DNA of 57,088 nucleotides, the filler included, from Sphacelaria rigidula (taxonomy: Eukaryota): NCBI GenBank assembly GCA_964200075.2. It is 7 parts of 7 records of this genome, joined end to end, with 100 filler letters (N's around TTAATTAATTAA, not from the genome) between each part and the next. Parts side by side here need not be neighbours in the genome. Positions count along the whole stretch, not along the records: positions 24,512 to 32,581 come from CAXNAA020012411.1; 6 more parts are not named here. One strand, 5' to 3'. A program made the position numbers and the translations under genes. The notes below the pieces were generated by a model. That model did no database searches, was not told the origin of the DNA, and saw nothing but the letters and a program-made list of their open reading frames with translations. Positions 1 through 57,088 of this stretch are shown piece after piece. Each line of letters starts with the position of its first letter. Position 1 is the first letter of the stretch.

Positions 1-2218
1 GCCGCCTATCGCCGCCGCCGGGTGAAAATAGTTGTTGGCCAATCGCTGCTCTCATTTCTCCTCCAAACAAAGAGGGTACCCAGGTTTGTCGCTAATGCAC
101 CATGGTATAACCTACTGTGACGTTCGCCCATTATTTATTCTTTATTGTCTGTAGGTGGGCTGCTTCACCATAATAGATGGGTGTTGCGCTAGATCAGGTG
201 TGATTTCAGACGGTGGAGGGCAGGAAAAAATAAACGAGGTCGTCGCTTTCGACAAGCTGGTTGTCAGAGTAGCACAGAGTAGTGATGGATTGATTGGTGT
301 ATAGGGCTTTCGAGAAGGCCATCACGGGATAGGGCCCCGTGCTACACAAGCATAAAAGTGTGAGAAAATGGTCTCTGCTCCGCGGTGTTCAACCGGAAGG
401 AAATCCTAGACACATGAAACAGTCTGAACGCCTAGGGATGACCGGAAAAGTTATCTGTAGGAGTACGTTTTAGTCAGTTGCAGCTTCACTACAATATTCG
501 AGCAATTCTCAGTGAAGCCAGATAGACAGTACTTGGCTGCAGTTCACCTGGCTGTTCTGTTCCTGTGGAGTCAGAAATATTTGAGCCGCTCTCGATCCGC
601 ACGCTTCATAAAATTGGTGCGCACCCTGATCGCGAAAGTCTGCTGATGAGATATGTTGGATGAGGGGAGGTGAAAATGACAGTGACACCTAGCCTAAGCA
701 ATACACAAAGAGGGCATATTGTGGGACACGTACATCTACGATGGATCGGCCCCTTGGGGCACAAAACAAATATGCAACGGTTTTCGTGCTCATGTTGGTT
801 TCACAACAAGGCTGTAGCGGGACCCGGGAGGGGGTACGGAGGGGGGGGAGCCTACATACAACACCCTCATCATGTGCCGACATTTGAAAAACTCCGATAT
901 TGCGTGCCCCTTTTTCGCCTCCCATGCACGTACCACTGTAGAGACGACAAGTGCCACGCCGAGCGAAGGTGATGACACACGTACTCCATATGTGGCAGTA
1001 CGCTCCCCCTCTGCCCTACTTTCCTAATCCCCGCCCCCCCCCCCCCCCCGCCCCCCCTCGAAGCGACGTCCCCCCCCGATCTTTTGAACAACTTTGTCGC
1101 AGAGTACTAACGAACGACACACAACCTGCACAGGTGAAACAGGCTAGTTCTACACTCCTAACACCCTTTGACATATTATAAATGCGTAAAGTGGACACCG
1201 TGGGCCATATAGTACTGTCCCCCAACATAGCGCACCGCCCAAGAACTGCTCAGCAAGTAGGTGGTCGCCTATCATACCGTATCTGGATCCTTGTCGACTT
1301 GCCCCATACCACCCCCTTCAGCCCTGGCTCCTGAATTTCCTACACACAGCTGCACACACCACGAAACAGTTACGAACCCATGGACCCATCCTAGTACGAA
1401 AACAAATTAATGAAGAAAAACAAGACCCTCCCTCAACATAATCTTTCACAACGTGTACAATGAACCACATCATGGTCGCATGAAAGAACGAAAATAATTA
1501 CGCCAAATCAGCAATGACGGGGTTAACTACCTCGGCTTGCCCCCCTCGACCCCATCCAAGCTAACAGCCAACAGAGAACAATACCCCTGCCCATGTTTTC
1601 CCCCCTCAGCGTTCCCCCACTGCCATTTAACTACACCATACGTCCCTCGCAGGTACGAGGAGGAAGGAGGAGCAGCGCTTGTACCCACAATCCCTATCAG
1701 ACACCAGTCAAGCAAATATAACCAACCATACCGTGTCGGATGGTTGGCAGTGTGGGAGTCAGTAATTTGTCTGACATTAGTGTGCAGCTGTTCAACAACC
1801 ACGTCCAGCACAAAGAAGCCAACGGGTGCGGGCTGCGCTCTTGCTTGAAACATTAGTTTCGAAAGATGTCGGCGTAAACTTACCGGCACAATGAGTCTAA
1901 TAACCGGACGGTTTATTCTGGCAAGGGAAGGGACAAACGTTGTTAATATCTGCCACCTACATTTTAGCCGGCCGCATACCGCGATCGGACAAAATCTACA
2001 ATACTTACTCTCGATTTGGCGGCGGGCGATGTTCCCACCTCGACCGTAACGTAAAACCATTCTTGAAGGCGCCCAGGGAAACAAAGGAATGGCAGAAGGC
2101 ACGCAAGAAACAAGCCCTAGTGACGCAAAAACGACGAGAAACGACGCTGGGCTCTCGGTATCTTTCTTGACCAAAGCCTCCGGTCAGTCCTCATGTGGAT
2201 CCATGAGGTATGTTGTGC

Positions 2219-5200
2219 TCAGTCTGTCCGCGCCTTCTTGCCTGGATGCGGAACATACGAAAAATGTATCATAATTAAAAAAAAAACATGGAACAAGCGC
2301 GAGGATGGTCCGTTATAAAAATAAAATAAAAAGATGGTGAGCTTACGACTGTTTTTTATTCTTCAAGGGGTAACAAAGCCGGTGAGGAAAAAAATGCTGC
2401 AATCTATGTAAATGATACGAGAGGCGCAGCTTCAGCCAACCGTCGATTTGACCGCGCATCCACCACCATCTCATCAGACCCTGGAAGGAACCCCGTCAAT
2501 ACAAGGTGCTCGGTATATTTCCTCGTGAGAAGCAACGATCGGACACAATCGAACGTAATGTATGAAACAGCAAGTCTACCATCAACACGAAGACCCGAGT
2601 ATAACAAGCTTTCGGCATGTTCAACAACAACAACAAAAAATGTAACACCACGACCGCTCAGTGTTCCAAAAAAAGTCAATACGTGCCCTTGTGCATGTCG
2701 TGTGCACCAAACGTCAAGACGATCCGCGCTTAGCCAATGACCAACCCTGTCGTTCATACACCCGTTACTTGCTGCTGGCCACAGCACCACGACAGCAAAG
2801 AGCGCCGTGCCAAAAAGGTTTTGAAAAAAAATCCATAAAGTCATCCAAAACGACCCCGACTAAACCCTTTTGGAAACGTTGATGCAGCCCACCAAAACGG
2901 CGCACCACTCTCAGTACCAGTATACTTATGTGTCAGACTCGTGCACCGAACTCCAAGTGACGTTTCCCCGGTGACGAAAGCTCGCATATGGGAGTTTGAA
3001 AATTGTCATTTTCCATCAAAGGTTTCAAAAGGGTTAACGCGTGGCCGCTAATAAACTCGCAGGCAGCGTCACGTATGTCACCACAGCGGACATGTACGTC
3101 ACAAAGACAAATAGCGAACGATCAAACTCACTTGCAGGTTCTGGCTCGTCGTCATCATCTAGGTCATCCTCTTGTGGGTCATCCAGATCGTCCTGCCCAT
3201 GCTCCTCATCCTCATCCTCCTCATCTTCGTCGTCCTCGTCCCCCCCCTCTCCCGCATCTCCATTCTCTTCTTCGTCCCCGTCATCCTCCTCTCCTTCCTC
3301 ATCACCTGCAACAAAAACGGAGAAAAAAAACGATGATACGCAAAACAAAACAAAAATGACATGACACGTAGTGTTACGCAGCTTCATCATGGTACAAGCT
3401 GGGCCAGCCGTAAAACGTACAAACGCACATCAAACAACAACTTCTCTTGTTTCCCGAATCAGCCGGATTTACGCGTATCACTGTGATCTGCAGACTAACC
3501 TGGTCATGCACGCTCTGCGGCCAAACAAAAGAGGAAAAAATGTACTTCGTAATGTATGACATTAACGACGGAACCAGATTTTGCGAAAAAAAACGATGAC
3601 TTGTCGGAGTTCGAACTCGTGACCTCCACAACTGGACTCTCCTGTATCACTTGACGGGTGCAGCGGTGTCACACAAAAACTGCCAGACTGCGCCCCATTT
3701 GAGGAATTTTCAGCCGAAATTGTACTAGGATCTCCTGCTCGCGAGTACGTGCAAGAGTTTTGGAAACTGCCCCGTTTTTTTTTCTTTCGCGGAGTCATTC
3801 TTCATTTTTCCAGTAGTTTACTTGAAATTTCAAATCGCTCTAAGTTTCCGTTGTTTGGCATCCCGAGAAATGTTGTGGGTGTTGATAAAAGTCGTATGCC
3901 AAATTTCAGCGATTAACGCCTCACATTTAGCACAGCCTGACCCGAAAATATCCAACAATCACCGTCAGCTTGCCCAGCTCGAAGTGCTTCAGGTAAGCGA
4001 GCAGATATTCACAAGTGTGTTTCCACACGTGTTATTTTAGTGAGTGTATGATATGAATTCCAAGCTCAGATGTACCATGATATTGCCGCTCGAGCCCTGG
4101 TGGTGTAACCAGTAAATCGTAGGACTCGGTCAGGGCAGAAATAGGATTCAAGTCCCGGCAAATGCTCTTCTTCCTGTGGAGTATGACTTCGGTCCAGGAG
4201 TATGTGATATCGGTCGTTGAAGAGGGGAGGACGTACGTAGCAAACATTTGACTGAAGTCAAGTCGGTGGTGTAGCGCTCANNNNNNNNNNTCTGCCATAC
4301 CAAAATATCAGGTGTGTCCCGGTGGGAGGTACTCTTTCGTTGCTCGCCTCAGTTTTTTTAACGTGGACTACGCATCCCTTCCGAGACGGAGTACCCGGGA
4401 CAAGATGGGTCAAAAGCTTAATGCTGCGGACTCGTACCTAGGAAGGGGAAGAGTTACACTACAGGTATGACGAAAAATAAGATAATAAAAAAAATAAAAA
4501 TCAGGAGAGGGGGGGCTGTGCGGCAACCAGGAACACCAGGAGACTCATGTTTCGTCTTGACCTCGAGGATCCAGCAACATCAACATCAACAGTAACCGCA
4601 ACAGTGATATCAACAATCAAGACCGACACCAACATTGAAAGTGACATTGACGTTAACACCAACACTACCGGCAGCAACAACAACAGGAAAAAACGAACCT
4701 TCCCCCTCATCGCCTTCATCATCTCCCTCCTCCTCTCCTTCGTCATCCTCTTCATCCTCATCCTCCTGATCCCGTGCCGCCGCTGCCGCAGCTGCCAACG
4801 CCTCCGCCCCGTCGCCGTTCGCGTAATCCTGGGATTTAGACAACACCCACACGTTCCAGGCACGACCATTAATAATTACATTTTGTGTAAACGTATATAT
4901 ACATGTCCATGTATCATGAGTTCGAAGGATTATAATAATCATGACCGGCCGAAACAATCATACTTGGACCCTAGAACTAAATAAACGCACCAGTTGAGCG
5001 TGAATCTTTTTATGGCATGTCCGAAAACATATATTGGTAAACCAGAGGGACCGCAAGGGTCATGCGGTTGTACTGACGTTACTCAAGAGCCACAACCAAC
5101 AAACAGGAGGAGGGAAAAAGGGGGGGGGGGGGAGTATAATTCAAGGCAAAGGCGTCTCCCTCCATTCTTGGGCCTCAAAAGCACCGAGAATTTCGTAAGG

Positions 5201-7333
5201 GCGGCCTTAACCCTTTGACCACCAGGGTGGGACGATCTGTTGAATCGGCATGAATTTCAGTTGTATTACTTCGACATCACAGCGTGACCAAGATTGCTTA
5301 CCCTGGCGGTCAAAGGTTCAACAGAAGGCGGTGCACGTTACGGCGTTCACATCACCATCCTCATAGGTGTCCTGTTCTATATGGACCCTACCCACCCTAG
5401 TTGAAATCTCATCATGTTTAGGTATTGCGTGCTCCCGAGCTTACTACAGCAGTATCTGAACGCCTCAGCTGTAACGCTTCAACACCGCTATCCTCGCCGT
5501 TCCCCTCCAGCTACGGACGCAACACGAGTCACTCATACATACCGCCCGACACAGCAGCACCCTCGCCATGTGCGGCTGTGAGAGGGCAACGCAGAATATA
5601 CGGGGGTTCATCAGTGCGGATCTTACGCGCACTCTTTCTGCAAACATGATTCTTGCAGTGAAGAGTGAATTGGACGTAAATTTCTCACACGATGCATAAC
5701 TGTTCGTCACGACCGAAACACCAAAAATGGGCATTACTGGTCAACACTTTCTACGATGGCCCCCCAAACACCAGCCCAAAATTGTCACGAAGAACATGAT
5801 GATACAGCGCCTCATGTTTGGTTTCAGGCTGCATGAAGCGCCTAAAATGGGCGACATCGGCGAAAACAAACCGAAGCGTTGGAATTTCCAGCTGCTCATT
5901 GTGCCCGGCTTCCTTTATTTCGTTTTACGTGTAGATTTTGCCTCCTCAAACTAGCCAAGTTTTTTTTTTTTTTTTTTGGGGGGGGCTATCGTAAAAAGTG
6001 TCTGGGGCAACCTTGTACAAATAAAAAAACACAAGAACTTGCAAGAAATCTTGGAGAAGTCACGGGCGATATTTTAAGCTAGCGCACGTTCTGCTACGCG
6101 AACAGTACAACTGCACAGGGCGAGCAAGACCGGTCTGGGCGTAGCCTTTGCTGTGTCGACTTCATCATCATCTGGTACACAAACAGCACGTATTCGGCGG
6201 TGCAACTTAACCAGCTGTACAGCGCTTGGAAGTCTATCTCCCGTAGTATTTTCGTCTTGTCTGCGGCACTCACATCATCATCCTCATCATCGTCCTCCTC
6301 GTCATACGGCACCTGCCCCACGCCATCTGCTTCATCCCCCTGTCAAACGAGAAACACACACACGCGCGCGCGCGGGTAGAACGGCAACAGGACAGCGGAC
6401 AGGCGCAACAGAATGAAAACACACCCAAAAAAAAAGAGGTGAATCTTCAGGCTGGACCGAAACGACAAATATATCACGAGGACTGTCACGGCACGCGTGC
6501 ACACAAAGCCTCGCTGGTACAAATTGACGTGTTTCAAAACGCCACCGTCAGCGCTCGATTGACATCACAAAAACAACCTGGTGGCACGAAGGAGGCGAGA
6601 TCGTCCCAGTTCGCCCACGATCTACCCCTGGTTGGACACATCTTTCAACGAATCCTTGTCGTCAGCATCAAGAACACGTGCACATGTACAACAGTTCCGG
6701 TGCCGGTTTCTTCATGTTTTTTTGTGTCAGTGGGGTTTTCCAGGTTTGGCTGATCCTACAATTTACGCGATGGTAGATATAATTTGCTATTGGTGTTAGC
6801 ACCGATATCCGGATCTTAAGTGTGGGGATGACAGTCCCGAGTGCTCTCGGCGTGCGCAGGACGTGTTTCTGTCTAAACCGGCGCCGCGGCAGATACCAAT
6901 TTGAGGTCTGCCAAGGCTCACTTTGCCTCTGGAACGCTGTGCATCCCCGTTCTCCGAGGGTACTCGGTATGCCTTGGGTTGGGTTTCGGGTTAGGGTTAG
7001 GGATAGAATTACGCGGCGATAATGGCCGCCGTCGAGCTTCGAGTTGCCCGTTGATCACGAAGCAGTGAAAAAGGACCGAGACCGGAACTTTTATGTAAGC
7101 TTCTGCACGGAATATTGTCATCTTCCGGACAATAAATAAGTGAATAAAATGACCGGCGGCAGATTTTTGTGTCGCAAAATGAGTCAGCAAGGTTCGATAC
7201 GTACCATAATTCATCATTCGTTATTCGTCTTTCAAAGAGACGTGGAGAAAAAAATTCAAGCGAGCACAGACTATCATCATCCAAGAACTCAGATATTCCG
7301 CTTTTTTGGTCACGTACGTACAGTACTCACCAT
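2219..7333 (-). CDS. Small hyperacidic nuclear protein, prothymosin-alpha-like (131 aa, 5 exons)
   Basis: Phase-compatible GT-AG exons 7333-7331 (ACC ATG|gtgagt, in-frame TAA two codons upstream), 6339-6274, 4828-4699, 3305-3132 and 2241-2219. Spliced product: MGDEADGVGQVPYDEEDDDEDDDDYANGDGAEALAAAAAAARDQEDEDEEDD...DDLDDDDEPEPASKKARTD*. The four 3' exons are well supported; the ATG-only first exon is less certain. Confidence 0.75.
2865..3033. mobile_element. piggyBac-type MITE (intronic)
   Basis: Imperfect TIR CCCTTTTG(G)AAAC...GTTTCAAAAGGG, flanked by TAAA and TTAA. Confidence 0.6.
5211..5317. mobile_element. piggyBac-type MITE (intronic)
   Basis: TIR CCCTTTGACCACCAGGGT / ACCCTGGCGGTCAAAGGT, flanked by TTAA and TCAA. 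Confidence 0.6.
5743..6002. mobile_element. MITE family B (about 260 bp, GACAC...CTACGATAGCCCCC TIR)
   Basis: Inverted termini; homologous copies at 44588-44843 and 49491-49750. Confidence 0.75.
6820..7002 (+). repeat. Interspersed repeat ending in a telomere-like (TTAGGG) tract
   Basis: Homologous to 34428-34598 (inverted) and partly to 34968-35020; ends GGGTTTCGGGTTAGGGTTAGGG. Confidence 0.65.
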
Positions 7334-8071
7334 GGTCCTTTACGGCTGAATACATTCATTTTTACACACGAGGAAGTATCCAAGCATATCAAAACGGTGG
7401 TTTATGGTTCAATTCTGTTCTCATGTATCTCACCTCGAGGCGACTGATCACGAAAAACTAGGCAAAACTAGCGCCAAAACGAAAAATATCGCAATATCTT
7501 GCTTCAACAGTGGACACGCAATAACTCCGCACGATTCGGCTTGTTTGTACTGTGCATACTGATGTGTTGTTTCCGATCACAAATCATGTCAACTCAAAAA
7601 CCTTGCGGAGGAAAAAACTTCCATGACGGTTGGTTCCTCATGGTTCTCGGTGGAACCAGTTCGTACATGTCATTAATCCAGAAAAACACCTGCCATTGGA
7701 GTGTACTTTAGCTATATACTTGCAGAGGCGTGCGTGCCCGTCACGGAGGAATTGTAACTACACCCGACGACGTTTAGCAAATACAAAATCATCGCACGAA
7801 GCATACCAAGTGTGGGTGGGGTAGGGTATCTCCTACACTCATATTTTTCCTTAAATCGTACAGTCGAGGAACCCCAAACTTGGGATGAAGTTTTGAGATC
7901 GTACTCAACAATATCCCTACACAGTACTGCAACCGTGTCTAACCTTAACCAATATATGGGCAGGGTTTGGAGATGGGACCCTCGCAACACGAAATTTCGC
8001 CCCCCCCCCCCCCCCCCCCCCCCCCCCCGCCCACCGCGCGCGGCCAACTCCCCCCACACCCAACACCAGTA

Positions 8072-8171
8072 NNNNNNNNNNNNNNNNNNNNNNNNNNNNN
8101 NNNNNNNNNNNNNNNTTAATTAATTAANNNNNNNNNNNNNNNNNNNNNNNNNNNNNNNNNNNNNNNNNNNN
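8072..8171. other. Artificial scaffold linker
   Basis: N44-TTAATTAATTAA-N44 (stops in all six frames). Confidence 0.98.
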
Positions 8172-9937
8172 TTTCGTCTGCACGGTCAATGGGACCCCCC
8201 CCCCCCCCCCCCTCCCTTGGCAGCCCCATCTGAAACTGCATGGTACCGACTGCCACGAACGAGTTGTTAGGTTTCGCGAAGAAAGGGGGCGGGTCAGAGA
8301 CAACACCAAATGGCAACACCATATTATGATAGTGGAAGGCGATCCTCGTGAGCATCCGTTCCGAGTTGGTTCCGCGACGTGAGTGTCTCCTTCGAAGGGT
8401 GGGATACGGTGGAGTCAGCACTATGGAGGGACAAGAATGAAGGCAACCCGTGTTTACGCATTGCGTTTGTTGGTCTCGCCCCAGCTGTCGCTGCGTACAG
8501 AAAAAAATGAGCAGGCGAATGTGGTTCATACCCACAGTACACCGACGAGGAAGCACACGCAGCAAGCCAAATGCGAAAAAAAGACACAATTAAGGCGTGA
8601 GTTCTCTACTGCGCTGCACTGTACTGTCCTCTTTGGTCGGTGTGGTTGGTACCAAGGCACGCCGGACAAATTGCCATATTGTTTTCTGTCAGTCCATTGA
8701 AAACTTACGTGACATGGTGATGCAAACGCGCCCTACATTATTTTGACGGAATCAGGGTACAATATTTTCTCGGGCTCGCAGGCTCACATGAACTGATGCG
8801 CTGGTTGGTCAACACAGCAAAAGAGAAGAGTGTAGTACATGTGTGTAGGAGAGTAAGAGGGTGTTTCGTGAGACAGGAGAGTGTCGTGCCCGGTACCGTA
8901 TGATTGGAAAGGGGAAAGCATTACTCCGCCCGGTAGTGTTTGGTGTGCGGACTGTAACCTCCAAAGACTCCTCTGTATCTGCTGTGTAGTACTATACTGT
9001 CAAATCAGCTTTTTCTGTACCGTCTGTTATGGCTACGCTCCATCTCGAAGCAGCCACGAGTCTCTGGCTTCTGCATTTGGTGCACCGTCCCCCGTCCCCC
9101 CCCTGCTGCGACTGAGTTGTTGATCTATCGCACCCCCTCTGTTATCGCACCACACGATGTGTCACGGTCGGGTTTAAATTTTCTTCACACCCAGTGCGGT
9201 AGCCCCAGGTTTGACCCACGTTTTTGCGCAACATACTGTGCATCGATACCAATCATTTTTACCATAGATCATGATTGACGACAGATGCGGCAGAGTAGAA
9301 TATGTGACGTGTGAGCTTCCTGATGCTCGAGATACCCGGCAACCTCGCGGTGCCAGTGGAAAACTAGCCCCGAAGTACCCGCATCATTCCCCTCCTTCCT
9401 TTTGCCTGCGTGACGTTAACCTTGCCTAAGGACCCTCTTCGGGAGTCTCACATGAACACCAGATGAACACAAGAGACTGGGATTGATTTTGTCAGGGGTA
9501 TTTTGCTTTGCTGTCGCACGTGGGAATGGGTATTTATCGATTAGAGGTACGTATAATTGTTCGGTAGCACCGTGACGAACATGTGCATCAATATGCCGGT
9601 CATTGCCTTGCCATCCGTCTCTTTTTTTCTGCCCGGAAATTTGCACGACCTGCTGCATGACAGACCCTGGCGCGCGTAGAACTTGGCGAGAGCTTGGATC
9701 GCGCATCGCTGGTCGGAGCATGCAGCAAGGTACAGTACAGTGCGCAGACTTGAAGAAGGTAGAGTCTACTGATACAAAGGATGTGACCCTTCAAGATGAA
9801 CTTCTCGTCCTTCGCCACGTAGGTGTACCTGCTATATTATATATAAGCAATAGAAGCTTGTGTTCTCTTCGTCTTTTGGAGCATCGGCGCTGCGTAACAG
9901 TTTACCAAAAAATATTGGTGCACCCAGCAGCGAAAAC

Positions 9938-10530
9938 AACGTCCAAAGATGCTTGGCGTATGGTACGTATCCAGGGGAACGCACGACGTTGAGGGCACTT
10001 GGAGTACCCAGTACTCCACAAATACGCAGAGGTGCTGGATATCTCCTGGTATCCGGGTATGTTTGGCGCTTGCTCACCGAAATGCCTGGTCTGAAACCCG
10101 CGATACTGGGCACACGTACCAAATTCTCCGGTTAAGCGAGGTTTCGCCTGCTGGAAAAACTCTGTATTCCAGGGTACGTGGGGTACTCGTACGAGTTGTC
10201 GAAAGTACTGCGAGTATCCCAGAGTACCTGAGGTACCCGCGTCCAGAATCACGCGGTATGACACCCGGAGCACTGAGCACAGGTACTTGGTACAAGCACT
10301 GAGGAGAGTACTGGGTACCCTGGGTACGCAGGGTACTTCCTGCCGAAGATACTTGATATTCTAGGGTACAAAGAGTATCTCCACAGCCGAAGGTACTCGG
10401 TGTCCAGTGTTCGTGCGCAGCCAGGGTGTCGGCGCTCCAAAATCGTCACTATCCTAGAACACCCATGGTATTGACACCCCAGAGTACGTCGCGTTGTACC
10501 CTACCCTGCCGGAAGCATTTTTGGAAACGT
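9938..10530. mobile_element. Non-autonomous TIR element with internal GTACC/GGTAC motif array
   Basis: Degenerate inverted ends (ACGTCCAAAGATGCTT... / ...AAGCATTTTTGGAAACGT) around many GGTAC/GTACTC motifs. Confidence 0.5.
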
Positions 10531-12164
10531 CCTATATTACGTTCTAAACGCTTAGTAGCAGTTCATCACCAGTTCGCTATCCTTTCGACCGCAAAGAAAT
10601 GGGGATTTTTGGGTGCAGGAGCAGACATGTGACGTTGGCGTATATGTGGATTATCATGCATTCTTTTCGCCGTCAAAGGATTAGGCGGCATGGGCGTTTC
10701 GGACCTGTACTTAGACCGACGTGTGTAGAGCTCGTGTTTTCTTGGTCTACCTTTATATAACAGGTTACAGTGTCTATGTACCACCTCCTTGGGATAATAA
10801 TTGGACCTCGGGAGGTTGTATACAAGACACGCACCCCACCAGGTGGTGACGTGGTCGCCTGGGCGCCCGCAATGTGGATGGTATCGCGTCCCCTAGAGGA
10901 GGCACTGAGAAGATGAGGCGACAGCGTGTTGAACGCTTCCGACTGTCAACTCACCACACCCCCTACCCCTACTCCGCAGCATATCTACGATGGTATGTGA
11001 CAACTGGTTTCATTGCTGTTTTTCATCATGAGTGACTCCAGACGTTTGACTGGGGGTTATAGGCACCACTCGTTGGTTGTGAAGGATATTAGTCCTCCAC
11101 CGGCAGAGGGAGGGGTGCCATGCCAGCCATCCCGGGTATTTCCCGTCAACGAAATTGTTTTATTCGTACTTTAACCCCGAGCCCCGTCCTCTGTACGAAT
11201 CCGTCGTTTCAAGAGATCAACTCCGTCTGGTCTCCGGTATGTGCGCGACACTTGAATTATTTTTCGTGAGTTACATCAGCACTCCCGCAGTCCATCGACT
11301 CTCATGTACATATCTTACCAACTCTTGATCTCACGTTTCGCACGTTGAAATCCCGAAAATGCTCTTTACTGCTGCGCTCAACTCGCAACATGTATCCAGA
11401 CTACTGACGAGTGTCGACGTACCAATTGGTCGACCGAGGCGCTGTAATTACATTACCGACAACTCATCACACGGGAGGGTTGTTCAGGGGGCGTACTCGT
11501 GATCTTGCATGCCATAGTCATATAGCCATCGACCTCACATCCCGAAAAAGCCGAGACGGAGCACGCCGGGTTTTCGCCGGACCATGCTCGCAACCAATCA
11601 CCAAGCGCGAAGCGCCGTGATGGGTTCGGCGAGTCGCACGAAGGGTGATCTGCATTCTGCGAAGATTGTTGTGCCCAAAGCGTCTGATATCTTGCATTTG
11701 GATAAAAGCTGCCGATGATTTGCTTCATTTCCTGGTGCCCCCACTGCCGAAAACAGCTACGGGTTCCACACCGTGGCATGGGTGTCTTACCATTTGAACA
11801 CTACGTGGAATGATCACCCCCTTTGCGCGGCATTGAGATTTTCCCGCCCCGCACAATATCATCTAGCTCGACCATCATCATGGTTGCCGCGAAAAACACG
11901 CAAGCGCGCAGCTTCTCGGCGACCTACACGATAATCTGGGGTATATGGCACCACGCCACCGGTACAAGATCGGAAATGCAGGTAGAAGCTGAGTGAAACA
12001 GATTCATTTTCGTGAACCTACCGATTGCAATGGTACACGGATCCGGCGTGTTCTCTGATGGTGACGGTGACATACATGCATACATCTTATATATATGACG
12101 ACGTGTTGGGCTACTTTTTTTCCATGTTCCGTTTACTATTATCGATGCTTTCCTTTACTCGTAG

Positions 12165-13443
12165 GCGATGCCGGGACAGCCGGAAGGAGCGGCGAGGACT
12201 CTTGAACGTCTTCTCTGCTTACAGCTTAAGCTATCTCACCTGTCGACCTTGACGCCTGGTGCGCTCAGGAGCTACACGCATTCGGAGGTGAACATCGGAA
12301 TATACACGGACGTTGGGGCTTTGAAACATATCCCTTACATCCCCCTCGAAAGCCACGGCGCATGAACTTATTCAATCACGACGTGAACATTTTCGAGAGA
12401 GTGCCCCCCCCCGCCCGAAAGATCCCACCGCCTTGATATAACAAGTACATGTGCGAGATATATACATCTACATATACCGGAGAGACATTGTAGTTTCTTT
12501 CAGCAGGAGCCTTCACAGACGGCGTTGACGGCTCCATAAGGTGTAGCTTGGGCGTTTTCTACTCCACCCTGGCGGAATTCTGACCTCTTGGTTGCATTTT
12601 CTGCGCTTTTTGTCTAGTGCGTGTGCTATCATCCCATCTATTCTGGACGCCGGTCTACGCCTTTCGGTATGTGTGGGCGCACCAGCCGGGGTCACACAGG
12701 AAGAAGGACAACGCAGGAGTTTTTTTTCATTTTTTTCTTTTGGTTTTAGTACCCCCCCTTCCTTCTGCGGTGCTTGCCTTTATTTTTTATCGCGAGAGGG
12801 GTTCAGCAGTCCCTTTCTCTCGTCTACCATGAAGTCGGATTTTGTGTGCCCACGACATAGCCGCTCTCCACTGTTGGGCATGATGTGAGAAAAAATCCAC
12901 GATCGCTCCGAGATGTGAACCCACGACCCAACCATCAGAAGGTTTCGAGGTGACCATCTGAGCCACCGGGGCGACCGGCTAGGCTTAAGCGTGAACCTCG
13001 CTGCGTGTCCGGCCTCAAATTCCGGGTTGATAGCTTGATCTTTCAACTCAACTTCAAAACTCAAAACGAAACTATTCCATTTCGGCGCCGGAAGCCTGTA
13101 GATGTCGTCCACCGCCCACCGCCATCTGCCCAGGGAACGTGGCGCATACACACGGAAGCTACCATGATAGACCGCGCGTACACATTGATCGCATGCGGTC
13201 ACTAGCTTCCCCAAAACCAGTTTCCTCCGCTTCTGCCGAATGCAGGCTGCCGGTTGTATTGGACGCCGGGCAGATGTCGCCCTCCTGAGGCGTCTGGCGG
13301 CAGACTTTTGGTTTCCCTGCAGGGACGACCCTTGCAGGGTGCTGCCCTTGCTGGCCGAGCACCTGCAGCTGACGCTTAGCTTGGGAGATCCGCAGGCATG
13401 GGAGACCGTATCCTCCTTCTTCAAGCGGGCACAACCATGGGCG
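12165..13443 (+). CDS. Partial gene of unknown function (two internal exons)
   Basis: Exons 12165-12287 (tttactcgtag|...GAG|gtgaac) and 13246-13443 (tgcag|...GCG|gtaaga), both phase 0-0 and stop-free: AMPGQPEGAARTLERLLCLQLKL...|AAGCIGRRADVALLRRLAADFWFPCRDDPCRVLPLLAEHLQL...AQPWA. A further exon may start at 13633 (MYLEFAKHLPDLEP). Confidence 0.45.
12618..12978 (-). mobile_element. tRNA-derived SINE family 1, full-length copy
   Basis: Minus-strand head CCGGTCGCCCCGGTGGCTCAGATGG (A-box) and GGGTTCACATC (B-box-like); body shared with 33104-33945 and 48321-48696. Confidence 0.85.
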
Positions 13444-15599
13444 GTAAGAAAGGGCGGTGGGGATTATCAACGAAAACTACTATTTGAGTCAATTATTGTA
13501 TGATGATATCAAGATTGCCATGTGCCCTGCAAGCATCACGCCTTTTTTTGCGAGGTCGATGTCTCAGCTACATATATAATAGTATTTCCCGTGTCTTACA
13601 GTATCTGTCTGTCCTGACATAACTCTTTCAAGATGTACCTGGAGTTTGCAAAACACTTGCCAGACCTTGAACCGGTAGCGACTGCAGGCTGTGTGAAAAC
13701 GGGACGCGCGCATTTCCGAATGATCAGGTCCGCACGGAGTGCTTGTTGGCCGAGGGATGTGACGACCGTATCACGGTGCCATACGCCACTGGAAAGACGA
13801 CAAACAAGTACTATTGCTCGGTCGTGCCTACTCCCGGGGTGGTGAGCCGCTCTTCTTGTACCAGCAGCTCTGCTACCCGGTGAGCGTATTTCGCTGTGCT
13901 GTTGTACATCATCTGATAATCTGCTGTGTGTGCCCCGCCCTTGCGGTCCTACTTGGCTGACTTCCACCAAAAACAAAACTGATGCAGTGGGGGACTTGGT
14001 GATACACAGTGCAGTAGGCGAATGGGTCGTTTTAAGTTGTAATATCACAGCAAAAGTTCGGTGTGATCTCTGGTACTGCAGTATGCTAACTTTACAGCAT
14101 CTAGAGCCTGAGACCTACGGGCACAACATCATGGCGGCGGAATCGCCAATGCTTATGTTTTTCAGCTTTTGCCATATGTTATTCCCGTACACAATCCCGA
14201 GCAGGTTTCAAGCACGTTTCGAAACCTGTTTTCTTTTAAAGTTTCACCCCCCCCGCCCCTCTCTTTCATCCTTAGACAGCGATCCCCCCTCAGGTGAACG
14301 GAGATGGACTGTTGTATGCCACATTTGGCGTTGAGAAACAGCTCTGTTCTCGCTATACAAAACGCCTTTTTTCGTGAACATGTGGATATTGGGCAAATAT
14401 ATAGAAGATAGTCCGGGAGAACGTCTGATCAGTTCTGACCCTGCAGTCAATTGCGTGCAGAGTCGGTATGTGTGCTTGCTGTATGTCTTCGCTGGATACA
14501 ATGACAAGAAACAATCGAGGTGTCATCGCTGTCCACTGGACACAGTCTACTGCATGCTGCTGATGTCTCTGGTTAGTGTCCCACAATAACACTACAGGCA
14601 GTGTGAAGCTATGCTGGCAACAGACGAGGGGTCAGGTAGGCGGCGTAGACCACGAGCAGAGCACAAAGCACGTTGTTTGTGCCCATGTTATCTATGGTTG
14701 AATACTTAGCACTAAAATGAGAAGCACTGGTAGACAGCGAAGTAGTCCACCTGTAGTCCACCTGTCGGGGACCAAAGTGACCATTTTGATAGCCGTGGTT
14801 GATCAGAATTGTCTCTCCGCTCTTATAGGACCTCGTTTCTGGCTTCTAATTTTCCGTGGGAAACTTCCGAATACACATGATTGACGTGGTGAGCTTCTCG
14901 GCTGTCCTGCAAACAGGCCCCCACCCGCTTGTCAAAAGCCACCCCCCTCACCCTGGAAACCCTCGCATGTCCCTGGACTGTCAGCCGGTGAAACTGTTCC
15001 GAGGCGGCGTTCGCTGTCCAAGGGTTAGCAAGAGAGGGAGAAAGCAGCTGCACTACTTTTCCAGTTCAGCAAAAGGCAGCATTCGGTGTACTGAATTTTT
15101 CAATAGTAGGTAACTCCTGTATTTCTCGTTGCCCGGTTGGAACGTGCTCGCGTAGGAGATCGTTCGATAGCGCGGATGCAGCACGGCAAGACATGCTCCT
15201 CAACTGGGCGTTACAGCCTCCCGGAGCCAGAGGCGAGGACAAAGGCTTTCCCGACCGCATGGCTGACATCCGTCGTCGACTTTTGGATGTACTTGGAGTG
15301 GATGATAATATTGCCGAGGTAAAGGTTTGAAGTGTTGGCATGTACCCCATATTCATATGTGCCATACAGTCCGTGTGACCTGGTCAAGAGCATGACATTC
15401 CCTTCAACAGCACGACAGTTGCTGGCGACGGGAAGTCGCGTAGCTCGTCTCGCTCGCAATGGAAGCGTCAGCAATGAAGACGTTCGTGCTTGGCACTATG
15501 AAACAAGGATGCCAATAGTAGTGGCGATGATATCGCTCACTTCGATATACGAGCCCGATTCAGAGCACATGCTTCCTTCTCGCACTAACGTGCCTTAAG

Positions 15600-15643
<44 letters not shown>

Positions 15644-15763
15644 ACCATGCCCCCACCAGCCCCCCCACCCCCACCCCCAGCGCGCCCCGCAACCCCACCC
15701 GGAANNNNNNNNNNCTCCCTTTTCCACACCCCAACTCCCACCACCTCCCCCTCCCTCCCCCCC

Positions 15764-15800
<37 letters not shown>

Positions 15801-16241
15801 CGCCATCCTCCGTCTCGAAAGGGATGCGTGGTCAATGGTCAAACGACTAAGGGAAGCAACAGATGAGTACGCCCCCGCCCCCCGGCCAAGCTTATTCTTC
15901 CGATACATGCAAGCACGCGAGCGCTCGCGAACCCGTGCAACGCAGGCGAGATGTACAGTACCATGCATCTTCTTCACCCCAATATTCATGGAAGAGAGGC
16001 AAAATACAAAATTCATAGACGGGCCGGCAGAGCTCCTGTTAGCTTGTTCCCTCTTGTCGCGGCATGTGTTCACTCCGTAGACAACGACTGCATCATGCAC
16101 CGGAACGTATCGATAGTTTTGGCAACGGCAGTTCAAAAGCCGTGTATTGGAGCTATGATTGGTCCCGATACCCCCCCCTCCCCCCCCCACAATTAAATGA
16201 AAAGAATACACCCCCACATCGGCAGAGCACAAGTCCGTAAC

Positions 16242-16341
16242 NNNNNNNNNNNNNNNNNNNNNNNNNNNNNNNNNNNNNNNNNNNNTTAATTAATTAANNN
16301 NNNNNNNNNNNNNNNNNNNNNNNNNNNNNNNNNNNNNNNNN
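16242..16341. other. Artificial scaffold linker
   Basis: N44-TTAATTAATTAA-N44. Confidence 0.98.
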
Positions 16342-16419
16342 GGGGGGGGCGCGGGGGGGTGGGTGGGTGGCGGGTGTGTGGGCGCTGTGCTGCGGCTGGG
16401 CGGGGGGGGGGGGGGGGGG

Positions 16420-16560
16420 GTGTACTCATTTGTTGCTTGCCTTGGTCGTGTGACCATTGACCATGCACCCCTTTCGAGATGGAGCATGTAGCGGGGAGAG
16501 ATGGGTTGATCCCTTGAGACAACGGACTCGTCCCCAGGTAAGGCAGGGGTTCAGAATATG
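16420..16560. repeat. Interspersed repeat family (GGGACGAGTCCG-containing)
   Basis: Related segments at about 15805-15885, 41530-41600, 51525-51660 and 53800-53860. Confidence 0.55.
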
Positions 16561-16766
16561 ACACCCGGGATGCTCAATGTAGAGTGTGCCGATACTGTCA
16601 ACTTCAGCTACCTTTGCTGCGCCCGTTACTATATCGTGAAGGGTAGGCCATGCATTTTATCGTTGGTTAAAGCATGCTACCGTCCACGAGTGCTGTGCGG
16701 AAAGAAGCCGGAAGTCTCTGTGCATTCCGATGAGCCGGTCGCTCCGGTGGCTCAGTTGGTAATTTC

Positions 16767-19700
16767 CAGGCCTATACATGACCCACGTGGCACAGCGTTA
16801 CACGTTACGTTCACATCACATTTTGGCCAAAACGTAACGTGGACGTTGACGTTTTTTCACCTGATGAACGTAAGGCAACGTAACCGTTAAAACGTCCAAT
16901 AAAATGGGCACGTAACGTGAATTGTTACCGTGCCAAACGGAACGTAACCTAAACGCTGAATTGTCCAGACGTTCAAAACAGGTAATACGAAACGTTTCAT
17001 GGAGTGTGTGACGTTCATTACACGCACCTTACACGTGTAATGGACATCACACGCGACATGAAACGTCATAAACACGTTACATCAAGTAGTGCACACTTCA
17101 AGATTGCGATCAACTTTAAAATCCTGGAAGATTTTGCTTCAATGAACACAGGTGAGTTTGGGTGACCATATGGTATGGGACATACTATTTCAGGGAATCG
17201 TGCGCTCCGCGCCAGACATCGTTGTAGCACATCATGAAAAAATCAAAGTCATCCACATTCATATCAATAGAAGACATCGGGTGTGACGTAACCGTTCACG
17301 TCACGTGCACGTGCAGGAAGTGCATGACACGGATCCACGGGGGGCATCGGCGGGTTCACAACTATGGGGTGCCGCAGCCTTCAGCCTATCTCGGCCGTTG
17401 CCTGCAGCTACAGCGTCTACCGCAACGGCAAACTGCAGTGCCGACGACTCGCCTGCCCCGTGGTCGAAGGGATCATTGATCATTGTGCAAAACGAGCGGA
17501 AGAAGGTGACTGCCGCCACACGGAGTCGTCAGGGTACTCTGTCACCGCTCTCGAAGTACATTACCCACTTCTCGCCTGCCCTGTCTAACGGCAAGAACGT
17601 CATCTGCCGAGTCTTGATGCCGAAGGGAGACCGGTACGGCCACCTCAAGAGACACGTGTCAAATAACGGAACAGACGTCATGTCTAACCACATGCAGAGA
17701 AATCACGAAAACGTGTTCAAGTTGTGTACGGCTTTGAGCGTACACTCTAGCGCAGCACAGCGCGAGAGGGGAAGTATCCTCCAGAGGGCCCCATCAGCGA
17801 CAGGAGAAGCACGAGCAGGGTCGTCAGAATAAAAAATACGGTAGTGTACAACTGCATGATACAAGCGTGTGTATCACGCGATACTATTGCTTCCGCTGCA
17901 GTAGTGTACCACTGTACTACACTGTACTGTACTGTGGTGCGGCTCTGTAGTGCAGACATACAGTGCAGCTGTACTCTGTATGCACCGACGATAATACCGT
18001 ACAAGCATCGTGTGGTGTACGTTCTACGTTCTTTCTTCTACTTGTGTATTTTTGTGCTAAAGACTGCCGTACTGGACTTGGTGTTTAGTTTCCAGTCGTT
18101 TTCTGTGTACCGTTTCAAATATACTGTGATGTACTCTTATTGTATGGCATACATATACGTGCTCTTACCCTGCTGGTTCGGATCCGCGCGAAAAATTCCT
18201 CCCTATATTTTTGAGTTTTGTGTACTCTACTTTATCAGGACTACATGTGCATACTCGCACGCTTCACCCCCACGAAGCTCAAATTCCTATCCATATTTTT
18301 TGTATGCTCTTGTTTCCTTGTGACATTGTCTGCTCAACTACAGGAGAGAGACCTCTGGGAAGAACAAGTTTTTTTTCTATTTTGAGCAGGATGCGCTCTA
18401 TGTTCACATCGGGAGATCGGAAGCACCTGCGCCGCAAGCTCGTCATACGGTGCGTCGTCAACGGTCGACCGCGGGCATGCCTCGACGATGTCGATGTCAG
18501 AATGCTCATCGCGGAGGTTGCCCCGGATTACGGTGGGGTAACCCCTGCGAAATCGACGCTCAACAACCTCCTCGATGACTTCACCTCAGGAGTAAAGGAC
18601 GACGTGGTCGGGGCCCTTCAAGACAGCGCATGAAGAGTACCGCAAGACCGGACACTCCGGGGACTTCTGCAGCCTGCAGCCTCATCTGACTACTGTGGCC
18701 AACCAAGAGTTCTGCACAGCATCAGCGTCATTGATTTTTTCCAGACAGCCCCGAGGTGGAGCACGTCAGTTTGGCGACGCGCGTGTTTCCTGGCACCCAC
18801 AAGGAAGCCGACACGTCACGGTGGGCCAAAGAGGCGAGACAACCAGATATTTTGCGTACAAAATATACGGCGGTAGCAATAATCGCGTCCGGGGTAAGCT
18901 TTGCTCTTCACTTTCTATATTGTTCCCAGAATGCATTCATAAGGCCGTTCCCTCCGGCTTGTATTTTATATTTTGTTGGGCTCGTATTTACCCCTTTTGA
19001 GACATTTGATAAGCTTTTTGACTCCCGAACAGGGGAAATCACCTCCTCACAATCGCGGGCATTTCTCGTAATTCGAACTACAGACACCGCATTGTTTTTC
19101 CATTCGTAATTTTGTCCACAGGCCGCTCTCGAAATCTCTGACCCGAGGGATTTGGAAAAGTGGGCTAGACTCCTCTCGGTGGGGTGATGCAAAAGTGTCA
19201 AAGACGTGTGTGGGGGGCGATTATTCCTGTTCGGGAGTCGAAACCCTTGCCACATGTCCCAGAAGTTGGAAATACCAGCCCGACAAAATATAAAAGGCTT
19301 CATCGGGGTGAACGGCCTAGATTTTAAGGTCGAAATTCGAAAATTGGAGTTTGTGCACAGCTTCATGTCCTGCAGTCGCGATTGGCTCGTTTTTTCATGC
19401 CTTGTGCCCACTACTGTGCTGCCGCAAAAACAAGGGCTGTGGTCAGGTTATATGCTGTAATTATATTATGAGTCTTTTTCTCAACAGTAGTGTAGAGTAT
19501 GATAAACGGTGTGGATACAGACGTTAGTCTTCTCCTGGCCTGCTCCGCCTTGCCAGTCCAACAATAAGTTATCAAAGCAAATCATGGTTTGTACATGAAC
19601 ACCACCCTGCACTTGTGTCCAATTCCCGCAGGTGACTGCAGACAGATTTAGGTCCTTCATCGACAACGTCACACCGAAAGATGTGTTCGTGGCAGCGGCA

Positions 19701-20115
19701 GTGGACCAGGGGGGAAACGCGGCCAACGCCTGCATATCTCTCGACGTCCGCGTACTTGTTTGTCGCGCCCACTGATCAGCTCGGCTGTGATGTGGATGCT
19801 GGGGATCGCCGGCTCAACCACTAGGTTCCAGAACAAGGACATGGAGGAGCTCATCCAGAGAGCCACCGCGTTGGCCGGCGTAATCAGCCCTTCTGCTGTC
19901 AACAGCAATGCTCTACGAGCAGTCCAGCGCAAAGTTAGGGAGCAAGAGATGAAGGAAGATAGGGAAACCATGGTGGCGGAAGCAGCGGGCATCACTCTGG
20001 CACAAGGCGAGTTCCTGGAACGGATGGAAGATATTACTTCATGTAGCGAAGAACCGACTAACTTGGAGAAGATCAACTTCGACATCCTGCGCCCAGTGAG
20101 GCCCGATAACACCAG
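16767..20115 (+). mobile_element. hAT DNA transposon, 5' portion, decayed
   Basis: Starts CAGGCCTATACATG directly after a truncated SINE head (16734-16766). Subterminal ACGTAAC/ACGTTAC array at about 16785-17080, followed by transposase exons. Confidence 0.75.
17305..20115 (+). pseudogene. Intron-containing hAT transposase pseudogene
   Basis: BED-finger-like segment (NVICRVLMPKGDRYGHLKRH...SNHMQRNH). Exon 18390-18833 has the hAT DNA-binding motif (LVIRCVVNGRPRACLDD...PDY...PAKSTL) and FPGTHKEAD. Exon 19632-20115 has AAAVDQGGN (second catalytic Asp), CRAH (CxxH) and DNTR| (TRW motif split by an intron). Frameshifts near 18630, 18675-18745 and 19771. Confidence 0.85.
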
Positions 20116-23100
20116 GTGAGCTTCCCCGCAAGAAGGGGAATGTGAGGTTTGGGGTTGTACTGTGATATCTTTCCGTTTTAATTGCCGTTGTGTCGTGCGC
20201 GCTTCTGGTTTTTGTCGGATGTTTCCGTTTGTTTGGTTTGTCCTGTATCTATTTGTCCTTTTATTATGAGAGCGTTTGTCTACATTTCCTTTCGTGGCGT
20301 TTCTGTGTTTATTCTCCTTGTTTGCTCTACCTTCGAGTCGTCCGTCTGTCTGGCGACCGCAGCTATTCGTCAGGAATCAGTAAGAGTGAAAACATCAATT
20401 CCATCAATGTGTCGTCAAAATACAAGAATAATCAGTTGCTCATGGCTGTCTCGTCGTTCACACCCGCGTGTGTACGTCACAATGGATGCCAGGTGGGCTT
20501 CGCAGCTTGTGCGTTTGATTATCCTCGAGACGTACATCGCCTAGTACCTCCGCGATCCCCCGGAGAATGGGCACCGCGGGCTCTCGCCGACCGACTGGGC
20601 GGTCGTGAAGGATTTTTTTTTTTTTTACAGTTTACGGGGTCCGATTGGGTCCAAGTTTCCCCCAAAAAACTGGGACCTCCGGAAAACGGTGAAAAAAGTA
20701 AAGGTAAAAACAAAAACGACACTCGAAAGTTGCGTAATTACCCATAGAACATTCGTGCAAAATTTCAGGGTCCACCTTCTTCAAACGGCGTGAGGTTTTG
20801 CCAATGAGTGTTTTTTGGGTGATCAACGTGAACCAGCCTGCATTTATTGTCCATACCAAATTTCAGGGTTAAACGCTAAATATTGGTCGGTGAATGGGCC
20901 TGCAAAGTACGAATTCGCTTCCCGGCTGGCCCAGCTCGTACACACACCGGGTGGGATTCAAGTCATGGTGACTGCTGTGTCGGCAGTATTTGCTCACATA
21001 TTTCTAAAATCTCCAAACGTACGTGGCGTAATGTTTCGTCCAACATACATCGGTTTCGTTGGCGCTTTTCGGGCAACGAGTTTTATTTTGTTGAACCGGT
21101 AATGTTCGGATGATGAAGGGAATCTACGAATACTTGTCTTGTCAAGTGGGTCATTTTCATCATGACAGGTTTCATAGAAAGACTTCGTCAAAGCCGCTGC
21201 GTAGTAAATACTTAAGGTCATCACGTGCCAGCGGTATTCATGTGCTCATCAGCGTGCGCACGGTACGTGGCGACTTTTGTCCCCAACTCCTCGCTGGCAG
21301 CCATGGCTTGAGGGGGCACGCAGGTGTAGTACAGTGAATTCTGCCGTTGCCTCATCACTCAGTCGTTGCGCCGGTGTCATTCCTGATGAACTACCCGTTT
21401 GTAGTGTGTGGCAGCAAGAGCTCAGGGGAGGTCGGAGACTACGCGATGCACTTCAAGACTTGGGTCGAGATAAAAAAATTGGTCATTTGTTTGTCTCGCC
21501 ATCTAACTCTTCCCATTCCTGGTGAAGGTCGGGACGAGTCAGTGGTGCTAAAGGAACGATGCGTCTCCCCCCGAGTACGTAGATCATAAATTGGATACTA
21601 AGATCCAGTCATTTCCGCTACTAAAGATCTGAGCTGCGCCTTTCACGGTGTGAAGTGCAGAGGCATCCGTTACTGGGCACGATTTTCTAGAGAGTGGAAC
21701 GGACCAAGCCGAAGAAACTCGGTCGTTGCCGGCTTGGTCACTCGTCCACGGCAGAACTGATTAGTTCGATACCAACCAAAGAAAACAACAAGAACATGTA
21801 GCTGTACACCCTGCTAACGCGGTGGGTTGTACAAGAGCCACAGATCCTATGGAGACGGTACAACGTGAATGCTCGATTGGATGCCTTCATTTGCTTAATC
21901 CTACATCTTCGCCACAGACAGTACAGGGATGCATTAACAAGGGAACTCAGAATATAGCACCCGCCAGCTTCAAGCAATGCTCAACTGTACACTACGGCAG
22001 TGCTGCCACTCCACTTGAAAATAGTGGCATAGTCCTACACAGTTCTCGTACCCTACCTACTTCTATGCGTCTTTATTCCGGGTTCATTCCATAACCATCG
22101 GGGTCACAATTGACTCACTCACAACGCGAACGTGATTACTACGATTCAGTGCAGGTCGGGCATGGGCATGCCAAGAAGCCATGGTCTCCCGCCGTAGGGC
22201 ACCAAAGGTTTCAAATACCGCGGAAAGCACAAAGCTTGATTTGACCACGAATTCACCGCTTGTCCTGCACCACAGTGATGCTGCGATAGTCATCTCCTGC
22301 ACCGCACAACATATTACGCCACACTGTCAAAGCATCAGTTGTTACTCCATCCTGTGGTTTGAATTTCTATTTTGGTGAATACTACATCAGTCTGCTAACG
22401 ACATTTTCCATTCATCTCCGTGTTACAACGTTCCCGTTGTTCAACGCGTGGACAGGCCCAATGCGGTGGTCTAAAGTGCACATGCGCGTTACACCAAATT
22501 CGGTCATGGATGAGGCGGCGAGTAGGTACGGGGAATCACGGACCGGCGTGGCATGTAGTGGTATGGCTACCAAAGTACTCGATGACACTTTTTTTTTGGC
22601 ATGTGTCGACATGGAGCAGCGCGCTGTGTTGAGTCGGCAGAGATGTGAAGCACGTCTTTCAGTCGCAAATGCTGCCATTATCGACACGCATGAAGCAATG
22701 GAGGGTCGCCCAGGATGAGATGGGCTTTGAAGTCCACCCGCTCTGCAGTTGTCGGGAGTTATGCTCCCCGGTGTGCGTGCTGTGGCTGCTTGTGTTTTTG
22801 GTCGATTTTGCCTGTGTGTCTTGTCAATTTTGTCAACTTCGTAGGTAGGGTTGTTGGGCTACCGGGGCTTAGCGTGCCCGTCCTTGCGTTGCGAGGATAT
22901 CTCAGTATGGGTATACAAATATTTTATCGTCTACGAAGTTTCTGTTCAATATTGGCGCACCACTCATGTGCAAAAATTGGTGTCACGAGATACATCACGC
23001 ATATACTAACCAACACCCACAGGTTCATGATATATCTGCACAGGACTCACGGACGGGTTGATGAAAGAAGAGCACCCAGAGCCTCTCGAATACGATCCAT

Positions 23101-24411
23101 TTTCAATATCTTTACCAGGGTCTTTGAAGGCCACTTCAAGTACCACAAAAACGCCGAGTCGAAATGACAACACGCCGCAGAGTCAGAGAATGCTGTAGTA
23201 ATCAGACATGACCCCCTTATTACATGTTTGTACCGTGTTCGGGTCTACCTATTCCAGTATTTCACTCAAATTCAGTCACAAGACTACTTCTGTCTCAGCA
23301 ACACCGAGGGAACACAAGCCCCCTCTCCCTTCCTGTGCGCCGCACAGTATTACATTCGAAGATTGGGTATGCGTACAGTCCAGCCGCCCGGAGGCAAGCG
23401 AAGGTATTAACCAGCCATAGGGGAAACGGTAAATATCTATCCTGGGTGGTATCATTAACAAAGTGTACCACACATCCAGCATAATAATGACAACGCCAAC
23501 GACCAACATGGTAGGTGCAGTAGTACTAATGACAACCACGATTGGGTATTGGTCTGTCCCAGGTGCTGCGAGGCATGTGACGCACAGCAGGGTGAGTAAT
23601 CAAACTTTTCAGCGGCGGGCCTCGTTCCGGAATATTTCGCCTGATGGTCTCCCGGGATATGTGGAACTATATACAGTTATGGGCGCGCCTGACCCCCCAA
23701 AATGAGCCAAAAAAGTGTCACCGACCAAAAGCACGAACGGACCGGAGATCTCGTTCATCCCCTGATTATGCACGCCGTAAAATCCCCCCAAGTACTTGTG
23801 ATTTGAGTGGGGTTTCTACTCGACAATTTCCCATTTTTGTTGTCCCGGGCTACGAACCACGGCGTACCTAGGCTACTCACCGGCGTGTATTTGTCCAAGC
23901 TACAATCTGGAAAGATTGTGGAACCAAAGGAGTAATGGTGTTCGAGAAAATCGCAGAAAACCCATGTTTTTTCCACTTAATTTGTTATAAAACTCGAATC
24001 CCGATGAGATAAAAAAAATCGATCACCGAGTTTTTAGCTGCCGTCTTGGCGCAGATGATGCAAGAAATCGCATCCCAATCGATGGCGTTGACGATGAGTA
24101 ATTGGGGCAACCGTTTGGGCTACGGGCGCAAACCAGCACCTCCAACCCTCGCCAGTTTTCACGACATGCGAACACGTCACCCCTGTCCAACGGCCTCAGA
24201 ATAGATTACACCCATGAATCACTCTTGATACTGCAGATGGTTGATACATCGCATGTGTGGAATGTTCGGCAGGTAGGTGTAGAATTGAACCTTTGACCAA
24301 ACCCCTAGAGGCTTCCGTGTGTGCGGATATTTACCCCCATCTGTGCATCGCTTGTGATAGTGGCAAGAGTAGCGCTCGTTCTCCTGCACCCGGTGCCATC
24401 ACCACGCCACC

Positions 24412-24511
24412 NNNNNNNNNNNNNNNNNNNNNNNNNNNNNNNNNNNNNNNNNNNNTTAATTAATTAANNNNNNNNNNNNNNNNNNNNNNNNNNNNNNNNN
24501 NNNNNNNNNNN
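24412..24511. other. Artificial scaffold linker
   Basis: N44-TTAATTAATTAA-N44. Confidence 0.98.
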
Positions 24512-25568
24512 AAGGCAAACAACAAATGACCTCCCCCCCCCCCCCCCCCCCGGCTCGTGGGGGGCGGGGCGCGGGAGGCGCCGCCGGAGGCAGTAAAGTT
24601 GGGATATATGGCTTTATTTCCCATCGAAATTGGCCTAATCAAGCTTCCCCAGCCCAGGAGAAAACATGTCCAGATTAGATAAAACCCAGTAATCACACTG
24701 CGCATTTTATCGCTTTATCGAAATGTTTTCGATACGATAACGATAACGATAAAGATATTTCGATAAGATTTATCGAAAATTTCGATGCGATATCCAACAC
24801 TGATATATGTGATCCTAAAAAAACTCCCAATAATTTCTTGAACCCCCTGGTAACTGGAAACATGAAAAATAGAACAAACGTCCATGAAACGTTTTCTTGT
24901 GACGTCAAGTTAATATGTGTAAGTTTTCAACTTTCAAATTCTCAGAGTCGAAGGGCGTGTCTCATCAAACTACTGTTCGATCGAAAAGTGCGGCGGCAAA
25001 GAAAAAAATCCGATCTGATAGGTCAAGATAGATTGTCATATGTGTCCGCACTTTTTCGAACAAAAATTTAGTACTTAAATAGTGGATATAAATAAGGATC
25101 TATTCTGAACTATCAGATCGGATATTTTTTCCCGATGCATTTTTTTGATCGAGAAATAGTTTGATAGGACGTGCCCTGGCTCCGAGACCTGGCGCCGTGA
25201 GGATTTTTTCGTGTGTATGTTCAGGGTGATAAACGTGAACCAGCCAATAATTTCCAACCGAACTGTGGAGATCCTCAGAAATATTATGTCGGGACGAGCG
25301 ATTACGATACATTCCCGCCATCCAGTTTGGAAAACACGCTTTCGAACCGGCCAGCCGCAGCAGAGGTCTCGTCACCTTTTTTCGGCTATGACGCTGTGAA
25401 CCCATCACGACAGCACAGCGATTCCGATTGAAGAGAGTGACACTATAGTCGTGCATGACACATTTCTTGTTTTTTTTGCTAGCCTGTGACCACGGAAGGC
25501 GTCCGCATCAGATGCCCAGTACGAATGTACCGNNNNNNNNNNATATCGGAACGGTTTTTAATGTGAAG

Positions 25569-25605
<37 letters not shown>
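25569..25605. repeat. (CAA)n microsatellite
   Basis: Perfect trinucleotide run. Confidence 0.95.
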
Positions 25606-25607
<2 letters not shown>

Positions 25608-26240
25608 ACACGCCGAAGCAGGGTGAAGTAGATGCAGTTTTTCCGCGCTTGCTAGAGATACCGCAGTTTAAGTGTACTGTAGAGATCGCGTTCGATCCCG
25701 AAGGGTTGGTGCTATCCTGAAGACACTGCTTTCCGTGTAGATGTACGCTTTTCGCCCGAATTGTATTCATCCCCAAGTGTTCACTACGATTCTTGGAGTT
25801 ATACCCTGAAAAATATGCACACATATCCTATACAAATATCGAAAGGCTTTGAATGGGTAGGGTCCTTCGACTTATTCTCTTTTCTCCACTTATCCGGATC
25901 CCGGGGTTCTGGGGTGCCACTTGCCCTTCCGGGTACTCCCAATGACTAGTGACAACGGAAAACATTAATACCATCTTGATTAAACGTTTGTTAATGTCCG
26001 AGAGCGTATGTGTACAAGGTTTCAGGGCCTACCTCCAACACTCGGCATGAAGATTTGAGCTTTGTGCGATGAAGTGAGCTCGACACGTGCTAACTCCCAC
26101 CCATTCGATTTTAGTATAAAACGGGTTTTCCGGGTGGGTTAACGTTGAACCGGCCACTTGCTTCGTGGAGGCTATCGTAAGGAGTGACGATTCTCAGGTT
26201 TGAGCTGTCAGAGACCCCCTATCTCATTGAGAAGACGAGT

Positions 26241-26370
26241 TGTGAAATAGATCAGAGCTCGCGACGATTATCATCCCAATGGGTTGGAAATGGGTCGAAT
26301 GGATTTGTGAAATAGGTCAGAGCTCGCGACGATGATCACCACACCTGGTTGGAGATGGGTCGAATGGACT
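26241..26370. repeat. Tandem duplication, 2 x 65 bp
   Basis: TGTGAAATAG(A/G)TCAGAGCTCGCGACGAT...ATGGGTCGAATGGA repeated at 26241 and 26306. Confidence 0.85.
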
Positions 26371-28755
26371 TCAGATCGGGAGTGTCCTGACCCATACAGT
26401 ACTGTTATGCACTTCCCCATAGCATGATGTAGTTTCAAACTCCAGAAGAAATTGCATGAGAAGTGTGTGGAACCTAATGTGTGACCTCTAGCGTGGCATG
26501 ACTCTGCAAGGGTCCTACATCTTCTCCCATCAAGGGGTGGTATACAGCGTGACCTACGGGTGATTCATCGCTTCACTTCGTTGTACAAAGCTTTAACAAA
26601 GACACCCGTGATTGTCGACCATGTACACCGCCAGACAATCTCCAATGCGCCACCTGCATTGTTGTTGCCAAGGGTTGCACAACGTAGTCTGAAATCAACA
26701 GGTATATTATTTGGAAATGGAGAGACTAGTCAGACAGCAGCGTCGTGAGGAGCATCAGCTCAGGGGCCGAATGCGACCCTTGTAGCGTATACACTTACAC
26801 TGCGGTATGTCTAGCAAGCGCGGAGGTCCTGCGGCTGCTACGTCCTACTTCGGTGTGTCATGCAGGACTATCACCCTCCTCAGTGGGAAACGCTGTCCTG
26901 TTGTGGTGGGCCCAAAGGGCCACAGCCTGAAAACGCGGCGGAACCTCCGCTGCGGTTGGCCGGTGTGGAGGCGTGTTTTCCAAACTGGGTGGTGAGTGGC
27001 GAGACTGTGACGTGATCGCTTGAGGCGACATGATCTTTTTGTGGACCTCAACAGGTCGGTTTGAAATAGACGTGGGAAAACTCGAGATATTTTTCGTCGG
27101 GGAGGGTGCTGTAAATTCAGGTAGGGTGGCTTCGTGTACCTGCGGAAATTATCCGCCGTCCGGTCTCGTAGTGTATTGCGAGATATTTTCATTTTCGTTG
27201 GAAAACATCTATCCGACGGTTACAGACGATGATCGACCGGAAAGCTGCACCGGCCACTGGACAACAGACAGTACTTTATGGATAGATATGTCGACATGTC
27301 AACCGTGAATTCCAGTTTTTTCTTGCGTCAGGACCTGAAAACTGTATTGCTAACAACCACGGTGCACATGCACGAGCCATTTGAGAAGGAGGTGCTGTTC
27401 ACCTGCCAACTACTGACAGGGGGAAGGTTGCTATTATTGCGTCAAAATCCGTGCAGTGTATAGATTCGCCCTCAGTTCATTCTGCAACGTCCAAAATTGA
27501 TGTTACGGGTACCCCAGTGCCACCCGTGCCTCTTTCAAGGGTAATCCTTCTTCATCTTAATCGCCCGGGGGTCGTCGGTCTACGTTGGGTTGGAGTTGAG
27601 GTTGGGGTTTGGTTAGTGTTTCGGGTTGACGAGACTGTGTGTGTGTATGTGTCAACTATCGTTCGATGGAGCCGAACTGGCGCGAAACTTCGTCGTACGC
27701 ATGGTCACAGGAAACATGCACAGTTGATCACTGCTTAGGGAGTCCAGATTGTCGGCCAGGTGCTGGGGTAGTTGCAGTCAGTATGCTCTTTGGTATCGTT
27801 CCCCGACGTACGTCCCCGCTGGCTTGCCGCTCGCACCCTCCGCCCTAGGTGACACTAGTCCAACTGGCATCGCGCTTCCTCCGCCTCAGCTGTTTGGAAC
27901 ACAGTGACCAACGAACGGTGAGCACGTCACGTTGTTGCTCGTAGGGGTTGTCTTGCTTCTTATTACAACACAGTTGTAACGTGTGCGCTTGGCTTGTACC
28001 CATCTCCGCGGAGAGAGTTCGCGATGCTTTATGGAGTGTACGGCTCGTGTTATTCCGTTTTGAAAGTCTCGTCGGCGTGTGTGTATGTCAGCCGCACGCA
28101 AGGGGCACTGCCATACTGTGGGTGTACGTTGGGTCCTATTTCGTCGGGTCCCTGGGAGATCGAATATAGTAGTAGTGCACGTTTTCGACTAGACAACACC
28201 GCCGTTGTGTGATTCTCAAGTACCACGCATGAGGGGGGATATACTCTTGCGATGTATGCCACGTCGGTATGAGATGACAAGTCGTTGTGATCCGGTTTGT
28301 CCCGCCTTCTTCATTACATTCTCGACTGCAGCGTAGGCCGTTGACACTGTCTCGGACTGAATATGAGGATGCTGCCCGTCTTTTTGAAGGCTTGTGGGGT
28401 GCAACTGTCTTGGAGATGCTGATCCCACCTGGGACCCGGTACTCCCCCTCAGTGGGCGGTCATCGGATATGACCTCGATCCTGTCATGGTCTGTGTTGCA
28501 TGAGAACGACATTTGGAACCTTTCGCCGATGAAAAGGAACCTCAGCAAGAGGTCGCTAGTACTACCGACACGCGCGCGACACCGAGCGCGTCTATTTCGC
28601 TGACGGAGAATCATTTGCAATGTCTGAGCCCCAGTAGCGTGTATCGGACAGTCGACTACTCGAAGGAAACTCCCACCTTCGTTGCACTTCCCCCTGACCG
28701 ATATGTTTCAAATTTTATCCCCGTTCGGCGTGCTGAACAGGATTATCAGTGCGCC

Positions 28756-30228
28756 ATGTGGTCAGCCAAGAAGATGCTTCTCTGCCTCGTGGGAGCAATC
28801 TCATGCCTGGTCCTGTCGTCCAGTCCCGTGGTAGGAGGTGAGAAAATACGCACTTTATCTCGTACACTCGAGTGTGATGGACCAAGCCGAAGCTCGCAGA
28901 CCTTGTGGTCGCACGCAGACCTTTTGGTGGTCTGACGCGGTTCACATGACTTGTGCTGACTTCCCGGAAGGAAGGAGATCGAAACAATGCTCGAGGAACC
29001 ATGACTGAGGACGGGTACTCGCGAACAAAGAGGGAATGTCAGCCTGCACGGAAGCGGCCATGAGCTCACCTGGAACCGAGTGAGAGGTTGTGCACAGCGT
29101 GGTCCGCGTGGTCCATTGCACGTGCGGAGAGTACGGTCCTGTGCCTCCGACTGTATCCGTTCGCTGCAGCGTGTATGTTCCTTGCTCTTACAGTGTTGTG
29201 CATCCATCTGCTTTTTCCTTGCCATTCCTATATGGCAGAGCCGACGACCGCGACCGTGATGACTCCGGACGCAGCGACTCCAGATGGTGGGGCCCCTTCC
29301 ACAGCGGTGGACCCACTAGCGGCGGCGTCAGCACTCGAGGGTAAGAGGTATTGCATACTTGGTCGCTCTTGTGTTGGACAGATCCGGCGTCGCGTCATGT
29401 CCCCTCAGTCGATGTCGTAAATGCGAATCGCGACCAAGGTTTTCCCACGTGCACAGCGATGGCATCAATCGCGCTCTTTTGTTGGACAGATCCGGCGTCG
29501 CGTCATGTCCTCTCAGTCGATGTCGTAAATGCGCATCGCGACCAAGGTTTTCCCACGTGCACAGCGATGGCATCGATCGCGACGCGAATGCGTCATTCGC
29601 GACGCATGCACGCACACCTACCCTTGGCATGCATTCTCGACTAGGATGTGTGATCGAGTAAAATTCTGGCGTGCGTGCTCGACTGAGGTTGAGTTCATCG
29701 GAGTGGGGCTCCAGTTTTGTCGGGGTGGGTTGTACATGCACAGCTCTCCGAACGCGAATTAGCCCCCTTCGAGTATCGTTCGCGCCTTGGAGAACCGTCC
29801 ACCCGAACTCGACCGTCTCCATACTGATGCACATCGGTCTTGTTACCTCCCCACGCTCACGTGAACTCAACACTAACGCAGGTGACGCCGAGAGGGCACT
29901 CGGCAAGAAGCACAAGGGCAAGAAGGGCAAGAAGAAGCACAAAGGCAAGAAGCACAAGGGCAAGAAGCACAAGGGCAAGAAAGGCAAGAAGAAGCACAAG
30001 GGCAAGAAGAAGCACAAAGGCAAGAAGGGCAAGAAGGGCAAGAAGAGCGATGACTACGATGATGACCACTACGACGATGACGACTACCACTACGACGACG
30101 ACGACTACCACTACGACGACTACGACGACGATGACGACTACCACTACGACTACGATTACCCCTCGTATACTGATTACACAGTCAAGGACTACCCTACCAC
30201 CCACTCCTCCAGCTTCACCTACCGCTGA
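28756..30228 (+). CDS. Secreted Lys/His- and Asp/Tyr-rich diblock protein with RXL motif (176 aa, 3 exons; cingulin/silaffin-like architecture)
   Basis: Exons 28756-28837 (GCC ATG...GGA G|gtgaga), 29239-29340 (ggcag|...GAG G|gtaaga) and 29882-30228 (ctaacgcag|...TGA), all junctions phase 1, total 531 nt. Product: MWSAKKMLLCLVGAISCLVLSSSPVVG-EPTTATVMTPDAATPDGGAPSTAVDPLAAASALEGDAE-RAL-(GKKHK/GKK)n-SDDYDDDHYDDDDYHY...YPTTHSSSFTYR*. Confidence 0.88.
29364..29579. repeat. Intronic tandem duplication, 2 x 108 bp
   Basis: Near-identical units starting CGCTCTT at 29364 and 29472. Confidence 0.9.
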
Positions 30229-32161
30229 GGTCATTCCTCGTATACGCGTCCCGAGGGCGTCGCAACAGCGCTGGCGTGCCCGTAGGCTCGGGAAAGGTGT
30301 CGGTGCGTTGTTGAACGGCACATGGACCCCCGCCTCCGGAATGTTTCACGTGCCCCGTACCTCGTGTAGAAGTTCAGTCGAGTTGCAGCGGTGTGCACGG
30401 GCCGAGACACGGTTCACGTGGCGTCCGTTTTTTGGCACGCACCTCCCAACTACTCGAGTAGGCATGTTGATCTAATGATGGGTCAGTCCGGCTTTCATGG
30501 CCGATGTCCACACGACACCGTAGGTCTTCGTATAGTGTAGATGTCGTCTTGGTGTTTTTTACTTTGATTGCGCTCATGCAGGCCTTTCCAGGTCCTCCAG
30601 TATTTGAGAGTGCCCTTGACTCCGTGGGCCGGGCGTTATCGTGGATGGTGACTGTAAGTTAGGTGTGTTAGGCTCTTGTATTGTATACCCTGTAAATCTG
30701 CGGTCGTCACGGGGTGCCCCCCCGAAGGTATTGTTGCACGTACTTTTTCCGATTGTCCACATTTTAATTCAGAGCAGTTCGGGGAACCACGGTCATGATC
30801 TTGGAGTTCCCTCGTTCCTCACTACCGTTGGGGTGACGAATATCATACATGCCTCGTGCGCGGTTCACTCGTGCTGACGACGGGGTTCCAGCCACGATGT
30901 TCGCTGTCGCGTGAGACATTGCCATGGGCCGATGAGGTCGAGCTCTCATCAGTCCAGAACACCCTCACGACGGTAATGGTCCGGCGTGATGGAAGAATGC
31001 AGTAGTATAAGGCCCACTTCCATGGCCGGCACGAAGCTCGAATTTCTCGTAATTGGGGTTGTGCGAAGGTCGGGGAACGCGTGCCGTGGACACGACTCGT
31101 ACTAAGTCGGGGCCGAAAACTCTGGAGGTGAAGATCTCGGATTGGTCTCCCTCGATTTTCTGGAATCGGGGGAAAACAGATGCGAGATCGTGACCCCGAC
31201 TCCGTTGAGGTGTACTAGCGTACACGTCATGAGGCCAAATATTCTATTCTGCGCTGCGCCGTCACATATTCGACGGCGAGGGACGCCACTGCACTCTCCT
31301 AGCTGTTGTCGCCGCTGTGCTCGACGGGTGATGTGCGGCACTGTACTTTGAACCTCTGCTTGCGTACTGTCCCATGTCATCGCAATGGCGGCCGTGCCGT
31401 CATTAACCACGACACATTAAAATCGATCGTACCAATGGAGTGTCCTATACTACTGTAATGCCCTGGAGTATCGCGGTACGACAACGACACTTTACTCGGA
31501 GGATTGTGCACCTCCTGCCTGCGTACGATAATATGTATATCACAGTACCACACTCATGCATATTACGACCAGCTATGTACGGAACAGCTGCACTGGTCTG
31601 TCATGCTGCCTGTAGCGCCTGTGCCATGAAATGGTCACCCCGATTTTGAGAAGATGAATGACCGTGTCCCCATCTCATCGACATCGGGGCCCGGAAAAAT
31701 TGCGATTCGTTCGTCACGCGAGCGGGTCGCCAAGGGATCCCGATATCAACTATCGAACCAGTACTCGCTCTCCTCCCATCGTACTGTCATTTGCTCATAT
31801 CCAGTCTACCATGCCATCACTTGTGCACATCTACCACAGCCTCCTTCACTTGTCTTCTCCACAACTTCCCAACGTTCATGTGTCCTCGGTTCCAACATCG
31901 TAGTCATCGAGTGTACCTCCTGGACATCTGGGATGCGGGGGATATTTCATCCCATCTCCGTATCCTCATCCTGTGGAGCGTTGAGTTGAGCAGGCAACGA
32001 TGATATTCTCATACTATTTCGTATAGAGACGATTTTGAGAAGATTGGTTTCACTCATCACCGTCACACATCCCTTTCCTTTGAGGTGAAGATGGTGTGTA
32101 GAACCGCCCTACCAACGTGAAATGACAGGTGAAATATGTAGGTGGGAAATGAAAAACATTC

Positions 32162-32406
32162 CCCCCCTGGACCAGAACACCTCCGCCATCATAACTCTCG
32201 TGTGGCTTTTACTCACGAGAAGCGTGTCATGGGTCGTGCGACGAACGCGATGTGTCCCCAACCACTGCGCTCTGTTTTGCAGCATTTTTTTTCACGAACG
32301 CTCAAACGATGAACATCCTCCCCCTGGACTACGATAACTCCGCCATCATGATCACTCTCGTGTGGCTTTCATTCACGAGAAGTGTATCATGGGTCGTTCG
32401 ACGAAC
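32162..32406. repeat. Local direct repeat, about 85 bp x 2
   Basis: CCCCTGGAC...CTCTCGTGTGGCTTT...CATGGGTCGT..GACGAAC at about 32162 and 32320. Confidence 0.75.
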
Positions 32407-32581
32407 AACAACGTTTTCGTGAGATTGAGAGTACATGATACGATTGAGAGTGGCTTTGATCACTCGCTATAAGTGAGTCGTTTTTTTATTCTACGTGTGC
32501 TCTTCTCTACCTCCATCACCTGCGTGTGCTTATAGCTACACGTCGATATCCTACCCAGGGATATCAAGGACCTAAGTGGCC
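32407..32581. mobile_element. MITE family A, truncated by the scaffold end
   Basis: Starts with the family TIR AACAACGTTTTCGTGAGATTGAGAGT. Confidence 0.75.
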
Positions 32582-32681
32582 NNNNNNNNNNNNNNNNNNN
32601 NNNNNNNNNNNNNNNNNNNNNNNNNTTAATTAATTAANNNNNNNNNNNNNNNNNNNNNNNNNNNNNNNNNNNNNNNNNNNN
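32582..32681. other. Artificial scaffold linker
   Basis: N44-TTAATTAATTAA-N44. Confidence 0.98.
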
Positions 32682-33103
32682 CACAACGCAATCGTCAGGA
32701 GGTCACGAGGTTACCAACTGAGCCACCGGGGCGACCGGCACACCCCCGGAAATAGATTTGTCCAGGAGAGTCATTTTCTACGCTCAATGTCGAACGACTC
32801 GGAGGTGGGCCGGTCATCGAGTGTCCTACAAGTACACAGCTACAGGCTCTGGCCCTGGCTCTTCTGCACTTTCATCAATTCTGATAGTATCGGTAATAGA
32901 TCGTTCAAGCTCATTCGTCTCTGTAAGATCTGGTGAGAATTTTGCAGTAAAAATAAGTGTGTTGCGTAAAGTATAGCCTGTTGCAACCGTTGGCCACATT
33001 TTCACGGTAAGGACGACTAAACTCGCGATTCAACTCATATTCATCATTCCAACGAATAAATCATACGATTCATACATCATATGTAATTTATACAGCTTTT
33101 CTG

Positions 33104-33945
33104 TGTTGTGTATATGTTGTGTGTTGTCCCATCTATTCTGGGCGCCGGGCTACACCTTTCGATACATGTGGGCGCACCAGCCGGGGTCACATAGAACAAT
33201 GTTTTCGTGAGGTTGAGAGTAGAGGATACGATTGAGAGTGAAAAGCAGCCAATTAGTTACTGAATCGTTTCAGTTCCGAAATGTGCCTACGTGAGGCCCG
33301 ATATGCTTTCCTTAGTAGCTCGCCACTGAGGCCCTTGATATTCCTGAGTAGGATATCGACGTGTAGCTGTAAGCACCCGCTAGACAAGGTTTTCGTGAGA
33401 TTTGAGAGTTGGGTGCGGATTAAGAGTGGCTTTGATAATTCGCTTGACCCTGGCCAATTTTTCACGCCGTGTGTGATTTTCGTCGCCTCATCACTGTCAT
33501 ATGCTTACATCTACACGTTGATATCCTACTCAGGGGTATCGAGGGCCTCAGTGGCGAGCTACTACAGAGAGAATATTGGGCCTGGTGAAGGTGCATTTTG
33601 GAACTGAAACGACTCATTCACTGCTTGACCGCTTTTCACTGTCGATCGTACCTTCAACTCTCAGTCTCACGAAAACGTTGTTGCAGGAGGAAGGTCAAGA
33701 CAGCAGCCTTTTTTCTTTTTTTAGTACCCTACCTTCCTTCTGCGGTGCTTGCCTTTATTTTTTATCGCGAGAGGGGTTTAGCGGTTCCTTTCCCTCGTCG
33801 ACCATCAAGTCGATTTTTGTGTACCCACGACATGGTCACTCTCCACTGTTCGGCATTGTGTGAGAAAAATCCCAGATCGTTACGAGGTTTGAACCCACGA
33901 CCCAGCCGTCGGACGGTTTCAGGGTTACGAACTGAGCCACCAGGG
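33104..33945 (-). mobile_element. SINE family 1 copy split by a MITE insertion
   Basis: SINE sequence breaks at GGGGTCAC-ATAG (33194) and resumes at GCAG-GAGGAAGG (33683). Confidence 0.85.
33195..33682. mobile_element. Composite MITE family A insertion (partial reverse copy plus full forward copy)
   Basis: Family TIRs at both ends and an internal TIR near 33383; the 4-bp target ACAG is duplicated as ATAG/GCAG. Confidence 0.8.
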
Positions 33946-34427
33946 CACATATTCATCTCCTGCATGAATCGCTTGTACATGCCACGCACTTCTTAGGATC
34001 ATAAGGGGGAAGCGTCATGTACAACTTGCTTGACCGAGTCGTTCGAGGTGGGCACCCGTATATTTTTGCCACCTTCGGGTTAGTGCGGGGCCAATAATTT
34101 ATACAGGGTGGATATTGTCAAAACATGGGCCCTGAATCACGCGTACTTTTCTCCCAGCTGTAATACGTGCAAGATGCCGGCACTGCACATGTGTTATCCA
34201 CCCTCGACTCAGCGGCACCAACAATTTATACAGGTTTAATCTTGGCGTTTAATAAAGAGTCAACTCGTATCAACTCTGATTCATCCTAACTGTACACGTC
34301 TTGTCCACGGTTTGTGCTGTAATGTGTAGCCATTGACTGCGCCACGGTCGAAAAAAAATAGCCTAGTTAACCGGCGTTGGCCTACAAACGTCCATGGTTG
34401 AAACAAGTTTACAAGTATCGCTACCAC

Positions 34428-34598
34428 TATACCCCTAACCCCAACCCAACACATACCGAGAACCCTCGGGCAAGGGCCGTACATACATTCCCTAGGCGGA
34501 GTGCGGTCTTGGTAGGCCCCATATCGGCGCCCGTGGCACCGATTCCAAAGAAAATGCGTTTTGCGCACGCGAGGAGCACACGGGACTGTGAGTCCCAC
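34428..34598 (-). repeat. Interspersed repeat with telomere-like tract
   Basis: Inverted homolog of 6820-7002. Confidence 0.65.
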
Positions 34599-35287
34599 GT
34601 AACAAACATCCGATTATCGTTGACACCTCAAATCAAGTAGCATCAACCATGAACATTTGTAGCCCTACGCCGGTAAACTCTACTGGAGACGGACTTTTTC
34701 GACCAAGTACATCTACCGAAACCCCCGACATGTGCTCAACACCACTAGACTGAGAGGTATTCCCCGTCAGTGGCGTGTTCCCTTCACCAACGTGTACTGG
34801 TTCCAGAGCGTCCGAGTGGAGACAAAGTGAAGAGCCGTCTGCGAAAAAATCTTTTTTGTCTAGAGAATTCTCGGTTCGAGCGTCGATGGCGCGGGCTTAT
34901 CCCAGATCCGCGGAGACATAAGCGAAAGTTTGACGGGATACTTCCTATGTTGCTTTGAAAAATCATAAAGCTAACCCTAGCCCAAAGCTGAACCGAGAAC
35001 CCTCGGGGCAAGGTGCTCGCTCCGAGTTAGCTTCCAAGGCAAAAGTGTACCCCGTCTGGGGGTGAACAGGCGCCAATTTGAGCCACGATGCGCCCTGCCC
35101 TGTTCATGCTGCGCGAGCACTTGCGACTGTCGGCTGTGAAGATCTGAATATCGTCAACGTCGTCTAGCGTACAACCGATTGTTCGATTGTCGTACAAAAA
35201 CTGATGCCCCAGGGATCCAGCCGTGTTCACATGAGGGCCGTGATATTAATAGACGTTTCCGACACAAATTGAACCAAGTGGATATAT

Positions 35288-35554
35288 AACAACATATTCG
35301 TGAGATTGAGAGTGGCTCCCATCATTAGCCTTGACCTCGCCATTTTTTTATTCCGTGTGTGCTTTTCTTTGTCTCCATAGCTTATAGCTACACGTTGATA
35401 TCCTACTCAGGGATATATCAAGGGCCAGTAGCCAGCTATTACAGAAAGCATATTGGGCCTCGTGGAGGGGCTTTTCGGAACTCAAACCATTCATTCATTT
35501 ATTGATTTCACTCTCAATGGTATCCTCTACTCTCAACCTCACGGAAACATCGTA
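35288..35554. mobile_element. MITE family A
   Basis: Degenerate TIRs; 4-bp TSD ATAT/ATAT. Confidence 0.8.
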
Positions 35555-35725
35555 ATATTCAGTAATCGCTCGTGTCGCCCAACGGGGTTGAACCATGATT
35601 CAACGTACGACAAATTGTACAGTCATTGGCCTATTGCGGTCGGGCTGATTCACTCACTGCTCGGTAACAAGAGTGCAGCGTGGATGCTGTGGGGGGATTG
35701 AGTTTAATCCCTCGACACTACCGTT

Positions 35726-36007
35726 AACAATGTTTTCGTGAGCTTGAGAGTAGAGGATACGATCGAGAGTGAAAAGCGGTCAATTAGTGACTGAATCGTT
35801 TCAGTTCCAAAATGCCCCTCCACGAGGACCGATACGCTTCCTGTGCTAGCTCGCCATTGAGGCCCTTGATATCCCCGTATAGGATATCGACGTGTAGCTG
35901 TAAGCACACGCGAGCGATGAAGGCAAAGAAACGCACACACAAAATGGAAAATTGGATAACTTAAAGCGAATGATCCAAGCCATTCTCAATCTCACGAAAA
36001 CGCTGTT
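35726..36007. mobile_element. MITE family A (reverse orientation)
   Basis: TIRs AACAATGTTTTCGTGAG / CTCACGAAAACGCTGTT; 4-bp TSD CGTT/CGTT. Confidence 0.85.
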
Positions 36008-37587
36008 CGTTGTGGTGATTCGTCCGGAGGATGGATTGATTCGCGTCACGATCAAAATACGTGACCGAAGACGTCCCAGCATTCAAGCCCTTCGAGCGCA
36101 AAGCAATTTTGAGGGGGAGTAGTCTTCCTACAAGTGTGTTTACCGCGTGCACCATGATCATTTACGCTGACTCACCACTGGAAAAAAACATCGCGAGCAG
36201 AAATTGTACCGTAAAATCAAACTGCGATTCCCATCTCTACCGGATCACGATTGTACACATAACTGTCAAGAATTTGTCATTTTCCACTTTCACTACAACA
36301 ATCCCAGGCACAAGCGACAAAAAAAAAAGGAAACACCCTCTTCGACACATGGCACCCTCACTATTTTCGTACAGTATCGTTATACGTAGCGTTCAAGTAA
36401 ACCTTCTTTACGTAGGCAACACCGTTTCCTCGCGTCCAAGGATCAATAACCGCAAAAAATATGTGGTTTTCTACAACGATTCGACCCTCCATTTCTCATC
36501 AAACGAGTCGCAGTGGAAGGGGTTCGTCCCACTAGTGATGGACACACACATGCCCATATTATCGTGTCCCTTAGCACACCACGTTCATCAAAAGCAAATA
36601 TAGCGAGCATGTCGCCCTAGTCATGGACGCCACAGCAGCTTGTATGACGGAATCATGTACTCAAGGAGTAGAGAATATGTGTGGCGCAAGCCCTTCAGGA
36701 AATCGGGGTTAGTGCAGGACAGGCCTAACGCTTCATGGGCTGTCGGATACATGCTTCTCAATCCAAGCAATCGATGCGCTCCTTCCAGTCGGTTCTTCCC
36801 TTCCATCACTCATCACCTTGGCGTCGTTCGAATTGATGGATACTTCTTTTCATGCCCGGTTTCTACTAGGGAAAAAGTGAAAGGGGCACGCAGTGTGCTG
36901 CTGATTTGGCAAAAAATAAATAAAGGGTTGATAAACCTGCTGCAATGCATGTTCCTCATTTTTCTTAAATTGAGGAATACATGCAGGATTGATGCTGCTG
37001 ATCCACAGGTGTGAACCACCATCACTGTGAAAAACAACTTCCAAGGCTGCTATAACTGAAGTTCACAGCTAGTCTTGCAGCGCGGTGATATTCATCGCGT
37101 ACCATCCCGCAGACCCTACGAAAACATCGCGTCCTCCGCCAAATCCGATTTCAACCGGCACTTATCTGGCCCCACAGCCACGACCGCTTCCACTACTGCT
37201 CGAAACACAAGTAAAAAAAAAGGGACCCAACTCACCACAGCACGTGCATTGGTCGGAACTGCCATCACCCCCGCTCAGCGCTTGAAAGAAACAAAAAAAA
37301 AACAAAGGGAACCACCGGATCTCCCACACCCCAAATACCAATGTCCTCCTTCCTCTATAGACGACTAACGATCCAGGGGTGTAACAAGCTGACACACCCA
37401 AAAACCGAGCAAGCCCAATGTTTAATTTGTAGACCCGTGCTGCCGTCTTTGCATAAGGAGTACCTCGAGCAGCTATGTGAATGCAAGAAGGACGTCGTCG
37501 TCAGCGCCCCTGCATGCTCCCGTCATTTTCCACCCCCTCCTCTACAACCACCACCACCGCGTGGTGCGCCCCCAACCGGCACCTGTT

Positions 37588-37789
37588 TCACCGCTTCGCT
37601 TTTCCTTTGCCCTTGGCACCCGTCTTCCCCTTATTATTAGTCTTGGCGGTTTTCTTCTTTTTCCTAGAAGGCGGACCTTCGTCGTCGTCGTCATCGTCCG
37701 CTCCTACACCATCCTCCCCGGCATCGACCGCCTCGAGAGGGACGTACTCGCCCAAAGCCTTCAGCAAGCTCGCAGATTCTTTATCGTCC
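37588..37789 (-). CDS. Terminal exon of an unknown, probably nuclear protein (acidic patch plus Lys-rich tail)
   Basis: T-rich intron then cgtag|G GAC GAT...; encodes DDKESASLLKALGEYVPLEAVDAGEDGVGADDDDDDEGPPSRKKKKTAKTNNKGKTGAKGKGKAKR*. Confidence 0.7.
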
Positions 37790-39865
37790 CTACGATGATT
37801 CAAAATAATAAACAAGGAAAACAAAAATAAAAAAATAAAAAAATAAAAAAGGAGATCCAAGTGCACACTAAGTAGGTACCGGGCATAACATATGTGCACG
37901 TACTGTACACAGGAACGATGTGCAACACACGACAAAGCAATTAGTTTTTGATTCGGGAGATAGCACAAACACACACGCGCGCGCGCGCGCGCTAAAATCG
38001 GCCTTGATTCGCAAGCGAAATCGCTCAGAAATCGCCGACACATAAAAACAACGCGCAAGTCATTGATAAATCAGCCCGAAAATAGCGCAAACGAGTCCGA
38101 CTCACGCACGGACAGACAAAGAATTACGACATCTGGAATCTGGACGAAAAAAGCTATACCTTCTCGGACGAATCATGGCCGGTTCTAATCACCATATTCA
38201 CGATTTTTCAGGCATGATTGCTCAAGAAAGAGAAAAAGTAGGTTGACCGATGATCAAAAAGGTCTGATCGCACTTTTTGGGCCATTACACGTACCTGGGT
38301 TGCAACGCTGAAAACAAAGCCTCACGATAGATTCGTACCGTACGAATCAATTAGACTAAAATCAAGTCATTTCCAGACGAATCATTCATCTGACCGACCC
38401 CCGAAAAAGCTCGAACTTTTCGGAGAACCTCCGCAGGAACCAAGACGTTTGTTTTCCTTTTGAAACCCATGACAAACGCGCGGAGGACTTTCCCTATTTG
38501 TGCCGGAACCACCCACAACGTGCAGTGACAACAGGGATGTCTTCTCCAACCTAGCTCGATCATTACCTTCGCGCTGAAAAGTTCGAAAACTGTTCAACCT
38601 CCAACCGCAGTGTATGTACATTGAACCGTTTCACCCTTCAATTCTGCCAGCGTGAATTTACTTTCGAGGACGATCAAGTATCACAGCGACTACAGCATCC
38701 TGATTTTTAGAAACCCGTTTTTTTTCTTCTCCCCAGCGTCATGCGCTTCTCGGCATTATCGGAAACCGCCCACGTCGTCGCTTTTTTTTTTTTTTCATCA
38801 CACAAATGTTACGCTTGCAGAAGAACACCACCAAAAACGCTTCTCCGACACTGTTCATGCATGGATACCATCAGTGTCTGTCGACGTCTCATTGCCTCGT
38901 CAACCACGCATCACCAGTTACTGCATACCTTCAAAGGAAAAAACCGTCGCCGAAAACACACACATATATGTGCATATATCATTTCACATTTTTCACCACT
39001 TTTGCAGAGTTTTCTCTGGCGGCAAGGCATTGTTTCCCGCGCTTTTTTTTGCAGCGCACTAAGAAGGCTCAGCGGAACATTGCCGTTCAGGTTTGGGTGT
39101 CATCTGCTACCTGTGGCGCGTGCTCTGGCCACCGAAAGTCGTTCAAATTTGCCTTTTTTCGCGGGGTGTCGATTCCGAACCACAAACGCTGTTTGATTGA
39201 TTGATTGTCGCACTTTAACTGACCCTCCAGGGGTTCAGCCATGGTCTCATGATAGACGCATCCAAGAAAAACGAAACCGAAACACGCTGTGAGAAAAAAA
39301 GAAGGAACAGAAAGAAAAAAAAAAGGGGGGTCGAACAGAGCGACATCGCAGACAAAGTCGTGACGAAAAAAAAAGAAATAAAAAAGTCAACACGAGCAAA
39401 GAACAGAAAGAAATGGCCGAACTGAATCAAGAAAAAAGGAAAAGAAGAGGGAAGTACAAAGCAAAAAAAATGCAACACAATGAAGATCATGAAAAACTGT
39501 AAACAGGAACCCGAACCACAAAAGCCTGTGGAAGATCATGAAAATCTTGAAAAATACTTCGTGATTACTTTTGGCGGGGTATTTTCCCCCCGTGTTGCTC
39601 TTTGTTGCTTTCTCGTTCATTTGGGAGCACGAACACACCGGTTTTGCCGCCAATGTCACGAGAACATAAGAGCAAAGCAGCTGAAAACAATCGCACATTG
39701 CCTTGACCTTAGTCACCAGCAAACACGAGACCGTGCAATGGGCCGTTGACGAGTTGAACAAGGCACAGCAGCATGGCAGCACAGGTATGTTTTGCCGCAA
39801 AACACAATCACCCTGTTTTGAAGAAAGGCCCGGTGATGCGGAAGTCACAGTGATGTGCAATCGTT

Positions 39866-40362
39866 CATGGTTAGGACAAATCAAATCGTGAGTCAACTCA
39901 TTTTCATCATTTCGACGAATAAATTATACGGGTCATACATCACATGTAATTCATACAGGTTTTGAGCTCTAGTGTCGTGCAGTACACCGTCGACGGCACC
40001 TGTTTCCTACCCTTTAGGTCATGGGGGGCAGGTCATGAACACATGTTGACCCCCTGTAGAAAAATACGGAATAGATCGGTTGTACATGCCACCCACACTT
40101 ACCATGAGGGATCTATGGTATCTGCATCTATGTCATGCGTGTGTCTCCGTGCGGGACGAAGAGTCGGCACATCGTTGAATCCTGACATGACATGGGTTTT
40201 GCATCGGTCGTACTTTTCTCCCAATATGTATACGGTTGAGATGACTCTACTGCATATATTATTCACCGTTGGGTGCATGCGGGATCAACACTCGAATACA
40301 GGTTGACCCCTGCCATGTCGTGAGGAGTCAACTCGTATAAATCTTGATTCGTCCTAACCGTG
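39866..40362. mobile_element. MITE family C, intact (P- or hAT-type)
   Basis: TIR CATGGTTAGGACAAATCAA / TTGATTCGTCCTAACCGTG; perfect 8-bp TSD CAATCGTT at 39858-39865 and 40363-40370. Confidence 0.85.
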
Positions 40363-40676
40363 CAATCGTTTCGGACAAGAACTATCACTGTGCAGAATAT
40401 ATGGCTAGGTAGGTGGGTAGCTAGCCGACATTGTCCGGCAAAACTACAAACTATACGAGTCCTGCTTCGTATTTGTTTTTGAAACAAGACCATACAGCGC
40501 AGGAAGTCTGCACCCATGGGGTTGGAGGGCTCGGGGGTTTGTACACTGTTCATTTTCGAAACAAGAGCGCGCAGTACCATCAGTCGGCAACAATGGGTTC
40601 GGAGGCCTCGGGGGTTTCTCCCCGAACACGAGATAATGTCATGCAGGTGCACTGACGACTATCGCACGCGAGCGGA

Positions 40677-40679
<3 letters not shown>

Positions 40680-40725
<46 letters not shown>

Positions 40726-40750
40726 CGTCCCATTTATTCTGGGCGCCAGT
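40680..40750 (-). repeat. (TG)n microsatellite forming the tail of a SINE family 1 copy
   Basis: The TG run is followed by TTATCGTCCCATTTATTCTGGGCGCCAG, the SINE 3' end. Confidence 0.85.
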
Positions 40751-40850
40751 NNNNNNNNNNNNNNNNNNNNNNNNNNNNNNNNNNNNNNNNNNNNTTAATT
40801 AATTAANNNNNNNNNNNNNNNNNNNNNNNNNNNNNNNNNNNNNNNNNNNN
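40751..40850. other. Artificial scaffold linker
   Basis: N44-TTAATTAATTAA-N44. Confidence 0.98.
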
Positions 40851-41529
40851 ATACGAAGATTTTAATCCTCCGGGTTCTCATCCTCAATGAAAAGCACCAT
40901 CCTCAACATAGATGATTGGCTGTTTGTATCTGACAATTTTGTCGTGTGAGTGCGTGTACATGAACGCACTACTGTGAAGTAGTTTGCGCACACCTTCTTT
41001 CGGCATTCCGCACGAAAGCGGGGCATTTTTCACACGCCTCCTCATCGATATTCGCCCGACCTTCACTCGAAACCAGAAGGGGCAAATGATACTCGGCAAG
41101 ATAGTATACCAACGAACTGAGTGTATGCAGGTGTCGAAACGTCTGTACACGTGAGTGGAGGTTTAAAAAACAAGTTTTATGGTCATGAGGGGGGGCGTGT
41201 GTATGAACGTGTCGAAACGTGACGTATGGAGGTGTCGGGACGTCCGTTTACGCGACGAAAAATGGAATGGTAGTGTACTATTTACGTCCACAATACCTTG
41301 TCTCTCATTTCCGGTTTATATATTTCATCATTGATCATCGTTCATACCTGCACTGCCTCTTTCGATTATCAATTTGCTTTCCACATATAAATTAATGCGA
41401 GGAGAAATAATTTTGCCCTGTCACCAGGGCTTGGTAAGATTCACACACCCTCTTCTCGACAAAAGTAGCGAGGGACCGGAGCGAAACGAAGGTCTCGAGC
41501 GGCTTGTATATGTGCATATATACCTCGCA

Positions 41530-41828
41530 CTTTGAGCTCCGCCCCTTCCTCGGGACGAGTCCGTGGTCTTAAGCGTTCAACTCATCTCTCCCCGCTACAC
41601 ACCTTATGTTTCGGTCTCGCGGATTGGGTCAGCACTCCCGCACGGCGTTAACTCTCGTCAAACAAACTTAGCCAACTACTTTATTTACTCACGTACTCAC
41701 CACGCTTTCGACGGTGGAAATTAGATACTTCGAAGAAAAACCCAACGCATCGGGGATCAAACCCACGGTCGTTCCACCCTAATAGTGGTAGTCGCACCTT
41801 TAGACCTCCTGCGCGCGGCGGTGACTCT
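41530..41828 (-). mobile_element. Probable second SINE family copy
   Basis: Minus-strand tRNA-like head with GGAGGTCTAAAGG and B-box-like GGGTTTGATCCCC, followed by a body shared with the GGGACGAGTCCG repeats. Confidence 0.45.
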
Positions 41829-43267
41829 ATACATGAAGGGGCGCATTTTTTCCCCTCCATACGTCTTTTCTGTGGCATTTTCGTTGCTACATGGCATTGT
41901 GCCTGATAGCCATTTGCGCACCTGTGTTGTGCCTGTTGCTTGTATCTCAACAGTTCCTGCATTATCCTCTTGTACTTCGAAAATAAATGAAACGATGTCT
42001 CCTCGAAAATGATACTCGACATCACGGTGTGCTCCAACCTGCTATTGGATCTTGGACATGTGTGCCGCGATAGTATGCAAACAAGAGCATTTCTGATAGT
42101 TTGTCAGATAAGCTCTGGACATGGTATATGAGGACTTGATTAGAAAGGAAAACTGAACTGAAGTGCACTCGTTCGTGTTCGGAATAGTAAAGTCGTTGCT
42201 GGAAATACTTCACGGGTGTGCAAATGAGGAATTTACTCCATCAAAAACTACCAGTCCTTGACGAGTTCCCCAAGGACTCGACAAAACTGTGGCGTCGTTT
42301 TCTCGACGCCTGACGCAAGCCCTTCGCAGCCGTTTGGACGCTGTGGAAATATTTCTAATTTCAAAACTCTTGATTACCCCCAAACACAGAAACCCTTCGC
42401 GTGCAGTAGATGGCAGTGAAATGTCTTATCTTATCTCAGCTGCGCTCCTTGAAAGCTAACCCAATCTGTCTCAGACAAGACATTGTTCGTCAGCGCCCGA
42501 TGGCATGGGCCACAAAATGAAGCCGAAAGTAGCTCATATGTTGTCAGAACGCCCTTGCTGCCGGTAGAACCATATCTTGCGCCAGGGACAAGCTTGTGAT
42601 GGCCCCCACAAAGTCGAATATTTGAACACAACCCCTTCGCACGCGCATCGACATCGACTCTACATCAGATGAGCTACAGCTCGTAGGTTACAGTATGCCG
42701 GCCCCCATGCGGGCCACGCCAGCAACAGCTGAGTCAACGCCAGAGGTATCTCGTCTCACTCTGCATGCCAAGAGAGTCTCCGTGGTCGTGTGTTCTTCAC
42801 TGCATTTCCTCAACCCGGATGTGTGCGCCTGTCCTTGTACCAAGCGAACGCCAAAATTTACGGTAACACTTCCCACACTCAATTTTATTTTCGCGGAACG
42901 GTGATTGTTCGCACATGGGTATATGTCAAGGGGATGGCGGTGACAGGAACATGACCCTGTTTTTCGACGACGCGTTCTATAGCGCACAGAGACACGCCCT
43001 GTGCAAAAAGATAGGCAGAGCGGAATCGATCTTTGCACAGGTCAGTGCTGTAGACAAGACACGAATTAATTGGCTGTCCAGCTGCTGTAACCCTGGACAA
43101 CTCGATCGTTTTGCTTTGACTGTCCCACTAATCTCCTGCCACTCGTGTGCCGAAGGGCTGGCAATTTGGCTATGTGGTGGTAACTTGAGAGCAGTGCTAC
43201 GGTAGGGGTTGCACATGTTGTTTCTCGGGCTCTATTTCTTGTGGGAGCACAAATATGTCAGTATACC

Positions 43268-43773
43268 ACATATTCTGGAACTGTCCATTCAGGCCTATTT
43301 GACCCTAAAAGTGGTATCGCGATAGTATCGCGATAGAAAGAAAGACAAATTTCTCTATCGCGATGCTATCGCGATGGACAGAAATGGCCAGGATTGGCAT
43401 CGCGATAGCATCGCGATAGAGAGGAATTGCATTTTTCTATCGCCATACTATCGCGATAGAAAAAAAGCCGTTCCTCTACATCGCGATTCTATCGCGATAG
43501 CATTGTTTACGACCAGAGAAAATCAAATCAAGGTAAACTGTCTGGTCCTACATATTTCCTCGTGAAAATGTTTAATGTCGCCAGTGGTCGTTGCAAGCAA
43601 CTGTGTGATCCTGTGGCAGATAGTATCGCGATAAAAAAATGCAATTTCTCTCTGTCACGATGCTATCGCGATGCTATCGCGATGCTATCCGAGCCAAATT
43701 TTCCTCTCGCGATGCTATCGCGATACCATCGCGATAAATTGTTTTAGCCTAGAGGGGCCGTTCCAGAATATGT
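43268..43773. mobile_element. Non-autonomous TIR element with ATCGCGAT palindrome arrays
   Basis: TIR ACATATTCTGGAAC(T/G)G / CCGTTCCAGAATATGT enclosing many (T)ATCGCGAT(A) motifs. Confidence 0.75.
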
Positions 43774-44587
43774 AGGGGTCCCTAATATATAGGGCTTACT
43801 TTGAAACCCTCGTCTCCGGGGACCGGACTCCCAGACACATGGGGTTTGCACGCAGGGGCCTTTTCATGAAGCGGCATTATTTTCAGTCTTTTTCGAGTAC
43901 AAATGATGCCGGTTCACAAAATGACCGTCCAACATTCCGATCAGCCCCGAGAGACCTATTCACTAAAAAAGTGCAACTCCCACCGTAGCATCACTCTTGA
44001 TGCCAGTCTCTCGAGTGATTGAGAATCGCCGAACGAAGATGCACAAAGGACACGAGCGAGGAGCTGCCTCTCCGCCATTGCTCCTCCGGTGGCATAGGTC
44101 ACGTGTACACCGCATGAATTGGGTGCACCTAGCCACACCTGCGTAGCTTTCAACAGAAAAAAAAATCGCGGCATAAATGTTCAAAATCGAAAGGCAGGTT
44201 GGAGCCCACCGCGATGTTGAATCCCATTTTGGAGGAGACCCTGTTATGAGTGCATCAATCGCAGACGTAAGAAATACCCTGACCTCTGGGTATACCGCAA
44301 CTTGTTCGTAGTCAGGCTCACATACCCCCTTTTCGCCCAGAAGTGTTTCACATTCCATCGTTCCGGAACGTGGTCGCCGGCGTTTCATAGTGCAGTTGAA
44401 CAAAACTGTGTTTCTCAAATACATATATGTCAAAACTGTGCATCCCATCAGAGGAATCTGGCCACTCAAATCCAGGAAAATGCGTGTGGTCATGTTGTGG
44501 CGGTGCTCACGAGGGCCCACATGTTCTGGCTGCTAGTGTTTCTTTGTTGGAAATCAAGAGGAAGAGGTTTCGAACATCTTCGCAGCT

Positions 44588-44843
44588 GACACTTCTGCGA
44601 TAGTCCCCCCCCCTCCCCCGACATAAACCCAGCCCGAAAATGTCACGGAGAAAATGGTCATACAGAGCCTTATCTTTGGGTCCAGGCTGCATGAAGCGAC
44701 TCATGTGGGCAACATTGGCGAGAGCGAACCCAAGCGTTGGAGTTCCCAGCTGCTCGTAGGCTCGGCTTTTTTCATTTCGATTTACGTGATTTTTCCTGGC
44801 CAAATCAGGCACGTTTTTCGGGGGGGCTACCTTAAATAGTGTC
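44588..44843. mobile_element. MITE family B
   Basis: GACAC...GTGTC termini; 4-bp TSD AGCT/AGCT. Confidence 0.8.
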
Positions 44844-47800
44844 AGCTTAGCGGAATAACTAGTGGCGGTTGAGCTGACAAGTAACGACGTAGCAAAAATC
44901 GTAGTAACCGAAACGGTACAATCATAAGGTAGAACAATGATGAGATCAAGAGCAACAACTAACTCAACTCCTGTTAGGGCGAAAGTACAGAAGTGTGAGA
45001 ATAATGACGAGCTAGATACGACGGGGCAGATGTACAGTCTATAATATCAAGAGTTCGGACGGACGTACAGTTTTACGGTGCGAGTAGTCTATTTTTAGAG
45101 AGATAACAGTTTGAGGCCATCCCTCTTGTTTCACTCTCCGAAGCTACCCACATCAACAGGCTTACCGGCTTGTTTTCGGTTCTCGTTGTTGAGGATAGAG
45201 TACCACCCTGACCGGAAATGTAGATACAATTTGAAAAACTGGGAATGTAAGGACGATTTGGACATATACTTATCAGTGACATCCCAGCTCTTCTAGATGC
45301 GTGGAAATGTGTCCAAATAGTGTCACGGGGGGATGCGAGGGAAAAAAGATGCCAGGGTGACCAGGGGACGCCAGGAAACCTCCCTCGGGCTTCTACTGCA
45401 TGTAGGGGGAAAATACCTGATCTGGTCCGTTTCATCATACCTTAGAGATGACGTTTTACCCTTTTCAGGAGCATGAAAATGCATGTACATGCGGTTGGAA
45501 AATTGAGGATGCAAGGAAATATTCCCCGGGGTGACCAGGGGATGGAATAATATCATCCCCGGGTTTCCAATGCAGCAAGCCCCGGTACATGGGGGAAGTC
45601 TGGGTCTTCAAACACCGTTGTTGCTGCCTTGAAGAAGCTCAACTATCACAGCCCTTCGCTCATCCACGTTGAAATTATTTCTCTTTGGTGTCTCGGCAGC
45701 ACTTTCAGTGCTAGACATGTTCCTTTCACACTGTGGGACGGTCTCTTTTGACCACTTTGCAAGCAGCGAGCTCTATGTACTGTTGCTGTGTGCTGGTGCA
45801 TTCGCGCGGGACTGTGTGTGTGTTTTTTGAATTCGCGCGCAAACGTGTCCGATTGAATGCGAGGTGTAAAAAAACCCCGGTTTAAAACAAGTTCAACCTA
45901 CTGCAGACGTAATGCCGCAATATGTCGAAATTGTGCCTACAGTTCCGGCGGGAGTGGTAGGTGTTTATTTCGTGTTGGCCTCACGAGCGCCTGTGAAAAC
46001 CATGGACATTCTTTCTTTTAACGCATATCGATCGTAGGTTGACAGTACAATTACTGTGCGCGCTCTGCGGAGTTTCTAGCGTTTGCCGCCACGCCCCGGC
46101 GGATTAACGTTACAGTACAGTTCAAGTTAGATAGGAATAACGCAGGTTCAATTATCAGCAGCTGCCTTTGTGTTTATCCTGAGAACTATCTGATCCCCGT
46201 CATTGAAAAGGTGAGGACATAAATAGCTGAAGGAGTTGAACTGACGAGAATCGGCATGCTGATACAGTCCGCGTTACTATGAAGGATGCAATGTACCGAG
46301 AGAGAGAGAGAGATGGAAAATCCCTGAGAACCACATCAGACTCATTCCGGGGAAGGGACGAGTTGCAAGGGTTCCCCCCCCCAAAGCAAAGTCGAATGTG
46401 CTGATGCCGTAACGTAAACTCGGCTTCACTGGCGGTTTCGCGACCATGAACTCCTCAACAAATGAAAATTGGCGATCTAATTTACTTTACCACCCCGTAC
46501 CCCGACCATTCTTGCAGGATACTACGCGGGAATGATAGCTTCATCATTCTCACTCGGCCGCATCGTAGGCGCGTACTTCTGGGGGTTGGTCGCGGACCGC
46601 CACGGCCGTGTTCTGGTCATGCAGATCAGTCTGTGTTCCTTTGCGATATGTTCAGTTGGCTTCGGCTTTTCCACGACATTGCAAATGGCGATTTGTATAC
46701 GGTGAGGGCGCAGTCTAGGCATCGCTGCTGTAGACACCGTAATAAACATGATATCGTGGGGGAAGCGACAAACTGTTCCGAGAGACGAATCAAAGGGAGT
46801 ATAATCGTTCAAACTATTCGACCGATTCACGACGTTTATGGCTCGAACGAAACCTTTCAATGATGGTCAATTCTTGCCATGTCTGACGCGACAATCGTAT
46901 GTTACGACATGCAGGTCGAGCTATCGAAAACAACTCTGTTGCGCTTAATTTATCTCTTGGCGAAACATACCCAACAAAATTTGTGACAATCCCTCACTTG
47001 CTAGATCGGGCCAGCGAAAGTACCGACCTCGAGGTGCGGGCCACACGTGTCACTTGAACCGTAACACGAGCGAGGCCTACTTCGTCAAGCTCGATGTGCT
47101 GCCTACGTTACCGTCTAGCAGAGCCTCCCTTTCCTCATGAGAACCTTGCTAATGGTGAGCGATACACTTGGTTGTAATCTTGAAATGTGTTTAGATCTAC
47201 AGCACCAACGCGGGAGTGCGAAGCTATAAAACAGGGGGCAGTCCCGCAATGAAATGATGACGGCAGTTTAGACTACAAGTATAATCGAAACGTAGAACGG
47301 AATTACTTCGCATGCAGCTCCAATTGAAGCTATACCGTTCTTTAATGCGGTATTTCCCCGCGCTCTGTACTTTCAGCAAATAATGGTATGTATAGCCGTG
47401 ACGGGCAACGTAAGAGGTTGGGGGGAAACAGACATTGGCAGCAACACCGTTCCTCCAGAGCCTCTATTTTCTCAAGCAGATTGCGACGAATTTGATACTC
47501 TCACCTATTGCAATACAATGGATCGTTCCAATCACTAGTGCTACGGTGCATCGTGTTAACCCTTTCGGAATAGATCTACCGACGTCACTCGATCCCAACC
47601 GTGAGCAAGGCAATGCCCCCATGATGTTAGCAGTATGATAACAAGGATCCACAACAGTCTCATGTTACTACTGCATGCTGTGTGCGGTTGCTGCCCTAGG
47701 TTTGTCGCCGGTGCGTTAACGGGGCAGTCGGTGGCCGGGAAGTCACTGGTTTCCGACGTATGCGGAGAAGAGCACGAGGTCGTGGGCATGAGTGTCGTGA

Positions 47801-48056
47801 TCAGTGAGTGAAATAAGAGTGCAATTAGCTCATTTTGCGCGACGATAATGAACGTGCTAAATGGTGGGGATCCACGGTACAGTACGGCCATCGCTGAGGA
47901 AGGTGTATTTCCTCCCTCACTGTTAACCATGACTGTTTCCGTAGGTCCTTCAGAGCTAGGCATATTGTCTTGGTTGATATCTAGGTACTGTAAGATATTG
48001 GACAGAGCGGGGACTGTCGCATGTATGTCTCCGACTCGATATTCGCGGGTCTTTAA

Positions 48057-48154
48057 CCCTTAGACCGCGAGATTAGTCTTTCTGGACCATGCATACTTTG
48101 TTTTACTCGAAATTGATGCTGATTCAACAGAAGACTAACCTCGCAGTCTGAGGG
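48057..48154. mobile_element. piggyBac-type MITE, 98 bp
   Basis: TTAA-CCCTTAGACCGCGAGATTAGTCTT ... AAGACTAACCTCGCAGTCTGAGGG-TTAA. Confidence 0.85.
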
Positions 48155-48320
48155 TTAAGGATGGCGAACATGATTACCTAGGATAACGAGATTTAAAACA
48201 TATATGCAAGTAAGGCGGGACATGCGGGCTCTGTCGTCCAATGTTCCTGTCGACACCATCTCTACCATGATACGGGTGTCTCTCAGTCATTTTTGCATGC
48301 TGTGACATCGATTTTCGATA

Positions 48321-48696
48321 TGTGTTGTGTGTGTTGCCGCCCCTTCTATTCTGGACGCCAGTCTACACTTTTCGGTACATGAGGGCGCAATAGCCGGGGT
48401 CACACAGGAGAAAGGTCAACACAGGAGTTTCTCCTTTTTTATGTTGTTTTTGTTTTGGTACTCCGCCTTCCTTCTGCGGTGCTTGCAATATATATATATG
48501 TATATATTATCGCAAGGAAGGTTCAGCAGTCCCTATCCGTCGTCATTCGTGAAGTCGAATTTTGTGTACTCACGACATAGTCGCTCTCCACTGTGGGGTG
48601 TTGGGTGATGACAAACCCAGATCGCTCCGAGATTCGAACCCACGACCCAACGGTCAGAGGATGTCGAGGTTACCAACTGAGCCACTAGGGCGACGG
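48321..48696 (-). mobile_element. tRNA-derived SINE family 1, full-length copy
   Basis: A-box TGGCTCAGTTGG and B-box GGGTTCGAATC on the minus strand; (CA)-rich tail. Confidence 0.85.
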
Positions 48697-48919
48697 AACA
48701 AAATAGAACTCGACAGTATTGCCGTTGGGAATTTCACCCACGATCTGTAGCCTGGCTGTATATTCCGTGTTCTGGATATCGACTCAGTAGGACCTCTAAA
48801 AAGTGACCTGTAGTCCATTAGAGCAGTACACTCGCTGCTGCTTTTCTCCGAACAGCTGTGGTAGTCGTATATGAGGGTGTCTGGGGTTGTTTTTGTTTTT
48901 TTTGTTTCTGAGCTGAACC

Positions 48920-49019
48920 NNNNNNNNNNNNNNNNNNNNNNNNNNNNNNNNNNNNNNNNNNNNTTAATTAATTAANNNNNNNNNNNNNNNNNNNNNNNNN
49001 NNNNNNNNNNNNNNNNNNN
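48920..49019. other. Artificial scaffold linker
   Basis: N44-TTAATTAATTAA-N44. Confidence 0.98.
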
Positions 49020-49490
49020 GTTTAAATATTCTCTGCTGCTTCGTATTTGCGATATGTGAATGAAAAGGTTAAGTGGGGTTGGTGTTGTGGGTGACGCCCG
49101 CAACTACTGCCACTTTTCGTGCTCCTGACTGCTCATGTTGAGAAGGACGGTGAATGTGGGGTGGAACGTAGTGGGCGTGTGCTTCCCGAGTGCAACCGCT
49201 AAACAATACAAGCACACAACACTATATCAGTGCAGTCGCTGGAGCAACTGCATTTCCGCGACACCGACCACTCGCAGGCTTGTAAATATGTACTCAAGTT
49301 AGACTTCATTCCATGTGAGCGAGATCGTCATTCGGAGATGACGTCTGTATCTGTAATTCATACGATTGGCTCGATTACGGGTCATTTTTCTGCAGTGGAT
49401 AGTGGTCGGTCCATTTTACAGATATATAGTGCCCAAAAATCGGGCCCCATTCACCCCCATAACTGTAGGGCTCAACGTTCATCTTGCCCA

Positions 49491-49750
49491 GACTAAAGCT
49501 ACGATAGCCCCCCCCTCCAAAAAAAACAAAAACAGCCCAAAACTGTCACGGAGAAAATGGTCATAGAGCGCACGATGTTCGGTTGCAGGCTGCATGAAAA
49601 GCCTCATTTGGGCGACATCGTCGAAAACGATCCCAAGCGTGGGAATTCCCAGCTGGTCGTTGTGCTCGGCTTTTGTCATTTCGCTTCACGTGTAGATTTT
49701 GTCTCCCCCAACCAGCCATTTTTTGGGCGGGGGGGCTATCGTAGTGTGAG
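49491..49750. mobile_element. MITE family B
   Basis: CTACGATAGCCCCCC / GGGGGGCTATCGTAG inverted ends; body matches 5743-6002. Confidence 0.8.
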
Positions 49751-49774
49751 CTCCCACTTTTTTTTTCCTCCCCT

Positions 49775-50435
49775 CGAAGGAAGGAGGAAACGTCACCCCA
49801 CACTCACTCCGCGAGCGGATTCGTGTGCTGACTACCTGGAGGCTCGGCTAGTCCACCTTACGGCGGTCATGTGGGTTATCTTGCCCACCTTCAACGAATC
49901 CTGTGCCATGCTGCTGTAGCACTGTACGCTCAATCAATATGGTCTATGCTACGCACGTTGGGCATCAACGCTGTCCCCCTGCTGCTGACTGCCGATTTTT
50001 CTTCGCCTGCTTCTGAATCTACCAGCTCACTTATCTGGTTGCCCCCTTCGACTGTCCCCCCCCTGCCTGCTCTATGTCGTAGGACTTTAGTAAAACCCAC
50101 ATACCTACCGCTGCGCTTGGTTCCGTGTTGTATTCACCTAACGGTAGCTTCATGCTACGCACGCTTTGGTCTTGCCTAAGATGCACATGGTGGTCGTGCA
50201 CTAGGGGCGGAGCTCGTACGAGTAGGGCGGCGCGTGCCCTGCGCCAAGTTGACACGGGATTTTAGGAGGTTCAACTTCCACGTTGTCTGGAGCAAAGCTT
50301 GCCGAATGCTCGAGGCGCTTACCCCACATGACTGCCGTGAGGTGATGTAGCCGAGCCTCAGGGTAATCGGCACACGAGCTCGTTCGCGGGGTAAGTGTTG
50401 AGTAAGACTTCATCCTTTTTTCAAAGGGAGAACAA
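49775..50435. repeat. Diverged inverted repeat pair (arms about 100 bp)
   Basis: 49800-49875 is the reverse complement of about 50320-50400 (both translate as CADY.EARL.HLTAVMW). Confidence 0.6.
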
Positions 50436-50684
50436 AATGGAGCCGTAGACGAGAAGTCCCGTCCAGCATGACAGGAATTCCCGCGAAGAAACCTAAAATT
50501 TCTCCGTTAGGACGGGACGGGACAGGACAGGACGGAAAGTCCCATCCCGTGAGATTTCCCTAGAGATTTTCTCTAGCCTGACAACCCCTGATTTTTGGAT
50601 GAAGGAGGAATCACCGTGTACGGGTATTTTCGTGTTCCTCTTACCTATTTTGCTTGCTTGGTTGCTTGCTTCCTCTTTGCATAG

Positions 50685-52584
50685 CATATGACAGACCGCG
50701 GGCACTGCAAGCTGCTCTACGAAGAGGGTGAAGATTTGCATGAATACGAGAATTTCTACGACTTTTCTGCCTCCTACACCGAGGCCGAACAAAACGGTAT
50801 CGTGAGGAGGGCCACCTCGGACGCGACAGCAGCAGCAGCGGGTGCGTGCACCTACGAACGGAACGGAACCGACAAACTGGACGGCGAGATGATATCTGAT
50901 GAGACCGATGATGACGACGACACAGATGGTGATGACCACGTCGAGGTTTCGAAGACTTTGAGCGTTACTGATCTTGGAGAGCTGGTGCTGCTAGATGGGA
51001 AGACGGTCGGTAATCGGCAGTGGCGGCGATACTATCGACAGCGGTTGAGAGCACCCGATGAGCGAGAGGTGGTGGTTGCCCAGCATAGGGCTATGAGATT
51101 GCGTCTGGGAGCTATGTACGATGAGGAGGTACGCGGAGGAGGCGTGTTTTTTGCAGGAGAAAAATGGCGACTTTTGCGTATTTTTGGAACAATTTCGACC
51201 TCCTTCCTAACCCTAAATATGTTGCATTTGGCCTATTCAACCCTGTCGATGCGAGTTGGATATATTATAATCGGGTGCTCGATATACTCCTCTTTTCAAA
51301 AGGGAATGAGCAGGGGGCTTGCTATCATTTATGACGATGCTGCCAACGATGTAGTTTTTGCAAGTCGTTATGCGCGGTATCAAAACTTGAAATGATAACT
51401 CGTGCGAGTTAGCCCCCCTAGGAAACTGCTCTCGTCGTACCAGTAAGGTATGATATGTGTGGTCAGGCGTGATATTCATTCTACGGACAACGACTGTGTT
51501 TGTCTCGTCCTTCCCCCCTACATGCAAACGACGAAGGCAAGCGACAAATGAGTACTACCCCCCCTCCCCCACTTACATACGTACACACAAATATACGAGG
51601 GAGAGGTGGGATGATCCCTTGTGATGATGGACTCGTCCCGAGGAAGGGGAGAGGTTGAAAGTGTTGACGAGAGCAATGCATGCGTACGCACAAACGTGGA
51701 TGCGTACATGAGTGCACGGAAATAAGGTGCAGACAGGTGGGAGCGCCAGAAGGAAAAATCCAATGAAACGGATTCATTTTGCTCCTGAGCTACTCGCCTC
51801 CTTACAGGGTGGGCGTGACACGACTAGCCAATGGAAGCTAGGCCTATCGGATATCTCGTAAGGTTGATTCATCTCAGATATACGATTTTTCAAATAAATG
51901 TCGCCTCCCCCCCCCTCCCCATTCCCAGTCATTATCCAGGAATATAATGTTGAGGGTTATCTGAACATTCCGAACCTGTTGCGCAATACTCCTTCGATAT
52001 TTTCATGGTCGGGTTAGTCGTTTGCATTGATATCGCGTACCCTACTTCGAATAATCGATAGAGTAGTACTCTATTTACTCCATGATCTGAAGGATCTTGA
52101 CGTGTGGGCCGACGCTGCGGTTCGTAAGTTGAGACTGGAGGTGTAAACTGAACCTCGTTTGGTATGCCGATGAGCGGTACCTGGCGCACGCCCCCACCTC
52201 GCTTTTTACATATTCTTTGTTGTTGTCACACTGGGTATGAATTTGATTGTGCCGTCGCTACGTGTCTGTAGCTATGCCATGTACTGTTGGCAATGTTGAA
52301 AATGTACTCTACAATCCGCAGCTCTCGAGGTTTAATCCCCCTCCTCTCCCACTCGTGGAATATTGGATCGAAACACCCAGGTAAAAAAGGGCACTTCAAC
52401 GGGCGGCGCAGTAGCGCTACAGCGAGGTCAGCGGAAGGCCTACGGGGGACTGTCCGGGGTGGCACGACCCAAGGACGTGAAGATGCTGAGGGCGCATCAA
52501 CGGCGGGAGGCTCGCGAGTCCCTCAAGACGGGCCTAAGGCAAAACAAGCTCAACAAAACGTTCGACAGGGTCGCGGACATGTAA
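50685..52584 (+). CDS. REI1: Cytoplasmic 60S ribosomal subunit biogenesis factor REI1/ZNF622, last two exons (5' part not in this scaffold)
   Basis: Exon 50685-51128 (ttgcatag|...GAG|gtacgc) carries the family motifs HMTDRGHCK, EYENFYDFSASY and ELVLLDGKTVGNRQWRRYYRQR. Phase-0 terminal exon 52381-52584 ends ...LKTGLRQNKLNKTFDRVADM*. Confidence 0.92.
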
Positions 52585-53460
52585 ATCTCGTCAGGGTCTC
52601 CACGAGCGATATACTGTTTCCGTAAAACTTGTGTCGGATTTTGGAACGGATTCTCTGCCCCCTATTCGAGTGACTTTTTTTTTTGTGGGGCACCCAGAAG
52701 TCAAGAACACCCCTTCTCAGCATCACGGGGAAATACGAAGACCCTCCACTCGGCTCCCCCTGGCTTGCGTGCGGGGGGTGGAGGCGGGGTACTCCGTGTC
52801 TGTGTTGAGGTCGTTGTGTCATCGAGTTGTAGAGGACCCTTCCCCGCTAGGGCATTTGATCTGCGGATCAATATGTGGCTATGTTTCGGGAGTGTGGATG
52901 AATTGACTTGTCTTGTGAGTGTTGTGTTCCGTGAATATCCCCCTGTGTGGGCGTCGAATGTCGTGACGCACGTCCCCACGCCCCAATGGCGCAAAGTGGA
53001 TGACCATTCTACTTGGTGGTTGAATGGTGAGACACCCATGAGGCAGTGTGGAACCGGTGGCCGTCTCTGGAAGTGGCGATACCAGAAAATGAAACAACTT
53101 ACCGTAGCCTGTCATCCAGATGCGAGATAAATCAGTAGGCTTGGGGCCGGATAATCTGAGCAGAATGCATCTCACGTTTCATGCGACTCGCTGATCACAT
53201 CGCGGTGCTTTTGCGCTTGGTGATCGAATGCAAGCCTGGTCCGGCGAAAACCCGGCGTGCTCCGTCCCGACCTTCTAGGGATGTGGTCAATGGTCATATG
53301 ACAAGGGTACGCGAGATCATCAATACACCCCCATTGATGATATAGTGGTTGATAACGATAAAATGATGAAACGTGAACGGCTGGTCCTGGTGCCCAAGCG
53401 GGGGGTAGAGGACGTTTCAGTCTTCGACGCGATGCTTCCCAGATCCCCTCAAACACTCAT

Positions 53461-53760
53461 AACAACGTTTTCGTGAGGTTCGAGAGTAAAGCGCTGATTG
53501 AGAGTGGCTTGGATCATTCGCTGTAACTTGGCCAACTTTTCATTCCGTGTGTGTGTTTTCCATCACTGGCGTATGCTTACAGCTACACGTCGACATCCGA
53601 CTCGGGCATATCAAGGGCCTCAGTGGCCAGCTACTACAGCAATCATATCGGGCCTCGTGGAGGGGCATTTTGGAACTGAAACGATTCATTCACCACTCGT
53701 ATTTGACCGCTTTTCACTCTCAATCGTATCCTTTTCTTTCAATCTCACGAAAACGTTGTT
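53461..53760. mobile_element. MITE family A, full length (300 bp)
   Basis: TIR AACAACGTTTTCGTGAG / CTCACGAAAACGTTGTT; TSD TCAT/GCAT. Confidence 0.85.
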
Positions 53761-53875
53761 GCATGCCCATCACGCGTTCTCATATCTCGCGCAAACCCCA
53801 CCCCCCCTCCATCCTTGCCTCGGGACGAGCCGGAGCCTCAACGTGCAACCCATTCCCGACATTCTTGTCTTGCAC

Positions 53876-54872
53876 CAAGGGTCTGTCAAGAATATATTTC
53901 GGGACACGTAGGCCCCAACATCGAAAATTCGAGTTTTTGAGGGGGGGGGACACCCAGCCTGCTGTCCCCTAATTCATTGCCGAGGCGTTGTCGGATGCGG
54001 TCAGCTGCTGTGTACAGAGATCCTTGGCATGGAGACCGCTGACGGACACACCGCCCCTCCACGCTCATCAACTACCATGATGACATATGGCATCACGTTT
54101 CGTGTCGTGTGCCTCGACTACCTTCCACTACATGGTAGTCGGGGAAAATTTGGCGAGGCGTGAGATAATGATGCTACTTTGGCTACGGGCTGTCGTTACC
54201 GTGCGCTCGTGTATTGTGTACAGATGTGTGTGAGCGTTGCCGGCATCCGAGGTCATCGGGACAAGGCGGGTAAGGAGCAGCAGAAGCAAATTAATACACG
54301 AACCTCGTGAAGCCCGCCAGACTTTCCGGTTTTTGTCAGTGTTTGAGTGATGCTACGGAAGGGGTACACAAATAATTTACGAGGTTAGAATTGTTAGGAG
54401 CCCTTTATGTCATCCGAAACACGACTTATGAAATTATGCGAGAGTACGCCAGGATTACTGTTTCAACGTGCTGGGGATATCCCGAATGAATCTGCAAACG
54501 GGCATGCCCTGGCCCATATTCTTGTACGTCTAGAATCGTTAGGAGCCCCTGAAACAGACAAAATTTCGCGAAAAAAGTGCACCCCTACCGTAGCATTAGT
54601 CATTTGTTGATCACTTTCTTTCAATAACTTCACAAAAAAATAGAAATCACACAAAAAGGATGGTCGAATGGTTGGTTGCATTTTATTTTTTGGACAAGGG
54701 AAGAACAGTTACATAATGTTGATTAAAAATTAATTAATTAATTGGTTGGATGATTGGATAGTTGGTTGGTCGGATGGATTTTTTTTTTCGGACAAGGGAG
54801 AGTCCAATACCGCAAAATCATGACAAGGAGTAAAAAAATTATCCTCCGGGAGGGGGGGGGGACAGACCCTTG
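53876..54872. mobile_element. 997-bp non-autonomous DNA transposon, probably P superfamily
   Basis: Perfect 12-bp TIR CAAGGGTCTGTC / GACAGACCCTTG and perfect 7-bp TSD CTTGCAC (53869-53875 and 54873-54879). Confidence 0.85.
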
Positions 54873-55357
54873 CTTGCACTCTAATTTCGAGCCTTGGATT
54901 AATCGGGACTCTGGCAGTGCCTGTCCTCTTCATTTTTTTTTCCCACCCATCTCTCGTGCTCAAGATTCTGGACGATGGAAACCAGGTGATTGAGCAGACT
55001 TTGATCAGAAGTTGAACCATCTGGCCAAACGACAAGTAGTGGTCAAACCGCTGGAGCACGGCGTTGGTCATCGGGGTGTTCCGAGCAAGACCGCATGATA
55101 GGGGTACTGCAGTGTAATATTTTTGAGGAGTGAAAACTACGTCATTCGATCAACACCGTGTGTTGTTGACACCGGTGTGACTAGAGGACGCGAAGCCCCG
55201 TCGCACGTACTGTGGTGCAATGTGTCGGTGCCTTCCATCATGTGTTCGTTAACCACTGCGGAGGCCGTTCCACGTCGTACTTGTCTCGCTTGTCTGCTCT
55301 CTTGCATCGAGCGGTTGTTTACCCGACAAGCTGGGTGAGTGGAACAACTTTAACGAC

Positions 55358-55889
55358 TCAAGCACGCAGCATCTGCGACAGAGGTCCGAAGAGCAACGCC
55401 CACATCCCCTTCGCACGACACTGACAGTCCCTACCATAGCTATATTCCCTCACGAATGGGATGTTAGGTTTGCGTGATCTACTGCCTGCCGTGGGTGTGC
55501 AGAAGGCGTATCTCACCCGTTTGTTGTTCATCACCTCCTGATCGATGACCTCACGGGTGGCCACTGGGGTGCCTGCAACCTCAAATTCGGATGTTACAGA
55601 CCTTGCACAAGGTCTGTAACGTCCAAATTTGAGGTTGCAGGCACCCCAGTGGCCACCCGTGCTAGTTTTGGAGCCTTTCCAGTACAGTCACTTCAGGACT
55701 TTTTTCTGGGTACGAGTCAGGTCACGATAGGGGTTGCTCATCTGGGCCTAGATGCTTATTCTCATCGAGGAGCCACTTGAGTTAGGAGATACGCAAGAAT
55801 ATGGACCAAGACATTGCCATTTTGAAATCCATTCGAGATATCCTGAGCTTTTTGGAGTGCCAATCGTGGCGTGCTCTCACACGTTTCAT
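55358..55889 (-). pseudogene. Decayed coding relic of an unidentified multicopy family
   Basis: Protein-like frames with stops (CESTPRLALQKAQDISNGFQNGNVLVHIL; LDENKHLGPDEQPLS*PDSYPEKSPEVTVLERLQN*VIDQEVMNNKRVRYAFC), interrupted by the foldback; homolog at 54428-54550. Confidence 0.45.
55552..55661. repeat. 110-bp near-perfect foldback (collapsed CAC-ended MITE or pre-miRNA-like hairpin)
   Basis: 54-nt arms 55552-55605 and 55608-55661 with 2 differences and a 2-nt spacer; CT dinucleotide on both flanks. Confidence 0.9.
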
Positions 55890-57088
55890 GAGCAAGAACT
55901 GAAGTGAAACGGAAAGCTGCCCTTCAACGAGTCTGCAGTCGTCACGGTCCTCGTCTCCGAAGTTGTGAAATTTTTGCTTTTGACAGTCTCGCCGGTATTT
56001 TCAGACGCCGACATTGTCAGGAGGATGACTAGGAGATCCCGAAACGGGGATTCGCGCCAGCGAGATCTAACTCAAGGTATCGTGTGAAGGGTGGGCGTGA
56101 AGAAATAAAATGAATCGCGCCAGCCCGGAGGCTGCAACGACTACCATTATCACCAATGAATCCCAGTGGAAATTCCGTGATGAATCTCGTCTCAGAATAT
56201 CCTCTGAACTTGCTTCCGGCGATTGTGGTGCTAGTCACCCGACCCGCATATGAACGAATGCTCAGTGTGAAAACTTGTCCATGTGTGTCGGGATGCTATC
56301 AAATGCGAACACTTGATACAAGTTCCTGACATTTTTTCGTGGAAAACCGTAGATGACATGTTATTTATGTTCAATGATATGGAGGGGGCATTTTTGGAGA
56401 TTGGGCACCCCAACACAGTACACCAGGCGTCTGATGATACNNNNNNNNNNTGTGGACTGAAGCCGCAGGTGGGTGTTGACGCAGCAGTTTCGGCGACTCA
56501 AGGCGTTTTGTGCGCTGCGTGGCTTGGAAGGATGATTATGGACGATGCTGCAGTGATTCCGACAACAATCCGACAACAAGAACACTTTCTGATGACAATT
56601 ATTCTAGAGGGTAACAATGTGAAATCCGCGGCGAGGCAGGAGTAGATCTTGCCATCCTTGTTGTTTACATCGGCCCCCTGTTGGTCGAGGCTGGCACCAA
56701 GGCCGGAAGTAACCACTAGTTAAGGTTCTCCATATGTTGGAGGCAGATGCCTTGAGTATTATATGCCGTGCCGAGCAAGACGTGGCCGCACAACGCAGCC
56801 AAGGAGAGGAGTGTCTTCTGTCAAGGACCACTGCGGACCTGCTCGGGCAGGGGGCCACGTCTCCTCCCTCACAGTGCCAGACTCGGCGTGGGCGTTACCA
56901 CGACGGTCTGAAAACGACAGGGGTAGTTGCTGTAGTTTTCTCCTATCAGAATCAACCAGAAATTCCCCCGTGGTGTGCTCCCACGGAGTCATCCTACGAT
57001 AGGGGGGGGGGGGATGTGGTTGCACGAAAAACGAGGCTCATAAGTGTGTCAGACATCCTTCCACACTTGCGTTGCGGTTGTATTTGAT

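Follow-up and report, generated by a model that had tools for sequence, protein, structure and literature searches.

The window analysed here, a stretch of 57,088 nucleotides (filler included) joined from seven parts of the Sphacelaria rigidula assembly GCA_964200075.2, contained on its plus strand a gene with four exons, belonging to a brown alga or a near relative of one; its spliced mRNA measures about 1.2 kb. GT-AG splicing joins positions 28756-28837, 29239-29340, and 29882-30228 into a coding sequence (CDS) of 531 nt, encoding 176 amino acids followed by one terminal stop. The coding exons lie where the first-pass annotation of this DNA had placed them, and they fall in three distinct stop-to-stop open reading frames (ORFs; 28504-28935, 29064-29420, and 29662-30228), so that the gene is split in an ORF track, as had been stated there.

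Gene structure and transcripts

The earlier description of a three-exon gene holds for the coding exons but not for the exon total, since a fourth, non-coding 5' exon ends at 27917. Transcript contigs of X10 and X12 carried 54 and 48 additional letters 5' of 28740, and a 30-letter consensus of these letters was identical to window positions 27887-27916 (0 mismatches; 0.00 chance matches expected). The non-coding exon spans 27864-27917 and ends at the donor G/GTGAGC, with the transcript start at or upstream of about 27864. Intron 1 (27918-28740, 823 nt, GT..AG) is located within the 5' UTR. Its 3' part was spanned unspliced by an X5 contig at 28407-28782 (depth 945.6), pointing to retention of the intron or to an alternative start.

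Exon 2 (28741-28837) comprises 15 nt of 5' UTR, the start ATG at 28756, 27 signal-peptide-like codons, and the first base of the codon for Glu28. This ATG is the first of the known mRNA, none being present within the 69 known bases of the 5' UTR. Intron 2 (28838-29238, 401 nt, GT..AG, phase 1) runs from the donor G/GTGAGA at 28837/28838 to the acceptor CAG ending at 29238, and is followed by exon 3 (29239-29340), which encodes a spacer rich in Ala, Thr, Pro, and Asp. Intron 3 (29341-29881, 541 nt, GT..AG, phase 1) runs from the donor G/GTAAGA at 29340/29341 to the acceptor CAG ending at 29881, and holds 2.0 copies of a 108-bp unit at 29364-29581 with 96% matches. Because both coding introns are in phase 1, the first coding exon ends one base past the codons for V-V-G; the three residues had been read correctly, but not the exact end of the exon, which includes the first base of the split codon GAG for Glu28. 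The last exon starts with codons for G-D-A-E-R-A-L (29882-29901), continues with a polycation block (29902-30045) and a polyanion block (30046-30159), and closes its coding part with a tail and the stop TGA (30160-30228, the stop being at 30226-30228). The 3' UTR (30229-30806) is approximately 560-580 nt long, the X12 contig ending at 30784 and the X10 contig about 6 letters beyond 30800.

The assembled contigs were derived from X10 and X12, which represent one sample of one study, from X5, which belongs to another study, and from X1, a DNA-like run; runs X14-X17, with small shares, were excluded from the comparison. The run records give no RNA label, and X5, X10, and X12 were taken as RNA only from GT..AG joints that are absent in X1. 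Mapping of RNA had been proposed as a check on the gene model, and both coding junctions were borne out in contigs of the two studies. The contigs of X10 and X12 carry both 28837>29239 and 29340>29882. The first junction was recorded as the joint 28835>29237 ('cut +2') in two X5 contigs and in one contig each of X10 and X12, and the second as the joint 29339>29881 ('cut +1') in X10 and X12, while X5 had loose contig ends at 29342 and 29881 that match the second splice. X1 had no joints and covered the introns evenly at depths of 140-147; as it lacks the joined form, a retrocopy or a deletion at the DNA level is ruled out. These data establish a genuine, transcribed gene whose mRNA is spliced.

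Contig depths, which are rough and not normalised, reached 11,102 for the unique 3' UTR contig of X5 versus 5-17 for its intron contigs, and were 31 and 14 for the transcript contigs of X10 and X12. Organism B carries one additional AAG (Lys) in frame after 29904, the sole length difference from organism A, to which it is near-identical. The X1 depth over the Lys block was 147, the same as in the flanks, and no paralog was found within the window, so that the gene appears as a single copy. At 30064-30147, X1 depth rose to 5,312 versus 147 in the flanks, and simple repeats like the D/Y-coding stretch are therefore abundant elsewhere in the genome. The sequence also bears signs of coding, with a GC3 of 0.80 against a window GC of 0.49 and one-sided codon choice for Lys (AAG, 31 of 34), His (CAC, 11 of 11), and Tyr (TAC, 14 of 15).

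The host was judged from REI1-like exons in the same window (50685-51140 and 52372-52581), for which an Ectocarpus protein was the best match, with 56% and 79% identity, against 36% identity to Nannochloropsis. This result indicates that the host is a brown alga or close relative and not a diatom, and it agrees with the earlier view that the gene does not stem from diatom contamination.

Features of the predicted protein

The N-terminus resembles a cleavable signal peptide, as had been suggested, with Lys5-Lys6, a 15-residue hydrophobic core (residues 7-21), and V-V-G at positions -3 to -1, to which a predicted cut after Gly27 and before Glu28 fits. The core is too short to serve as a membrane span. 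To judge from these features, the protein is probably secreted. Plastid targeting was rejected, because by the rule for stramenopile plastid import an acidic spacer and the lack of an aromatic residue after the predicted cut argue against a plastid presequence. The spacer (residues 28-62) has the composition A9 T6 P5 D3 G3 E2, with acidic and no basic residues, in agreement with its first description.

Immediately before the Lys block stands E-R-A-L, in which RAL (residues 66-68, codons 29893-29901) is the sole RXL tripeptide of the protein. When the 41-residue segment preceding the block was shuffled, RXL arose by chance in 7.1% of cases anywhere and in 1.1% within 5 residues of the block; the single RAL could be a chance occurrence, and cleavage at this site is conceivable. 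No RXL flanks the acidic block.

The block compositions and the E-R-A-L position given in the first-pass annotation were exact. The Lys block has 48 residues (K31 G11 H6), that is, 65% Lys with the remainder Gly and His, and contains no Ser and no hydrophobic residue. It meets the second block, of 38 residues (D22 Y11 H4 S1), at a KK-S-DD boundary. All 11 Tyr residues of the D/Y block have at least three acidic residues within five positions on each side. The tail comprises 22 residues of Tyr, Thr, Ser, and Pro, and Ser accounts for 6.8% of the whole protein. In the DNA, each block is built of tandem repeats that keep the frame, with periods of 15, 27, and 57 nt in the Lys block and of 18 and 21 nt in the D/Y block.

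The charge count was 33 K+R versus 24 D+E, plus 11 His, and the chain that follows RAL (108 residues) is 53% charged, with a net charge per residue of +0.08. The charge-patterning parameter kappa was 0.62, whereas 200 shuffled sequences averaged 0.146 and never exceeded 0.254; the segregation of charge is thus far from chance. An AlphaFold2 model of the last coding exon (pLDDT 62, pTM 0.14) had no secondary structure, and according to this model the product is intrinsically disordered.

Searches for relatives and comparison with known proteins

With the last coding exon as query, a word-indexed HMMER search of data that include diatom and other algal proteins yielded 3,939 candidates and none at E ≤ 1e-3. 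Two matches appeared at E ≤ 10, namely P0011 (150 residues), in which an S/D acidic run comes after one of KKHKGKK type and no signal peptide is present, and P0012 (68 residues); both were rejected as relatives. No match was obtained with phmmer against 1.84 billion representatives, and none that was usable in the ESM Atlas. In metagenomes, a scan by peptide patterns gave 584 pattern matches, none of them confirmed, and a degenerate DNA pattern over the K-to-D/Y junction gave 15 loci, none of which combined a signal peptide with long blocks; these loci are short stretches with a K patch and an acidic patch in unrelated bacterial and eukaryotic reading frames. Pfam returned no family at E ≤ 0.01 and four low-complexity matches at E ≤ 10, the best with 14.2 bits versus a cut-off of 30.2, and the best PDB match (E 0.085) was to charged linkers in nuclear proteins. 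The blanks of the homology searches are not proof that relatives are absent, because the HMMER composition correction penalises such sequences. A Pfam scan of 145 of the 192 window ORFs of at least 85 residues, which left out the ORFs of the gene itself and some overlapping duplicates, found one ORF with any match, a sub-threshold low-complexity one, and thus gave no functional context.

In the literature on brown algae searched for silaffins, lysine-rich secreted proteins, and adhesive or spore proteins, no such protein was found, and four motif strings of the protein were absent from the literature searched; the supplementary tables of the Phaeoexplorer preprint lay outside this scope and might list the gene. 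With no ortholog or paralog found, nothing shows that selection keeps the architecture or the RAL.

The first-pass annotation had proposed an architecture like that of diatom silaffins and cingulins. Its parallel stands for the layout of the Sil1p precursor of Cylindrotheca fusiformis, in which an RXL motif lies C-terminal to the signal sequence (PMC4557024, in part), whereas membership of the silaffins, cingulins, or silacidins does not. As described in the passages of PMC4557024 used here, the silaffins (Sil1p, and tpSil of Thalassiosira pseudonana) are low-complexity stramenopile secretory precursors with a signal peptide, RXL, and a Lys-rich peptide, to which a signal-peptide-like segment, a single RAL, and the Lys block correspond in the present protein. 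The K-x-x-K spacings of silaffins also recur, with 20 overlapping in the present protein. However, silaffin lysines are embedded among serines whose phosphorylation renders the peptide zwitterionic, and the silaffins are bound to biosilica, in these passages of PMC4557024, while the Lys block here has no Ser, the negative charge of the protein comes from an encoded Asp/Tyr block, and no sequence similarity to silaffins was found among the searched proteins. The cingulins CinY and CinW of T. pseudonana likewise have a signal peptide, Lys clusters, Tyr-rich regions, RXL motifs, and repetitive low complexity (excerpts of PMC4557024 and PMC9650480). In the same excerpts, they have several K(S/G)nK regions alternating with W- or Y-rich regions, in contrast to the one K block and one Y block found here, without alternation and with spacers of K, G, and H; in CinY1-3, the signal peptide is followed by a conserved motif. 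Membership of the silacidins, whose Asp/Glu-Ser-rich repeats are released at RXL motifs and phosphorylated on Ser (PMC4557024, in part), was rejected as well, since Ser occurs once among the 38 residues of the acidic block, which no RXL flanks. AC3362 and AC714, secreted proteins of the adhesive diatom Amphora coffeaeformis, have a signal peptide and resemble the present protein in their abundance of K and Y, repeated KG dipeptides, modular low complexity, and near absence of Arg; they differ in being larger and Pro-rich and in not being divided into one purely cationic and one purely anionic block in the sections of PMC4220933 consulted. Both were identified by composition and not by homology, and AC3362 proved to be a biosilica-associated wall protein (same sections of PMC4220933).

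Sandcastle-worm cement consists of polycations rich in Lys, Gly, His, and Tyr and of a phosphoserine-based polyanion, packed in secretory granules. There, the charges reside on separate proteins, whereas here they are joined in one 108-residue chain and the anion is Asp. Common to both is the pairing of a polycation with a polyanion; for the oppositely charged secreted proteins of the cement, coacervation has been proposed, a suggested route to wet adhesion that does not require Dopa (PMC4220933, in part). This resemblance is one of working principle and not of family. Lys-rich arabinogalactan proteins combine a long glycomodule domain of Pro, Ala, Ser, and Thr with a short insert rich in Lys, and they end in a GPI signal. 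Such an identity, brought up by the Ala/Thr/Pro spacer, was rejected, since the spacer has 35 residues with 5 Pro and the C-terminus is polar, without a hydrophobic GPI signal. Many precursors of linear cationic antimicrobial peptides are composed of a signal peptide, a cationic part, and an anionic pro-region that is removed proteolytically, as outlined in part of PMC7387483, and the order of these three parts and the roughly balanced charges are shared with the present protein. They differ in that the cationic block here consists of K, G, and H only, is neither amphipathic nor helical, and is separated from the acidic block by no recognisable cleavage motif.

Possible functions

The usual picture of brown-algal walls and adhesives is made up of alginate, fucans, phlorotannins, and haloperoxidases, and to our knowledge few protein components of them have been described. 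We infer, with a probability of roughly 0.4, that the gene encodes a secreted disordered polyampholyte acting by its charge in the wall, mucilage, or an adhesive. The 176-residue precursor would consist of a cleavable signal peptide of about 27 residues, an acidic Ala/Thr/Pro spacer, RAL, the polycation, the polyanion, and a Tyr/Thr/Ser tail. In vesicles, the two blocks would neutralise one another within and between chains, and His protonated at low pH would allow dense packing. In seawater, the Lys block would exchange onto denser polyanions, such as the carboxylates of alginate and the sulfates of fucans, and the Asp/Tyr block would bind Ca2+ or Mg2+ or pair with Lys blocks of adjacent chains. 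Tyr, His, and Lys would then be free for cation-pi contacts and oxidative cross-links. Partners of this kind, condensation, and cross-linking are conceivable, as are the coacervation, alginate or fucoidan binding, and shared ochrophyte RXL system envisaged at first. Purely electrostatic complexes of blocks of about 40-50 residues are weak near the ionic strength of seawater. Plain in-frame tandem repeats, typical of young and possibly functionless genes, the many KK pairs of the Lys block, at which secretory proteases could cut, and the low transcript contig depth in organism B also count against this reading. Precedents for it exist in K- and Y-rich diatom wall proteins with KG repeats and in coacervation as a Dopa-free way to adhere (PMC4220933, in part).

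The preferred reading of a charged secreted matrix protein has to be weighed against a doubtful but serious one, in which a young, lineage-restricted gene arose by repeat expansion and is transcribed, and perhaps translated, into a diblock without a specific selected function. The tandem repeats in both blocks, the codon-length difference already present between two near-identical organisms, the lack of any relative across all searches, and the abundance elsewhere in the genome of simple repeats like the D/Y stretch (X1 depth 5,312 versus 147) are in keeping with such an origin, whereas the four cleanly spliced exons, one of which encodes the signal-peptide-like segment in phase with the repeats, the GC3 codon bias of 0.80, the high exon contig depth in X5, and the compositional purity and sharp boundaries of the blocks argue against it. 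Similarly unlikely is the idea that the protein gives rise to a secreted, Lys/His-rich polycationic peptide for defence or antifouling, its Asp/Tyr block acting as a neutralising anionic pro-region until processing at the thallus surface. It would explain the order of the parts, which matches the linear cationic antimicrobial precursors in the portion of PMC7387483 considered, as well as the near balance of charge (33 K+R versus 24 D+E, plus 11 His); contig depth, very high in one run set and low in another, would suit an induced defence gene, rough as these values are. However, a cationic block without hydrophobic residues, for which AlphaFold2 gave no helix, is not an amphipathic membrane-active peptide, the KK-S-DD boundary has no processing motif, and a 38-residue block with 11 Tyr appears over-elaborate for a simple counter-ion.

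Two further readings seem improbable. Retention in the endomembrane system as a packaging protein of physodes or secretory vesicles, complexing phlorotannins or sulfated polysaccharides before their release, would draw on the signal-peptide features and on the strong binding of polyphenols by disordered proteins rich in Lys, His, and Pro. No retention or sorting signal is recognisable, however, and the data do not separate such retention from plain secretion. Physodes carry the phlorotannins, which become cross-linked once in the wall, according to part of the Phaeoexplorer preprint (10.1101/2024.02.19.579948), and this fits the packaging of phenolics. The other improbable reading is a matrix protein that handles minerals or ions, by local deposition of silica or calcium carbonate or by buffering Ca2+ or metals in the wall. 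It would accord with the frequent role of Asp-rich runs as Ca2+ binders in biominerals. In its favour, silica precipitation in diatoms is driven by a polyamine or polycation paired with a polyanion (LCPA or silaffins together with silacidins; PMC4557024, in part), and biogenic silica has been reported from wounds and sori of the kelp Saccharina japonica (PMC3434887, in part). The same kelp report makes the earlier premise of a non-silicifying stramenopile too strong. Nevertheless, nothing ties the host species to mineral deposition, the Lys block offers no Ser for phosphorylation and shows no sign of lysine modification, and no relatives were found among the searched proteins, diatom and other algal data included.

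As a long shot beyond the charged matrix protein, the product might be a two-part glue in one chain, in which a brown-algal RXL-type protease, shared with diatoms and maybe related to the RXLR processing of oomycetes, would free a self-complementary peptide that condenses on a trigger of salt, pH, or Ca2+. When walls are assembled, wounds sealed, or surfaces adhered to, such a peptide would be the long-missing protein counterpart of alginate, fucans, and phenolics, or it would template the silica of kelp wounds. If this were true, polyionic matrix proteins processed at RXL would be older than silicification in diatoms. Orthologs in which RXL is kept, if they exist, would tie secretory processing in brown algae to its diatom counterpart, whereas a functionless orphan would be an example of gene birth by in-frame repeats behind a signal-peptide exon. 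A near-pure polycation beside a near-pure polyanion provides a natural test case, accessible by peptide synthesis, for charge blocks at seawater salinity.

Gene structure and transcription

The first-pass annotation had read a three-exon gene on the plus strand at 28756-30228, and its exons and blocks agree with the sequence. The ATG at 28756 opens 27 codons of hydrophobic N-terminus, followed by a GT-AG intron (28838-29238, phase 1), an Ala/Thr/Pro/Asp spacer exon of 34 codons (29239-29340), a last GT-AG intron (29341-29881, also phase 1) and the last coding exon from 29882, which begins G-D-A-E-R-A-L. This exon encodes 48 residues (29902-30045) consisting solely of Lys (31), Gly (11) and His (6), then 38 residues (30046-30159) of Asp (22), Tyr (11), His (4) and Ser (1), exactly the counts first reported, and, after 30159, a C-terminal tail of 22 residues (Tyr/Thr/Ser/Pro). 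The spliced frame of 531 nt yields 176 aa with a single terminal stop, and its three coding exons fall in three separate stop-to-stop ORFs, which bears out the claim that the ORF track splits the gene. Codon choice was heavily skewed (AAG for 31 of 34 Lys, CAC for 11 of 11 His, TAC for 14 of 15 Tyr), with a GC3 of 0.80 versus a GC of 0.49 for the window.

The locus had 19 listed public runs, none recorded as RNA; 17 contained part of it and 9 at least half of its sampled words (8 studies). Four were examined: X1 and X5 from organism A, X10 and X12 from a single sample of organism B. In X1, exons and introns were equally covered (depth 140-147) with no joint, so that this run behaves as DNA. 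X10 and X12 each provided one contig of about 1.15-1.18 kb, in which 28837 is joined to 29239 and 29340 to 29882 across two skipped GT..AG stretches. In X5, which comes from a different study, the first coding junction was present in two contigs, and the second was represented by loose ends at 29342 and 29881, each reading into the adjacent exon. Thus, the RNA-mapping check proposed for both junctions supports them, and the gene is real. In rough, un-normalised contig depths, X5 had 5-17 over introns versus 11,102 over the unique 3' UTR contig, which we read as processed mRNA far above pre-mRNA; the X10 and X12 transcript contigs had depths of 31 and 14, and by the same rough measure transcript levels may differ strongly between samples. 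Organism B differed from the window by an additional AAG, in frame within the Lys block, and by three substitutions in the 3' UTR; therefore, it is nearly the same organism and uninformative as an ortholog.

The X10 and X12 contigs carried 54 and 48 extra letters 5' of 28740, whose consensus exactly matches 27887-27916, followed by the donor G/GTGAGC. The gene therefore has four exons, the first one non-coding, with an 823-nt 5' UTR intron. The known 69 nt of 5' UTR contain no ATG, making 28756 the first start codon. An unspliced X5 contig (28407-28782, depth 945.6) reaches from within intron 1 into the ATG exon, suggesting an alternative start/promoter or retention of intron 1; upstream ATGs would be present in such an isoform. 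At 29239, the first base of the spacer exon, one X5 contig (depth 173.8) reads C for A, a change that would make Glu28 Ala and could reflect either an allele or an assembly variant. A 108-bp unit in 2.0 copies (96% matches) lies within the last intron at 29364-29581, and one X5 contig across it has two substitutions (29511 T>C and 29534 C>A).

Predicted product, comparison with diatom proteins and search for relatives

The predicted N-terminus has Lys5-Lys6, then a hydrophobic core of 15 residues (7-21) and, ahead of Glu28, Ser-Ser-Pro-Val-Val-Gly. This arrangement is what a cleavable signal peptide would show, and the core lacks the length of a membrane span. These features, including the VVG site, agree with the earlier proposal of a secreted protein, whose action outside the cell is something we infer. 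The spacer is acidic, with no basic residue ahead of the single Arg of RAL. The 108-aa chain after RAL contains 33 K+R, 24 D+E, 11 His and 15 Tyr (53% charged residues, net charge per residue +0.08), and its charge-segregation index of 0.62 compares with 0.146 on average and 0.254 at most in 200 shuffles. AlphaFold2 gave the last coding exon a pLDDT of 62 and a pTM of 0.14, without secondary structure. The product is disordered, with a sharply segregated polycation-polyanion. Each of the 11 Tyr in the acidic block has three or more acidic residues no further than five positions away, and for 10 of them this range is free of basic residues; tyrosine sulfotransferases prefer Tyr in such an acidic context.

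According to a review (PMC4557024), RXL probably serves as a processing motif throughout the diatom precursors associated with silica, and clusters of KXXK typify silaffins and cingulins. In cingulins, KXXK regions alternate with regions rich in Trp or Tyr; silacidins are phosphopeptides rich in Asp, Glu and Ser. The lysine regions of cingulins are given as K(S/G)nK (PMC9650480). The annotation of this gene as cingulin/silaffin-like holds for the layout, namely a predicted signal peptide, one RXL tripeptide and 20 K-x-x-K spacings, but not for the Ser-rich context of silaffins (no Ser in the Lys block), the K-/Y-rich alternation of cingulins or the RXL-bounded acidic repeats of silacidins. The likeness is one of layout, and perhaps of working principle, but the protein is not a member of these groups. 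The single RAL is weak evidence of a processing site, since shuffling the 41-residue segment ahead of the block gave an RXL anywhere in 7.1% of trials and within five residues of the block in 1.1%. For oomycetes, cleavage of precursors at RXLR is reported (PMC11754927), which makes an RXL protease common to all stramenopiles conceivable. The nearest analogues found by composition are K/Y-rich secreted Amphora proteins with KG repeats, in a paper that also raises coacervation as a Dopa-free adhesion route (PMC4220933).

Of 3,939 candidates scored in a word-indexed search, none reached E<=1e-3 and two reached E<=10: a 68-aa fragment and P0011, a hypothetical metagenome protein of 150 aa in which a KKHKGKK-type run directly precedes an S/D-rich acidic run. 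P0011 was without a signal peptide and was judged unrelated. Phmmer against 1.84 billion representatives found no match, the ESM Atlas no usable one, and Pfam and PDB only sub-threshold matches to charged linkers. A metagenome peptide-pattern scan confirmed none of 584 pattern matches, and a DNA pattern spanning the junction of the blocks hit 15 metagenome loci, none with a signal peptide and long blocks. Short cation-then-anion junctions occurred in several unrelated reading frames (L002, L004, L005, L014 and L015). Scores corrected for composition penalise sequences of this kind, and the DNA pattern was run on metagenomes rather than brown-algal genomes; these blanks therefore mean that none was found, and relatives may still exist. 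No brown-algal protein of this type was described in the literature covered, which excluded the supplementary tables of a brown-algal genome preprint. Secreted polyionic low-complexity matrix proteins are a known kind; unusual here are both charges as near-pure blocks on one short chain in a brown-alga-like host.

Possible roles of the charge blocks

A plausible functional account, with a probability of about 0.4, is a secreted protein working extracellularly by its charge blocks. The mRNA is spliced, and its first-ATG frame opens with the signal-peptide-like exon; the protein would enter the secretory pathway and act outside the cell. During packaging, the Lys and Asp/Tyr blocks would neutralise one another. 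Once in wall or mucilage, the Lys block would attach to alginate and fucan, polyanions of far higher density, and the Asp/Tyr block to divalent cations or to Lys blocks on adjacent chains. Tyr, His and Lys would be open to oxidative cross-linking and to cation-pi contacts.

A polycationic defence peptide with an anionic pro-region would match the order of the parts in such precursors, but the cationic block is not amphipathic, and we consider this unlikely. Equally doubtful is a young gene born of repeats, without selected function; at the DNA level the Lys block consists of in-frame tandem repeats of period 15/27/57 and the Asp/Tyr block of period 18/21. A mineral- or ion-handling protein, for which silica deposition reported in kelp speaks, is improbable, as is a packaging protein of the endomembrane system.

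Host, copy number and surroundings

The sole recognisable neighbour is a gene for a REI1-like pre-60S factor / C2H2 zinc-finger protein, whose last two exons (50685-51140 and 52372-52581, plus strand) best match an Ectocarpus protein (56% and 79% identity), with 54-58% and 74-84% to two EukProt proteins and 36% to Nannochloropsis. The window thus comes from a brown alga or close relative, as the annotation had supposed, and not from a diatom. Exons for the N-terminal ~260 residues of this gene were not found in the window by tblastn. A Pfam scan of 145 of the 192 window ORFs of at least 85 aa detected nothing else, and within that scope the surroundings offer no functional clue.

The gene is single-copy, because the Lys block and its flanks have the same X1 depth and no paralog exists within the window. 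Against 147 in the flanks, X1 depth reached 5,312 over the Asp/Tyr-coding repeats (30064-30147) and 224-357 in a section of the 3' UTR (30484-30735); going by these depths, the genome has further simple repeats like the Asp/Tyr-coding ones, and perhaps a dispersed element, at other places. Two low-complexity charged frames on the minus strand, an Asp/Glu-rich ORF at 3034-3429 and a frame at 37591-38070 ending Lys/Gly/Ala-rich, had no family match. The N runs (568 in the window), located at roughly 7.7-8.6 kb and 15.6-16.3 kb, border on long homopolymer-like stretches of G or C that translate as poly-Gly or poly-Pro, and are probably assembly gaps in simple sequence.
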